A model generated the notes under the pieces. It searched no databases, was not told the origin of the DNA, and saw only the letters and a list, made by a program, of their open reading frames with translations. A stretch of DNA of 64,000 nt from Kofleriaceae bacterium (lineage in GTDB: Bacteria; Myxococcota_A; Polyangia; Haliangiales; Haliangiaceae). Of this stretch, positions 1 through 64,000 are shown one piece after another (position 1 is the first letter of the stretch; each line of letters opens with the position of its first letter). The position numbers were made by a program, and so were the translations under genes. Location: positions 224,001 to 288,000 of the forward strand of contig CBDCCZ010000054.1 in NCBI GenBank assembly GCA_965215005.1, written 5' to 3'.

Positions 1-24
1 CTGCTAACGGTGGTGTGACGCGAT

Positions 25-93
25 GCGCCAGGCGCAGCGATGGTTGGAGAGTTGCGCCATGGCGGCTATGTTCGGGCCGTGTCGGCGGATGAT
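25..93 (+). repeat. 69-bp direct repeat, copy 1 (identical to 1636..1704)
   Basis: gcgccaggcgcagcgatggttggagag...gtgtcggcggatgat occurs at 25..93 and at 1636..1704. Confidence 0.95.
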
Positions 94-101
94 ATCGCTC
101 T

Positions 102-182
102 GCGAGAGTGGCCGAACTGGTAGACGTGCTGGATTTAGGTTCCAGTGTCGAAAGACGTAGGGGTTCGAGTCCCTCTCTCGCA
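102..182 (+). tRNA. tRNA-Leu(TAG), slightly imperfect
   Basis: Acceptor stem GCGAGAG/CTCTCGC+A, D-loop AACTGGTAGA, anticodon arm CTGGA-TTTAGGT-TCCAG, long variable arm GTC-GAAA-GAC, T-loop TTCGAGT. The T-stem 3' strand is one C short, the D-stem has a mismatch and no CCA is encoded. Confidence 0.88.
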
Positions 183-572
183 CTAGAGTAACACGATCGA
201 GAAATCGGCGAACCGCGTTCGCGGAACGTTTGCGGAACGATTTGTCACTTCCGACCTCCGCTGATGACCCGGAGGAGCTGCTTCGCCCGCGCGCGCTTCG
301 CCGTTCCGGCGTCGGTGTAATGCCGCTTGATCGTCCAGCGGGCGAACGCGCCCCAGGGCCAACCAGAGCGAACTTGTCCAGTAGCTCGTCGTCGGGGTTC
401 GCTCGATCGGGATCGCCCACAACGATGATGTTCTCCCGTAAGCCAAGTCGTGACCAGACCCGAGATCACGGGACCGGACCCCAGGGTGGAATCGGATTGA
501 GCGGGTACATGGGGCTACCATCTACAGGCTGTTCCCACGTCATATGACGGAAGCGGGGGGGCGATCGACGGT

Positions 573-1478
573 TCAGTTGCCCCACCCGGGCACGCCGTTC
601 TTGGTGAGGACGCCCTGAAGACGGAACGCCGCGGATGACCAAGCCGTGAGGAACTGCTCGAAGCTCGCCGCGATCGGAACCGGCTGCTCGCGCCTACCGA
701 TCCACACGACCTCGGGGTCGGCAGCATCGGTGATCCGCAGCGCCACCACTCCACTGTCGGCGATCTCACCGAACACGAATAGCTGATCGTCGTACGAGTC
801 CCAGAGTTGCCAGTGGTCACCATAGTCGTTCACGGGCCAGATGGACGGTTCGGTCAGGTCGCGCGCACCAATCGTCTGAAAGCGCGGCGCATCGGTCGGG
901 TAGGATGCAACGACGACGCCGTTGCAGACCGACCAGAACGCCACGAGTGTCTTGGGCAACTGGTGCTCGGTGTGCTCGACGAACTCCGCGGCGATCTCTG
1001 TAAGCTGCTCGGGCGCCGGCTCGCCGATCTCGACGCACACGAGTTCGTCGTCGTCTCCAAGGGCCAGTGGGACCGCCTTCCATGCAGTCGTCAGCGCGTC
1101 TACATCGCGGAGATTCGCCAGGACTCGATCCGCAATTGCTTGCTCGCGCTCGCCGAACTCAGGGGCGGGCGGCTGGGTCAGGCGCACACCGTGGCGCACG
1201 GCGATCGTCTCAAAGGTTTGCTTGCCTTCGTCGCCGAAGTCCGCGATGAGACGGGTCTGCCAGGTCGTCAATGCCTGGCGGGCGAGGGCGGCTAGCTCTG
1301 CTTGTCCCTCGATGTTCTCGGCGCCGACAGTCATCCCGAAGATTGAAGCTCCTCCATTCTCTAGGGCAACGACGGCACCGGCGAGTGCCGAAACGTTGAC
1401 GCCGATATCGACCAATGGCCCGTCGGTGGAAGGAGAGGCAGCACTGATCTGAGCACGGATCCATTCGCTCTTTCGCAT
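573..1478 (-). CDS. SMI1/KNR4 (SUKH superfamily) domain protein
   Basis: C-terminal region EQLTEIAAEF...LPKTLVAFWSVCNG...FVFGE...VVWI...PIAASFEQFL fits the SUKH pattern; start placed at ATG 1478. Confidence 0.7.
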   Translation of the reverse strand: MRKSEWIRAQISAASPSTDGPLVDIGVNVSALAGAVVALENGGASIFGMTVGAENIEGQAELAALARQALTTWQTRLIADFGDEGKQTFETIAVRHGVRLTQPPAPEFGEREQAIADRVLANLRDVDALTTAWKAVPLALGDDDELVCVEIGEPAPEQLTEIAAEFVEHTEHQLPKTLVAFWSVCNGVVVASYPTDAPRFQTIGARDLTEPSIWPVNDYGDHWQLWDSYDDQLFVFGEIADSGVVALRITDAADPEVVWIGRREQPVPIAASFEQFLTAWSSAAFRLQGVLTKNGVPGWGN

Positions 1479-1587
1479 GGGAGCGCAGCCTAACCGTTGT
1501 TCCGCGGCCGATGAAGGATTCACGCACCTTGCCGCGTCGCGGAACGTCATGGGTTGAGAACCTCGGGAGATTCCTCGTGGGCGCGGA

Positions 1588-1641
1588 ATTTAGGTTCCAG
1601 TGTCGAAAGACGTGGGAGTTCGAGTCTCCCCTCTCGCGCCA
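1588..1641 (+). repeat. Displaced 3' half of tRNA-Leu(TAG), att-like site
   Basis: ATTTAGGTTCCAGTGTCGAAAGACGT-GGGAG-TTCGAGT-CTCCC-CTCTCGC-G-CCA: intact T-arm and 3' acceptor strand, no 5' half. Confidence 0.85.
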
Positions 1642-1704
1642 GGCGCAGCGATGGTTGGAGAGTTGCGCCATGGCGGCTATGTTCGGGCCGTGTCGGCGGA
1701 TGAT
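1636..1704 (+). repeat. 69-bp direct repeat, copy 2; includes the likely start of the FdhF/YdeP gene
   Basis: Identical to 25..93. Confidence 0.95.
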
Positions 1705-3982
1705 GAAGCGAAGCTCGAGCGGCCCACGCGAGCGGCAGCCGAGGAAACCGAGCTCGAGCTCGAGCGGCCTGCGCGGGCGGCGGGTGGCCTCGGCGCTATC
1801 GGTGCAACCATGCGCCACTTGCGGCGGGAAACCGGGCTTTGGCGCGGCGGCCGCACGCTGCTTCGCATGAATCAATCCAGCGGTTTTGACTGCCCGGGCT
1901 GCGCGTGGCCAGAGCCCGAGCATCGCGCGGCGTTCGAGTTTTGCGAGAACGGCGCCAAGGCGATTGCCGAGGAAGCCACCCGCAAACGCGCCACCCCGGA
2001 GGTGTTCGCGGCGCATGACGTGCTCGCGCTGCGGTCGCTCAGTGACTTCGAGCTCGGCCAGCTCGGCCGACTCACCGAGCCGCTCGTGTGCAACAGCGGC
2101 GAGCCGCGGCACTATCGCCCAATCAGCTGGGAAGCCGCGTTTGCGCTCATTGGCGACGAGTTGCGCGCCATGCAGTCTCCGGATGAAGCGGTGCTCTATA
2201 CCTCGGGGCGCACCTCGAACGAGGCGGCGTTCTTGTATCAGCTCTTTGGACGCAAGCTCGGAACCAACAACTTCCCCGATTGCTCCAACATGTGTCACGA
2301 GTCGAGCGGCGTCGGGCTCGGCGAGGTGATTGGCGTCGGCAAGGGAACCGTGACGCTCGCAGATTTCGAGCACGCGGATCTCATCTTCGTGATTGGCCAA
2401 AATCCTGGGACCAATCACCCACGCATGCTCTCCACCTTGCGGGAGGCGGCGCGCCGCGGCTGCCACATCATCAGCATCAATCCACTGCGCGAGCCGGGGC
2501 TCGAGCGTTTCACTCACCCGCAAAAGCTTGGCGACATGCTTACCGGCGGCACGCGACTCACCGATGAGCTGTTGCAGGTGCGGGTCGGCGGCGATGTGGC
2601 GCTGCTGGTGGGCATCATGAAAGCCGTCTTCGAAGCCGAGCAAGCAAGTCCGGGAGAGATTCTCGACCACGCCTTCATCGATGAGCACTGCACGGGACTT
2701 GCTGCGCTGCGCGAGGCGATTGTCGCTGAGCCGTGGGAGCGCATCGAAGTCGAGTCGGGGGTGAGCCGCGCCCAGCTCGTCGCCGCGGGGGCGGCGTACG
2801 TGCGCGCTGAGCGCGTTATCGCTTGCTGGGCGATGGAATCACGCAGCACGCCAACGGCGTGGCCAACGTACAGCAGATCGTCAACCTAATGCTGCTCCGC
2901 GGCAATCTCGCCGCCGCGGCGCCGGCCTGTGTCCGGTGCGAGGCCACAGCAATGTGCAGGGCGATCGCACCATGGGCATCCATCACCTGCCATCCGCTGA
3001 GTTTCTCGATCGGCTCGGAGCGCGGTTCAACTTCGAGCCGCCGCGCCAGCACGGAATGGACACCGTCGCCGCTATTTCCGCGATGTACGAAGGTCGCGTG
3101 AAGGTTTTCATCTCGATGGGCGGCAACTTCTATTCCGCAACCCCCGACACCGAAGCCGTCGCCGTGGGTCTTGGCCGCTGTCGCCTCACCGTGCACGTCT
3201 CCACCAAGCTCAACCGAGCGCATCTCTACCCCGGACAGTGCTCGCTGATCTTGCCGTGCCTTGGGCGCACCGAACGCGATGTACAAGCCGGGGGCGAGCA
3301 GTTCGTGACCGTCGAAGACTCCATGAGCATGGTGCATCGCTCGCAAGGCGCGTTGCCTGGGGCCAGTGAGCAGCTGCGCAGCGAGCCGGCCATTGTCGCA
3401 GGCATGGCGGCGGCCGCGTTGGGCGAAGATTGGTCAGAGCTCGCTGGAGATTACGACCGGGTGCGCGACGCCATCGCCGAGGTCGTGCCCGGCTTCGAGC
3501 AGTTCAACGAGCGCGTTAGAAGCGCTGCTGGCTTTCAGCTACCCAATCCCGCGCGCGAGCTCGATTTCACCGCCGTGGGTGGGCGCGCTCGCTTCACCGT
3601 GCACGCCATTCCCAACTTGACGCTGCCGGCCGATCGCTACCGGCTGATGACGTTGCGGAGTCACGACCAGTACAACACCACCATCTATGGGCTCGATGAT
3701 CGCTATCGCGGCGTGTTTGGTGGCCGGCGAGTGATCTTCTTGAATCCAGACGATCTCGAAGCGGCGGGACTGACCGCTCGCCAGCGCGTCGACATCATCA
3801 GCGAATACCACGGCCAGGAGCGACGGGTGCAAGGCTTCGCCGTGGTGCCATATGACCTGCCACGTGGCTGCGCAGGCGCCTATTTCCCCGAGGCAAACCC
3901 GCTGGTGCCGCTCGAGAGCGTTGCCGACAAGAGCGGAACGCCGACGTCCAAGTCAATCATCGTTCGCTTGCAGCCGAGCTGA
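1690..3982 (+). CDS. FdhF/YdeP family molybdopterin oxidoreductase (two apparent frameshifts near 2835 and 2910)
   Basis: GFDCPGCAWP, EFCENGAKA, YTSGRTSNEAAFLYQ, PDCSNMCHESSG, RGHSNVQGDRTMG and TLRSHDQYNTTIYG are spread over three consecutive frames. Confidence 0.9.
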
Positions 3983-4076
3983 GCTTCGGTGGCGGAAGCT
4001 TGGGCGTCGAGGCAACTGCGAATCTACGCACCGCAGGCAACGCTGTGAGTCTCTCTAGGCTCGAACTGATCGAGTG

Positions 4077-5258
4077 TTAGAACTCGATCTTCACGCCCGC
4101 GCTCACCGACTGCGGTCCGATTGCTGGGAGAAATTGAACCGTTGGGCTTTGCGCTCGCTCGCGACTCGCCGACCGCTCGTCACTGCCGCTGTCGCTGGCA
4201 ATGTATCCGCTGTAATAAAAGAACGTCGCTGCGAGCGCACTCACGATCGTGGCACCCGCCAACACCGTCGTGAGCTTGGCGCGGGACTGGCCCTTTTCGC
4301 AGGCATCCACCACCGCGGTAACGCCCGGCGAGGCCGCGAGCCTCTCGGCATCACTGCAAGCATCATCGCCAGAGAGCGTGATGCCTTCATTCCTTTCCAG
4401 CGCGGTGAGGGCGTCGAGTTTGTCATCTTCCAAGCTGCCACGGACCTGCAAACCGGTGATGGTCATCGCCGTCGCACTGGCGCCGGTGGCGACCAGCGAG
4501 GTCCAAAACAGCACCCGAGAGACCCCGCCGGGCCGCTCTCTCGACGTTGCAATCGTCTCACTAACGATGGGTTGCAATCGAACCGCGAGCTCGCGGGTCT
4601 CGCTGCCGCTCACCGCGACATTGCCCTCATGCGCCTCGAAGCCTGCGGACTCGATGCGAATCGCGTGCTGCCCCTCGGCGACTCCTGTGATACGAGCCGA
4701 GCCGGCGCTGAGCGTGGTGGCGACGCGGCCATCGAGGTACACGGTGCCGCGCTCGACATTGGCATGCACGACCACCACGCCTTGCTCGGGAACTCCAGTG
4801 AGACGGTTGTACATCGTGCGTCCCCAGTCGCCGAGATCAGCGCCAATCGGCACGATGTCGGTCGTGGTTCGCTCCATCTCCTCCGTCGTTGCATTCAAGA
4901 GCTTGAGCGACACCTGATAGCCATCGGCCAGTTTTTCGACCTTGCCATAGAGCAGGCGCTCGGCACCGAGCTCGCGGCCGATCTCCGCCATGCAGCCACG
5001 CCCCTCGTCGGCGCAGCTCGACAAGAGCTTCATCTCGAGCAGGTCCTTATCGCTGTTGGGCGCCAGTGCATAGGCGCCGGCCGAGAGCGCTGCTTGCTGG
5101 CGAAGCGCTTCCGTGAGCGATTGTGCAAACGACGTCGCCTGCTCATTGACCTCGCCGCTCTCGTCAATCACCTCCAGGCCCAGCACGGCGATGGCCGGCT
5201 TGGCCTCGGCGGCGCGCGCAAGACTTGCGACCAGCAGCAAACACAGCAGCGACGTCAT
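4077..5258 (-). CDS. PEGA domain-containing exported protein
   Basis: Signal peptide, PEGA-like VVVHANVERGTVYLDG...GQHAIRIESAGF, C-terminal hydrophobic helices and terminal ...GVKIEF; start uncertain. Confidence 0.75.
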   Translation of the reverse strand: MTSLLCLLLVASLARAAEAKPAIAVLGLEVIDESGEVNEQATSFAQSLTEALRQQAALSAGAYALAPNSDKDLLEMKLLSSCADEGRGCMAEIGRELGAERLLYGKVEKLADGYQVSLKLLNATTEEMERTTTDIVPIGADLGDWGRTMYNRLTGVPEQGVVVVHANVERGTVYLDGRVATTLSAGSARITGVAEGQHAIRIESAGFEAHEGNVAVSGSETRELAVRLQPIVSETIATSRERPGGVSRVLFWTSLVATGASATAMTITGLQVRGSLEDDKLDALTALERNEGITLSGDDACSDAERLAASPGVTAVVDACEKGQSRAKLTTVLAGATIVSALAATFFYYSGYIASDSGSDERSASRERAQSPTVQFLPAIGPQSVSAGVKIEF

Positions 5259-5585
5259 CGATGCAAGGCCGCGACGGGCGCGCGATACAAAACCGCGACG
5301 GGCGCGGCAGGTGCACGAACGCAGTCTCATCGGTAATATGCTCCACCACCGGGGCCAGCGGCGCCTTCGGCCCTGACGACGTGACATGGAGTTCGCCGCT
5401 CCAGAAGCGGCATCGCGCTCTGTTCGAGACGCTTTGTGAGCAGGTCCATCGTCTCTCCAACCACTGCAGAAGTTGGCATTATACACACGTCGAGCGCGGC
5501 ACCGGGCGGCGCGCCCGCTCTCGTTGCGCCACCGTGATCCACGCTTCGGGTCCACTTCGCACGCTGGTGCGCTAGCCTGCTGAGG

Positions 5586-7146
5586 ATGCGGGTTCCCCTC
5601 CTGCGCACATTGTCGGGCCGGATCGTGTTGGGTTTCACGATCTTGGTGGCCACGTTCTGCGCGGTTTCCGTGCTCACGGTCCTCAACATGGAGGTCCTCG
5701 CGCGCGACATCCGCGTGATTCGCAAGGGGTATCTCCAGCTGGCGCTAAAGACCCAGCAGCTCTTGCATCAAGAGCGGCTGTTGCGCACGTACTTGCTCGA
5801 AGAACTCACCGCCGAATCTTCTCCGCGGCGCGTCGAGCACAAGGTGCTCCGCCTCAAGGCGGCGCGCAGCAACACCATGCGCGAGATCGAAGGAGTGCTC
5901 GCGGAGGTGCGAGCGCTGCCGGTATCGTCACCGGCGATGGCCAAGGAGCGCGAGCAGCTCGGCTATCAGCTCGATCGATTGCGCGCCGACATGCTCGCGG
6001 AGGAAGCGCTGTTCAAAGAGCTGCGCCGGCGCCCACCGGTGAAGAAACTCGAGACCACCGCCCCCGCCGATTATCAGCGCGCGATGAGAAAACCTCGAGC
6101 AGCTGCGAGCCGCCGAGGCGCTCATCGAAAGCGTCATCTTCGGCCTCGAGAGACAGCAACGCGAGCGCGTCGAGCACACCGCGAGCACGCTGGAAGACAG
6201 CGGGCGGCGGTTGCGCTTGCTCACCACCTATCTCGGGCTCACGGCCACGGTGCTGGCGCTGATGGTCACCGTGTGGGCGACACTGACCTTGCGGCCGCTG
6301 CGGCGCTTGCGGGCAGCGGCGCGCAACATCGCGCGCGGCGACTATGCCAGCCGGATCGACGAGCGTGGCCCCGACGAGGTCGCCGATCTCGCGCGCGAGT
6401 TCAACATCATGGGCCGCGCCGTGGAAGAGCGCGAGCGCGAGCTGGTGCGGTCGGAACGGCTGGTGGCGGTGGGGAAGATGGCGGCGATGATCACTCACGA
6501 AATTCGCAATCCGCTGTCCTCGATTGGTCTCAACACCGAGCTGCTTGAAGAGGAGCTCACCCAGCTTCCCGCCGACCGAGTAGACGAGGCGCAGTCGCTC
6601 TGCCGCAGCATTCAGACCGAGGTCGATCGACTCACGGCGATCACCGAGGAGTATCTGCAGTTCGCCCGTTTGCCCAAGCCCAAGCTTGCGCTCGAGTCGG
6701 TGCCCGCGATCGTGCGAAGTCTGATCGATTTCGAGCGCGACAATCTCGCCATGCGGGGCGTGAGCGTCACCACGGAGCTCGAGGAGTCAGTTCCGCGGGT
6801 CTTAGTTGATGAGAACCAGCTGCGCCAAGCGCTGCTAAACCTCTTGCGCAATGCCGCTGACGCGCTCGATGAGGTAGGCGGTGGACACGTCCGCATCGCC
6901 GTCCGCCGTGGCGGCGACAGCGTCGAAGTTCTTATCGCCGATGATGGTCCAGGCGTGGGTGAAGAGCTGGTCGCTCAGCTATTTGAACCCTTCTTTTCGA
7001 CCAAAGACGGGGGCACCGGGCTCGGCTTAGCGCTCACGCAGCAAATCAGTCGCGAGCACGGCGGCGACATCAAGGTTGCCTCGCAGCCGGGGCACGGTGC
7101 CAGCTTCGTGCTGTCGTTGCCGGTGCCCAGAGCTGCCAGCGGATGA
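5586..7146 (+). CDS. HAMP-domain sensor histidine kinase (apparent frameshift near 6090)
   Basis: N-terminal TM, HAMP (PDEVADLAREFNIM), H-box ITHEIRNPL, N-box NLLRNA, G boxes DDGPG and GTGLGL; extra A in the run at 6089..6092. Confidence 0.9.
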
Positions 7147-7161
7147 TGCCGCGTACGCGCC

Positions 7162-7389
7162 TTACAGGGTGTCGTCGTCTTCGTCGAAGGTGCCCTCGGG
7201 CACGACCGTGTCATCGTCGTCGGCGCCCAGTGGTGGATCGAGAGTGTCGTCGGTGACCGGCCCCTCCGGCGCTTCGTCAGCTGCTTCCATAGCTTCTGAT
7301 TGCGGCTCTTCGGGGGCGTTGGCTTCCTTGGATGAGCCCCCACAAGCAGCGGTTAGCGATGCGATCAGCACGAGAGAGCGAAGCTTCAT
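7162..7389 (-). CDS. Small acidic lipoprotein
   Basis: MKLRSLVLIASLTAAC lipobox followed by a D/E-rich tail. Confidence 0.7.
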   Translation of the reverse strand: MKLRSLVLIASLTAACGGSSKEANAPEEPQSEAMEAADEAPEGPVTDDTLDPPLGADDDDTVVPEGTFDEDDDTL

Positions 7390-7456
7390 GGGCTGATGGT
7401 TGACGAGCGCGAGGCGCCTTGCAAGGCCACGAGCCAGCTTTAGCGGCGGGAATTCC

Positions 7457-10273
7457 TCAGCGCAACTGCGCTTGCAGCGCGAGGGCCTCGGCGTTGGTGG
7501 GCTCGGCCGCGAGCGCCTTCTCGAGCGCAAGCTTCGCGGCTTTGCGGTCGCCCTTGGCGCTCAGGGCTTTGGCCCGACCCACGTGGGCGAGCGCCGGCCG
7601 GCGCAGCGGCGGCCGCACCATCAGAGCGCTCTCGAAGCTAAACAGCGCCTTATCCGCGACACCGGTCTCGAGATAGGCGCGGCCGAGGTTCATCAAGAGG
7701 TCGCTATCCGAGGGATTGATGAGCACGCTCATTTCCCCGTAAGTGCGCACTTTGCGCCAGTTGTTCTGCTTGGCGTAGGCGGCTACGAGGATGTTTAGCG
7801 GCTCCACTTGCATCTGCTCGAGCATCACATACGTCTCGAGCTCGACGAGGGCCTCGGCGAGCTGTCCACGCTTCTTGTAGAGCTGAAACAGCTCCATATA
7901 TGGATAGCTGCGCTCGGGGTCGAGCGCTTTGGCGGCGCACAGCTGGCGGATGGCTTCGTCGAATTTGCCTTCCGCGCGGGCAATGGTGGCTAGTCGGGCG
8001 CGGACGTCGAAGCTATCGGCGCCGAGCTCGATCATGCGCTGGTAGTGGCGCCGCGCACCAGCCGCATCGCGCTGACGAAATGCCAACTCACCGCTGATAT
8101 AAAGCGCCAGCGGCTGCGTAGAGTCGAGCTTCAGGGCTTTATCGGCGGCTGCTTGTGCGGGCATCGCATCACCATTGAAGAAGTGCCCCAGGGCGAGCGC
8201 TGCGTGCGCGCCGGCATCTTTGGGGCGAGACGCGACCTCGACTTCGAGCTTGGCGATATCGTCATACCCTTCGCTGGGCACGTGGAACGTGCCGCGATAC
8301 GGTGCCAGCCGTTGGGTCAAGTAGGCCTGGAACGCCTGATCAAACTCCTTCACGGTCATTCCGGTCATCGCGGTCAACACCGCTGCCGTGTCTTTGCCTT
8401 GCCCATACAGTCGTAGGCCCGCGATGATTTGGTCGAAGCCGAAGTGATCGGCGATGTACTCGATCGTCACAGCGGATAAGTAGTAGGCCACCATCACCTG
8501 CTGCATGTTCGGTTTGACGAAGAACTCGTTGATGTCGGCCACCGAGGGCAAGCTGCCATCCGCCAATGCCGCGTACAGATCCGCGTCGTTTTCACGGCGC
8601 CACTCGGGACGCGCGATGAGCGTCTCGTACTCACTGAGCCCTTCGGTGAACCAGCGCGGCACCCGTGAGTTCGAGAGTTGCAACGCAAATACGTGCGAGA
8701 GCTCGTGCCACAAGACCATCCCCCAGTTGATGTTGCCGTTGGAAGGGCTCATTGCAGTGACCACTTGCCCAAAGCAGACGCCGAGCGCTCCGAGGTTGGG
8801 AAGACCGACGGTGCGAACACTGTAATGCTCGGGATCGGCGAACAGCTCGAGCACCACGGGGGTTTTAGGCTCGAATCCGTAGCGGGCGACCATCTGCGCA
8901 AAGGCGTCCTCCACGAGCGGCGCGATGTAGCGGTGGAGGATTTCCTGCTCGTCATTGGGATAGCGAAAGCGAAACTTCTTGCCCTCGACGAACCCGTAGT
9001 TCTTGGGAATCGTGTCATCGAACAGGTTCAACACGTTGAACGTGCGCATGTTGTATTGGTCGCCGGCCCAGGACTTCTCGAGCCACGAAAGACCTTCCTT
9101 CTCCCGCCCGAGGCGCAAATAGCCGGTTCCCATCGCCTCCATCGCCTCGAAGTAGTCCGGATCGAGCTGCACGGCCTGCTCTTCGAGAGCGATGGCTTCT
9201 TCGTAGCGGTGCTCGCGTACCGCCGAGCGCGCTACTAGATGATAGAGCGCGGCGTAGTGGGGGTTGATCGCAAACACGCGCTTCTTGGCAGCCTCGTAGC
9301 CGGTGCGGTCATCGCGCAGCCAGTGGATGGTGGCGATGAGGGAGAGCGCCTCGAGGTGCTGCGGATTGATGGCCAAGACCTTCTCGAGCGTCTCATTGGC
9401 GCTGTCCCACTTGTTTTGATCGATCTGTAGGCTCGCGCGGGTGAGCAGCGAAGGGACGTGCTTGGGATTGACCGCCAGCGCTTCATCGAGATGATGAAGC
9501 GCCGCGGCAACGTCATAGCTCGCCTCCAGCTTGGCCAACGCCATGCCGTTGTGAGCGTCGGGGTGATAGCCGTCGCTGCGCAAGACGTCGTCGAAGCTCT
9601 GCGAGGCCATCGCAGGGTTGTACTTGGACAGCGCAAGACTCCCCCATTCGATGTTGGCGCGGTGAAACAGCCGATCGATCGTCACGGCTTCCTCGTACGC
9701 TTGGCTGGCGAGCTGAAAGTGCGAGAGTTGCCGAGCGGCACTGGCCAATCGATAGAGATCTTCGGGCTGATCGAGATCGAGCTGCCCGGCGTCATACGCG
9801 TCGATGGTGAGCTGAAACAGTCGATCGGCATCGGCGTCACGACCGAGCACGCGGTAAACCCGCGCCAGAGCGTGCCGTAGATCGGTGTCGCCCGCTGCCT
9901 TGGTCACCATGGGCTCGAGCAATCGGCGGGCTTCGTCGTAGCGCCCCAATTGCAGCAGCAGGTCAGACAGCGCCACGGCAGCTGCCCGGGCTACCTCTGC
10001 CGTGCTGCTGGTCAAAAGCCCCCGCGCCTCTTTCTCCGCCGCGGCGTACTCGCCCACCCGCGCCAGCACCTCGACGAGTAGTAGCCGCGCCGACTCGCGA
10101 TCTTTGCCGGTCACCGAAGAGAGCTCGCCGCGCGCGTTCTTGTAATCGCCGCGCAGAAGCTTTTTTCGTCCCGTGTCGAGATCGGCTGCTCCTGCGACGG
10201 AGCTGTAGAGGGACAGCGTGGCAGCCACGACCACCAGCGCTTGGCCAACGCCGAAGCGCGAAGGGTTGCTCAT
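7457..10273 (-). CDS. Exported TPR-repeat protein with a central gluzincin (peptidase MA-like) domain
   Basis: 938-aa ORF with signal peptide, many TPR-like repeats and WHELSHVF...PRWFTEGLSEYE (HEXXH plus downstream E). Confidence 0.85.
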   Translation of the reverse strand: MSNPSRFGVGQALVVVAATLSLYSSVAGAADLDTGRKKLLRGDYKNARGELSSVTGKDRESARLLLVEVLARVGEYAAAEKEARGLLTSSTAEVARAAAVALSDLLLQLGRYDEARRLLEPMVTKAAGDTDLRHALARVYRVLGRDADADRLFQLTIDAYDAGQLDLDQPEDLYRLASAARQLSHFQLASQAYEEAVTIDRLFHRANIEWGSLALSKYNPAMASQSFDDVLRSDGYHPDAHNGMALAKLEASYDVAAALHHLDEALAVNPKHVPSLLTRASLQIDQNKWDSANETLEKVLAINPQHLEALSLIATIHWLRDDRTGYEAAKKRVFAINPHYAALYHLVARSAVREHRYEEAIALEEQAVQLDPDYFEAMEAMGTGYLRLGREKEGLSWLEKSWAGDQYNMRTFNVLNLFDDTIPKNYGFVEGKKFRFRYPNDEQEILHRYIAPLVEDAFAQMVARYGFEPKTPVVLELFADPEHYSVRTVGLPNLGALGVCFGQVVTAMSPSNGNINWGMVLWHELSHVFALQLSNSRVPRWFTEGLSEYETLIARPEWRRENDADLYAALADGSLPSVADINEFFVKPNMQQVMVAYYLSAVTIEYIADHFGFDQIIAGLRLYGQGKDTAAVLTAMTGMTVKEFDQAFQAYLTQRLAPYRGTFHVPSEGYDDIAKLEVEVASRPKDAGAHAALALGHFFNGDAMPAQAAADKALKLDSTQPLALYISGELAFRQRDAAGARRHYQRMIELGADSFDVRARLATIARAEGKFDEAIRQLCAAKALDPERSYPYMELFQLYKKRGQLAEALVELETYVMLEQMQVEPLNILVAAYAKQNNWRKVRTYGEMSVLINPSDSDLLMNLGRAYLETGVADKALFSFESALMVRPPLRRPALAHVGRAKALSAKGDRKAAKLALEKALAAEPTNAEALALQAQLR

Positions 10274-10371
10274 GTCTCGAATGTGTTCGAGAGCCTACAG
10301 CGTGTCAACGCACACAGGACCTGCGGCCGATTCTGCGACGATGGCCGCGCAGGTGCTACAATCGCCAGGTC

Positions 10372-10890
<519 letters not shown>

Positions 10891-10972
10891 GCGCGAGTCT
10901 AGTCGCCATGGCGGCGCAATTTCCCCTAGTTAGGTACAACTAACGAGAGGGGCCCGCTAGACTCGAGTTGCT

Positions 10973-11770
10973 ATGGCTCGAAAGCGTCTGGGAGAGATAC
11001 TGATGGATGCGGGCGTGCTCGATGAAGCGAGCCTGCGCGCGGCGCTCCTCGAGCAGCGCCGCTGGGGGGGCCAGCTGGGGCGAATTCTGGTCGACATGAG
11101 CCTAATCGACGAGAAGACACTGGTCTCCGCCCTGAGCCATCAGCTCAACTTTCCCGTCGCGGATCTCTCGAAGTTGATCGATCCGCAGGTTCTCGATTTG
11201 GTGCCTGCCGAGCTGGCTGAGCAGAACTCGCTGGTGCCGTTCAATGTGCAGGGCAAGTTCCTCGATGTCGCCATGAGCGACCCGACCAACCTCGGTATCA
11301 TCGATGAGCTGCGCATTCGCACTCAGCTCAACGTTCGTCCCTACTTGGCTGGCCCCAAGGTCATCGAGCATGCCTTGGCCACCTACTACGGGCGCGGCGT
11401 GAGCCTCGATATCGGCATGTCGCGGCCCGGCACGCGGCCTCCAGAGGATGGGGTGCCGGAGCTCGACTTGGAGGCCACGTCACGGCCTGTGGCCGCAGAT
11501 CGGTCGTTCGTTTCGCGGTTGCCCACCTCGCCGCCCATCGAGCGCCAGCCTTCGGCTTCGGCGGCGCGGGCCGCCATGTTCGAGCTCGGACCTGCCGGAG
11601 CCAAGCCCGGTTCGTCGCAGCGAGACGCCGAGATCGCCGCGCTTCAGCAGCGCATCTCGAAGCTGGAGGCGCTGGTGAGTCGCGACGAAGACGTGCTGCG
11701 CAAGATTCTCAGCCTGCTGGTCGAGAAGGGCATTGCGAGCCGCGAGGAGATTCTCGAGCGCATCAAGTAA
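10973..11770 (+). CDS. MshEN/GspE N-terminal domain protein without ATPase (c-di-GMP receptor candidate)
   Basis: [26 protein letters not shown]...QLGRILVDM matches the MshEN motif; VAMSDPTN; coiled-coil C-terminus; no Walker A. Confidence 0.85.
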
Positions 11771-11791
11771 CCGCGATGGTTAGCGCTGGCG

Positions 11792-12874
11792 TTAGCCAAA
11801 CTGCAGCGAGCGCTCTAGCTCCTCGGGATTGGTCGAGGCATAGAGCGCCGCTTCGACAGCCACGACGCCGGCGTTCACCAGCTCGACGAGGTGCTGATCA
11901 AAGAGCTGCATGCTGTAGAGGTCGCGGCCCTTCTTGATGAGGTCGGCGATTTCTTGGGCGCGTCCGGGCGCGCGGATGCACTCGCGAATCGAGCGCGTCA
12001 CCCGCAGGATTTCAACCGCCGGGATGCGGCCGCGACCATCGACCGAGGTGACGAGGCGAAGGGAGATGACCGCCTGCAGCGCGTCGGCGAGGCGCTCGCG
12101 TACGATATCCTGCGCCTCGCTCTCGAACATCCCGACGTAGCGTTGAATGGTGGAGACCGCATCGGGGGTATGGATCGCGGAGAGCACCATGTGGCCGGTT
12201 TCTGCGGCCTTTAGGCAGGTTGCGGCGGTATCGCGATCGCGGATCTCGCCGACCATGATCACGTCGGGATCCTGGCGCAGCGCGGCGATGAGTGCATCTT
12301 TGAAGCTTTCGGTGTCGGTCCCCACCTCACGCTGAATGATCATGCACTTGCCCGGCTCGAACAGATATTCGATGGGATCTTCGACGGTGATGACATGGGC
12401 ATGGCGGCTCTCATTGATGTAGCGAATGATCGCCGCGATGGTGGTGGACTTGCCATTGCCGGTGGCGCCGGTGACCAGCACCAGGCCGCGGCGGGTATCG
12501 GCGATCTCGGCGATCACCGGCGGCAGGTTGAGCTCCTCGAGACTTTGCACGTCGACGGGAATGAGCCGCATCACGATGCCGACCGCACCGCGTTGCCGGA
12601 AGATCGACGCGCGAAACCGACCCCGGCCGGCGAGCTGATACGACACGTCGATCTCGCCGAAGGGACGCGTGAAGTCGGTTTGAATCGTGCGGTCGGCGAG
12701 GATGTGGCGCGCGATTGCTTCGGTGTCGCCGGCGGTCATCGGAGGCACTTTGATCGCTCCGAGCAGCTCGCCGTTGAGCCGGTAATGCGGCGGGTAGCCA
12801 ACCTCGAAGTGAATGTCAGAAACCCCGCGATCGATGCCGAAGGCGAGGAGCTTATGGAAGCTACGCTGATCCAT
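11792..12874 (-). CDS. pilT: PilT/PilU family type IV pilus retraction ATPase paralogue
   Basis: [17 protein letters not shown], Walker [49 protein letters not shown]. Confidence 0.9.
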
Positions 12875-12913
12875 GGATCGCTCCGGCGAGTCGTGCGGCG
12901 CCTGCGCTTCGCA

Positions 12914-15664
12914 TCATTTGCTGGGCTCGCCCGAGCCGGGATCGCCGACCTGCTCGTCGCGGAGGCTTCGAATCAGCGGTACCGCGTTGCTGATGCTCGA
13001 TTCCCCCAGGTCCTCTAGACGTAGCGGCTGCCACCGTTCCTCAGTCTGCGAGCGTACCCTTGGACGCGTGCGCTCGGCAAAATCGTCGTCGAGATTTTCA
13101 CTACCGAGCTCGCGGGTCGCCGCTCGCCGTGGCCCCGGTTCGCCGGGGAGCGCCAGCCTTGGCGGCTCATCGAGCCAAACTTGCCCCGAGCCCTCGGCGA
13201 GGGTGGTCGCAGCCGCGCGGTCATCGTCATCGTCATCGTCATCGTACGCGGGCGGCGCTGCGGTAGGCTGGTGCGGACCCTCGGCCAATGCGCGCACGGT
13301 GCGGCGCACCTCGGCGCGCAGTCGCGGAAACGGCGGGCCTGGCCGCGCCAAGAAGAACCCTTGCCCGTAGCGAACGCCAAGATCGTGGAGCACGAGCAGA
13401 TCGTCGGCGGTCTCGATCCCCTCGGCGATCATCACCGCATCGATGGCGTCAGCGATGCGCCCTAGCGACCGCAGCATCTCGCGTTTCACGGTCGAATGCG
13501 CTACGCCGCGGCTCAGAACATCACTGATTTTGATGAAGTGCGGTCGCAACGCCATCACGGTCTCTAGATTGGAGTGGCGCGTACCGACGTCATCGATGGC
13601 CACACCAAAGCCCATCGCGGTGTAGCGCGCCAGGGCTCGACGAAACATGGTGAAGTTATCGATGGCAAGACGCTCGGTGATCTCGAAGACGATGTTGGCT
13701 GGTGTGAGCGCGGCGGCGGCGAGCAGGTTGGAAATCTCATCTTGAATGAACGCGCTGTCGTAGAACGAAAGCGGCAGCAGGTTGACGAACAACCGGTGCA
13801 CGGGCTCTAGACCTGCCGCTCCGCGCAGCGCGCCGCGAAAGCATTCGCGGTCGAGCTCGAAGGTGAGGTCGACTTCGTCGGCAATGGCAAACAGCGTCGC
13901 AGGCGACTCCATGTTGGTTTGCCGGGGTCCCCGCGTCAGCGCTTCGTAACCGAAGATGGTGCTCGACTCGATGTGCACGATCGGTTGGTAAACCGGCGTG
14001 AGCTCCTCGCCCAGAATGATCTCCTGCAGGCGAGCCTTGTCGCGCTGCGCCGCGCGCTCGTGCGCGAGCTGAGCAGCTCCTTGCGCTTCTTTTATCAACC
14101 GTTCCACCAGCCGCTCGGGACGCGTCATCGAGTTGTTTAGTACCCGCGCATGGCCAACGGTGATGCGCGGCTCATCGCGGATCAGCTCGCGCACCAACGC
14201 AGACAGCGCTGCGTTGATGGCTTCGGCAACGCGGAGCGCGATCTTTTCGAGATCGAAGAGCTCCGCACGCGGCTGCCGGCGCGGCGGCGACAACACGCAG
14301 ACGTAGCCGTCATCATCGTTGGTTCGGCAGATGAGGTCGCCGGTCCGCAGATGCGCTCCGCGCATTCCATCGAGCACCTCGCCAGCGCGATCATAGACTT
14401 CGGCGTGCTGCGCCACGCCGAGCTCGAGCTCGAGCCGGCGCAGCCGCGACAGATCGACATAGAGGCAGTTGATGGCGCGATCACGACGCAGCATGGCGAC
14501 AATCTCGCCGAGCTGTTCATGATAGGTGCGGAAGCGGTCATTTCCGGGCATAGACGGCGGCGTCGGCGCGGGGGCAGCTTCGCCGCTGTTGCTTGCCTCG
14601 CTGTCCTCTGAACGCTGCACGAATACATGAACACAGTTGCGCCCGCTAGCCTTGGCTTCACCCAGCGCTGCGACGGCACGAAGGACCAGCTCTTCTGGCT
14701 GTGCCGCGTCTTCGGGGAACTCGGAGACACCAAAGCTGATCGTTAGGCTGCTGCCGCCTGGCGCTTCACAGCCGGCGATGGCCTCGCGCAGCCGCTCTGC
14801 TTCGGCGGCAGCATCCGGCTTGTTCGTTTCTGGTAACAGCACGGCGAACGTGTCCCCGCCATACCGGGCGGCGATGTCGCTATCGCGCGCCGATTGGTCT
14901 CGCTGCTGCAGCGCGGCGGCAGCGCGCTGCAAGAGCTCATCGCCGCGCCGATAGCCCACCGCCTCATTGACCTGCCCGAATCGATCGATGTTGCCAACCA
15001 GCAGGCTCATCGGTAGCCCGTAGCGCTTCGACCGGACTAGCTCTTCGCTCAGTCGCTCTCGAAACGCGCAATGGTTGTAGAGGCCGGTGAGCGGATCTCT
15101 GTAGGCGCGCGCTTCGAGGTCGCGATTGATGCGCTCGAGCTCACTGCTCGCTGTGAGCAGCTCGCGGCCGCGTTCGTCGAGGCTGCGGACGAGTAGTCGT
15201 TCCTTGGCGAACAGCTCGTCGTTGGCGCGCCGTAAATCGCCCAGGAGCGCGCGATTTTCCCGTTCTAACACGTGGCTATGAACCAGCTGCTCGACCACCT
15301 GTTGCAGCTCAGCGTGCTTCCAGGGCTTCTTGATGACGTAATGGATGTTTCCGGCATTGACCGCCTCGATGACGTTATCGACATCGGCGTAGCCGGTAAT
15401 GAGAACTCGCTTGGCCCTTGGCTGGTGACGAATCGACCGCTGCAGGAGCTCAGCGCCGTTCATTTGCGGCATGCGATAGTCGGAGATGATCAGCGCGAGA
15501 TCCTCCAGTTCCGCGAGCATCTGCAATGCTTGCTCGGGCGCTGATGCAGTGATGATCTCATAGCGGCGGCGCAGAACCCGGGTGAGCAGCTCGAGGTTCA
15601 TGCGCTCGTCATCTACGGCGAGGACTCGAGCGCGCTCCTGAGGTCGTGTTCGGTCCGCCGCCAT
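12914..15664 (-). CDS. Response regulator with degenerate GGDEF domain(s) and an EAL domain
   Basis: REC (LAVDDE...IISDYRMP), DPLTGLYN...RDSDIAARYGGDTF, EAL motifs EALTRG, FVNL, FEITE, IDDVGT, IKI, AEGIET, GQGFF. Confidence 0.92.
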   Translation of the reverse strand: MAADRTRPQERARVLAVDDERMNLELLTRVLRRRYEIITASAPEQALQMLAELEDLALIISDYRMPQMNGAELLQRSIRHQPRAKRVLITGYADVDNVIEAVNAGNIHYVIKKPWKHAELQQVVEQLVHSHVLERENRALLGDLRRANDELFAKERLLVRSLDERGRELLTASSELERINRDLEARAYRDPLTGLYNHCAFRERLSEELVRSKRYGLPMSLLVGNIDRFGQVNEAVGYRRGDELLQRAAAALQQRDQSARDSDIAARYGGDTFAVLLPETNKPDAAAEAERLREAIAGCEAPGGSSLTISFGVSEFPEDAAQPEELVLRAVAALGEAKASGRNCVHVFVQRSEDSEASNSGEAAPAPTPPSMPGNDRFRTYHEQLGEIVAMLRRDRAINCLYVDLSRLRRLELELGVAQHAEVYDRAGEVLDGMRGAHLRTGDLICRTNDDDGYVCVLSPPRRQPRAELFDLEKIALRVAEAINAALSALVRELIRDEPRITVGHARVLNNSMTRPERLVERLIKEAQGAAQLAHERAAQRDKARLQEIILGEELTPVYQPIVHIESSTIFGYEALTRGPRQTNMESPATLFAIADEVDLTFELDRECFRGALRGAAGLEPVHRLFVNLLPLSFYDSAFIQDEISNLLAAAALTPANIVFEITERLAIDNFTMFRRALARYTAMGFGVAIDDVGTRHSNLETVMALRPHFIKISDVLSRGVAHSTVKREMLRSLGRIADAIDAVMIAEGIETADDLLVLHDLGVRYGQGFFLARPGPPFPRLRAEVRRTVRALAEGPHQPTAAPPAYDDDDDDDDRAAATTLAEGSGQVWLDEPPRLALPGEPGPRRAATRELGSENLDDDFAERTRPRVRSQTEERWQPLRLEDLGESSISNAVPLIRSLRDEQVGDPGSGEPSK

Positions 15665-15888
15665 CGCTAGTGCGAGTCTAGCGAACGCGCGATGGCGCTA
15701 GAAAGCTACCGATGTAAGCAGCCCTGAGTGGTCCGCGCACCGTCGGCGCGACTTTCATAGCGTTAGGCGGCGCGCCGAAGTTTCTGTTACTGTTGAGCTC
15801 GCTCAGAGGGAGCGGGGAGTGACGAGGAGACGGCAACATGCCGGCTTTTCGCGGTCCTCCTGAGCCAAACGCCAGCAGCGGGAGACGA

Positions 15889-16884
15889 ATGCGAGGCAAG
15901 CGCATACTGTTTTTCGATCCGGACCCAGGTGCACGGCGCATCGCGGAGCGCGCGCTCATCGCGACTGGTTCCGAGGTTGAATCGGCTCGCGATCCCGAGC
16001 ACTTGCTCTCGCTCGTGGAGCACAACGGTTGGGACCTCATGATGATCAACTTCGACCCGCCGTTGCGCGACGATCCTCGCTGGGTCGAAACCTTCAACAC
16101 GATCGAGCAGCGCTGGCCACGCACGAAGCTCGTGCTGCACGCCACCGCCTCGACCGAGGACTATTTGCCGCTGATGAAGCAACGCAGCTTCGTGCGCAAC
16201 ATGATCGCCAAGAACGATGATCCGCTCGAGCCCGACGAGCTCATCATCACCGCCGAGAAGCTGTTACGACAAGACCTGTTCGGGCTGCAGAAGTATCTGC
16301 TCTGGGGCGTCGAGCCCTACTGCGTGCGCATCAAAGACTCGCGGCTCAAGCAGGATTACATCAACGAAGTTGCTCGCTACGCGGCTCAGCTGGGTTGCAA
16401 CAGCCGTACAGTAGAGATGGTCGAGACCATCGTCGACGAGCTGGTGACCAACGCTATCTACAATGCGCCCCGCGATGCCGAAGGCAATGCGAAGTACGCC
16501 AAGATGTCGCGCCGCGACGCGGTGGTGCTCGAAGAGCGCGAGGAGGCCGAGCTGCAGTTTGCGTGCGACGGCGAGTTCATCGCGGTGGCGCAGATCGATC
16601 CTTTTGGCTCGCTGCGACAGGAGACCGTCGTTGGGTATCTCAATCGCTGCCTCGTAAAAGGCCCCGAGCAGTTCTCTGAAGCATCCGGTGGGGCCGGCAT
16701 TGGCTTGTTTCGGGTGTTCCAGTCGCTATCGAAGTTCGTCATCAATATCGATCCTGGCAAGAAGACCGAGGTGATCAGCCTGGTCGACTTGCGGCTCAGC
16801 ATGAAACGCTTCCGCCAGGCAGCGAAGTCATTTCACATCTTCGTCGCAGAGAGCGATGCAGCGACGGCACCTCTCACCCGATAG
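15889..16884 (+). CDS. Pseudo-receiver plus RsbW-like HATPase (anti-sigma/serine kinase-like) protein
   Basis: RILFFDPD...DLMMINFD (phosphoacceptor position appears to be N); [24 protein letters not shown]. Confidence 0.75.
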
Positions 16885-16892
16885 GTTCTCCG

Positions 16893-17396
16893 ATGCCCAG
16901 CACAACGAACTTTCAGATCGAGGTCCGGGATAGCGGCGGCAAACAGACCTTCTTCATTTCGGGTGTGATCGATGAGAACTCCGACCTCAGTCCGCTCCAG
17001 CGGCTCACCGCAGCGGAGGTCGAGCTCAACATGCGAGGCGTGCGCCGTATCAACTCGTTTGGGGTTCGCGCGTGGGTAGACGTGATTCGCAGCGTCCCGT
17101 CGACCACGCATTTGGTGTTCGTCGAGTGTCCGTCTCCAGTCATCGATCAGTGCAACATGGTGGGTGGGTTTCTCGGCCACGGCGCGCTGCGTTCGTTCTA
17201 TGCGCCGCTCATTTGTGAGGAGTGTGATGAGCAGGTCGACCAGCTGTTCGCGACGCAGGTGTGTCGCGAGCTCGGCGGAAAATTGCCAGCGGTACCCTGC
17301 GATCGATGCGGCGAGCCGATGGAGGTCGATGACCTCGAAGAGCAATATCTTTTATTCCTCCGGGAGGAAGTGAAGTCGCTCGAGCCCGCGCCGTAG
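16893..17396 (+). CDS. STAS-like (anti-anti-sigma) domain protein with a C-terminal Zn ribbon
   Basis: FISGVIDE...LNMRGVRRINSFGVRAW (STAS serine motif); CEEC...CDRC. Confidence 0.72.
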   Translation: MPSTTNFQIEVRDSGGKQTFFISGVIDENSDLSPLQRLTAAEVELNMRGVRRINSFGVRAWVDVIRSVPSTTHLVFVECPSPVIDQCNMVGGFLGHGALRSFYAPLICEECDEQVDQLFATQVCRELGGKLPAVPCDRCGEPMEVDDLEEQYLLFLREEVKSLEPAP

Positions 17397-17411
17397 GCGG
17401 CGACGAATTTA

Positions 17412-18581
17412 CTAAAAGCCCAGCAGCGCCGTTCCCGACAGTCGCTCGAACAGCCAGATCATTCCGAGCACTGCGAGCACGAGCGAGCCACTGATCACGA
17501 TCCAGCGATGATATGCGCGCGGCGCGCGGCGGGCGCAGGCAATCAGCAGCGGCAGGACCACGAGCACGATGCAGAGCTGGCCAAGCTCGACCCCGAGGTT
17601 AAAGGCCAGGAGCGGAACCAGGACGTCGTCGGGCGGCAACATGACTTCGAGCATCGAGGCAAAGCCGACACCGTGAATCAAGCCGAGACCAAACGTGAGT
17701 AGCCAACGACTCGAGGCGTTTGGACGCCAGAGGTTCTCGATCGCCACGTAGACGATAGAAAGCGCGATGGCGCTCTCGACGAGCATGCTCGGCAGCCGAA
17801 TCCACCCGAGCGAGGCGGCGATGAGGGTGAGGGAGTGCGCGACGGTAAACGAGGTGACGATCGCGAGAGTGTCGGACAGCGCGGCGCGCAGGCTTCTCGA
17901 GCGCCAACGATGCTCGCGCCGCTCGACCGTGATGCCGACGAGCAGCGCGAGCAGGAACGCCAGGTGATCGAAGCCGAGGACGATGTGCAAAACGCCGCTC
18001 TTCACGAACCCCGCAAAGAAGCGCGGCGGTGGGCTGCCGAGCTCCCAAACGAAGCGCGCGTGACCATCGGTTAGCTCGGCCACGGCAGGCTCATGCCCAG
18101 GTACCGTTACCTGCAGCACCGCCGTGTGGCTCGGGTCGAGATCAAAGAAGAGCTGCTGCTCGATCACGAGGATCTCGATCGGCTCCGGGCAAGCGGCCGT
18201 CCAGCTGAGCTCGACGAGTGGGCCGTCGATGAAGATCGCTTGGTGCGGTGTGAGCGGGCAAGGCAGCTCGCCGTTCTGAATGACGATATGTTCGCTCGCA
18301 TAGCGCAGCGCTTCCATCTCGCGTTGCGCTAAAACGGCCTCGGTGAGCTCGCTATCACCGAGCTCCAGCGCGATGGCGAGCTCGCCAGGACTTACCAGGA
18401 CCCGATAGGAAACGCTGCGGCGATCCGCTGCGACGTCGGCGGTTGCGTGAGTGGCCGCGATTTCATGGGCCTCTGTCGAGCTTGCGCCCAGCAGGATGGC
18501 AACGGCGATGAGCATCGGCGCCCGAGATGCGAAGAACACGGCCGGCAATCCTGCAGAGCGCAACAACGCGATTGAGCGCAT
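17412..18581 (-). CDS. HupE/UreJ family membrane protein
   Basis: GVLHIVLGFDHLAFL, TSFTVAHSLTL, VESAIALSI, GLIHGVGFA, FNLGVELGQ; start uncertain. Confidence 0.88.
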   Translation of the reverse strand: MRSIALLRSAGLPAVFFASRAPMLIAVAILLGASSTEAHEIAATHATADVAADRRSVSYRVLVSPGELAIALELGDSELTEAVLAQREMEALRYASEHIVIQNGELPCPLTPHQAIFIDGPLVELSWTAACPEPIEILVIEQQLFFDLDPSHTAVLQVTVPGHEPAVAELTDGHARFVWELGSPPPRFFAGFVKSGVLHIVLGFDHLAFLLALLVGITVERREHRWRSRSLRAALSDTLAIVTSFTVAHSLTLIAASLGWIRLPSMLVESAIALSIVYVAIENLWRPNASSRWLLTFGLGLIHGVGFASMLEVMLPPDDVLVPLLAFNLGVELGQLCIVLVVLPLLIACARRAPRAYHRWIVISGSLVLAVLGMIWLFERLSGTALLGF

Positions 18582-18627
18582 CCCGCCAGCGTATCTGCTT
18601 TGCCGAGCTTGGTGTATCTTTGGCGCG

Positions 18628-20067
18628 ATGAGCGAGAAACCCGTGGTAGTAATCCTCGCCGCCGGTCTCGGTACCAGGATGAAGAGCGAGACCGCCAAGG
18701 TCTTGCATGAGGTCGCCGGCCGACCGTTGATTCATTGGGCGGTCGAAACCGCGCGCGAAGCGGGTGCGGAACGCGTGGTCGCAATCCTTGGTCATCAGCA
18801 TGAGTTGGTGAAGCAGTCGCTAGATGCGCGCTACGGCAACGACTCGATCACCATCGCCCTGCAGCTCGAGCAAAACGGCACCGGTCATGCGGTGCAGTGC
18901 GCATTGCCGGCTTTGCAGGGTGAGCCCGATGATCGCATCGTCGTTATCCTCACCGGTGACGCACCCTTGCTCCGTGCGGAGCGCGTTCGGGAGCTCGTGC
19001 AGGCATGCGCGGGGGCGCAATCGGGGCTGGCGCTGCTCTCGACGCATCCTTCGCGACAAGTTGCCTACGGGCGCCTCGTTCGCGACGAGCACGGTCGGCT
19101 GCTGCGGATCGTCGAGCACAAAGATGCGACCGCCGAGCAGCGGGAGATCGCCGAGATGAACGCCGGCTTCTATGCGGTGCGCCTCGGCCACTTACGAGCC
19201 GACCTCGCCACCCTCGATGCCAACAATGCGCAAGGCGAGCTGTATTTGACCGACCTTGCGGCAAACGCGGCCGAGCGCGGCGGTGCGGCGGTCGCCGATG
19301 CCCCCTTCGAAGAAGTCTCGGGAATCAATGATCGGATCGATCTCGCCGAGGTGAGCCGCGTGGCCCGCGCGCGGATCAACGCCGCGTGGATGCGCGAAGG
19401 CGTCACCATGGTCGATCCCACTTCCTGCTTCATCGATGCCGACGTCGGTCCGATCGGTCGAGACACGTGGCTAGGCCCCGGCGTCCATCTGCGCGGAGCC
19501 ACCAGTATCGGTGAGGGCGCGCGCATCGACGTCGGTTGCGTGCTCACCGATGCCGAGCTCGATGCTGGCGTCTATCTCAAGCCCTACAGCGTGCTATCAG
19601 AAGCAAGCCTCGGCCCGAATGCCGAGGTGGGCCCCTTTAGCCACTGTCGTCCCGGCACCCGCCTCGATGAGAACGCCAAGCTCGGCAACTTTGTCGAGAC
19701 CAAGAAGACCCACCTCATGGCGGGCGCCAAGGCCAATCATCTGGCCTATCTCGGAGATGCCTCGGTCGGCGCTAGAGCCAACATCGGCGCCGGAACCATC
19801 ACCTGCAACTACGACGGCTTTCACAAACATCGCACCAACATCGAAGCAGGTGCCTTCATCGGCTCTGACAGTCAGCTGGTCGCGCCGGTTACCATCGGCC
19901 GCGACGCGTATGTCGGCTCCGGCACCACCGTCACCCGCGATGTCCCGCGATCCGCGCTCGCGCTGTCGCGCGTCAAGCAGGTGAACGTCGATGGCTGGGC
20001 CGATCGCTTTCGCGAGGCGCAAGCCAAACGCGGCACGCGTCGCGACAAAGACGACGGCTCGACGTGA
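18628..20067 (+). CDS. glmU: Bifunctional UDP-N-acetylglucosamine pyrophosphorylase / glucosamine-1-phosphate N-acetyltransferase
   Basis: ILAAGLGTRMKS, GTGHAV, ELYLTD, GNFVETKK, HLAYLGD, NIGAGTITCNYDG. Confidence 0.97.
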   Translation: MSEKPVVVILAAGLGTRMKSETAKVLHEVAGRPLIHWAVETAREAGAERVVAILGHQHELVKQSLDARYGNDSITIALQLEQNGTGHAVQCALPALQGEPDDRIVVILTGDAPLLRAERVRELVQACAGAQSGLALLSTHPSRQVAYGRLVRDEHGRLLRIVEHKDATAEQREIAEMNAGFYAVRLGHLRADLATLDANNAQGELYLTDLAANAAERGGAAVADAPFEEVSGINDRIDLAEVSRVARARINAAWMREGVTMVDPTSCFIDADVGPIGRDTWLGPGVHLRGATSIGEGARIDVGCVLTDAELDAGVYLKPYSVLSEASLGPNAEVGPFSHCRPGTRLDENAKLGNFVETKKTHLMAGAKANHLAYLGDASVGARANIGAGTITCNYDGFHKHRTNIEAGAFIGSDSQLVAPVTIGRDAYVGSGTTVTRDVPRSALALSRVKQVNVDGWADRFREAQAKRGTRRDKDDGST

Positions 20068-21053
20068 ATCGAGCTGCCGCGGCAATATTGGCTATGGCAC
20101 TGTGCGCTGGGTGCCCCCCCGACGAGCGCAGCAAACGGGTTGCCGAGCCGCCTGCCGAGCCGAAGTCGATGGCCACACCGCTGCCGCCGGGCGACGCGGC
20201 AGGGCCAACGCCGGCGTGGATGGTGCTGCTGCCGCATGAGCCCGGCATGAGCGTCTTGCAAGTGAGCGCCGGACCGCTGGTGATGGCAGGCGTCGCGATC
20301 GTCGCTTCGAGCTCGATTGGGTTCGTCGGCGTGCGTGTTAGCGATGGCGAGGTGCTTTGGCGGCAACGCGGCGAGGAGCGGCCGGAAGCGCCCGAGCAAC
20401 ACGGCGAGCTGGCCTGGCTCATCGGCCAGTGCATCTATTTGGTGCCCGAGTTGCCGCCGCCGCCGGAGCGGGGCGTGCGCGGCTGCGTGACCATCGTCGA
20501 GCCGAAATCGGGCGCGATCGAGCTGCGGCAGTGGCTCGAGGGCGATCCGCCGGTGCCGCCGATGGGCCTGCCCACCACCGCAATCGAGCTCGACGGTAAA
20601 ACCGTGCGAGCGGCCGATGAGACGCTGCTGGTCGATGAGCGCCCGGTACAGCTTTCCGGCCGCTTCGCAACTGTGCCGGGCACGTTGGCGCCTGGGCCAC
20701 GCCCGCAAACTGTGATTGCAGTGGACCAACGCGGCGGTATCGGGCCCGTCATCGTCGATCTGTCCATCGCGTCCATCGTTCACGCCGGCGACCGCGTTCC
20801 AGCGGTGCAGGTGCTGTCCGCAGCGACCGGTGCTGCCGGCGACATGGCGCTGGCGTTGCGTCTCGATGGCTCGCTGATGAACGATGAGGTCGCCTACTTC
20901 GATGCCAAAGGTGCCTTGATTTGGCGCTGGCCGTTACCACGCCCGCAAAAGCCACGTCTCGAGCCGGTGGGGTTGGCGCTGGTGCCCGATGGGGTGGTGG
21001 TCTTTTGGGAAGGCAACCGCTTGGCCAAGCTACCCACGGTTGAAGGGTCCTGA
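20064..21053 (+). CDS. Hypothetical lipoprotein, possibly beta-propeller-like
   Basis: ALCAGC lipobox; GEVLWR and GALIWRW repeats; start overlaps the glmU stop. Confidence 0.65.
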   Translation: MNRAAAAILAMALCAGCPPDERSKRVAEPPAEPKSMATPLPPGDAAGPTPAWMVLLPHEPGMSVLQVSAGPLVMAGVAIVASSSIGFVGVRVSDGEVLWRQRGEERPEAPEQHGELAWLIGQCIYLVPELPPPPERGVRGCVTIVEPKSGAIELRQWLEGDPPVPPMGLPTTAIELDGKTVRAADETLLVDERPVQLSGRFATVPGTLAPGPRPQTVIAVDQRGGIGPVIVDLSIASIVHAGDRVPAVQVLSAATGAAGDMALALRLDGSLMNDEVAYFDAKGALIWRWPLPRPQKPRLEPVGLALVPDGVVVFWEGNRLAKLPTVEGS

Positions 21054-21222
21054 AAGCCGCCTCGCACGCCCTCACCGGGCTCTCGAGTGATGGAACCTCT
21101 ATCGAAGCAAATCAGGGGGTTACGCTCCATGGACATGCTTGACGGCCTTTGGCGCGGCGCGGTACAACGTCGGCGCCTGACCCACAGGTCACCCGTTTCA
21201 CAAACTCGCGAAGGACAGACGA

Positions 21223-21576
21223 ATGGCCAATATGCCCAAGGACGCACAGGAGCTCTTTGACGTACAGGTTCCCAAGGCGCTCCAGGAGCACCCGGACAAG
21301 GCGAAGGAAGTCAACGCCATCTACACGTTCAAGATCACGGGCGAGGGCGGCGGCGAGTGGACTTGCGACTTGACCGCAGACCCGCCGACCTGCGTCAAAG
21401 GTGAATCTGGCAACGCCCAGTGCACCATTGAAGTCGCTCACGACGACTTCAAGACCATGCTGTCGGATCCGCAGGCCGGAATGCAGCTCTATTTCCAGGG
21501 CAAGCTCAAGGTCTCTGGCGATCCAATGCTCGCCACGAAGCTGCAGCAGTTCTTCGATATGGCGGCTCAAGGCTAA
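21223..21576 (+). CDS. SCP2 sterol/lipid-binding domain protein
   Basis: YTFKITGEGGGEW...CTIEVAHDDF...MQLYFQGKLKVSGDPMLATKL; AGGA RBS upstream. Confidence 0.92.
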   Translation: MANMPKDAQELFDVQVPKALQEHPDKAKEVNAIYTFKITGEGGGEWTCDLTADPPTCVKGESGNAQCTIEVAHDDFKTMLSDPQAGMQLYFQGKLKVSGDPMLATKLQQFFDMAAQG

Positions 21577-21676
21577 GCGCATCGCTTCGCAGGCAACGCG
21601 AGACTGCGTTGCTCAGTGGCTACGCAACGGGTGGTTAGCGCGCTGCTGACCGCCCGTTTTTGCATCTGGAGTCGAT

Positions 21677-22837
21677 ATGACTGCCAAGCGACCGCTCGAT
21701 GGTATTCGGGTCCTCGACCTATCCCGGTTGTTGCCAGGGCCGTATCTCACCATGACGCTCGGCGACATGGGCGCCGACGTCGTCAAGGTCGAGGCGCCGG
21801 TCATTGGCGACTACATGCGGCAGATGCCGCCGTGCAAACAGGACCTCTCGGGAAGGTTCTTGTCCGTCAATCGCAACAAGCGGTCCTTGGTGCTCGACCT
21901 CAAAACCGACACCGGCCGCGAAACGTTCTTGCGGATGGTTGAGCGGGCGGACGTGGTGGTAGAGAGCTTTCGACCCGGCGTGATCGACCGCCTCGGAATC
22001 GGTTATGAGGCGATGCGCGAGCGCCGGCGCGACATCATCGTGTGCTCGATCTCCGGCTTCGGACAGAGTGGTCCATATCGCGAGCGCGCAGGTCACGACT
22101 TGAACTACGTCGCTCTGAGTGGAGTGTTGGCCATGGGCGGGGAGCGCGCGGGCGCACCGGCCATGCCCGGAGTGCAAATCGCCGATCTCGCTGGCGGTGC
22201 TCTGTGGAGCGCTACGGCCATTTTGGCTGCATTGGTCGGTCGCGAGCGCGGCGCCGGAGGCGCGCACCTCGATATCTCCATGACCGAAGGTGCGATGGCG
22301 CTGCTCGCCGCTGAGCTCGGCAACGCCGACTGCGGCATCGAGCCGCCAACCCGCGGCACTCAAATCCTCAACGGTGGCCTCGCTTGCTACAGCATCTACG
22401 AGACTGCAGACGGCAAGTATCTCGCCGTTGGCGCCTTAGAGCCAAAATTCTGGCTCGCGTTCAATCAGGCGATCGGTCGCCGCGGTGACTCCTCGGAGGT
22501 CATTGCACCGCCCGCGCAGCAAGAGGTGATTCGCAGCGAGGTGGCTGCGGTGTTGCGCGGCAAGACGCAACGAGAGTGGGCGCATATCTTCTCGGAAGTC
22601 GATTGCTGCACTGAGCCGGTGCTCGAGCTCGAGGAGCTCGAGGAGCACCCCGTGCATCGCGACCGAGCCGCGTTCTTCACCATCGATGGCGGATCGCTGG
22701 GGCCCGTGAAGCAGCTGCGCACGCCAGTCGGCCGGCGGGCGGAGAATCATCTACCGCCCCGGTTGGGGGAACATAGCGCTGCGGTGCTGTCCGACTACGG
22801 ATTCACCGACGACGAGATCCGCATCATCACGGAGTAA
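21677..22837 (+). CDS. CaiB/BaiF family (class III) CoA-transferase / AMACR-like
   Basis: [48 protein letters not shown]. Confidence 0.93.
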
Positions 22838-22858
22838 CGCGGCTACACTGCACCGCCG

Positions 22859-23146
22859 CTACTCGAGCTGCGCCACAGACTGTCTCTGGCGATCCCGGAT
22901 GATCATGACCACCGAAGGAACGAACCCTGCGGTGATGAGAGCGAACAACGCGACGCTCGACCACGATATCGGCCCGGTGATCCGGGATGCCCCCGAGATG
23001 AGGCTGGCGTGCTCAACTCGGTGATGGGCGACGATACTCGGAGGTTCGTCTGCGTTGGCAGGGTCATCACCTCCGCTGGCGGACCCAAGGGTCAACGCGA
23101 GCGCGACGGCGACGAAGAGACCAGCAATAGCGGTGCGTAACGGCAT
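22859..23146 (-). CDS. Small hypothetical membrane protein
   Basis: Signal-like N-terminus, C-terminal TM helix, GGAG just upstream of the ATG. Confidence 0.55.
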   Translation of the reverse strand: MPLRTAIAGLFVAVALALTLGSASGGDDPANADEPPSIVAHHRVEHASLISGASRITGPISWSSVALFALITAGFVPSVVMIIRDRQRQSVAQLE

Positions 23147-23402
23147 CTCCTAGTGCGGACATTCTATGCGGTCTCAGCGTTCCCGCAAGAGCGAAACATC
23201 ACGGGCAGATCCCGCTGTATTCCCGCAGGGTTCGGCTTCTCGCGGTGAATTTGGAGTACGCTGCAAAACGCTGCCTTGGCTGCGGCGAGGCCCCAATCGC
23301 GGCTCCGGCTGCCCCTGCCGCGACCAGACTCGTGATAGATGTGACTCGGTAAAGGATCATTTTGGCGGCACCCAAACGTTGCCTGCTGAGGAGATTGAAG
23401 GC

Positions 23403-23897
23403 ATGAGACTCATTAAATCCCTCGTTGTCGTCGCGTCCATCGCCGCCTGCGCTGCTTGCGGTGGCAAGGACAAAAAGCCCGCCGCGCCGCAGCCGGTGCA
23501 AGAGCCAGTCGCCACGGAGACTCAGCCAGAGCCCGAGGCTCCTGCCCCCGCGCCTGCTCCTGAAAAGGATCCCGCGTCTCTCGGCGAAATCATCTATTTC
23601 GAATTCGACTCTTCGGATCTGTCGCCCGATGCTCGCGCTCAGCTCGAGGAGAACGCCGCGTGGCTCAAAGAAAACCCCGCGCGGGTTCTCACGATTGAAG
23701 GCCACACTGACGAGGTCGGCACCCCCGAATACAATCTCGGGCTCGGCGAGCGTCGTGCTCGCGCCGCCAAAGACTATCTCGTGAGGCTCGGCATCCAAGA
23801 TCCGCGCGTCGACATCATCACCTACGGTGAAGAGCGTCCGGCCTCCTCCGAAGACGCTGCCAATCGCCGCAGCGTGTTCGTCGCCACCCGCAAGTAG
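23403..23897 (+). CDS. pal: Peptidoglycan-associated lipoprotein (OmpA_C family)
   Basis: Lipobox CAAC; IYFEFDSSDL, IEGHTDEVGTPEYNLGLGERRA, ITYGEERP, NRR. Confidence 0.9.
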   Translation: MRLIKSLVVVASIAACAACGGKDKKPAAPQPVQEPVATETQPEPEAPAPAPAPEKDPASLGEIIYFEFDSSDLSPDARAQLEENAAWLKENPARVLTIEGHTDEVGTPEYNLGLGERRARAAKDYLVRLGIQDPRVDIITYGEERPASSEDAANRRSVFVATRK

Positions 23898-24149
23898 GGC
23901 GCATCGCCCCGGCGCGCGCTGCGCTCGTCACGGTAACTCGAGCATCTGCTCCGTGAATACGCTGTGCTTCTGTTCCGATTGCGCAGCCGTGTCGACCCGC
24001 AGCGCGCCACGCTGAAACAACTGCGTGAGTGGCCCACCGAGGCTTCTCTCGTGGTTCACCGCGACAAGCCGCTAGAGCCGCAACAGTTGCAGGGTGAGGC
24101 GCCGAAAGCGGCGGGTCATCAATCCCGCGGCGTCGTGTTCGCGCGTCGA

Positions 24150-25610
24150 ATGGCCTGTAGCGTCGCAGTCTGCATTTGCGCGTTCTTGGTGCTGTCCAAC
24201 GCGCATGCACAGGCGAATCCGTTGCCTCCGGACGACCCGGCGAGGGACGCTGCCCAGCGCGCCGCAGGCGGCGATCCTAGCTTTGGGCCGATGTTTGCGA
24301 TCGAGTCGATCGAAATCATTGGCAATCACACCACCGCTGAACGGCTCATTCGCCGGGCGCTTCCCATTGCCCAAGGCGACCAGATTCGAGCCGGCGATCC
24401 GCGGATGCAACAAGCCCGTTATAAGGTTCTGGGGCTTGGATATTTTCGCGCTGTCGACCTACGGCTGCGCAAGGGCTCGCGACGCGGTCTCGTGGTGTTG
24501 ACGGTAGAGGTCATCGAGCGCGGCACCGTGGTTCTCGAAGCGCTCTACTTCGGCGTCAGCTCGATAACGCCTTGGTGGATTGGCGCGGCTGTCAGCGAGC
24601 GCAACTTCCTCGGCACTGGCGTGGGCGTCGGCGGTGGAGCGGTCTACGCGGCCGCGGGCGATATCGCTGCTTCGCAGTCCCAGTGGGCGGCGGAGCTGCG
24701 GCTAGATAAGCGCGCCATTCTCGGGTCCGCATTTGGCGCGCATAGCAGCGTCTACGTGCGCGATGCATTCGAGCCGTACCGCGTCGCCGGTGCGCCGGGC
24801 GATGACTCGGCTGCTGGCTTTCGCGGATTTTCTTACCGACGCGTTGGGACGCGGTTTGGGCTGGGGATCGCGCTGACGCCGCTTGCGCTGATCTCTGTGA
24901 CCGGGCGTTACGAGGGCATACGCGCCGCGCTTCCAGAGGCGCCAACGCGGCGCCTGCCCGATGGCCGGCTCGCGGCAGTCGAGCTCGAGCTCCGCGATGG
25001 CTCGAGTCGTGTCGTGAGCGCCAGCGTCGGGCTCGACCACGACACCCGCGCCGATCCAGTGCTGCCATACAATGGGTACCGCCTGGTGCTGCTCGGCGAG
25101 CTGAGCACTGGCGCGGTGACGAGCGATTACGACTTCGTCTCGCTTCGCGGACGCTTTCAGCATTGGTGGCCGGTGAGCGGCCCGGCGCACGTGGTGTCGA
25201 TGCACGTATCGGCGGGCGTGATAATTGGCGATGCGCCGCGGTTCGATCGCCTCTACGCCGCCGACTTCTACCGGCTCATCACGCCACGCGCTGCCGAGCT
25301 GGTGGTATCGGTAGTCGCGCCGCGAAACCTTCTGGGCACCGGCCCAGCCGCGGGCGTCTACGGCGAGCTCGGCGGCAACGCGATGGCGGAATACAGCTAT
25401 CGGCTGTTCCGTCGCGGCAGCGCCATCTACGGCGGCGACCTCTTCGCCGGCGCCGGAGTGTGGTCGCTGACCAGCGCAGAACGACTCGATGACCGCGGCA
25501 TCGCGGGGCTAACACTCGACCTCGTGCTCGACGCAGGGCTCCGCTTAGACACCGAAATCGGCATCTTCGAGCTCACCTTCGCCAACGCCCTTGGTCGGGT
25601 GCCGCTGTGA
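24150..25610 (+). CDS. BamA/TamA (Omp85) family outer membrane protein with a POTRA domain
   Basis: IESIEIIGNHTTAERLIRR...LGYFRAV...VEVIER (POTRA), ERNFLGTG, LDHDTR...P..G; start uncertain. Confidence 0.85.
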   Translation: MACSVAVCICAFLVLSNAHAQANPLPPDDPARDAAQRAAGGDPSFGPMFAIESIEIIGNHTTAERLIRRALPIAQGDQIRAGDPRMQQARYKVLGLGYFRAVDLRLRKGSRRGLVVLTVEVIERGTVVLEALYFGVSSITPWWIGAAVSERNFLGTGVGVGGGAVYAAAGDIAASQSQWAAELRLDKRAILGSAFGAHSSVYVRDAFEPYRVAGAPGDDSAAGFRGFSYRRVGTRFGLGIALTPLALISVTGRYEGIRAALPEAPTRRLPDGRLAAVELELRDGSSRVVSASVGLDHDTRADPVLPYNGYRLVLLGELSTGAVTSDYDFVSLRGRFQHWWPVSGPAHVVSMHVSAGVIIGDAPRFDRLYAADFYRLITPRAAELVVSVVAPRNLLGTGPAAGVYGELGGNAMAEYSYRLFRRGSAIYGGDLFAGAGVWSLTSAERLDDRGIAGLTLDLVLDAGLRLDTEIGIFELTFANALGRVPL

Positions 25611-26270
25611 ATTGCTGCCTCGGCGTGGCTCTAATCGTATTGCTGATGATCACCCCAGCGTGGGCCGATAGCGGCTCCTCGATTCCTCGCAAGATGCGCT
25701 TTATCGAGAAAGGCAACTACCTGCGCGTGACCACCAGCTTTGGCGAGCTGTTCGATGCGGCTAGCTACGAGCGACTCGGCAACGGGTTGGTTTCGACGAT
25801 TGTCATACGGTTCTACGTCTATCAGCAGCAGGACTCGCAGCCCGTCGCGTACGGCGTCGTGAGCTATCGAGTCGCTTACGATTTATGGGACGAGGTGTAT
25901 CTCGTGCAGATCAACGAGCCCCGGCAGCTCCGCGAGCGAGCTGCGTTTTCGCAACCGCGCGCAGGCACTTACACGGATCACGCAGCTCTCGCAGGTGCCG
26001 ATCGCGTCGCTGGCGACGGTGCCACGCGGCAGAAATCACTATCTCGGCATGGTCATCGAGCTCAATCCGGTGTCGGAGGAGACGTTGGCGGAGATGCGTC
26101 GCTGGCTCACGCGGAGCGCTCAAGCCACCACAATCGATCCCGGTAGCTCGGTGTTTGGCAGCTTCGTGACCGTATTCGTCAATCCCAAGCTGCCGGATGC
26201 AGACCGGGTGCTGCGGCTCCGCTCGCAGCCGTTCTACCGGCGCAAGAGGGCGCGCGACGATGAAGGCTGA
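25607..26270 (+). CDS. DUF4390-like exported protein (apparent frameshift near 25920)
   Basis: Signal peptide and RVAYDLWDEVY; continues in the second frame as IELNPVSEE...SVFGSFVTVFVNP; lies upstream of an NtrY-like kinase. Confidence 0.7.
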
Positions 26271-27747
26271 GCGTCGGCCGCTGAGCCTGCGCACCAAGTT
26301 CGTGACCGGGCTCTTGATGATCGCGTTGGCGCCGCTGGCGGTATCCAGCGTGCTGATCGGGCAGATTGCGCGGCTGGCGCAGAACTTCGCATCCAACGAA
26401 GCCGCGATGATGCGTCCGCCGCTGGAAGCTGCGCAAACTGCGTATCTCGACCTGTTTGCGGCCAAGAAAGAAGCCTATCGTCAGCTCACCTGGCGCGTGG
26501 CGGCAGCGCCAGCGGTGACTGCGGCAGCGCCCAGTGCAGAACGGCTGCGCGAGTTATTGTCACTGCATCCCGAGCTGGTCGGGCTCGTCGTTCATGACGC
26601 AGACGGCACCGAGCTCGCCCGGGTGCTCCGCGGAGAAGCGCCGCCGCGGAGCAAGACGATGACGGCCTCGCTCGAGTCTGGTCGTCGGGTCGCACTGAGC
26701 TTTGCGGTAGACGAGTCGCTGCAGGGGGATTATCGCTCGCTGGTGCGCACTCTCGAGCGTGCCGACCACGTCGCAAAACTACGCGCCACGCTGCCGAGCG
26801 GCTATCGGTACGCGTTCTTGGCGTTGGTCGGTAGCGTGGTGATTCTGGTGGTGGCGGTCGGCATCCTCTATGCGCGGCACTTCACCCGTCGCATCAACAG
26901 GTTGCTGCTAGGTACTCGCGCCGTGGCGGCCGGGCAGCTCAGCTCGCGCGTGGACTTGCCGGGGCGAGATGAGCTAGCCGAGCTCGGGGTAGCGTTCAAT
27001 CGCATGGTCGAGGATCTCGCCCGCGATCGGGCAAAGATCCATTACCTGCAGCGCATCGGCGCGTGGCAAGACGTTGCCCGTAGGCTCGCCCACGAGATCA
27101 AAAATCCGCTCACGCCGATTCAGCTGGCGGTGCAGCAGTGTGTCTCCGCGTATCGCGGCGATGACGAGCGCTTCCGCGGCATGCTCGATGAGACCGAGGA
27201 GATCGTCACGGAAGAGATCGCTGGACTGCGTCGCTTGGTGGATGCGTTTCGCACGCTCGGGCAGCTGCCGCGGGTTGAGCCGACGACGCTCGACTTGGGG
27301 GACGTCGTGCGCGAGCTGGTGCGGGACCCATCGCTTGCGCCGCGCCCGGAGTTACTCGCGCCGGCCGAATCGGTGCCGATTCGGGGCGATAAGCTCCTGC
27401 TTCGCCGCCTGCTCGGTAACTTGGTGGAGAACGGCATCCAGGCGGCGCAGGAGCAAGGGCGAGCGGGCAGGGTGGAGGTTCAGTGGTGGCGCGAGGAAGG
27501 ACGGGCGGTGCTCACCGTCGACGACGAAGGCCCCGGCATCGCGCTGGGCGAGCAGGAGCGCATCTTCGAGCCGTACATCACCAGCAAAGAGACCGGCACC
27601 GGTCTGGGGTTGGCGATCGCTAAAAAGATCGCGATAGAGCACGGCGGAGCGCTCGTGGTAGCCAGCGAGCCGGCGCCCATCGGTGGCGCGCGTTTGGTGC
27701 TAACGCTTCCGCTCACCGATGATGAAGAAGCCACCGCCGGCGCGTAA
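26260..27747 (+). CDS. HAMP-domain sensor histidine kinase (NtrY-like)
   Basis: Two TMs, [43 protein letters not shown]. Confidence 0.93.
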
Positions 27748-28200
27748 GCCGATGTCCCCAGCGACGCTTTCGACGCGCTCAGCGAGCTTTGCCTGCGCGG
27801 CAGGGGTGAGGCGCGCGATGAGAGTGCCGCCGCGCACCGCGCAATACATCGCTTCGCCTTGGCCGACTTGCAAGCTTGGGTAAGCGAGCTCTTCGTCGTT
27901 GCCATCGTTTAAGCGAATCCGCGCCGACTCACCTTCCCAACGAAGTGAGAGTACGAGCAGGTGCGCGTCTTCGACGTCGATATAGGCGTAGCGCTGCTCG
28001 TCGAGCCGGACGATGTCGCGGCCGTCGTCGAGGCGATCGAGCCAGCGCAACAGCGCTTGCTGCAAGCCGCGATGACGAATGACCTCGCCCTCATGCCAGA
28101 GCTGTCCTGCGCGGTCGAGCCGGAGCCCTACCTGACGGAATCGCTCGAGCATTTCCGGCGTGAGGACGGTAGACGGAGCCCCAGAAGCGTCAGTGGTCAA
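27700..28200 (-). CDS. DUF1285-like protein
   Basis: [18 protein letters not shown]...YIDVEDA...RLNDG...YCAVRGG..ARL. Confidence 0.7.
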
Positions 28201-28388
28201 TGGTTGCGCAGACGCTCAATACGGTCTTTCGCGTGCAGTTTTCGCTTCTTGAGCTGCACGTACTCGACCTTTTCGGCGGAAGTGAGTGAGATGTGCTTGC
28301 CAAGCTCGCGGAGCCTGCGCTCCAACGCGCGATGCTCGGCGTCGAGTTGCGCGAGCTCGGTATTTCTGCTGTCGATGGTGTGCTGCAC
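28197..28388 (-). CDS. YdcH/DUF465 family small protein
   Basis: EHRALERRL...[15 protein letters not shown] start preceded by AAGGAAG. Confidence 0.8.
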
Positions 28389-28551
28389 AAGCGTCTTCCT
28401 TCGATTAGAGCAGGTCGAGCGCGATGCATGCAGCCGCGCGCTCTGGCAACGTCGTTTGACGATAGCGCGCGTCCCCGAGGACCGGCAACGGTGAAAGCGC
28501 AGGCGCGTCAAAGCGCATCAATCCGCCTCATCGCCACCATTGTGAGGCCGG

Positions 28552-29343
28552 TCATGCATCATTTGGTCGCGGCGGCGCGAACGTACCTCCGGGATTGCCG
28601 CCGGGGAACTTGAGCTCCGCCTCCGAGGGGCGAACATACACTGGAGTGCCGGAGCTAAGTCGATCCGGCAGCTCGTTGCCGAGGGCGAGATATCCCACGG
28701 CAGCGGCAGAAGGAGTCTGCCTGCCATCAGCTACCACGCTGGCTCGCGGGCCGAGCTCCGCGAGGAGCTCGGGATAGAGCGCAAAGCCGCTGCCGAGCGA
28801 GACGATAGACTCGTGCCCCAGGCGCTCCGCAAGCGCATCGATATAATCGCCGACCTCGCCGGGAGCCATGACCGCCTCCGGAGCCAGATTTTCAGCCTCG
28901 CTGCCAGCCATGCGGTAACCGCCCACGAAGACCTCGCGGCGTCGTGCGTCGACGATGGGAACGATCACGCGGCCGTCTTGCTGGTTAAACGCATGGTGCG
29001 CCATTGCCAGCGCTGCCAGCGATGAAACCATCCACAGCGGCTTATCCTTAGCGAATGCCAATCCCTTGGCGGTTGCCATGCCGATGCGAAGCCCGGTGAA
29101 GGAGCCAGGACCGGCGCCAATCGCGATGCCGTCGACCTCTTCGAGAGTGAGCGCGGCGGCGCGCAAGACCTCATCGATGAGCGTCAACAGTACTTCGCTA
29201 TGGGTATCTGCGCCGCTCTCGGCGGCCGCCAAGACTTGCATAGCGGAAGGTGCCGTGCCGCGAGCGCCGCGGACCACGGCGACCTCGGCTGTGGGGGTGG
29301 ACGTCTCGAGGGCAAGAACGTGGAGGATGTCTGAATTCATCAT
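28552..29343 (-). CDS. tsaB: tRNA threonylcarbamoyladenosine biosynthesis protein TsaB
   Basis: LALETST, HSEVLL, GPGSFTGLRIG, DARRREVF, P.YVR. Confidence 0.93.
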   Translation of the reverse strand: MMNSDILHVLALETSTPTAEVAVVRGARGTAPSAMQVLAAAESGADTHSEVLLTLIDEVLRAAALTLEEVDGIAIGAGPGSFTGLRIGMATAKGLAFAKDKPLWMVSSLAALAMAHHAFNQQDGRVIVPIVDARRREVFVGGYRMAGSEAENLAPEAVMAPGEVGDYIDALAERLGHESIVSLGSGFALYPELLAELGPRASVVADGRQTPSAAAVGYLALGNELPDRLSSGTPVYVRPSEAELKFPGGNPGGTFAPPRPNDA

Positions 29344-29811
29344 CGTCTTCAGTAGAAGTAGCGCCAGAGATCGCTGAGGTTGGCCGCCGGGCCCGACATC
29401 ACCACCACCGCGCGCTGCCACCGCGGCTCGGTGTGAAACGCGCGGCTGGCTCGAGCTGGGTGGGATATCGTCGCAGGCGTTCTCACCGAATAGCTTGATG
29501 CTGCACGAGCAGGAGGAAATACACCACCGACATCGTTTCAGGACACCGGAGGTAGCATGTCTGGTAGGCTCACTCCTAGTGGCTCACGGCGTGAACCGCG
29601 ACAAAGCAACACCGGTGGGGGAGACGCCGAAAGGGACGCTCGAGGAGCGCAGTGCGGCTCTCGACCCGCATCGGAGCGGTCGACAACGGCGGCAACGATC
29701 CCGTGGCGTGCAGGTGCTTGCCTGTGAAACCGCTGCTGGCTCGAGCACACTCCGCCCCGGCGCACGGCCCAGCGGGTCTGGCGGCGTTGAACGCAGCGTC
29801 ACGAGGGATGG

Positions 29812-30892
29812 TTGATGGCGTCGCGTTCCCCGTATCAGGCCCACGAGAAGGGCGCCGAGATCGCCGATGCTCTCGATGCTCTCGACCGGCAGCTCGAGCG
29901 ACTAAGAGCGCTGTACGAGCAGTATTTCATGGGCACGCAGAAGCTCGTGCCAGCGCAACTGCATCGTGAGCTCGAGCGCAAGCTTCGCGAGCTCACGCAA
30001 CTGCAGATCCGCAACACCGCGCTGCGTTTTCGCCTAAACACGCTTACGCAGAAGTTCGGCTCCTACAATACCTACTGGCGTCGGACAATGCGGCAGATCG
30101 AGCAAGGGCGGTATCTGCCGCACATCGCGCGGGTGGCGCGGAAGGCGGGACGGGAGGGTGTGGAGGTTCCCGAGGAAATCCTCGCGGCGATGCCGAAGCG
30201 AATGCGCGAACGGGTGCGACGCGATCGGCAACGGATCGCCGAGCGCGACGATGCCGAGGCTTCCGCTGCGCCGGAGGAGGAGGGGCAGGCGGTGCGCTCG
30301 CCGCAGCAGCGTGCTCATCAGCTCGACGAAAGGCTTCTGGGAGATGACTTTGATCTCGATTCAATGTTCGCGAGCATCACCAGCGAGGCCGAGGCGGTGG
30401 TCGACGCCAGGGAGCCGGGCGGGAGGCAAGAGCCGCCAAAGCCAGCCGCTGTGCGTGAGGTCGGCGCCTCGCTGCCGGTCGCAACGGTAGGCGCGCCGCG
30501 GGCGTCTACCCCGCCTGGACCGCAACCTCCGCGGGCCGCGCCGCCGCCGCGGGGCGTCTACCCCGCCGGGACCGCAACCTCCGCGGGCCGCGTCGCCGCC
30601 TGCGCCGCCGGGACCGCGCCCAACCCCGCCGCCGATTCCACGTGCGCGCCCGCGCAGCGCACCACCGCCGCCACCGGGGATGGACGAGCCGGCAGCCCGT
30701 CAGCTCTATCAGCAATACGTCGAGGCTAGACGAGTTGTCGGCGAGAAAAGCCCCGTTACGTACGAGAAGCTCGTCGACTCGCTCAATCGGCAAGCGCCGC
30801 GCATCATGAAGGAACACAACGCGCGCGGCGTGGACTTCAAGGTTGTCATTAGAGATGCCAAGGTAGTTCTCAAGGCGACACCGAAGCGTTAG
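29812..30892 (+). CDS. MXAN_5187 C-terminal domain family protein (apparent frameshift in the Pro-rich linker near 30552)
   Basis: N-terminal LERLRALYEQYFMG; C-terminal LYQQYVEARR...VDFKVVIRDAKVVLKATPK in the next frame. Confidence 0.8.
30494..30592 (+). repeat. Two tandem ~51-bp Pro-rich coding repeats
   Basis: cgccgcgggcgtctaccccgcc(t/g)ggaccgcaacctccgcgggccgcg occurs twice; the second copy has one extra G. Confidence 0.85.
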
Positions 30893-30932
30893 CCGAGCGA
30901 TCGCTGCCGCCCGCTTCGGTTAAACTCGCTGC

Positions 30933-32258
30933 ATGACGTATCGCGCGGCGCTTCGGTGCATCACGTGTGGGATTGCTCAGCCGCTCGATGCGGTGGTGTA
31001 TCGATGCACCTCGTGTGGCGACTTGCTCGAGGTAGTGCACGATCTCGAGCCGCTACGGCGGCGTTCGGCAGCGGCGTGGATGCGGCTGTTTCAGGAGCGA
31101 TTCATGTCCACGCAGTGGCCGTATGGCTCGGGCGTGTGGGGCAAAAAGGAGCTGGTCGCGCCCCACGTGCGCGACGAGAACGTCGTGTCGATGTTTGAAG
31201 GGGGAACCAATCTCCTCTGGGCCGAGCGCTATGGCCGCGATCTCGGCCTCGAAGACGTCTGGGTCAAGCAATGCGGCAACTCGCATACTGGCTCCTTCAA
31301 AGACCTCGGCATGACGGTGTTGGTTTCGACCGTCAAGCAGATGATGGCCGATGGGAAAAACGTTCGCGCCATCGCCTGCGCCTCTACCGGAGACACCTCG
31401 GCGGCGCTCTCGGCATATGCCGCCGCCGCCGGCATTCGCGCCATCGTAATCTTGCCGCGCGGCAAGATCAGCACCGCCCAGCTAGTGCAGCCGCTGTCGA
31501 ATGGGGCCGTGGTGCTGGCGGTCGACAGCGATTTCGATGGTTGCATGCGGCTCGTCACCGAGCTGGCGGAGCGCGAAGGCGTCTACCTGGCTAATTCGAT
31601 GAACTCGTTGCGGCTCGAGGGCCAGAAAACTGTCGCCATCGAGATCGTGCAGCAGTTCGACTGGGAAGTTCCCGATTGGGTGATCATCCCGGGTGGCAAT
31701 CTCGGCAACGTGTCGGCGTTGGGCGCTGGTTTTCAGATGATGCTCGACCTGGACATCATCGCGAAGCGCCCGCGGATTTGCGTGGCGCAAGCTGCCAACG
31801 CCAATCCGCTGTATCGCAGCTTCCAGAGCGGTTTCGACGAGCTGCGCGCGATGCGGGCGGAGACCACGCTCGCGTCGGCTATCCAAATTGGCAATCCGGT
31901 GAGCTACAAGAAAGCAGTGCGCGCGCTCAAGAGCTTTGATGGCGTGGTCGAGCAAGCCAGTGAAGACGAGCTTGCCAATGCCGCCGCGCGCGCCGATCGC
32001 TTCGGAATGTTTTGCTGCCCGCACACGGGCGTCGCGTTGGCGGCGCTCGAGAAGCTGGTCGCGCGCGGCGATATCCGCAAGACCGACCGAGTCGTCGTGG
32101 TATCCACGGCCAATGGCTTGAAGTTCTCCGACTTCAAGACGAGGTATCACGAAGGCGCCCTCGAGCGTGTCGAGCCGCGATTCCGCAACGTTCCAGTCGA
32201 GGTGCCTGAAGACTACGGCGCGGTGCGAGATGCGGTGGTGCGGGCGCTCGACAGCTGA
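30933..32258 (+). CDS. thrC: Threonine synthase
   Basis: [49 protein letters not shown]. Confidence 0.95.
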
Positions 32259-32275
32259 TCAACGATATCGCTGAT

Positions 32276-33079
32276 TCAGCGCAAGTTGTCGAAGCGAGCC
32301 GTGCCCGTGCGTCCGTTGCGACTGTCGGCCCCGAGCGAGAGCTGCAATGCGTCGCTGGCGAATGCGGCGGTGAGCGTATTCATGCGTGTCCAGGTCATGC
32401 CATCCCGGGAGGTTTCCAGGAGGAACTCGCCGCTTCGCGTGCTTACACGCCACCAGCGATGGGCCGCAAGATCGTAGGGGGCTGCGCGCGTCTGCGACGC
32501 ATTGGGCGCGATCAGCTCGAAACGCAGCGAGTTGCCGCCGGTGCTCACGGCAATGAGCTCCGTCGCTGATCGGTTGAGGTGCAAGTAGGCATTGGCGCCA
32601 CCGGGCTCGACCTCCACCGTGATCGCGCCGCTGTTGAGGTCGTAGCGGCAGGTGGTCACCAGCGCGGCTTCCCCGCCAGCTCCTACACGGATTTCTGCTT
32701 TGCCGTTGACCTCGGCGATATCGGCGTCGCCACTGGCGTAGCGCTCCGCCCAGATCGGGTCGAGCACGCCATCGTCGAAATCATCGCGCGGAAGCACGGC
32801 TGGATCGCAGCCGGCAGCGGGCGGAGCGGCATCGGGGGCAGCATCGACGCGGTCATCGGCCGGGTCGGCACTGGGACTCGCGTCGGCCGTCCCGGGGGCT
32901 AGGGGCCCAGAGCCGGGAAGCTCGCAGCGACCCGCGACGCAGGTGTACGAGACTGGGCAGCTCTGGCCGTCGGGGCACAGGAACGCGGTGTCATCATAGG
33001 AAAAATTCCGCCCACAGCCGACGCTGAGTGCAGTGAAAACGGCGCCGGCCGCGGCGGCATAGAGATGTGCTGCGCGCAA
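32276..33079 (-). CDS. Hypothetical lipoprotein with a Cys-rich N-terminal module
   Basis: LSVGC lipobox, CPDGQSCPVSYTCVAGRC, DAAPDA linker, beta-rich C-terminal domain. Confidence 0.7.
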   Translation of the reverse strand: MRAAHLYAAAAGAVFTALSVGCGRNFSYDDTAFLCPDGQSCPVSYTCVAGRCELPGSGPLAPGTADASPSADPADDRVDAAPDAAPPAAGCDPAVLPRDDFDDGVLDPIWAERYASGDADIAEVNGKAEIRVGAGGEAALVTTCRYDLNSGAITVEVEPGGANAYLHLNRSATELIAVSTGGNSLRFELIAPNASQTRAAPYDLAAHRWWRVSTRSGEFLLETSRDGMTWTRMNTLTAAFASDALQLSLGADSRNGRTGTARFDNLR

Positions 33080-33208
33080 GATGGGTTACACCGAACGCAA
33101 GGCCTATGCCGCTCTGCGCAGGCCTCCTGGTCGGCCTGCTCCCGCTCGAGGCTTGCTCTTCGACCGTCGGCGCTTGCCGCTGTCATCCACTCGTGGATCG
33201 CGGCGGCG

Positions 33209-35581
33209 TTAGGGTTCGCGACGCGAGGGCAGCATGGCGGTGGGGCGATGACGCTCATCCTGTTCGCGCACGAAACGCCGACGACCGACCTCGCTCCACC
33301 ACTGCTCCCAGCGCCGCTTGGCCTGCTCGCGCTCCTTCTTCGACAGGTCGTGGTGGTAGCCGAAATATTCGCCCGTGAGCCTGCGAAGCTCTTCTCCGGC
33401 AGCCCGACGAATGTCTTCGTCTCTGTGGCCCAGACCATCAATGAGCCACTCGATTCGGTGTCTATCTTGATGCTTGGTCCACCAGCCGCGCCACTTGCGG
33501 GCGCTGGTTCCGAAGTCTTGCTTGGCAAGCACCACCAAGCTGCGGCGGGCGTGCTCGCTGCCTTTGTCGCTGCGTGAGAGCGCATCGATGAGCGCGGGTA
33601 TCGCAGCGGTGTCTGCCAAACACGCGATGGCTTCCGCTGCAGCGCCCGCACGACCCACATCGTCGCTGTGCAGCACTTGGCGGATGCGCGTCAAGTGCGG
33701 CTCCAAATCGGCGCTCGGATATCCGGCCAGACCCTCCAGCGCGGCCTGCCGAACGCCATAGTCGGTATCGAACACGCGCTCGACGAGAGACTCCAGAAGA
33801 CTGCTCGGCCGCATCTCGGCGGCACACATCGTTGCGTAGTAACGGGTCTCGCGCGCGGGGTCGCGCATCTTGTCGGCCAGGAGCTCAGCAGCGACCGAGC
33901 CCATGCGCATGATCAGATCGAGCAACGGCCCGTGATCGGCGGCGCGCAGCTCGTTCTGGCCGTAACGCTCGGGATGCAGCGGGCCCGGAAAGCGCTGCGT
34001 AAGGAGCGCGAGCGTCGCTTCCGGGCGGCGCAGGCAGTCGTTCATGGCGTCTTCTAGATCCGCGGGATCGCCGGCTTCGATGACTGCTAGGACCTGCTCG
34101 ACAGGACCTGGTTCCTCGGCTTCGAGTGATACTTCCTGCGTTGCGTCCGCGGGGGCCGCATCCTCGCTTCCGGTGGGCGCGCGGCGCGCGGCAGCAGCCT
34201 TGGCTTTCACGATCAAGCGGGACAGCGCATCGGCGGCCGAGCCGGCCAGCGGCAGGAGCTCGGAGACGTCGGCGATGCTGATAGCGTCGTTGCCGCGATG
34301 CCCGACCGCGAGTGCGACCACGCGTTGTTTGAGCGCGATGGGCAGCAGCAGGGCGCTTGGTGGCACTACGCCGCCCATGCGCTCGATCATTCGGTCAATT
34401 TCGGCCTCGCCGGTGGCGACCGCGCCGACGAATGGCGCCGCTCCTGTGACCACGCTTCGAAAGGCGCTGCCGACGTCGAGCGGGATGAGCACTTGTGCAA
34501 TGTGCTCGCGGTCGGTGGCATCGCCCACGAGCGCGATGCGGCCGATGGCTGCGCCTCCTTGGATGGTCAGAAGCCCCGCAAACCAGGCCTGGCGGCGAAT
34601 CGCGCGCAGGAGAATCATGAAGATGGCGTCGCGGTCGTCGGCGTCGGCGAGCAGGGCCCGTGCCTCCACTACCGACAGCGCCGAGGACTCGAGCACGCCA
34701 GGCTGTAAGATCGCCGGAGCGGGACCAGGATTGTTGGCCGCTGCACCCTCGGTGACCGACGGCGGACGCACGTTCGCTGGCTCTGCGGCGTCGGCGTCGG
34801 GCGCGCGATCAGCGACCGAGGGCGCAGCTGGCGAGTCCTCGCCACGCGAAGCGTCGGGAATCGTCGCGTCTTGGGTTGCGCCGTTGCCGCCCGCTCCTCG
34901 GCCGCCGGCGCTCACTGCTTCACGCTCGCGACGAGCTTGGGCGTCGTTCCCTGCGGCGGACCCAGGCGCGCCATCTTGACGGGCCGAGGCCGGCAGCACT
35001 GCAGACGGCGGTACCCCCACGTCGACGACCACGTGTTCGGCGCCAGGCTCCGCCGTTTGACTCTCGACGATGACGGAAGCGGCGCGGCCCACCGGCCGAG
35101 TGCTTGGTGCCTCTTCGGCTTTCGCGGCGAGCTTGGCGAACCGCGCGTCGGTCATGCCGCCAAACATTCGCGAGAACACCAAGTGAAAGCGATACTCGGG
35201 AACGACCAAGGGCTGGATCGGCAGGTCGAGCTCGTCGGCGAGGCGCTCCATCTGCCCTAGGTCGACCGGATCGTAGACCAGGACGCGAAGCGCTCCGCCT
35301 TCGAAGCACAGCGGCACCACGCGGTGAGCTCGTGCAACTTCCTGAGGACAGCGGCGCACCGCCTCCATGTCGAAGACGTCGGTCTCCGTGCGCGTGGCCG
35401 GCGGTAAACCGGTGGCTAAAGACAAGTACTGCATCAGCCGGTCTTCGGCCACGATGCTCATTTCGAGCAAGATCGTGTCCAGGCTACCGCCATAGATGAC
35501 CTGGCGCTGAAACGCCTTTTCCATGCGTTTTACGCCGACCAGTCCGTCGCGGACCAGCAGTGAGCTCAGGCGTGAAGGCAT
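33209..35581 (-). CDS. GspE_N/MshEN-like, GAF-like and HEAT repeat protein
   Basis: SRLSSLLVRDGLV...AFQRQ, VARAHRVVPL...LVYDP; LLLPIALKQRVVAL (GAF-like); C-terminal HEAT repeats. Confidence 0.75.
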   Translation of the reverse strand: MPSRLSSLLVRDGLVGVKRMEKAFQRQVIYGGSLDTILLEMSIVAEDRLMQYLSLATGLPPATRTETDVFDMEAVRRCPQEVARAHRVVPLCFEGGALRVLVYDPVDLGQMERLADELDLPIQPLVVPEYRFHLVFSRMFGGMTDARFAKLAAKAEEAPSTRPVGRAASVIVESQTAEPGAEHVVVDVGVPPSAVLPASARQDGAPGSAAGNDAQARREREAVSAGGRGAGGNGATQDATIPDASRGEDSPAAPSVADRAPDADAAEPANVRPPSVTEGAAANNPGPAPAILQPGVLESSALSVVEARALLADADDRDAIFMILLRAIRRQAWFAGLLTIQGGAAIGRIALVGDATDREHIAQVLIPLDVGSAFRSVVTGAAPFVGAVATGEAEIDRMIERMGGVVPPSALLLPIALKQRVVALAVGHRGNDAISIADVSELLPLAGSAADALSRLIVKAKAAAARRAPTGSEDAAPADATQEVSLEAEEPGPVEQVLAVIEAGDPADLEDAMNDCLRRPEATLALLTQRFPGPLHPERYGQNELRAADHGPLLDLIMRMGSVAAELLADKMRDPARETRYYATMCAAEMRPSSLLESLVERVFDTDYGVRQAALEGLAGYPSADLEPHLTRIRQVLHSDDVGRAGAAAEAIACLADTAAIPALIDALSRSDKGSEHARRSLVVLAKQDFGTSARKWRGWWTKHQDRHRIEWLIDGLGHRDEDIRRAAGEELRRLTGEYFGYHHDLSKKEREQAKRRWEQWWSEVGRRRFVREQDERHRPTAMLPSRREP

Positions 35582-35746
35582 CTAGCGGCCTGTATCAGGA
35601 GTACGCGGCCGAACCTCGCCCACGAGCTTGGTGTCGCGGGCGGATGAGATTCTCGCTTTGGCGTTCTCTATACAGTGAAGTTTCATGGATGTCGTTTTCC
35701 GTCCCATGGATCCTGCCCGGCCGACGCTGCGGAGAGTTGTCCGAAT

Positions 35747-36568
35747 CTATCGTGTCGGTTGACTAGCTCCGGCTTTCACCACGTAGGTGCCGGCGATCCA
35801 ATCGTGAAGTCCGCGCTTCTCTGCATCGAAGCCAATCCACAAGAATCCGAGGAACAACGTTGCTACCGAAGCCAAATAACCGCCAGCGCGAAGCGCGGCT
35901 CGGGCATGAGAGGGCGGCTCGCCATAGAGGTCGATGATACGAAGTTTCAACGCCCGCATGCCGGGAGTGCGCGCGGTAACGACGTGGAAAACGAAGGCGT
36001 AGACCAGCGCGATGATGATCGTGAGGACGATTGCCCCGAGCACCGCCGGATCGCTGGCGAGAAATAGATCGAGCCAAAAGTCGAGGCCGCGATGGCGGCT
36101 AGGTGGGAGATGGATGCCGGCTATCGCACCTACCAGCCACGCGAGGATGGCGGCCACGGGAAGGATTATCGCTAAATCGATGGCCGCCGCAGCGCTACGG
36201 CGCCAAAAGCCCGCAGCATAGAACGTTGGAACGTCGCTGCGCCGAGGTCGGTCTTCGCCGCCGTCGCGACCCGTTGGTCCGACGCCGCGGGATGGCTCAT
36301 GCGGAATTCCGTCGCCCCGCTGCGGGGCAAGGACGGCAGATTCTCGCGGCTCGCGATTGGTTTCAGCTGTCGGCCTCGCTGCGCGTGGCGTGGTGGCATG
36401 AGGCGCAGCATCTATCGAGTCGTGCGGGTCATGCGTCGGTGCAATCGTGCGGATGGTGTCCTGGTCGCTGGCGAGCTCGGTGACGTCGCCGTCGCCAGCC
36501 GAGCTCGATGCGACGGGCTCGCGGCCACGAGGAGTAGCGGTCAGCAAAGAGGGCTCGCGATCCGACAC
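35747..36568 (-). CDS. RDD family membrane protein
   Basis: YAAGFWRRSAAAAID, TPGMRALKLRI, KRGLHDWIAGTYVV; start uncertain. Confidence 0.9.
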   Translation of the reverse strand: MSDREPSLLTATPRGREPVASSSAGDGDVTELASDQDTIRTIAPTHDPHDSIDAAPHATTPRAARPTAETNREPRESAVLAPQRGDGIPHEPSRGVGPTGRDGGEDRPRRSDVPTFYAAGFWRRSAAAAIDLAIILPVAAILAWLVGAIAGIHLPPSRHRGLDFWLDLFLASDPAVLGAIVLTIIIALVYAFVFHVVTARTPGMRALKLRIIDLYGEPPSHARAALRAGGYLASVATLFLGFLWIGFDAEKRGLHDWIAGTYVVKAGASQPTR

Positions 36569-36660
36569 CCCAGCGTTATAAGTCCGCGGCCGCACGGAAT
36601 CAATTTCGCCCGCGCGCAGTGGCTCGGGCGACGAACGCCTGCTGTGCGACGGGAGGGGCT

Positions 36661-37401
36661 TCAGACGCCGAGATCCCCGACAACTACGCCGGCAATGGTG
36701 GCGGAAACCACCGCGGCCGTTTCGGCGCGGAGCACCCGCGGTCCGAGCGACACCGGCAGGTACCCGGCCGCCACTGCGGCCTCCAACTCCCGGCTTGCAA
36801 AGCCTCCTTCGGGGCCGATCGCGATCGCGACCGAACGCGGCCTACTCGCCCGCAGCGACGCTTCCAGCGCCTGCTCGCCCTCCCGTGCCCACGCGATGAA
36901 GCGGGCTTCGGCGCTCGCGCCGGCCGCCAACGCCCTCTCGAGCTCCATCACCTCGGCAATGGTGGGAACGTCTGCACGCCGACACTGCCGTGCGGCGTCG
37001 CGCGCGACGCTTTCGAAGCGTTGTCGGCGGCTACCGGCGCGCTTTGCATCGAGTCGCACCACCGTTCGTTCGGTCTGCATGGGTATCACTCGCGTAACTC
37101 CCAGCTCGACCAGCTTTTGAATCGCCCATTCCGTGCGGTCGCCCTTAATGAGCGCCAGCAGCACCGTGAGCTCCAGGCGCGGCGTCGTCACCATCTCGGC
37201 AGCATCGGTCTCGAGGATCGCGACCTCGGCCGCAACATTTACTACACGCGCCGTTGCCTGGCGTCCCTGCCCGTCGAGCAGCAGGACGGCGTCGCCTACG
37301 CGCAGTCGCCGCACGCGAAATAAGTAATGATGGTCGTCGCCCTGAACGCGGACCTGTCCGGTCGCGAGTTGCTCGGGCTCTACGAACAACCGCACGCTCA
37401 C
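36661..37401 (-). CDS. rsmE: 16S rRNA m3U1498 methyltransferase
   Basis: HHYLFRVRRL, QKLVELGV, AARQCRR, IGPEGGF, LGPRVLRAETA. Confidence 0.95.
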   Translation of the reverse strand: MSVRLFVEPEQLATGQVRVQGDDHHYLFRVRRLRVGDAVLLLDGQGRQATARVVNVAAEVAILETDAAEMVTTPRLELTVLLALIKGDRTEWAIQKLVELGVTRVIPMQTERTVVRLDAKRAGSRRQRFESVARDAARQCRRADVPTIAEVMELERALAAGASAEARFIAWAREGEQALEASLRASRPRSVAIAIGPEGGFASRELEAAVAAGYLPVSLGPRVLRAETAAVVSATIAGVVVGDLGV

Positions 37402-38294
37402 GGGCGCCGCATCACCACACAGGTCCAATCGGTTTCCTCGTCGGGACGGGTCCGCACGTGCTCAAGCCCGGTGGCCAGAAAACTGCCGATGACTGCTTCT
37501 GCTTGATGATGCAGGATTCCGCTGAGAATGAGGCGACCGCCGGCAGCCACCCGCGGGGCCAGCTGCTCGCAAAGTTGATGCAACACCGCGGCCTCGATGT
37601 TGGCAAGAACCAGCGGGTAGTCATCGGATACCTCGCCTACTAGCGTGGTTGCGCAGTCGAGGTGCTCGCCGACGCCGTTTCGCTCGGCGTTTTCGTGCGC
37701 GGCCGACACCGCGAGCTCATCGGTGTCGATGGCTAAACCGCGCGCTGTTGGCCATAAGTGAAGCGCCGCGATGGCCAGGATTCCAGACCCGGTGCCAACG
37801 TCGAGAAAACGGTCGATGACCAAGCCGTCGTCCCGAAGTGACTGCGTCGTCTCGAGCACCAGTCGCGTGGTCGCGTGAAGGCCCGTCCCAAACGCATGGC
37901 CGGGATCGAGATGAATGACGCGATCCTCGGCGGCAGGAGAGTACTGCTCCCAGCTCGGAACCACGACGATCTGGCGGGTGAGGCGGGTGACGTGAAAATG
38001 CCGCTTCCAGGCATCGCGCCATTCCGCCTCGGCCATCGCGGGGCGAATGACCACACGGACGGGATCGACGTTCCAGCCTGCGGCGGCCAACTCGCCGACC
38101 GCCTGCCGGGTTTGGGCGAGTACCTGCTCGCCGTCGGGCACCGGTACCCAAAAAACGATGTCCATGCCGCGCAGCTCGAACCCCGCCGCCGCGGCTGCGA
38201 CGCGATCCGCGAGGAGCGGAGCCAGGTCGTCGGCCTGCGTTGGCGGCGCGTGAATCGCTACCTCGAGCCATTCGGTATCACCCTGCACGCTCAT
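37398..38294 (-). CDS. prmA: 50S ribosomal protein L11 methyltransferase
   Basis: WRDAWKRHF, LDPGHAFGTGLHATT, LDVGTGSGIL, VLANI, ILSGIL. Confidence 0.93.
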   Translation of the reverse strand: MSVQGDTEWLEVAIHAPPTQADDLAPLLADRVAAAAAGFELRGMDIVFWVPVPDGEQVLAQTRQAVGELAAAGWNVDPVRVVIRPAMAEAEWRDAWKRHFHVTRLTRQIVVVPSWEQYSPAAEDRVIHLDPGHAFGTGLHATTRLVLETTQSLRDDGLVIDRFLDVGTGSGILAIAALHLWPTARGLAIDTDELAVSAAHENAERNGVGEHLDCATTLVGEVSDDYPLVLANIEAAVLHQLCEQLAPRVAAGGRLILSGILHHQAEAVIGSFLATGLEHVRTRPDEETDWTCVVMRRP

Positions 38295-38369
38295 CGGTTA
38301 CCACGTTTCGTGGAAGCTACACTGCGCCAAAAAGTTGCGCGGTCATAGGGTAGGTGTAGCGTCTTATGT

Positions 38370-39399
<1,030 letters not shown>

Positions 39400-39807
39400 A
39401 GACGCGCTTAGCTACCTGATCGCTGGCTAATGGTCAAGGAATCTCCGCGGTGCGCGCACTTGCCCATCTCCTTTAGTTAGTGCACCTACTGTGCGGCCGG
39501 CCCGGGGAGCGGAGGGACGCTGGAGCCTGCAAGCAGCTGCGGCTGTGCTGCGGCTGGGGGCATCGCAGCGCGCCAGCCGTACCTCGCGATGTACTTGGAG
39601 GCTGAAGCAATCTCGGCGCAGGACCGGTCGACGGAAGTTAGCGCCCACCGAGCGAGCCACCGAAGCGAAACCGTCGCATAGCAGCGATAGGCTTCCGGGT
39701 CCTTCGGACAGCACTTGCGGGCAAATCCTGGCAGCCGCAGCACGCACGCTTGCCATCAGCGTCGCGGCCGCGCCCTTGAGCCGTCACTGCCTGCGTGAGG
39801 AGAGATT

Positions 39808-39860
39808 TCATATTTGACGGAAAATTCTTTCTTGACTGGAATTAAACGGGATGCGAATCT
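39808..39860 (+). promoter_or_regulatory. AT-rich putative sigma70-type promoter for the small gene at 39938
   Basis: Locally AT-rich; TTGACT (39832) is 17 bp from TGc-GAATCT, with a second TTGACG upstream; the -10 match is weak. Confidence 0.4.
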
Positions 39861-39937
39861 TGCGTCTGCTGGCGGACCAACTTGCGATCCAGAGTCGAAA
39901 CAATCGTAAGTAGTTGATCTTAAAAGGAGGGCGCGAG

Positions 39938-40147
39938 TTGCTGGATGTCACAGGGGTGAAGGTGTTCTCTGCTACCAAAGCAAAAGAACGAGAAGGGCTT
40001 GGTGAACAAGTCACCGAGTGGATTCGAGGAAACCCGGACTGCGAAATCGTCGACAAGATCGTCACGCAGTCCTCGGACTCTGAGTTTCATTGTTTGACGA
40101 TCACGTTGTTCTACAAGCGGATCATGAAAAGCGGCCGAGCCGCTTGA
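39938..40147 (+). CDS. Small hypothetical protein of a type recalled from myxobacteria
   Basis: AAAGGAGG RBS then TTG; GVKVFSATKAKEREGLGEQVTEW...IVDKIVTQSSDSEFHCLTITLFY. Confidence 0.8.
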   Translation: MLDVTGVKVFSATKAKEREGLGEQVTEWIRGNPDCEIVDKIVTQSSDSEFHCLTITLFYKRIMKSGRAA

Positions 40148-40152
40148 GAGAA

Positions 40153-40398
40153 TGCTGCAGCCGCCGCGACGGCTGCAGTGAACCCCGGCGGTCAACGGAC
40201 CTGTGCTGGCGGACGGGGGAGCCTGGCGGTTCACGGCGAGAGTCGTGAACCGCTAGCCGAGCAACCATGGGTTAACGAGGCGCGCTGGGTCTGAGCAGCG
40301 GCCTGGCGCGCCGTCGCCCCGGATGAGGCGGCAACCCGCGTCACCCCATCCCGCGACGGCGTAGGGACGGCTCACCGCGAGTGAGCGTCCGCGTCGCG
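40153..40398 (+). ncRNA. Candidate structured RNA / hairpin array (unassigned)
   Basis: Five or more consecutive hairpins with G-U pairs on the + strand and a GAGA tetraloop; no family recognised. Confidence 0.35.
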
Positions 40399-40689
40399 TT
40401 CAGCAAATTAGCTTGGCGTGGGGTTGCTGTGCGTCACGGCTGTGTAACCCGCTCGGCCTGATGGCTTGGCCGCTGCGTAAGCGCGCCCATGGCGTGTTGC
40501 GCGGCGCAGCGAGTGGCCTGGCAGGTCGCCAGCCCGCCGCCCCGCCTCGCCTCGCCGGCTCGAGGAAAGCGCCTCGGTCATCATCGCGCGACTTTCTGCG
40601 GCAAGCAGGCCCGAGGGTTGGCTGCTTGCTCACGCGCACGCTAGGTTGACGGCCTCTTTACCTCGAGCCCTTGAGGACCCTCATACACC

Positions 40690-42057
40690 ATGATGCATAT
40701 CGGCCATCTGCCGCGCTTCGCGGCCCTGCTCGCCTCGGTAGCGAGCGCTCTCGTGCAACCGTCGCTCGCCGCCGCGGCGCCGTCAGCCGCCAGCCCTCTG
40801 GCGCTGCCAAACGTCGAGACCTGGACCCTCGAGAATGGGCTGCAGGTCGCGCTCATGCGAGTCGCCGCCGCCCCGGTCGCTTCGGTGCAGCTCTGGTATC
40901 ACGTTGGCAGCAAAGACGAGCCGCCGAACCGGCGCGGATCGGCGCACATGTTCGAGCACATGATGTTCCGCGGCTCGGAGCACGTTCCCCCCGAGGAGCA
41001 CGCGCGATTGCTCGCGCGCGTCGGCGGCTACGTCAACGCGTTCACCACCGAAGATGCCACCGCGTACATCAACGTGGTGCCGGTCAAATACGTCGACTTC
41101 GCGCTCCGTCTCGAGGCTGAACGCATGCGCAAGCTGCTATTTCGCCCCGACATGATCGCGACGGAGCGCGAAGTGGTGAAGGAAGAGATTCGCCAACAGG
41201 AGAACAACCCGGTCGCGAAGGGGCTATTGCGTTTCTTCGAGGTCGCCTATCAAAAACATCCTTACGCATGGACGGCGGCGGGGACAATCGCCGATCTCGA
41301 CGCGACGACAGTGGCTGACCTCCAGGCCTTCTATGACCGCTATTACGTGCCCAACAACGCGCTCCTCACCATCGTGGGCGACGTTTCTAAAGAGGACGTC
41401 GCCGCGGCCGTGCAGAACCACTTTGGCGCCATTGCCAAGCAGCCCGAGCCGCCGCGACCCGCAAACGAGCGGCCCGAGCCGCCGCAGCAAAGTAAGCGGC
41501 GTGAAGTCGCTCCGCCAGCGCAGATTGGCGTGGTCTTCAGTGGCTATCACGTTCCCGGTGCCGCACACGAAGACATCTACGCCTTGCAAGTCTTGTCACT
41601 TATTCTTGGCAACGGCGAATCGTCGCGTCTACATGAGCGATTGGTGCAGAAGGATCGGATCGCAGTGCAGTCAGCAAGTCCGCTGTTCGTGCGCGAGCAT
41701 CCAGGGCTGTTCGTCGTCTTCGGTGTCTACTTGCCGCCCGTCGAGGCGGAGGCGGTCGAGTCCGCGTTGCTCGCGGAAATTGCTCTCATGCAGCAAAAAG
41801 GGCCTGCGGAACGCGAGCTGCGCAAGGCGAAGAATCAGCTGCAGTCGAGCTTTGCGTTTGGTCTCGAGAGCGTTGATGGGCTCGCCCAGCAAATTGGCAG
41901 CTCGTGGATCCTCACCGGTGATCCCACCCAATGGGTGCGCGACCTCGAGCAGCTCGAGGCGGTTGGTGCCAAGGATGTGCAACGGGTTGCTCGGCAATAC
42001 TTGCAAGAGTCCAATAAGACCACTGTCGTGGTGCCGCCAGCCGGCGCGGAAGGCTGA
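40690..42057 (+). CDS. M16 family (pitrilysin-like) zinc peptidase, catalytic subunit
   Basis: Signal peptide; WYHVGSKDE, AHMFEHMMFRGS (HXXEH), NAFTT, EREVVKEE, Y.PNNA. Confidence 0.93.
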   Translation: MMHIGHLPRFAALLASVASALVQPSLAAAAPSAASPLALPNVETWTLENGLQVALMRVAAAPVASVQLWYHVGSKDEPPNRRGSAHMFEHMMFRGSEHVPPEEHARLLARVGGYVNAFTTEDATAYINVVPVKYVDFALRLEAERMRKLLFRPDMIATEREVVKEEIRQQENNPVAKGLLRFFEVAYQKHPYAWTAAGTIADLDATTVADLQAFYDRYYVPNNALLTIVGDVSKEDVAAAVQNHFGAIAKQPEPPRPANERPEPPQQSKRREVAPPAQIGVVFSGYHVPGAAHEDIYALQVLSLILGNGESSRLHERLVQKDRIAVQSASPLFVREHPGLFVVFGVYLPPVEAEAVESALLAEIALMQQKGPAERELRKAKNQLQSSFAFGLESVDGLAQQIGSSWILTGDPTQWVRDLEQLEAVGAKDVQRVARQYLQESNKTTVVVPPAGAEG

Positions 42058-42060
42058 ACG

Positions 42061-44304
42061 ATGAGCTCATTTATGCCTACCAAGACTTCACGAATCATCC
42101 TGCTCCTCGCGGCGCTAGCGGCATGTGGGCCAAGCGGCAAGACCGAGACGATTCCTGCTCTGCCGAGCGATGGCGCGGCCACGGGTGACTCTGCCGCTGC
42201 AGCCGCGGCGAGCAATCCGTGGGCGGGCCGAGACGATCTAATCAAATCGCCGGCTCCGCAACCTCCTAGCGCGGTTGAGTTGCCTACTATCGCGCGGTTC
42301 AAACTCTCCAATGGGCTTCGAGTCATCGTGGTGGAAAGTGAGCGGCTACCGTTGGCGAGCGTGCAGCTGGCAATCGAAGCAGGTCGGCGCGACGTCGAGC
42401 TTGGAAAATCGGGGCTCGAAGACTTCGCCGCGCAGATGCTCACCAAAGGAACTCGCAAGCGAAAAGGCAGCGAGATCGCCGAAGCCATCGATTTCACCGG
42501 CGGGCGGCTCGGCGCCAGTGCGAGTCACGAAGCGACACTCGTGACGTGTGCGGCGATGAGCAAAGATCTAGATACGTGTCTCGAGCTGCTCACGGACGTG
42601 GTGATCAACCCGACCTTTCCGAAGGAAGAGCTCGAGCCGGTCCGAAAGCAGCTGCTTGCGGAGGTGCGGCAAAGCAAAGACGATGCGGGTCAACTCGCTA
42701 CCATCCATTTTCAGAATCTTCTTTGGGGCGATGAGCACATTCGCGGCTGGCCGGTCAGCGAGGCGTCGGTGGCGACTATCGCGCGAGAGGACCTCGTCAA
42801 GTGGCATTCTCGCTGGTTTAAGCCCAACAACGCGATCTTGGCCATCGCCGGCAACGTCGACGCAGCAAGCCTAAAGAAGCGCCTCGAGAGCTACTTTGGC
42901 CGCTGGAAGAAGGGCAGCATTCCGAAGCGCGGCGAGGGGCAGCCGCGTGCACTCGAGGCAGATCGAGTACGTGTGGTCGATAAGCCCGGTCAGACCCAAA
43001 GCCACATTCGCATTGGGCACTATGGAATTCCGCACAAGGACCCCACGTTTTACGACACGCTCGTGGTGAATCATGTCTTGGGCAATGGCGGGTTTTCTTC
43101 GCGGTTGATGCAGGTCATCCGCTCGCAAGCCGGCAAGACGTACGGCGCGAGCTCAACGTTTGACCGCAGTCTCGATCGCGGCGCCTTCATGGCGCAGACG
43201 TTCACGCGCACTGCCGAAACCGCCGTAACGATCGCCATGCTTCGCGCTGAGCTGGAAAAAATGGCTGCTGGAGGTCCGTCGGAGGCGGAGCTGCAGGATG
43301 CCATTACCAACATTACCGGCAGCTACGCCACGCGTTTCGAGTCTGCGGCCGATGTCGCAAGCGCGGTGCTAGCGGCGGAGCTGCACGGCTTTGATGAGTC
43401 GTACGTGCGCGACTTCGCACTGCGCATTGGCGAGGTGAGCCCCGCGTCTGCACAGAAGGCCGCGGCTGAGAATCTGGCCGCAGCGCCGGTGGCCATCGTC
43501 GTGGTTGGCGATGCCAGTCAGCTCGCTCCGCAGCTCGAGGCGGCGGGGCTCAACTTTGAGGTGGTGGGCCATCTCGAGCCGGTGGTCTCCGCCGAACGTG
43601 AGCCGGAGCTCACCGCTCTCGAGCCGAGCAAGGCAGCGCGAGTCGCCGGCGAGAAGCTACTGGCGCAGGCGATCGCAGCGAAAGGCGGGGCCAACAAACT
43701 GGCTAGCATCAAGTCTCTCGAGGTGAAGGCGCGCGGAACCATCTCAACGGGTAAGCAGGAGATCCCAGCGGAGCTGGTGCGGCGCTTTGCGGCGCCAGAC
43801 AAGCTGCGACTAGACGTGGTGATAGGCGGTGGCGCGGCTCGCATTACGACGGCCTACAATGGCTCGAGCGGCTGGATTCGGCATCCACAGCTGGGGCTGC
43901 AGGAGATTCCGGCCGATGAGCTCGTCGAGCTAGCCAACAATGTCTGGCGGGACCACGAGTTCATCTTGCTGCGGCCAAAGCGCGATAGAGCAATGGTCGC
44001 CAAGCTAGCCGATGAGATTATCAAAGGAGCGAGCTACGACGTGTTGGCAATCATCGAGAAGAACCGCTCCACCGCGGTGAAGCTCTATCTCGATAAACAG
44101 ACGCATCTCATCGCCCGCATGGACTACACCGCCCAAGGCCTGAAGGGTGGCGAGCTGTACACCGATTACCGCGAGGTCGAGGGGCTGCAAATTGCTCACG
44201 ATCGGCTGACCATCAATCCCGAGTCGGCGCTACGAGCCACGGTCACCGAGGTGAAGATCAACGGCTCGGTGGCGGCCGAAGTCTTCGAGAAGCCAAGGAG
44301 CTGA
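42061..44304 (+). CDS. M16 family non-catalytic subunit, lipoprotein, with an extra C-terminal domain
   Basis: LAAC lipobox; M16 folds lacking HXXEH (EDFAAQML); FSSRL...TYGA; ~230-aa C-terminal extension (AKGGANKLASIKSL...YLDKQTHLI..DYREVEG). Confidence 0.88.
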   Translation: MSSFMPTKTSRIILLLAALAACGPSGKTETIPALPSDGAATGDSAAAAAASNPWAGRDDLIKSPAPQPPSAVELPTIARFKLSNGLRVIVVESERLPLASVQLAIEAGRRDVELGKSGLEDFAAQMLTKGTRKRKGSEIAEAIDFTGGRLGASASHEATLVTCAAMSKDLDTCLELLTDVVINPTFPKEELEPVRKQLLAEVRQSKDDAGQLATIHFQNLLWGDEHIRGWPVSEASVATIAREDLVKWHSRWFKPNNAILAIAGNVDAASLKKRLESYFGRWKKGSIPKRGEGQPRALEADRVRVVDKPGQTQSHIRIGHYGIPHKDPTFYDTLVVNHVLGNGGFSSRLMQVIRSQAGKTYGASSTFDRSLDRGAFMAQTFTRTAETAVTIAMLRAELEKMAAGGPSEAELQDAITNITGSYATRFESAADVASAVLAAELHGFDESYVRDFALRIGEVSPASAQKAAAENLAAAPVAIVVVGDASQLAPQLEAAGLNFEVVGHLEPVVSAEREPELTALEPSKAARVAGEKLLAQAIAAKGGANKLASIKSLEVKARGTISTGKQEIPAELVRRFAAPDKLRLDVVIGGGAARITTAYNGSSGWIRHPQLGLQEIPADELVELANNVWRDHEFILLRPKRDRAMVAKLADEIIKGASYDVLAIIEKNRSTAVKLYLDKQTHLIARMDYTAQGLKGGELYTDYREVEGLQIAHDRLTINPESALRATVTEVKINGSVAAEVFEKPRS

Positions 44305-44344
44305 GTGGCGAAACTCGCGCCGCGGATGCGCTATCATCCGCGCT

Positions 44345-45598
44345 GTGGCGAAGGCAGCGGAGCTCCTGGAGGTCGATGGCCGCGAGGTGCGGATCTCCAG
44401 CCCCACCAAGATCTACTTTCCTGAGCCGGGCTACACCAAGCTCGATGTCGTTCGGTACTATCTGGCGGTCCGCGAAGGCGCCTTGCGGGGGATCTTCGAC
44501 CGCCCTTTCGTCATGCGCCGCTACGTCGACGGTATCGCCGGCGAGGCGTTCTTTCAGAAGCGCGCGCCCAAGTCTCGCCCCGATTGGATCCGCACGGTTG
44601 AGCTGCGCTTTCCATCAGGCCGTACGGCTGACGAAATCGTGGTCACGGAAACCGCGCAGCTGATCTGGCTGGTCAACCTCGGCTGCCTCGACCTCAACCC
44701 GCATGCGGTGCGAACCGCCGACATGGAGCATCCCGACGAGCTTCGCGTCGATCTCGATCCCACGCCGGGAGTCGAGTGGCCGCAGCTCCGCGAGGTTGCG
44801 TTGGTGGTTCGCGAGGTGCTTTCGGAGCATGGCCTGGTGGGATGGCCCAAAACCTCAGGTTCGCGCGGTATTCACGTCTACGCGCGGATTGCGCCGCAGT
44901 GGGGGTTTGACGAGGTCCGGCGTGCTGCGTTGGCCTTGGCGCGCGAGGTCGAGCGACGCGTGCCGGCGCTGGCCACCAGCGCGTGGTGGAAGGAAGAGCG
45001 TCATGGCGTGTTCCTCGACTACAACCAGAACGCCAAGGACCGCACCGTCGCCTCGGCGTATTCGGTGCGTGCCGTGGCCGACGCACGGGTTTCGGCGCCG
45101 CTAACGTGGGACGAGGTGCCAGACTGCGAGCCGGGAGATTTCACCATTACGACCATGCCCGCGCGCTATGGCCGACTGGGCGAGGTCCACGCGGGCATCG
45201 ATGCGCCAGCGGCAGTGGGGTCGCTCGAGCCGCTCTTAGAGCGGTCTCGTCGCCATGAAGCGGAAGGCCTGGGCGATGCGCCGTGGCCTCCGCACTATAA
45301 GAAGCAACGCGGTGAGCCGCGTCGAGTGCAGCCGTCGAAAGCCAAGGGACGGCAGTCGAAGATGCCACTCATCACCGTGGCCAAAGCGGCGAAGAAGGAA
45401 GACGCGCTGGCTGGCCTGGAGCGATGGAAGTCGCGTCACCCCGCCGCTGCCGAACACGTCGCCGTGGAAGACGTGCTCGTGGATGCAATGCGTGGCAGGT
45501 CCTCCACGTGGACGCGCGTGCGGGTAAATTTGCGCCACGTACCCGAGACCGCTCGGCCTGCAGAAGAGCCGCCGGATCCTGACTACGAGCCGTCGTAG
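44345..45598 (+). CDS. LigD-type polymerase/primase (Prim-Pol) domain protein
   Basis: TKLDVVRYY, FFQKRAP, PDELRVDLDP, KTSGSRGIHV, VFLDYNQNAKDRTVASAYSVR. Confidence 0.92.
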   Translation: MAKAAELLEVDGREVRISSPTKIYFPEPGYTKLDVVRYYLAVREGALRGIFDRPFVMRRYVDGIAGEAFFQKRAPKSRPDWIRTVELRFPSGRTADEIVVTETAQLIWLVNLGCLDLNPHAVRTADMEHPDELRVDLDPTPGVEWPQLREVALVVREVLSEHGLVGWPKTSGSRGIHVYARIAPQWGFDEVRRAALALAREVERRVPALATSAWWKEERHGVFLDYNQNAKDRTVASAYSVRAVADARVSAPLTWDEVPDCEPGDFTITTMPARYGRLGEVHAGIDAPAAVGSLEPLLERSRRHEAEGLGDAPWPPHYKKQRGEPRRVQPSKAKGRQSKMPLITVAKAAKKEDALAGLERWKSRHPAAAEHVAVEDVLVDAMRGRSSTWTRVRVNLRHVPETARPAEEPPDPDYEPS

Positions 45599-45743
45599 GC
45601 AGCCGAATATCTGGCTCGCGTCACGCGGCCGCTACCTATTGAAGAGCTTCGCTAAGGCCCTCGGTCGCGCGTTTCCCTCGCTCAAGGATGATACTCTCGG
45701 GTCATTACCAGGCACCGAGAGTGCCTCAATGAGAGAGGGGATC

Positions 45744-46218
45744 ATGAAGCAGATCGTTATCATCGGACTGTTCTTCGCGGCGGTCTCCGCCTTCAGCGCT
45801 AGCGAGGCGGCAGCTCAGACCGGCGTTGGCGTGGGCGTCGACGCGTTTTCTCACCGGACCGGTGGGCCCGAGCGTCACCTATGACGCGGATACGTTTCGG
45901 GTGGGCGGCATGTTCGCCTTCTCGGACGACCCAACGCAGTTCTTCCTCGGCGGTCGCGCGGCGTTCGTCGTGCACGAAGGCGACCGCTCCGACTTCGCCA
46001 TCGGCGCCGGCCTGGGAATTTTCAATCAGGACAATGACCCCGTCGACGATGAAACCAACTTCCATCTCGATGCTTTCGGGCAGCTGCGGGCGTTTCTAAC
46101 CAGCAACGTGGCGTTGAACGCGAGCCTGGGCTTAGCGGTGATCGCAGGCGACGCCGATACAGTCGACATAACCGGCGACCTCGTGGGTATCGCCGGCATT
46201 CACTACTACTTCTATTGA
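45744..46218 (+). CDS. Small outer-membrane beta-barrel protein (apparent frameshift near 45848)
   Basis: Signal peptide MKQIVIIGLFF...AAA; alternating beta-strands; terminal GIHYYFY; extra T in the run at 45846..45849. Confidence 0.75.
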
Positions 46219-46234
46219 CCATCTCTTAGAGTGG

Positions 46235-46266
46235 GAGTGGCTCGCGGCTTACTCCGTGAGCCACTC
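46235..46266. terminator. Intergenic hairpin between convergent genes (REP-like / terminator)
   Basis: GAGTGGCTCGCGG-cttact-CCGTGAGCCACTC. Confidence 0.55.
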
Positions 46267-46323
46267 GCTTCTCGCGGCCGCTTCTCGGGTCTTCCCTCGA
46301 GCTTTACGAGTGTTCACGACCCG

Positions 46324-47406
46324 CTAGGCGCGGAAAATCTGCTGCAACTCGTAAGGCGGGGTGACCTCGAGCTGCGCATAGGTGCACTCGGCGGCGGGCT
46401 TGTCGGGCCGCCAACGCACGAAATGGGCGGTGTGACGAAAGCGATCGCCCTGCATATGGTCGTAGGAGACCTCCACGACGAGCTGTGGACGCAGCGGCAC
46501 CCAGCTCAAGTCTTTGCCGCGGTTCCAGCGGCTGCTGGCGCCTGGCATTCGTTGGCCGGTTTCGTCCGTTTGCGCCCATGAAGCCCACGGGTGATCGGCC
46601 ATGGGGTCTTGCCGGTACGGGGCCAGCTCAACCGTGAGCGCACGCCTCTTGGCTGCGGCGAAACTCGCTGCCACGCCCGCATGGTGCAGAGTTCCGTCTG
46701 CATCGTAAAGACCAAGGAGCAAGGAGCCCACGAGCTCGCCCTCGCCGTCTTTGTGCCAGCGGAATCCAGCGACCACGCAGGCGGCAGTGCGCTGGTGCTT
46801 GACCTTGAGCATCGTGCGCTTGCCAGGCTCGTAGCGCGCATCGTCGGCTTTAGCGATGACACCGTCGAGTCCTGCCCCTTCGAAGCGCTCGAACCAATCG
46901 GTCGCAACTCCGCGGTCGCGCGTTGCTGGGGTTAGGTGAATAGGTGGCCTGGCGGCGTGCAGCGCGTCTTCGAGGAGCCGTCGGCGATCGCGGAACGGCC
47001 GCTGCGACAGATCTTGCTCGCCAAGGCACAACAGATCGAAAGCGACGAACGAGGCAGGTGTTTCTTCGGCGAGTTTTGCCACTCGCGACGCAGCGGGATG
47101 GATGCGCAACAGCAGCGCATCGAAATCGAGGTTGCCCCCGGTCGCGATGACGATCTCACCATCGACCACACAACGAGGCGGAAGATTCCGCAGTAGCGGT
47201 GCCTCGAGCTCGGGGAAATAGCGATTCATCTGCTTGAGATCTCGACTCTGAATGTAAACTTCGTCACCGTCGCGAAACACGATTGCGCGGAAGCCGTCCC
47301 ATTTGGGCTCATAGATCCAGGTGTCGCCTTTGGGCAAGGCGCCAGCGCGCTTCGCGAGCATCGGTTTTACAGGCGGCACGACCGGCGACGACATGCGCAC
47401 CATCAT
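46324..47406 (-). CDS. ligC: ATP-dependent DNA ligase, LigC type
   Basis: PMLAK, YEPKWDGFR, RYFPEL, VDGEIV, AFDLL, GLDGVIAK, KVKHQRTA, VVEVSYDHMQGDRFRH. Confidence 0.92.
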   Translation of the reverse strand: MMVRMSSPVVPPVKPMLAKRAGALPKGDTWIYEPKWDGFRAIVFRDGDEVYIQSRDLKQMNRYFPELEAPLLRNLPPRCVVDGEIVIATGGNLDFDALLLRIHPAASRVAKLAEETPASFVAFDLLCLGEQDLSQRPFRDRRRLLEDALHAARPPIHLTPATRDRGVATDWFERFEGAGLDGVIAKADDARYEPGKRTMLKVKHQRTAACVVAGFRWHKDGEGELVGSLLLGLYDADGTLHHAGVAASFAAAKRRALTVELAPYRQDPMADHPWASWAQTDETGQRMPGASSRWNRGKDLSWVPLRPQLVVEVSYDHMQGDRFRHTAHFVRWRPDKPAAECTYAQLEVTPPYELQQIFRA

Positions 47407-47481
47407 GGCGCATTCAGCGACTGTCGCCTACATCATAGACGGTAGGATCGGCGCCGGGGGGACTGGTAACATCACCCTTGG

Positions 47482-48993
47482 ATGGCAGCCCAGGACAGGT
47501 TCGACAACAGAGATGCTAGCGGCACCGACTGGAGTGATCGCGTTGGAATCGTGATCGACAAGCGCTATCGCATCACCGGCGTCTTGGGCCGTGGCGGCAT
47601 GGGCAGCGTGTATCGCGCCGAGCACGTTCACCTCAAGCGTTTGGTCGCACTCAAGCTGCTGCATGGCGCTCTTGGCAAGGTTCCCGAGATTCGCGCTCGC
47701 TTCGAACGAGAGGCGTTTGCGGCGGGTCGAATCGCTCACCCAAACTGCATCACTGCTTCGGATTTTGGTGAGCTCGACGATGGCTCGCTCTACATGGTGA
47801 TGGAGCTCGCTGACGGTGAGTCGCTGGGCAACCTCATCGACCGTGAGGGCCGCATGCCGCCGCTGCGCGCGCTACGCATCATTCGCCACGTGCTTTGCGG
47901 ACTCAGTCACGCCCACGGGTATGGCGTGGTTCATCGCGATATCAAACCCGACAACATCATCGTCGGACCGCGAGATGGCGATCCCGATTATGCACGGCTG
48001 CTCGACTTCGGTATCGCCAAGCTCCTCGGACAGGCGGAGGCCGAAGAAGGTGGCGAACGTTTGACGCAGGCTGGCGTTACGTTTGGAACGCCGGTGTACA
48101 TGTCGCCCGAGCAGGCGTTTGGTTCCGCGATAGATCCGCGCTCTGATCTCTATTCGCTCACGGTGGTGCTCTACGAGCTTCTCACCGGCAGGCCGCCGTT
48201 CGTCGCTGCGGATCATATCGCGGTGCTCAGCATGCATGCTTCGAAGCGGGTGCCGCCGCTGGCGTCGCGGGTGACGGAGGGGCGGTTTCCGCCAGCGCTC
48301 GAGGCGTTGATCCAACGGGGGCTGGCAAAGTCGCCAGAAAAGCGATTCGCTGACGCTGCAGCGTATATCGCGGCGATTGACGGCGCGGGCGAGGCGCTTG
48401 CGGTCGAAGAAGCGATGACCATGGGGCAGCTGTCTTTGCCCGCCTCCAGCGCTGTTCGACATGGTTGGTCGGCCACGCCAACGGGCATAGGAACGGCGGT
48501 GACCGGACCGTATGCGCCAGTCGGCCCGCGATGGACGGCGCGACGATGGGCGGCAGTCGCAAGCGGTGTTGGCTTGGTGCTGCTTATCGCGTTTGCCGCC
48601 ATCAGCGCGGAGCGCGACAGCACTGCTGCGGTGGCGAAAGCACCGGCGCGGCCGACGCCGAAGCAATCGCTTGCGGCCAAGGAGGTGCGCCCGTCGCAAG
48701 AGAGCGTGCCGTCGTTGCAGCCGTTGGCGCTAGAGGTGGCGCCGCCCGCTTCAGTGCGCGATGCCGAGCTGCGCGAGCTGATAGCCGCGCTGGAAGAAGG
48801 TCGGCGGTGCAAAGAGCGGCGTGCGGCGGTCGATAAGCTAGTGGCGCTGGGGGATGTGCGCGCGGTGCCAGCATTGAAGAAAGCGCGCTATCGCAAGGTG
48901 CGTGGCGGCTTTCTCGGGCTCGAGTCGCGCAACGCAAATGGCTGCTTGCGGCGCGCGGCAGACGCAGCCATCGCCGCACTCGAAGGTGGCTGA
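47482..48993 (+). CDS. Membrane Ser/Thr protein kinase
   Basis: LGRGGMGSVY, VALK, HRDIKPDN, DFGIAK, GTPVYMSPEQ, DLYSL; TM segment near residue 360. Confidence 0.96.
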   Translation: MAAQDRFDNRDASGTDWSDRVGIVIDKRYRITGVLGRGGMGSVYRAEHVHLKRLVALKLLHGALGKVPEIRARFEREAFAAGRIAHPNCITASDFGELDDGSLYMVMELADGESLGNLIDREGRMPPLRALRIIRHVLCGLSHAHGYGVVHRDIKPDNIIVGPRDGDPDYARLLDFGIAKLLGQAEAEEGGERLTQAGVTFGTPVYMSPEQAFGSAIDPRSDLYSLTVVLYELLTGRPPFVAADHIAVLSMHASKRVPPLASRVTEGRFPPALEALIQRGLAKSPEKRFADAAAYIAAIDGAGEALAVEEAMTMGQLSLPASSAVRHGWSATPTGIGTAVTGPYAPVGPRWTARRWAAVASGVGLVLLIAFAAISAERDSTAAVAKAPARPTPKQSLAAKEVRPSQESVPSLQPLALEVAPPASVRDAELRELIAALEEGRRCKERRAAVDKLVALGDVRAVPALKKARYRKVRGGFLGLESRNANGCLRRAADAAIAALEGG

Positions 48994-49031
48994 GTAGAGC
49001 GGGGAGAAACTCGTATGCATCAAGCGGCGCA

Positions 49032-50357
49032 CTAGCGGCGCCAGGACGGCGCGCTGTGCAGATCCGGCGTTAGCTTCTGCGCGGCGAGCCACGGCTTGAT
49101 ACGGCGGAACGCCTCTTCGATGGCCTCCATGGAAGCGGCAAAGCTGATGCGAATGGCGTTGGGTGTGCTTTCGCCAAAGGCATCGCCCGGCACGACGCAC
49201 ACGCCGGTTTCCTGCAGCATGCGCATCGCGAGGTGTGAGCCATCGGTGTGCGGCGGCAGCGAGGGAAAGATGTAGAAGCCGCCCTGCGGCCAGTACCCAC
49301 TGAGCTGCGGGCACTCGCTCACGAGCTGCACCACGCGATCCCGGCGCCGCGCGTATTCCGTCGTCATGACGTCGACGCAGGAGCGATCGCCCTCGAGGGC
49401 CGCTACCCCAGCCCATTGGGCGGGCGTGTTAGCGACCGAGGTGGTGAACATGTGCAGTCGGCGAAGCCTGCGAATGGCGCCCATGCTGGAGATAACCCAG
49501 CCAATGCGCAGGCCTGGCATCGCGAAGGTCTTTGAAAAGCTGGATACGATGAAGACGTGATCGAGGTCTGCAGCGTACTGCAGCACGCTTGGGTATTCGA
49601 TTTCGTCGAGGATGAGATGGTCGTAGACCTCATCGCTAAAGACCTTCACGCCGCGATACGCCGCCTCTTGTACGATGGCGTTGATGGTCTCTTTGGGATA
49701 GACGGTGCCGGTCGGATTGCTCGGCGAGTTGAGGATGATTCCCGCGGTGCGCGCGCCAATCTTGTTGATGACCTCTTGTGGGTCGATCTGATGGCCGTGC
49801 TCGGCACGCGTGGATATTAACTTGACCTCACCGCCAAACATGCGAATGAGCGGCGCGTACAGCAAGAACGACGGGTCTGGGACCAAGAACTGCTTGCCCG
49901 GCGTGACCGTGGCGGCCAACGCCAGATACATGGCCTCGGTTGCTCCCGAGGTAATGAGAACGTTGTCCTCGCTGAGCGGTCGCTGATAGCGCTCGCCATA
50001 GTATTTCGCCACTGCAGCGAGGAGGTCGGGCAGCCCTTGGTCCATCGTGTAGGCGGTGCGGCCTTCTTGCAGCGCCTTGATATGCGCCTCGATGATGTGT
50101 GGCGGCGTCGGGAAATCTGGCTGGCCGATGGAGAGGTGGATGACATCTTTCATGCCAGCAGCAACGGTGATCATCCGGCGAATTCCAGACATTGGAATTG
50201 CCTGCAGCGCCGGGCTCCACGTCGATTCGGGTTGAGCGATTTCGCCGTCGCTATCATCAGGTTTGGATGCTTTTACCTGGAGATCTTCGCTATCCGCCGC
50301 GACCTCCGTGATCGAGTCATTCTTCGCTGCTTTGCTGCCGATACCGATCTCCGCCAT
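49032..50357 (-). CDS. PLP-dependent aminotransferase class I/II (aspartate aminotransferase-like)
   Basis: LSIGQPDF, ITSGATEA, NSPSNPTG, SDEVYD, SFSKTFAMPGLRIGW, PGDAFG. Confidence 0.93.
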   Translation of the reverse strand: MAEIGIGSKAAKNDSITEVAADSEDLQVKASKPDDSDGEIAQPESTWSPALQAIPMSGIRRMITVAAGMKDVIHLSIGQPDFPTPPHIIEAHIKALQEGRTAYTMDQGLPDLLAAVAKYYGERYQRPLSEDNVLITSGATEAMYLALAATVTPGKQFLVPDPSFLLYAPLIRMFGGEVKLISTRAEHGHQIDPQEVINKIGARTAGIILNSPSNPTGTVYPKETINAIVQEAAYRGVKVFSDEVYDHLILDEIEYPSVLQYAADLDHVFIVSSFSKTFAMPGLRIGWVISSMGAIRRLRRLHMFTTSVANTPAQWAGVAALEGDRSCVDVMTTEYARRRDRVVQLVSECPQLSGYWPQGGFYIFPSLPPHTDGSHLAMRMLQETGVCVVPGDAFGESTPNAIRISFAASMEAIEEAFRRIKPWLAAQKLTPDLHSAPSWRR

Positions 50358-50455
50358 GCGATCAGACTACGCCGCAGGAGCACGCGGATCAACGTGCGAG
50401 GTTTGACGGCTGCAGCGCGGCCCGATAACGTCACCGTTCGAACGCGAGGTTCTAA

Positions 50456-51458
50456 GTGAGTGCACAAGCGATACATTTGCCGGTGGTGGCGGTACTCGAT
50501 GCCGAGCATGCTCCGCCATGGCCGGGTCTCGAGCCGCTCGCGGAACACGCTGAGGTGGTGCATTGCGCGGATGCCGGTGCGCTCGAGGAGGTCATGCAGC
50601 GCGCTGAGGTGCTGCTCGTTACCGACTTCCGCGCCACCATCAATTAAAACTGCCTGGCCCGATGCGAAGCGACTGTCGTGGGTGCACGCCACGAGCGCCG
50701 GCGTCGACATGTTGATGTTTCCCGAGCTGGTCGCGAGCGCCATTCCCGTGACCAACGCACGCGGCGTTTTCGACCGCACCATCGCGGAATACGTGCTTGG
50801 AATCGTGGCTGCGTTCGCGAAGGACTTTTGGCGAACACGCGCGCTGCAGCAACAGCAGCGTTGGCAGCATCGCGATACCGAACGCATCGCGGGGGCCCGC
50901 ATGCTGGTGGTCGGTGCCGGCTCGATCGGACGCGAGATAGCGCGACTAGCGCGCGCGGTAGGAATGCAGGTGAGCGGCCTGGCTAGACAGGCGCGAGATG
51001 ACGATCCCGTGTTCGGCGAGGTATACGCGGCCGAGGAGCTGGCGCGGGTGCTGCCGCTTGCTGACTACGTCGTGATTGCCGCGCCGCTCACCGAGGCTAC
51101 GCGCCACCTTTTCGATGCGGCTGCGCTTGCTCTCATGAAGCCAACGGCGCGTCTGATCAATATCGGTCGCGGCCCCATCGTCGACACCGATGCGTTGGTG
51201 GCGGCGCTACGCGCAAATCGCCTCGCCGGCGCTGCCCTCGATGTGTTCGAAGAAGAGCCATTGCCGGCAAGCCATCCGCTTTGGGCGATGGAGCAGGTGC
51301 TGATCTCACCGCACATGGCTGGCGACTTTGCCGGCTGGCGCGAGGCGCTCAGCGCGCAATTTATCGCTAATTTTCATCGGTGGCGTGCGGGCCAGCCGCT
51401 CGTCAACCTCGTTGACAAACGCCGCGGCTACGCCGGGCCAGCTAAGGAGAGTGCATGA
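50456..51458 (+). CDS. D-2-hydroxyacid dehydrogenase (apparent frameshift near 50640)
   Basis: SAGVD, TNARGVF, VVGAGSIG, PLTEAT, INIGRG, LDVFEEEPL, ISPHMAG; N-terminus in the preceding frame from GTG 50456. Confidence 0.9.
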
Positions 51459-52886
51459 CTGCCTCGTCTGCCATTGCCGAGCTCACTGCTGCTGAGCTCC
51501 TCGAGCTCTATCAGACCAAGAAGCTATCGCCGGTGGAGGCAGCGAAGGCGTGCCTTGCGCGGGTCCGCGCGCACAACGACGCGGTGAACGCCTACCGCTT
51601 CGTGGACGAGGACACGACGCTGCGACTCGCTAGCGAATCCGAGGCTCGCTACCTTGCCGGCGAGCCGCGCGGCAGTCTCGACGGCGTGCCGGTGGCGGTT
51701 AAAGATGTTTTTCTCATCAAGGGGTGGCCAACGATCAAGGGCTCGCACGCGATCGCCCGCGATCAACCTTGGGATATCGACGCGCCGGCCATCGCCGCGC
51801 TTCGTCGCAACGGGTTTGTTCCCCTGGGCATGACCACCACGCCGGAGTTTGGTTGGAAGGGCGTTACCGACAATCCGGTGGACGGTGTCACTCGCAATCC
51901 GTGGGATCCCAGTAAGACTGCGGGTGGCTCGAGCGGCGGCAGCGCGGCGGCAGTGCCGCTCGGCATGGGGCCTTTGGCGCTCGGCACGGATGCTGGTGGA
52001 TCGATTCGTATACCCGCGGGATTTTGCGGCATCGTTGGCCATAAGCCCACGATGGGCCGAGCGCCGATGTGGCCGCCGAGCGCGTTCGCCCCGCTCGCTC
52101 ACGTGGGTCCGATGACGTGGACGGTGCAAGATGCGGCGCTGCTGCTCGATGTGTTGACCGAGCCTGATTCCCGCGATGCCACTCTGCCTGCCAATCATAG
52201 CCGATTCAAAGATTCACTCGAGGGTGGCATCAAGGGCCTGCGCATCGCGTTCAGCCCCGCGTCTGGGCTACGTGGACATCGTCGAGCCGGAGATCGCTGA
52301 GGCAGTGGCCAGCGCCGCAAGAGTGTTTGAAACGCTAGGGGCGCGTGTCGAGGAAGTCGACCCTGGCTTCTCCGATCCACTCGAGATGTTTGACCGCATG
52401 TTCTATGGCGGCGCCGCAAACGCTCTGCGGGATCTGTCAGACGAACAGAAGTCCAAGATGGATCCGAACTTGGTGTTGGTCGCACGCGAAGCTTCCAAGC
52501 TGACGATGCTCGAGTACCTCGAGGCCAGCAATCTGCGTCTACGGCTGATCGAGCGCATGAGCCTCTTCCATACCCATTACGACTTGTTGCTCACGCCTTC
52601 GCTGCCTATCGTGGCATTCGAGGCCGGGCGCGAGGTGCCTGCCGGCTGGCACAGCCCCCGCTGGCCCACGTGGACGCCATTTACCTATCCATTCAATCTG
52701 ACCGGGCAGCCGGCGTGTTCCGTGCCTTGCGGCTTTACCTCAAACAAACTGCCGATCGGCCTGCAGCTGGTGGGAGCCGCGCACGCCGACGACGTCGTGT
52801 TGCGCGCCGCGCACGCCTATCAGATCACTCGCCCCTTGACGGATCGTCGCCCAACGCTGCACGAAGCGGCGCAAGGAACAACATGA
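51455..52886 (+). CDS. Amidase signature family enzyme (apparent frameshift near 52256)
   Basis: GVPVAVKD, TRNPW, GGSSGGSAAAV, GTDAGGSIRIPA; C-terminal half TYPFNLTGQPACSVP, LPIGLQLVG; extra C in the run at 52255..52258. Confidence 0.92.
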
Positions 52887-54301
52887 ACCAGACCCCGGTG
52901 AAGATAGGTGGCTCGCCAGTGACCAAGGCGCGCACCATCGAGATACGCAATCCGTACAACGACGATGTCGTGGGTATCGTGCCGCAGTGCGACGCTGCCG
53001 ATGTAGACCGCGCGTGTAAAGCGGCGAAAGCGGCACTCGATCGCGATGACTTTCCGCAACATCAACGCGCGGCGGTTCTGGAGCGCGCCGCGGTGCTACT
53101 TCGTAGCCGCATAGAGGAGCTAGCGCGCATCATCATGCGCGAGGGCGGCAAACCGATACGAACCGCGCGCAGCGAGGTCGAACGGTGCGTCGACACTCTC
53201 GTATTCTCGGCGGTCGAAGCGCGCAAGCTCACTGGTGAAATGATCCCAATGGCGGCCAGTGTCTCTGGGGCCGGAAAATTGGCCTTCGCGCTGCGGATTC
53301 CCATTGGGGTCATCGGCGCCATCACGCCATTCAACTTTCCGCTCAACCTCGTGGCCCACAAGCTCGCGCCGGCCATTGCCGCGGGGTGTCCTGTGGTGCT
53401 CAAGCCGGCACCGCAGACGCCCCTGACCGCGCTGGCGCTCGTCGACCTGTTGTTCGAGGCTGGCTTGCCGCAGGACTGGATTTCTACCGTCACCGATGGT
53501 GGCAAAGAGGCAGGCGAGCCGCTGGTCGAGCACGACATCCCCAAGATGATCACGTTTACCGGTAGCGCTCCGGTGGGCTGGATGATCGCCAGTAAAGCCG
53601 CTAAGAAGCGCGTCTCGCTCGAGCTTGGCTCCAACTCGCCGCTCATCGTCGAGCCAGACGGCGACGTCGACACCGTCATCAAGAAGCTCGGAGCTGCGGC
53701 GTTCGGCAACGCCGGCCAGAGCTGCATCTCGGTTCAGCGCCTGTTGGTGCACGAAAGCATTTGCGCGCCGTTCACCGATAAGCTCATCGCCGCGATGCGC
53801 GGCTTGGTCGTTGGCGACCCGGCTGACGAGAAGACCGATGTGGGCCCGATGATTCGTTCACAAGAGAACGAGCGAGTGGCCGCGTGGCTGCAGGAAGCGG
53901 TGCAGGCAGGGGCCAAGGTACTGCTCGGCGGCAAGCCCGAAGGACGCCTATTTCCGCCCACCGTCGTCGCCGATGCGCCCTCCTCATGCAAGCTCTATCG
54001 CAATGAGGTCTTCGGGCCGGTCCTCCTCGTGAACAGCTATCGATCATTCGATCAGGCCATCGAGATGGCCAATGATAGCGACTTTGGCTTACACGCCGGC
54101 GTCTTTACGCGCAACCTGGGCCGTGCGCTGGAGGCGGCTAAGCGGCTCGAGTTTGGCGGCGTGTTGATCAATGAGGTGCCGACCTTTCGCGCCGATCAGC
54201 AGCCGTACGGCGGCGTCGCAGATGCAGGCAACACCCGCGAGGGCCCCGCTTATACAGTTGCCGAAATGACGGAGCTGCGCTTCGTGAGCTTGCAGGCGTG
54301 A
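52883..54301 (+). CDS. NAD(P)-dependent aldehyde dehydrogenase
   Basis: ITPFNFPLNL, LKPAPQTP, FTGS, LELGSN (catalytic Glu), NAGQSCIS (catalytic Cys), EVFGPV. Confidence 0.95.
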   Translation: MNQTPVKIGGSPVTKARTIEIRNPYNDDVVGIVPQCDAADVDRACKAAKAALDRDDFPQHQRAAVLERAAVLLRSRIEELARIIMREGGKPIRTARSEVERCVDTLVFSAVEARKLTGEMIPMAASVSGAGKLAFALRIPIGVIGAITPFNFPLNLVAHKLAPAIAAGCPVVLKPAPQTPLTALALVDLLFEAGLPQDWISTVTDGGKEAGEPLVEHDIPKMITFTGSAPVGWMIASKAAKKRVSLELGSNSPLIVEPDGDVDTVIKKLGAAAFGNAGQSCISVQRLLVHESICAPFTDKLIAAMRGLVVGDPADEKTDVGPMIRSQENERVAAWLQEAVQAGAKVLLGGKPEGRLFPPTVVADAPSSCKLYRNEVFGPVLLVNSYRSFDQAIEMANDSDFGLHAGVFTRNLGRALEAAKRLEFGGVLINEVPTFRADQQPYGGVADAGNTREGPAYTVAEMTELRFVSLQA

Positions 54302-54349
54302 CCGTGCGCGAGCGGACGCCTCGTTTGCGGACGTCCGCTCGGCCCGTGC

Positions 54350-54706
54350 TCAGTATGCTTCGCCCGGGGCGCCGCCATACAGGCCTTCGCCGCAGTACAC
54401 GCTGACCTCGCGAAACTCGACCAGCGGCACCACAAAGAAGGTGAGCGAGTTGATCACGCTGCCGACCACGCTGTTGAGAAAGCTCGTGCGGTCGACGAGC
54501 AACGCCGGCTCACCGTAGCTTGCGCACGCCAAATCGAGGTCGACTTCCTCTGCCTCGATGATTCCGTAGATGAGTGCAATGTGCCAGTGCTCGTCGTAAC
54601 GCTGCGAACGCGCCTGCGGTTGTGCGTTCAGGTGATACACTGTTTTGTAGCAAGCAGTTGACGACAGGATGAGCACTGTCAGAGCAAGAGTGATGCTGGT
54701 CCTCAT
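54350..54706 (-). CDS. Bor/Iss-like lipoprotein
   Basis: STAC lipobox; WHIALIYGI, VDLDLAC, TSFLN, REVSVYC. Confidence 0.7.
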   Translation of the reverse strand: MRTSITLALTVLILSSTACYKTVYHLNAQPQARSQRYDEHWHIALIYGIIEAEEVDLDLACASYGEPALLVDRTSFLNSVVGSVINSLTFFVVPLVEFREVSVYCGEGLYGGAPGEAY

Positions 54707-55047
54707 CGCCCTCGCTCCCCGAAGGTATCCACGGCGCAGGTTACCGTGGTGGTGCGCGGCGCATACAACCCAAGGGTGATGAGCGTCAGGACCGTGTCGA
54801 GCGGCGTCTCGCGCGAGAAGATCTTGGCGACGCCTGGGGCGCCGCAGTCACGGCCCGCCCACACGTGCTCCTCACCAATCAGCCCCCAGAGAAAAAAGTG
54901 CAAGTCGTATTCGATTTGCCGATACGACTGCACTTTGTGAGGTGCGCGATAGGTGAGGCGCGAGCAGCCGAGGAGCCCCCAAGCCATCGCCAGCACGATG
55001 ATGACGGAAGCGAGCTGGCGGCGAGACGAACGAACGGACGAACACAT
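54703..55047 (-). CDS. Bor/Iss-like lipoprotein
   Basis: LLGC lipobox; HFFLWGLIG, DCG, ITLGLYAPRTTTVTC. Confidence 0.8.
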   Translation of the reverse strand: MCSSVRSSRRQLASVIIVLAMAWGLLGCSRLTYRAPHKVQSYRQIEYDLHFFLWGLIGEEHVWAGRDCGAPGVAKIFSRETPLDTVLTLITLGLYAPRTTTVTCAVDTFGERGR

Positions 55048-55185
55048 GGGTTAGCCTCCTCGGCCAGATGACCTTTCGCAGGAGATTCATCGAGCAGCAT
55101 AGACGGCATCACAGGATGCCGTCACCCCCCCTTCTGCTCGTTCGTGACGAACGACGCATGCCGCCCCAACCCGACACGATGTAGG

Positions 55186-56457
55186 TCACGCTGTTGCGTT
55201 TAGCGCCTCTTCGAAGATAGCAACGGCGGTATCGACTTGGTCTTTGGTGACCACCAGCGGCGGCAGCCAGCGCGCGACGTTGCCAAAGGCCCCGCAGCGC
55301 AACATGAGAAGTCCGCGCCGCTCGACCTCCTCTAGTAGCTTTGCGGTGCGGTCGCCATCGGGTTTACCGCTCGCATCGACCATCCAAGTGCCGAGCATCA
55401 AGCCCTTGCCGCGGATGTGGCCGATGGCGCCGTGCTGCTTCTGCAGCTCGATGAGCCGCGCACGCAGATGCGCCCCCATCCGCTCGGCGTTCTCCACCAG
55501 CTTCTCCTCGCGGATGACGCGAAGCGTGGCTACCGCCGCCGCGGAGGCCACTGCGTTGCCACCGTAGGTGCCGCCCTGCGAGCCCATCCAACCCTTAGCC
55601 ATCAGCTCTTCACGCGCGCCGAATGCCGACAATGGAAAGCCGCTCGCGAGTCCCTTGGCGGTGATGACAATGTCCGGTTGGGCATCGAAGTGCTCGTGTC
55701 CCCAGAACTTGCCGGTCCGGCCGTAGCCGGCTTGGACCTCATCGAGAACCAGCAGAATACCGTGCTCGTCGCAGCGCTCGCGCAGGCCAGCCAGGAAGGC
55801 GGCATTGGCGGGCGTGTAGCCGCCCTCGCCTTGAATGGGCTCGATGAAGAATGCCGCTGTCTCGTTGGGAGCGCAGTAGGTCATAAAGATGCGATCGAGC
55901 TCGCGCAGACAGAACTCGGTCGTGGTTGCTTCATCCCAACCGTAGTGAAATGGATCGGGGAACGGCGCCACGATCACGCCACCCATTAGCGGCTGCAAGC
56001 CGGCGCGCAGCTTTACGCTCGAGGTCGTCATCGACAATGCGCCGACGGTACGGCCGTGAAACGAGCCGTGGAACACGATGAGGTTCGGCCTTCCGGTCGC
56101 GTGTCGACAAAGTCGCATGGCGGCCTCTACAGCCTCGGTTCCGGCGCTGGCGAAGAAGAACCGGTCGATGGGGCTCGGCATCACCTCCGCGAGCCCCGCG
56201 CTCAGCTCCTTGAGCTTGGGATGCATGACAGTGGTGTATTGCCCATGGATCAAGTTGCCGGCTTGCTCGCGCGCGGCCGCGACGACCGCCGGATGGCAGT
56301 GGCCGGTGCTGGTCACGCCGATACCCGACGTAAAGTCCAGATAGCGCTTGTCCTCAGGGTCAAAAAGATAACAACCCTCGCCGCGCACCGCCGTGACTCG
56401 ACTCGATTGTTTGAGCAGCGGCGAAAGTTGTCCATCTCGTGTCGATGCAGTTCCCAT
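55186..56457 (-). CDS. Class III PLP aminotransferase (4-aminobutyrate/diaminobutyrate aminotransferase-like)
   Basis: YLDFTSGIG, GTEAVE, SFHGRT, EPIQGEGG, DEVQAGYGRTG, AKGLASG, GGTYGGN. Confidence 0.93.
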   Translation of the reverse strand: MGTASTRDGQLSPLLKQSSRVTAVRGEGCYLFDPEDKRYLDFTSGIGVTSTGHCHPAVVAAAREQAGNLIHGQYTTVMHPKLKELSAGLAEVMPSPIDRFFFASAGTEAVEAAMRLCRHATGRPNLIVFHGSFHGRTVGALSMTTSSVKLRAGLQPLMGGVIVAPFPDPFHYGWDEATTTEFCLRELDRIFMTYCAPNETAAFFIEPIQGEGGYTPANAAFLAGLRERCDEHGILLVLDEVQAGYGRTGKFWGHEHFDAQPDIVITAKGLASGFPLSAFGAREELMAKGWMGSQGGTYGGNAVASAAAVATLRVIREEKLVENAERMGAHLRARLIELQKQHGAIGHIRGKGLMLGTWMVDASGKPDGDRTAKLLEEVERRGLLMLRCGAFGNVARWLPPLVVTKDQVDTAVAIFEEALNATA

Positions 56458-56488
56458 GCAACGAGCATCCCTCGCTGCCGAGTCTCGA

Positions 56489-57658
56489 TCAACCCGAGCG
56501 GTGCAGCGCTCCGAGAATCGACTCAGCGATCGCTGCGGTGGTGCGCCGCGCCTGGCCATGCTGGCGCAGGTCCTCTGCGACGGCTGCATGGAGGCGGCGG
56601 GCGGCGCTGGCTGCCCGAGGATCTTCTTGCCCCATCCAATCGAGCATCATGGCAGTGGTTAGTAGCATCGCTCGGGGATCGGCGATGTCCTGACCGACGA
56701 TATCCGGCGCGCTGCCGTGAGTCGGCTCGAACATGGGTGGCCGCGAGCGGTCGGATGGATTGATGTTGCAGGATGGCGCAACGCCCATGCCTCCACACAA
56801 AACCGCCGCGAGGTCCGTGAGAATGTCACCTTGCAAGTTGCTTGCAACGACGACGTCGAACATCCATGGGCTGGCGACGAACTTCATGCACGCTGCATCG
56901 ACCAACTCATGATGAGTGGCGATATCTGGATAGTTCTTGGCAACCTCGGCAAAGACCTCAGTCCACATCTGGCCCCAGTAGGCAAGGGCGTTTCGCTTGG
57001 TCACAAGACACACTTGTGCTGCCGCATCGCTGCCAGCGGCGGTGCGGAACTGGCGTGGGCGTCGTGCTCCGGCCGCACGCTCTGCGGCACGCTGTCGGGC
57101 ACGCTCGAAGGCGTGAGTAAAAATTCGCTCGGCGCCGCGGCGCGTAAACACTTCCACCTGCGTGGCGAGCTCAGCAGGGCTGCCTACGCCCACGCGACCG
57201 CCCTGGCCGATGTATTCGCCTTCGCTGTTTTCGCGAATCACCAGTAAGTCGAGCTCGCCGGCGCGTGGATCGGCGAGATATTGCCGCGCGCCTTCGATGG
57301 TGATAGCCGGACGCTCGCATGCCCATAAGTCGAACCCCTGGCGAATCTCGAGCAGCGGCGCCAGCGAAACACCATCTGTCAACCGAAAGCGGTCGGTGGC
57401 GGTGAGCGGCCCGGGATCGCCGAGGGCGCCCAGCAGCAGCGCATCGTACTGCGCCAGCTGCGCTTTCCAGTCGCCGGGCATGCCCGCGCCGTTCTCGGCA
57501 TAGTATGCGGTGGACGGCCACGCGAGCTCAGTGAGCTGCAAGCGCAGCTCGCCGAGCGCCGCGAGCGCGTCCGCGGCAACGCGCATCACCTCGGGACCGA
57601 TGCCATCTCCCGGCGCGAGCGCGATCTTCCATTGGCTACGTGCGGCGCTCTCGACCAT
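56489..57658 (-). CDS. Isocitrate/isopropylmalate/tartrate dehydrogenase family enzyme (tartrate dehydrogenase-like)
   Basis: GDGIGPEV, IRENSEGEY, VTKRNA, VDAACMKFV..P..FDVVVASNLQGDILTDL, FEPTHGSAPDI. Confidence 0.9.
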   Translation of the reverse strand: MVESAARSQWKIALAPGDGIGPEVMRVAADALAALGELRLQLTELAWPSTAYYAENGAGMPGDWKAQLAQYDALLLGALGDPGPLTATDRFRLTDGVSLAPLLEIRQGFDLWACERPAITIEGARQYLADPRAGELDLLVIRENSEGEYIGQGGRVGVGSPAELATQVEVFTRRGAERIFTHAFERARQRAAERAAGARRPRQFRTAAGSDAAAQVCLVTKRNALAYWGQMWTEVFAEVAKNYPDIATHHELVDAACMKFVASPWMFDVVVASNLQGDILTDLAAVLCGGMGVAPSCNINPSDRSRPPMFEPTHGSAPDIVGQDIADPRAMLLTTAMMLDWMGQEDPRAASAARRLHAAVAEDLRQHGQARRTTAAIAESILGALHRSG

Positions 57659-57661
57659 GAC

Positions 57662-58060
57662 TCAGTCTTTGATTTCTTCGGCGGCGAGCTCGTACGAGCC
57701 GTCTTTGTTGTGTACTTCGGTGCCGTGTAACGCTGGACTGAACACGCACGCGAGCTCGAGCTCGCTATGAGCGCGCAGCACGTGCTTGTCGTGCTTGTCG
57801 AGCGCATAGATCATACCCGGCGAAATCGGGTGCTTTTCCCCCGTTCGCAGGTCTTCGATCTCGCCCTCGCCCTGGATGCAGTACACCGACTCCAGGTGGT
57901 TTTGGTACCAGAGCTGGAGCTCGGCGCCGCGATAGATGGTGGTGATGTGAAACGAGAAGTTCATCTCGTCGTTCTTGAGAAGGAGTCGCACTGACTCGAA
58001 TCCCTCGGAGGAGATACGGCGTTTGCTTTTCCTGGCTTCTTGAAGACGTCTTACGATCAC
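57662..58060 (-). CDS. ectC: L-ectoine synthase (solitary; no ectA in window)
   Basis: MIVRRL...[71 protein letters not shown] start with GGAG RBS. Confidence 0.95.
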
Positions 58061-58198
58061 GTTGATGCTCCAAACTCTTGGTGAGAAGTACGGAAGGAGA
58101 GGGCAGCCTACCATCTCGTCCGAGGCTTTGCAGGGCAGCGCCATCGCTCGATCGGCTTGCGTTGTCGGTGGTGAGCTGCGAAATTGCCGCCGCTGCTC

Positions 58199-59290
58199 AT
58201 GTACCGATTTCTGCGTCCCTTGCTGTTTCGTCTCGATGCCGAGCGCGCGCATCACTTGGCCACCACAGCGGCGCAGCTCGCGCAGTCGCTGGGCTCGCCG
58301 CTGATTGCGCCGCTGTTTGCGCATCGCGATTCCAAGCTCGTGCAGTCGCTCTGGGAGCTGGAGTTTGCCAATCCGGTCGGTCTGGCGGCGGGATTCGATA
58401 AGAACGCCACGCTGATGCGATTTTGGCAGGAGTTGGGGTTTGGCTTCGTGGAAGTTGGCTCGGTGAGCTCGCGACCATCCCGCGGCAATCCACGGCCGCG
58501 CGCGTTCCGACTGCCTGCCGATCGAGCCCTCATCAATCGCATGGGACTCAACAACGATGGCGCGGATCGCATCGCGCCTCGGCTCGAGCGCGCGCGCCGA
58601 CAGCTTGGCGTGCCGGTAGGCATCAACATCGCCAAGACCCATGATCCTACCATTGTAGAAGATGCCGCCATCCGCGACTTCTGCGAGAGCTTTCGCGTCA
58701 TGTGCGGCCTAGGCGACTACATCGTTCTCAATATCTCGTGTCCCAACACGAGAGAAGGGAAGACGTTCGAGGAGCCGCGCGCTTTGGAGGCGCTCTTGGC
58801 CGCCATCATGGCCGAGCGGGAAGCGCTGCGCTCTGCGGTGCCGGTGCTGATCAAGCTCGGACCTCCCGCCGATGAGGTTGGCGCCCAGACCGCGGAGCTC
58901 GTGGATATCGCTACCGCGCATCGGGTGCATGGATTCGTGGCGACCAACACCGCCAGTGATCGCCATGGACTTGCCAGCGACACCACCACGATCGCGCGTG
59001 CCGGCGCTGGGGGGCTGAGCGGCGCACCACTGGCGGATCGCTCGACGCGCCTGATACGCTTCTTGTATCGCCAAACCGGCGGCACAGTGCCCATCATCGG
59101 AGTGGGCGGCGTGGCCTCCGCGGAGGCTGCCTACGAGAAATTGCGCGCCGGCGCGAGCCTCGTGCAGCTTTACACAGCTCTCGTCTATGAAGGACCCGGC
59201 GTGGTGGGGCGTATCAACCGCGGGCTCGTCGAGCTACTGGAGCGCGACGGCTTCAGCTCGATCGCCGAGGCTACGGGGGTAGACTGCTGA
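58199..59290 (+). CDS. pyrD: Quinone-dependent dihydroorotate dehydrogenase
   Basis: [56 protein letters not shown]. Confidence 0.96.
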
Positions 59291-59367
59291 CGCCGATGGC
59301 AGAGGTTTGCCGATAGAAACAGCGTAACGCAGTCGCGGTCGTGAGCGTGGCCAAGATATAAGCCCTC

Positions 59368-59718
59368 ATGATTCGAATCACGAGTCTTCTCAGTGCCATG
59401 GGGATCTTGATTGCGCTCGCCGCAGGCAGCGGCTGTGGGCGGACCAGATTCCGCGGTGACGCGAGGGTCCCCAACGGTCCATCAGGTTGCGAGGCAATCT
59501 GTGCGGCCTGGGGGATGGACATGGCGGGAATGGTCGCGGTGGGCGGATATTCCACGGCCTGCGTGTGCGAAGTCCCCGGCAAAGAGGTCGCGGTTACTAG
59601 CGTGGCGGCGGCCGTCGTTCCGGCGGTGGCCGGCGTGGTCATGCAGCAGCGTCGCCGAGAGGCGCTGCTGCTGGCGCTGCTGCAACAGCAGGCGATGCAA
59701 GGACAACAGGCGCGCTGA
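59368..59718 (+). CDS. Small Cys-containing hypothetical lipoprotein
   Basis: GSGC lipobox; CEAIC...CVC; Gln-rich tail. Confidence 0.65.
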   Translation: MIRITSLLSAMGILIALAAGSGCGRTRFRGDARVPNGPSGCEAICAAWGMDMAGMVAVGGYSTACVCEVPGKEVAVTSVAAAVVPAVAGVVMQQRRREALLLALLQQQAMQGQQAR

Positions 59719-59758
59719 CGGTCGCAAACCGGCGGCCGCCGACATATCGTAGCGGCCA

Positions 59759-60703
59759 ATGCCACACTGGATGATCAAGGCCGCCCTGCAGGGGGCGCTC
59801 TCGCGCTTGCCCGAGCCGCAGCGCTGGAATCGCCTGTTTCAGCGTTACGTCACGAAGTCGCTCGACCTCACGGATGAATACTTTCTCGAGAAGTGGCAGC
59901 AGTGTGAGCGACATCTAGAGAATTTCCGCAAACATCACGCGAGCGCGGGTGGCTTCACTGCGCTCGAGCTCGGCACTGGTTGGATGCCCATCACGCCCGT
60001 AGGGCTCGCACTCGGCGGCGCGCGACGGGTGTACACCCTGGATATGCAGAGTCTGGTTCGCAAGCCCCAGGTGCTCGCGGTGCTGCGTGCTTACCAGACG
60101 CATCTGCGCCGGGGAACCATCTCCATGGCCGACCCACTGGCGATGGAGCGGCTGAGCGAGTTGGTCGCGCGGGCACGGCAGCTATCGGTTCGCGAGATGC
60201 TCGCGGCGCTGGGCATCGAGACGCTGGTGGCCGACGCGCGGCGCGCGCCGCTCGCAGACCAGTCCGTGGATTTGTTCCTCTCGAACAACACGCTCGAGCA
60301 TATTCCCGGCGAGGTCATCGGCGACATTTTTCGCGAGTTCCGCCGCATGGCTTCTAGCGGCGCGATCATGAGCCATTTCATCGATATGACTGACCACTAC
60401 ACCACGTTCGATAGCTCGATCAGTGTGTACAACTTCTTGCAGTTCTCCGAGCGCCGCTGGTCGCTGTTCAACAACGAGTTGCAGTATCAAAACCGCCTGC
60501 GGTTGCCGGATTTTCGCGAGCTCCACCAAAAGACGGGCTGGGTCGTCGAAGAAGAAGATAATTACGCTGAGCCGCCCGAGGCGCTGCACGGCCTCGAGCT
60601 GGCGGAGGAATTTGCGCATTACGACGAAGCGGAGCTGCGCGTGTATGCCAGCTGGATGGTGTCGCGCCGTCCAAATGAATCCAGCCCCGACCGCACCGCA
60701 TAA
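59759..60703 (+). CDS. Class I SAM-dependent methyltransferase
   Basis: LELGTG motif I; SVDLFLSNNTLEHI; HFIDMTDH, NRLR. Confidence 0.85.
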   Translation: MPHWMIKAALQGALSRLPEPQRWNRLFQRYVTKSLDLTDEYFLEKWQQCERHLENFRKHHASAGGFTALELGTGWMPITPVGLALGGARRVYTLDMQSLVRKPQVLAVLRAYQTHLRRGTISMADPLAMERLSELVARARQLSVREMLAALGIETLVADARRAPLADQSVDLFLSNNTLEHIPGEVIGDIFREFRRMASSGAIMSHFIDMTDHYTTFDSSISVYNFLQFSERRWSLFNNELQYQNRLRLPDFRELHQKTGWVVEEEDNYAEPPEALHGLELAEEFAHYDEAELRVYASWMVSRRPNESSPDRTA

Positions 60704-60771
60704 AACCCCTGCGAGGTACCCGTCGCTGCGCTTGCGGCGGTCCGCGGGTCCTCGAATATCGAGACATCACC

Positions 60772-61665
60772 ATGATTTCTGAGCTATTTCGTTCCGAGCG
60801 TTGGCGCCAGGTTCCTGGCTTCTCCTTTGCCGATATCACCTATCACCGCGCTATCGATCAAGGAACGGTGCGCATCGCATTCCACCGCCCCGAAGTTCGC
60901 AATGCGTTCCGCCCCAAGACCGTTGATGAGCTCTACACGGCTCTAGAGCATGCGCGCACCACCAGCGACGTCGCTTGCGTACTGCTTACCGGCAATGGTC
61001 CGTCGCCCAAAGATGGCGGTTGGGCGTTCTGCTCGGGCGGCGATCAACGGATCCGCGGCGCCGATGGCTATAAGTACGAAGGTGCCGAAGGCGTGCCTGA
61101 TCCGGCCCGCCTCGGGCGCTTGCACATTCTCGAGGTGCAGCGACTGATCCGCTTCATGCCCAAAGTGGTCATTGCGGTCGTTCCTGGATGGGCGGTTGGT
61201 GGTGGCCACAGCTTGCACGTGGTTTGCGATTTGACGCTTGCCTCGAAAGAGCATGGCATCTTCAAGCAGACCGATGCTGACGTCGCCAGCTTTGACTCGG
61301 GCTACGGCTCAGCGCTGTTGGCGCGCCAGGTTGGGCAGAAGCGCGCTCGGGAGATCTTCTTCCTTGGTGCAGACTACAGCGCCGAAGAAGCCTTTGAGAT
61401 GGGAATGGTGAATCGCGCCGTGCCGCATGCGCAGCTCGAAGAGGTCGCTTTGGACTGGGCGCGGGAGATTGGCACCAAGAGCCCAACGGCCATTCGCATG
61501 CTCAAGTACGGCTTCAATCTTCCCGATGATGGAATGGTCGGCCAGCAGCTCTTTGCAGGCGAAGCCACCCGTCTCGCCTACGGCACGGAAGAAGCGCAAG
61601 AAGGTCGCGACGCCTTCGTGCAGAAACGCGCCCGCGACTTCACTCGCTTTCCTTGGCGCTATTGA
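60772..61665 (+). CDS. menB: 1,4-dihydroxy-2-naphthoyl-CoA synthase
   Basis: RPEVRNAFRP, AFCSGGDQRIRG, GWAVGGGHSLHVVCDLT, VGQKRAREIFF, EAQEGRDAF. Confidence 0.96.
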   Translation: MISELFRSERWRQVPGFSFADITYHRAIDQGTVRIAFHRPEVRNAFRPKTVDELYTALEHARTTSDVACVLLTGNGPSPKDGGWAFCSGGDQRIRGADGYKYEGAEGVPDPARLGRLHILEVQRLIRFMPKVVIAVVPGWAVGGGHSLHVVCDLTLASKEHGIFKQTDADVASFDSGYGSALLARQVGQKRAREIFFLGADYSAEEAFEMGMVNRAVPHAQLEEVALDWAREIGTKSPTAIRMLKYGFNLPDDGMVGQQLFAGEATRLAYGTEEAQEGRDAFVQKRARDFTRFPWRY

Positions 61666-61750
61666 GGAAACCGCGCTCTAAGCCCGCCTCAGATTCCACC
61701 TCGCGAGAGCACCGGTGGAATCGCGCGGGTAAATGCCGCATCATGCGTGC

Positions 61751-63715
61751 ATGTCTCGGCTCGAAACGTATCCGATACCAGAGCGCGTGAGAGAAGGCTC
61801 GAATAGCACGATTCGCAGCATGGCGGATTGGCGGGAGGTGTGGCTGGCGGCTAACGCCGATCCGAATGGCTTCTGGCTCGAGGAGACGAAGCGGCGATTG
61901 CGCTGGCGCGAGCCGCCGACGCGTAGCCTCGAAGGTAGCTTCTCCACTGTTGCAAGCGAGCCGCTGAGCTGGTTCGGCGACGGCACGCTCAATGTCACCG
62001 AATCGTGTCTCGACCGGCACGTGGAGACGCATCCCGACAAAGTGGCAATCATCTGGGAAGGGGATGAGCCCGGCGTCACCCGCACGCTTACGTACCGGCA
62101 GCTGCATCGCCAGGTGTGCAAAGCAGCAAATGCGCTCCAAGCGCTCGGGCTCGCGAAGGGCGAACGCGCCATCATCTATATGGGGATGGTGCCCGAGGCG
62201 GCGATCGCGATGCTTGCGTGTGCTCGGCTCGGAGCGATTCATTCCGTGGTGTTCGGCGGCTTCTCGGCCGAGGCACTGCGCGACCGCATACGCGACTGCG
62301 GCGCAGAGCTCATCATCACCCAGAACGAAGGGCGTCGAGGCGGCAGGCCGCTGCCGCTCAAGACGGTGGTCGACGAGGCATGCGAGGGCGAGCGCGGCGT
62401 CAAGAAGGTACTCGTCTATCAGCGCACCGACACTCAAGTGCCGTGGAAAGACGGTCGCGACGTGTGGTGGCACGATGCTGTCGATTCGGCTGCCGAGGGG
62501 GCGCCGGCGGTGGCAACGGGTGCCGAGGATCCGCTGTTCATCCTCTATACCTCGGGCTCGACCGGCAAGCCCAAGGGCCTCGTGCACACCACCGCGGGAT
62601 ATCTGACGTATGTCTCCTATACCCACGAAATAGTATTCGATTTGCGCCCGAATGACGTCTACGCGTGCGTGGCCGACGTTGGCTGGATTACTGGCCACTC
62701 ATACATCGTGTACGGACCGCTCGCGAATGGCGCCACGACGCTCATGTTTGAGTCGACGCCGGCCTATCCAGACCCCTCCCGCTACTGGGACCTCGTCGAG
62801 CGCCATCGCATCAACATTTTCTACACGGCGCCTACTGCGATTCGCGCGCTGGCCGCCCACGGCGACGAACCGGTGAAGGCGCACGATCGCTCGTCGCTGC
62901 GGGTGCTCGGCACGGTCGGAGAGCCCATCAATCCCGAAGCGTGGCATTGGTACTACGACGTCGTTGGGCAGCGGCGCTGCACCATCGTGGACACCTGGTG
63001 GCAAACCGAGACCGGTGGCATCTGCATTACGCCCATTGCCTCGGCAACCCCACCGCGGCCGGCGTACGCGACGCTGCCGATGCCGGGTATCTTTCCGTCG
63101 CTCGTTGATGCCGAAGGCCACGAGCTGCGCGGCCCCGCGCAAGGCCTCTTGTGCATTGATCATCCGTGGCCGGGCCAGGCTCGCACGGTTTGGGGCGATC
63201 ACGACCGCTTCGTCGCCACGTACTTCTCGCAATACCCCGGGCGTTACTTCACCGGCGATGGTGCAATGCGTGAGTCGGATGGCTACTTCCGCATAACCGG
63301 CCGCGTCGACGATGTGCTCAACGTGAGTGGGCATCGCCTGGGAACGGCAGAGCTCGAGGCGGCTCTGATAAACGTGGAGGAAGTTGCGGAGGCCGGGGTG
63401 GTCGGCTTCCCGCATCCCGTAAAAGGGCAGGGCGTCTACGCGTACGTGGTGCTGCAGCCAGGGGCGGAGCCATCCGCAGCGCTCGAGACTTCGATGAATG
63501 ACAGCGTGCGAACGAGCATTGGCCCGATCGCCAAGGTCGACATCATTCAGTTCGTGCCGGGATTGCCAAAGACGCGCTCGGGCAAAGTCATGCGCCGCAT
63601 CCTGCGCAAGGTCGCGGAAGGGCAGCCTGAGGCGCTCGGAGATATCTCGACGCTGGCGGATCCCTCGGTAGTGCGGGCCATCATCGATGGCGCAAAGTCG
63701 TTATCCGGAACGTGA
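61751..63715 (+). CDS. acs: Acetate--CoA ligase (acetyl-CoA synthetase)
   Basis: HSVVFGGFS, YTSGSTGKPKG, DVGWITGHSY, VGEPINP, DTWWQTETG, GRVDDVLNVSGHRLG, LPKTRSGK. Confidence 0.97.
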   Translation: MSRLETYPIPERVREGSNSTIRSMADWREVWLAANADPNGFWLEETKRRLRWREPPTRSLEGSFSTVASEPLSWFGDGTLNVTESCLDRHVETHPDKVAIIWEGDEPGVTRTLTYRQLHRQVCKAANALQALGLAKGERAIIYMGMVPEAAIAMLACARLGAIHSVVFGGFSAEALRDRIRDCGAELIITQNEGRRGGRPLPLKTVVDEACEGERGVKKVLVYQRTDTQVPWKDGRDVWWHDAVDSAAEGAPAVATGAEDPLFILYTSGSTGKPKGLVHTTAGYLTYVSYTHEIVFDLRPNDVYACVADVGWITGHSYIVYGPLANGATTLMFESTPAYPDPSRYWDLVERHRINIFYTAPTAIRALAAHGDEPVKAHDRSSLRVLGTVGEPINPEAWHWYYDVVGQRRCTIVDTWWQTETGGICITPIASATPPRPAYATLPMPGIFPSLVDAEGHELRGPAQGLLCIDHPWPGQARTVWGDHDRFVATYFSQYPGRYFTGDGAMRESDGYFRITGRVDDVLNVSGHRLGTAELEAALINVEEVAEAGVVGFPHPVKGQGVYAYVVLQPGAEPSAALETSMNDSVRTSIGPIAKVDIIQFVPGLPKTRSGKVMRRILRKVAEGQPEALGDISTLADPSVVRAIIDGAKSLSGT

Positions 63716-63722
63716 GCAGCGC

Positions 63723-63760
63723 CTCGTGGTTCACGGCGTGTGTCGTGAACCACGGGGTTT
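63723..63760 (+). terminator. Hairpin after acs (terminator / REP-like)
   Basis: CTCGTGGTTCACGGC-gtgt-GTCGTGAACCACGGG followed by GTTT, between convergent genes. Confidence 0.6.
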
Positions 63761-63780
63761 CACGTTCGATGGTAGAGACC

Positions 63781-64000
63781 TCAGGCGATATGAAGCTCGA
63801 ACCCGCAGGCTTCATGGCCGAGGCCGCCGATGCAGGTGATTTCGCGCGCCTTGGTCTTCTTGCGAAGCACTCCTTCGACCGCGCCGGCAATCAGTCCGCC
63901 CTCGAAATGGCAAAGCACCCGCCCTACTGGCTCCATGCCGCTGCAGGTGATGCACTCGTAAACGTCGACTTGCATCTTCGACTCGGTCATCACAGGCACC
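63781..64000 (-). CDS. V4R domain protein (3' part; continues beyond the window)
   Basis: VYECITCSG...LCHFEGGLIAG...EITCIGGLGHEACGF. Confidence 0.85.
   Translation of the reverse strand, partial: VPVMTESKMQVDVYECITCSGMEPVGRVLCHFEGGLIAGAVEGVLRKKTKAREITCIGGLGHEACGFELHIA

Follow-up and report, generated by a model that had tools for sequence, protein, structure and literature searches.

A recurrent six-gene module, joined to ectC in one Kofleriaceae genome, is likely a variant of ectoine catabolism

In a 64,000-nucleotide stretch of a Kofleriaceae genome (the window), we found six enzyme genes beside a gene for ectoine synthase (ectC), and these six, ectC apart, are grouped together far more than chance would allow. 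Our analysis suggests that the module they form is likely a variant of ectoine catabolism that is not built around EctC. As a tentative reading of the sequences, which falls a little short of an even chance, the six enzymes would degrade N-gamma-acetyl-L-2,4-diaminobutyrate (N-gamma-acetyl-DABA) to pyruvate via D-malate. An earlier sequence-only reading of this DNA had described seven enzyme genes and their spacing, and when we rechecked coordinates, strands, overlaps and gaps, we found these to be real (Table 1): ATGA overlaps join HADH to the amidase at 51455 and the amidase to ALDH at 52883 on the plus strand, and on the minus strand ectC is 3 bp upstream of TDH, which is 31 bp from the AT3 ATG at 56457. 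Its statement that ectA and eutD are absent from the window also holds, and a domain and family profile search of the locus found no EutE/DoeB deacetylase among its genes. It had overlooked two frameshifts, two lipoprotein-like genes and the ect genes elsewhere in the genome. The lipoprotein-like genes have no matches in the related loci that we compared, and a promoter and terminator scan of the locus stayed at chance level.

Table 1. Features of the locus, with positions in the window and the predicted step in the proposed route.
Feature	Position	Strand	Remarks	Predicted step
Class I aminotransferase (AT1)	49032..50357	-	PF00155; no NCBIfam cut-off passed	1
D-2-hydroxyacid dehydrogenase (HADH)	50456..51458	+	PF02826; frameshifted, two frames	2
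Amidase-signature amidase, PRK06169 type	51455..52886	+	Two PF01425 pieces; frameshifted	3 (deacetylation)
Aldehyde dehydrogenase (ALDH)	52883..54301	+		5
Two small lipoprotein-like genes, one Pfam Bor	54350..55047	-	Passengers between the two blocks	
Class III, GABA-transaminase-like aminotransferase (AT3)	55186..56457	-	Best structures PuuE/GabT	4
Divergent tartrate/D-malate dehydrogenase-like beta-decarboxylating dehydrogenase (TDH)	56489..57658	-	Best structure P. putida tartrate dehydrogenase 3flk	6
Ectoine synthase EctC, canonical type	57662..58060	-	NF009806 over cut-off; local addition	

We compared 47 related gammaproteobacterial loci, chosen on TDH, and found all six non-ectC genes together in 22 of them and a best-kept core of TDH, HADH and AT1 in 37; three loci (L085, L091 and L094) repeat the exact layout of the window. 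Fifteen of the 47 keep the core without the amidase. We found no amidase orthologue in 8 of 10 genomes with such amidase-less loci, and of 5 such genomes searched for AT3, 4 gave no orthologue; the missing steps there would fall to housekeeping enzymes. The gammaproteobacterial loci contain neither a ring-opening hydrolase nor an ectoine transporter. AT1 of the window matches its module orthologues at 58–74%; the window ALDH matches the SSADH-type gene of the gammaproteobacterial modules at 32–36% and the ALDH from L199, an actinobacterial cluster linked to ehu, at 65%. None of 129 genomes from the window's own phylum has the module marker gene, and none of 40 relatives has an AT3 orthologue. 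A salt-adapted gammaproteobacterium is the likely source of the module; the trees that we drew for AT3 and ALDH have no support values. On plasmids, TDH has no match and AT3 has matches at 43–59%, two of which we inspected: in Shinella, the locus includes an ALDH as well as an amino-acid ABC transporter; the Bacillus cluster is unrelated.

The predicted substrate, N-gamma-acetyl-DABA, is what EctC acts on and also arises when the ectoine ring is opened. It is not a substrate of DoeB, and its fate was left unexplained (PMC5924519). AT1 would transaminate it at the alpha position to 4-acetamido-2-oxobutyrate, which HADH would reduce to the (R)-2-hydroxy acid. Acetate would then be split off by the amidase to leave (R)-4-amino-2-hydroxybutyrate, from which the GABA-transaminase-like AT3 would form D-malate semialdehyde; ALDH would convert this to D-malate, and TDH would yield pyruvate and CO2. 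Each of the six enzymes would be used once, and a 3-hydroxy substrate derived from hydroxyectoine could pass through the same enzymes and end at tartrate and glycerate.

We favour this order because of active-site motifs and gene-loss patterns, namely the GABA-type Arg of AT3, the SSADH-type ALDHs, an AT1 without the Lys of aspartate aminotransferases, and module carriers without ectD (11 of 29). A T-x-GATEA motif is found in 36 of 37 AT1 orthologues, at a site where the two aspartate aminotransferase structures that we aligned have Lys. In AT3, 58 of 59 family members have FHGRT; the Arg motif of this type occurs in ornithine transaminases too. In contrast, the four EctB proteins that match the motif have FHGMT, and the residue at the AT3 Arg position is Met in EctB (PMC6915088). 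AT3 scores 353 bits against the GABA transaminase family TIGR00700, below its cut-off of 507. Two loci, L093 and L109, have module ALDHs that score over the SSADH cut-off, the amidase has the K/GGSSGGS/GGSIR motifs, and an intact amidase orthologue passes the NF004815 cut-off. TDH scores 306 bits against TIGR02089, below the cut-off of 470, and R106, R116, R142, Y149, K221, D254, D278, D282 and E311 are invariant in 44 orthologues; by alignment to 3flk, we take the Arg, Tyr, Lys and Asp residues to have 2-hydroxy-dicarboxylate and metal roles. Two enzyme types occupy the TDH position, this divergent one and, in Actinobacteria, a true TtuC that passes the TIGR02089 cut-off at 520 bits; because of this and the invariant malate-binding residues, we place the predicted end of the route at D-malate and pyruvate.

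Among the 29 genomes that carry the marker gene, 28 have ectA, 28 have ectC and none has doeA over the cut-off. In one 301-genome sample of an order, ectA was present in 19 of 20 carriers as compared to 112 of 281 non-carriers. Carriers and doeA overlapped in 0 genomes as compared to 2.2 expected (P ~0.08), which is a weak exclusion, and the ectA link is possibly one of habitat because the carriers are kin that share saline habitats. Of the 11 carriers without ectD, 7 hold all six genes. In Actinobacteria, relatives of HADH, the amidase, AT3 and ALDH adjoin ehuBCDA, those of three of the module genes lie next to true EhuB genes, and all seven EhuB-like proteins scanned beside such relatives pass the EhuB cut-off. 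The actinobacterial versions also carry EutA-like genes, and some of the clusters have a ProP-like carrier in place of Ehu. A class I aminotransferase was found in 1 of 26 and 1 of 17 actinobacterial clusters, both distant, and TDH in 0 of 26 and 5 of 17, so these clusters cannot follow the proposed order exactly. Of the 26 HADH loci from Actinobacteria, about 8 (L200, L201, L205, L207, L211, L214–L217 type) are without another module gene and seem to belong to a different context; our counts include them. In the Kofleriaceae genome itself, the best match to the EutD/DoeA M24 hydrolase reaches 31.9 bits against a cut-off of 613, and no EhuB is over its cut-off. Taken together, these data support by genomic context the sequence-only proposal of an undescribed doeA-independent route tied to ectoine, through ectA, the absence of doeA and the ehu adjacency, and go against its EctC-centred form, as none of the 47 gammaproteobacterial loci has ectC beside the module. 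The suggestion that a predator scavenges prey osmolytes finds no support, with no EhuB over the cut-off in the genome.

The strongest alternative, which we still consider unlikely, is that the module degrades or makes some other small C4 compound of saline habitats and that the ectoine links reflect habitat and coincidence. Examples are an asparagine-like amide, passing via 2-hydroxysuccinamate to D-malate, or another osmolyte. Such a role would fit the absence of any ect gene beside the gammaproteobacterial modules, the 15 loci in which the three-gene core stands alone, and the actinobacterial transporters, since EhuB-type systems may carry other solutes and a ProP-like carrier can take their place. 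However, three separate links indicate ectoine: carriers tend to have ectA, ehu and EutA-like genes adjoin the actinobacterial versions, and in the window ectC is coupled to the module at 3 bp. The amide route would give AT3 and ALDH no role.

HADH has a +1 frameshift near 50642 and the amidase has one in a C run near 52258. Both are likely assembly errors, and with two frameshifted genes this copy of the module may be dead. That the acquired block is decaying in this genome, with two true frameshifts and no function, seems to us rather improbable; such decay would concern this copy only and not the module at large. It is consistent with two frameshifts falling within 1.6 kb, and with a genome-wide frameshift test of 90 loci in which the window's amidase was the one true case (a second flagged row was a shadow ORF). 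However, another +1 shift, near 45870, lies in an unrelated gene, HADH retains 110 of 117 conserved columns (94%) and the amidase 203 of 222 (91%), and both match intact genes in GC3 and have no further stops. The stretch was found in one sequencing run, as contigs, with no RNA run listed for it. Pieces begin at 50643 and 52261; among the 21 pieces listed, with 210 more beyond the list, none bridges either frameshift, at a depth of about 2 that is too low to tell an error from a true break.

EctC had been taken to be solitary and the centre of the cluster. A profile search of the genome found ectA and two ectB over the cut-off: ask and a fused ectA-ectB lie about 175 kb from the locus on the same contig, and there is a second ask-ectB, with a MarR gene, as well as a second ectC, so that EctC is not solitary; ectA and a true ectB elsewhere were among the outcomes that the sequence-only reading had itself named as refuting. 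ectD was not found in this genome. The window ectC lies outside any ect gene cluster. We checked the Fe ligands (Glu57, Tyr84/85 and His92/93) and substrate residues, and EctC retains E57, Y85, H93, S23, R25, T40, Y52 and F107, with F and H at positions 21 and 38. Its top 119 relatives match at 65–76%, and the named ones are marine Gammaproteobacteria. The ectC neighbourhoods of relatives (11 loci) contain canonical ect operons or unrelated genes, with one 32% HADH as the only module-like gene, and EctC has no match in further sets of 17 and 26 loci. The 47 loci rule out ectC as part of a conserved unit, and an extra ectC copy gave no clear signal as a mark of carriers (two copies in 3 of 29 carriers as compared to 1 of 40 other ectA genomes). 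The window ectC is likely an ordinary synthase that completes the split ask-ectAB pathway and has become coupled to the module in this lineage.

It is possible that EctC runs backwards, and the one support for this is the single 3-bp gene coupling. In a wider scheme, which we regard as distinctly unlikely, ectoine producers without doeA would recycle their own ectoine by reversed EctC, with AT1 removing N-gamma-acetyl-DABA and the irreversible decarboxylation of D-malate driving flux, and Actinobacteria would supply this lower route with ectoine imported by Ehu, via DUF3830 and two EutA-like proteins. Under that scheme, the second ectC joined to the operon in this genome would show the link.

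In the sequence-only reading, the acetyl group was removed first to give DABA, the class III enzyme then formed aspartate semialdehyde, this was oxidised to aspartate, and the class I enzyme made oxaloacetate; TDH and HADH served the hydroxyectoine branch only. This order is very doubtful. It shares the same ectoine context (ectA, doeA absence, ehu adjacency), it parallels Doe chemistry, EctB and GABA aminotransferases are close and cross-reacting, and ectD is present in 18 of the 29 carriers. However, AT3 has Arg and not Met, AT1 lacks the Lys of aspartate aminotransferases, the amidase is often absent while TDH and HADH are best kept, and ectD is missing from this genome as well as from the other 11 carriers. 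Furthermore, DABA and aspartate semialdehyde would probably re-enter EctAB. The two orders have different stable intermediates and are hence distinguishable. Least probable of all is that the module only drains off N-gamma-acetyl-DABA or DABA made in excess by biosynthesis, without ring opening and with a purely biosynthetic ectC: the lack of a hydrolase and transporter in gammaproteobacterial loci, the reportedly minimal back reaction of EctC and the known separation of some ectC genes from ectAB agree with it, but the actinobacterial versions sit with uptake systems, implying an external solute. The chemistry of such a drain would be that of our preferred order, and only the substrate source would differ.

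Ectoine is one of the major osmolytes of sea and soil, and it is also produced industrially. Our literature search found no description of this gene set and nothing on DUF3830, and EutD/DoeA was the only ectoine breakdown route that it met. A second breakdown route, if true, would explain what becomes of N-gamma-acetyl-DABA, provide a role for the actinobacterial ehuBCDA clusters that adjoin uncharacterised enzymes, give functions to DUF3830 and to several enzyme subfamilies without a name, and offer knockout targets in ectoine producers without doeA. The scheme with reversed EctC, if true, would mean that ectoine is broken down by a second pathway that is widespread, and that ectoine synthase works in reverse under physiological conditions.

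Among known systems, the EutD-based Gram-positive clusters resemble the module as putative non-classical ectoine catabolism with an aminotransferase, an aldehyde dehydrogenase, an amidohydrolase and transporters (PMC13188858); they were found via EutD/EutB, whereas the module needs no EutD, and the word 'amidase' is absent from the main text of that paper. Like the solitary ectC genes (PMC5924519), the window ectC lies outside an ect operon; unlike them, it is in a genome with ectA and ectB, is nearest to marine Gammaproteobacteria and is coupled to a catabolic-looking operon. TDH belongs to the fold family of TtuC and DmlA (PDB 3flk) and has every malate- and metal-binding residue that we checked, but it forms a separate subfamily below TIGR02089, has an insert of ~20 residues and has no tartrate transporter alongside. 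The GABA shunt (GabT/PuuE and GabD) is similar in that AT3 is nearest to GABA transaminases and many module ALDHs are of the SSADH type; in contrast, the module would act on a 2-hydroxy substrate and continue with a D-malate dehydrogenase, and GABA aminotransferase family cut-offs are not reached. With Eut/Doe (eutABCDE-ssd-atf; doeABCD), the module would share deacetylation, omega-transamination and semialdehyde oxidation of the acetyl-DABA skeleton. As candidates for the Atf/DoeD and Ssd/DoeC roles, the locus has a class III aminotransferase, GABA-type by structure match and motif, and an ALDH, and the actinobacterial versions share ehuBCDA and EutA-like genes. In contrast to Eut/Doe, the module has no M24 hydrolase, an amidase-signature enzyme replaces EutE/DoeB, and the N-gamma isomer would be taken to D-malate and pyruvate, whereas Eut/Doe takes the N-alpha isomer to aspartate.

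In the window, we confirmed the seven enzyme genes of the sequence-only reading at their positions, together with the 3-bp gap, the 31-bp gap and the ATGA overlaps; two small lipoprotein-like genes stand between the two gene blocks. We then selected 47 loci on the tartrate-dehydrogenase-like protein (TDH), namely 28 genome regions and 19 of 80 metagenome loci at 58% identity or more; 38 of the 47 are 15 kb or longer. The complete set of six enzymes without ectC was found in 22 of these loci, TDH, D-2-hydroxyacid dehydrogenase (HADH) and class I aminotransferase (AT) together in 37, and the window's exact layout in L085, L091 and L094. No ectC was found in any of the 47, so a cluster built around EctC, as the sequence-only reading had it, is not borne out; the real unit is six genes, and ectC is not part of it. 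The closest TDH relatives are 62–71% identical, and those named come from halophilic or marine Gammaproteobacteria (Alkalilimnicola, Arhodomonas, Nitrococcus, Salinisphaera). A search of 129 other genomes in the same phylum gave no TDH marker, and none of 40 relatives yielded a class III AT orthologue; horizontal acquisition of the block is therefore likely. Two protein matches labelled Polyangiales MAG, P0085 (TDH) and P0273 (window-type aldehyde dehydrogenase, ALDH), lie on contigs of equal length (2971) and may be neighbours; if so, they are a possible second occurrence outside Gammaproteobacteria.

In this assembly (G000), the reading frames of HADH and amidase shift at about 50642 and about 52258. 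Conserved columns are retained despite the shifts (94% in HADH, 91% in amidase), GC3 is normal in both, and a gene unrelated to the module is similarly shifted by +1 at about 45870, which favours local sequence error. True breaks are the alternative; frameshifts are rare elsewhere in G000 (one true case in 90 testable loci, the window amidase itself), which argues against sequence error.

Coordinates of ectoine genes and other features (L, loci examined; C, contigs of G000)
Feature	Location	Strand	Remarks
ectA-ectB fusion	L003:8929-10752 = G000:C54, about 104.9-106.7 kb	-	Single 607-aa open frame behind aspartokinase, without ectC
Second ask-ectB pair	L004:7901-11295 = G000:C24		Without ectA or ectC; divergent from MarR gene
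Second ectC	L005:8623-9003 = G000:C3		48% to window ectC
Lone ectA copy	L242:4093-6014		Convergent with amidase 45% identical to module amidase
Variant cluster around same class III AT	L008:10-12666; L202		Distant DoeA-like M24 protein, M20 deacylase, class I AT; ProP-like carrier in L008
Proline-rich gene	window 29815-30892		Two overlapping frames, possible further frameshift
LigD primase-polymerase-like and LigC-type ATP-dependent ligase-like genes	window 44345-47406		Recognised by eye
Signal-peptide protein, probably outer-membrane	window 45746-46218		+1 frameshift in a T run at about 45870

Within the genome the window ectC is not solitary, contrary to the earlier claim: G000 carries ask with ectA and ectB fused in frame on the window's contig, as well as another ask-ectB pair and a second ectC. 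The genome-wide check thus found ectA and ectB; the lack of eutD stood, with no eutD, EhuB or ectD over cut-off in this 92.8% complete assembly. Five unrelated genomes (L237–L241) likewise have ectA and ectB in frame, and in them ectB appears to retain its own Met, unlike the ectB part of the G000 fusion. The second ectC is flanked by an arylamine N-acetyltransferase-like gene and an acyl-CoA dehydrogenase/AMP-ligase/carrier-protein operon. Window EctC is 65–76% identical to its top relatives (those named are marine Gammaproteobacteria) and retains the iron ligands named in excerpts of PMC6344544; a location of ectC away from ectAB has precedent (PMC3187862, excerpt). In relatives of G000 (L063, L064, L069), ectABC, ectD, ask and ehuBCDA all lie in one cluster; in L069 a distant DoeA-like gene is present too, as is a threonine-aldolase-like gene.

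Using each family's usual chemistry, we tentatively propose, at slightly under even confidence, a single chain in which each of the six enzymes acts once. Class I AT would convert N-gamma-acetyl-diaminobutyrate (N-gamma-ADABA) to the 2-oxo acid, HADH would reduce this to the (R)-2-hydroxy acid, amidase would release 4-amino-2-hydroxybutyrate, class III AT would give D-malate semialdehyde, ALDH D-malate, and TDH pyruvate. Several observations favour this chain. At the position of a Lys in two aspartate ATs, class I AT carries GATEA, which speaks for the chain given the role of that Lys. The TDH slot holds true TtuC in some Actinobacteria and the divergent window type elsewhere, and the malate-binding residues of TDH are invariant in 44 orthologues. 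Two module ALDHs exceed the SSADH cut-off. The nearest enzymes to class III AT are GABA transaminases; 58 of 59 members of the class III AT family carry a GABA-type Arg, at a position that is Met in EctB (PMC6915088, excerpt). Seven genomes carrying all six genes lack ectD, which also favours the chain and makes TDH and HADH hardly a hydroxyectoine extra, the role first suggested for them. Against the chain, 15 TDH-selected loci have the TDH, HADH and class I AT core without amidase, and of such genomes, 8 of 10 gave no amidase orthologue and 4 of 5 no orthologue of class III AT. Excerpts of PMC5924519 describe N-gamma-ADABA as no DoeB substrate and its fate as unclear.

In Actinobacteria, relatives of HADH, amidase and class III AT (51–62%) cluster with ALDH, GntR, DUF3830 and two EutA-like proteins; class I AT is mostly absent and TDH often absent, which also counts against the chain. 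Across 26 HADH loci in 25 of 301 sampled genomes, centred on the genome of L012, EhuB (33–42%) lies beside HADH in eight (all seven scanned exceed the EhuB cut-off), and others have a ProP-like carrier. In the ehu-linked cluster L199, ALDH is 65% identical to that of the window. The DUF3830 gene and two EutA-like (arylmalonate decarboxylase family) genes accompany amidase and HADH in L012, L198, L199, L208 and L213, often adjoining ehuBCDA, and may encode a new reaction that opens the ectoine ring; the single structure for DUF3830 is the uncharacterised 3kop, and the family gave no match in the open literature searched.

Among 29 TDH-marker genomes, ectA and ectC are each present in 28, ectD in 18 (17 over cut-off) and doeA over cut-off in none. 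In 301 sampled genomes of one order, ectA is present in 19 of 20 carriers vs 112 of 281 non-carriers, although kin are not independent and the nominal P overstates the association, which shared habitat could also produce. None of 17 doeA genomes is a carrier, with an expected overlap of only 2.2 (P about 0.08). Against the proposed route, the gammaproteobacterial module loci examined have no hydrolase or ectoine transporter. EctC in reverse is a possible ring opener, on the basis of a single coupling at 3 bp, the presence of a spare ectC in G000 and the lack of another ring opener; excerpts of PMC6344544 place the equilibrium almost fully on the ectoine side with minimal back reaction, and those of PMC5924519 report no reverse activity.

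Taken together, these data indicate that the six-enzyme module is real and widespread. It is apparently undescribed so far: the open literature searched does not describe the gene set (prior description is possible in subscription papers and supplements, outside that search), the 2026 survey PMC13188858 covers only EutD-based clusters in its excerpts, and excerpts of PMC4795551, PMC10454040 and PMC9309667 hold nothing decisive for the module. What stands of the ectoine catabolic cluster first proposed is thus a module, not built around EctC, that is probably tied to ectoine or acetyl-diaminobutyrate turnover and falls outside the Eut/Doe family of ectoine catabolism.
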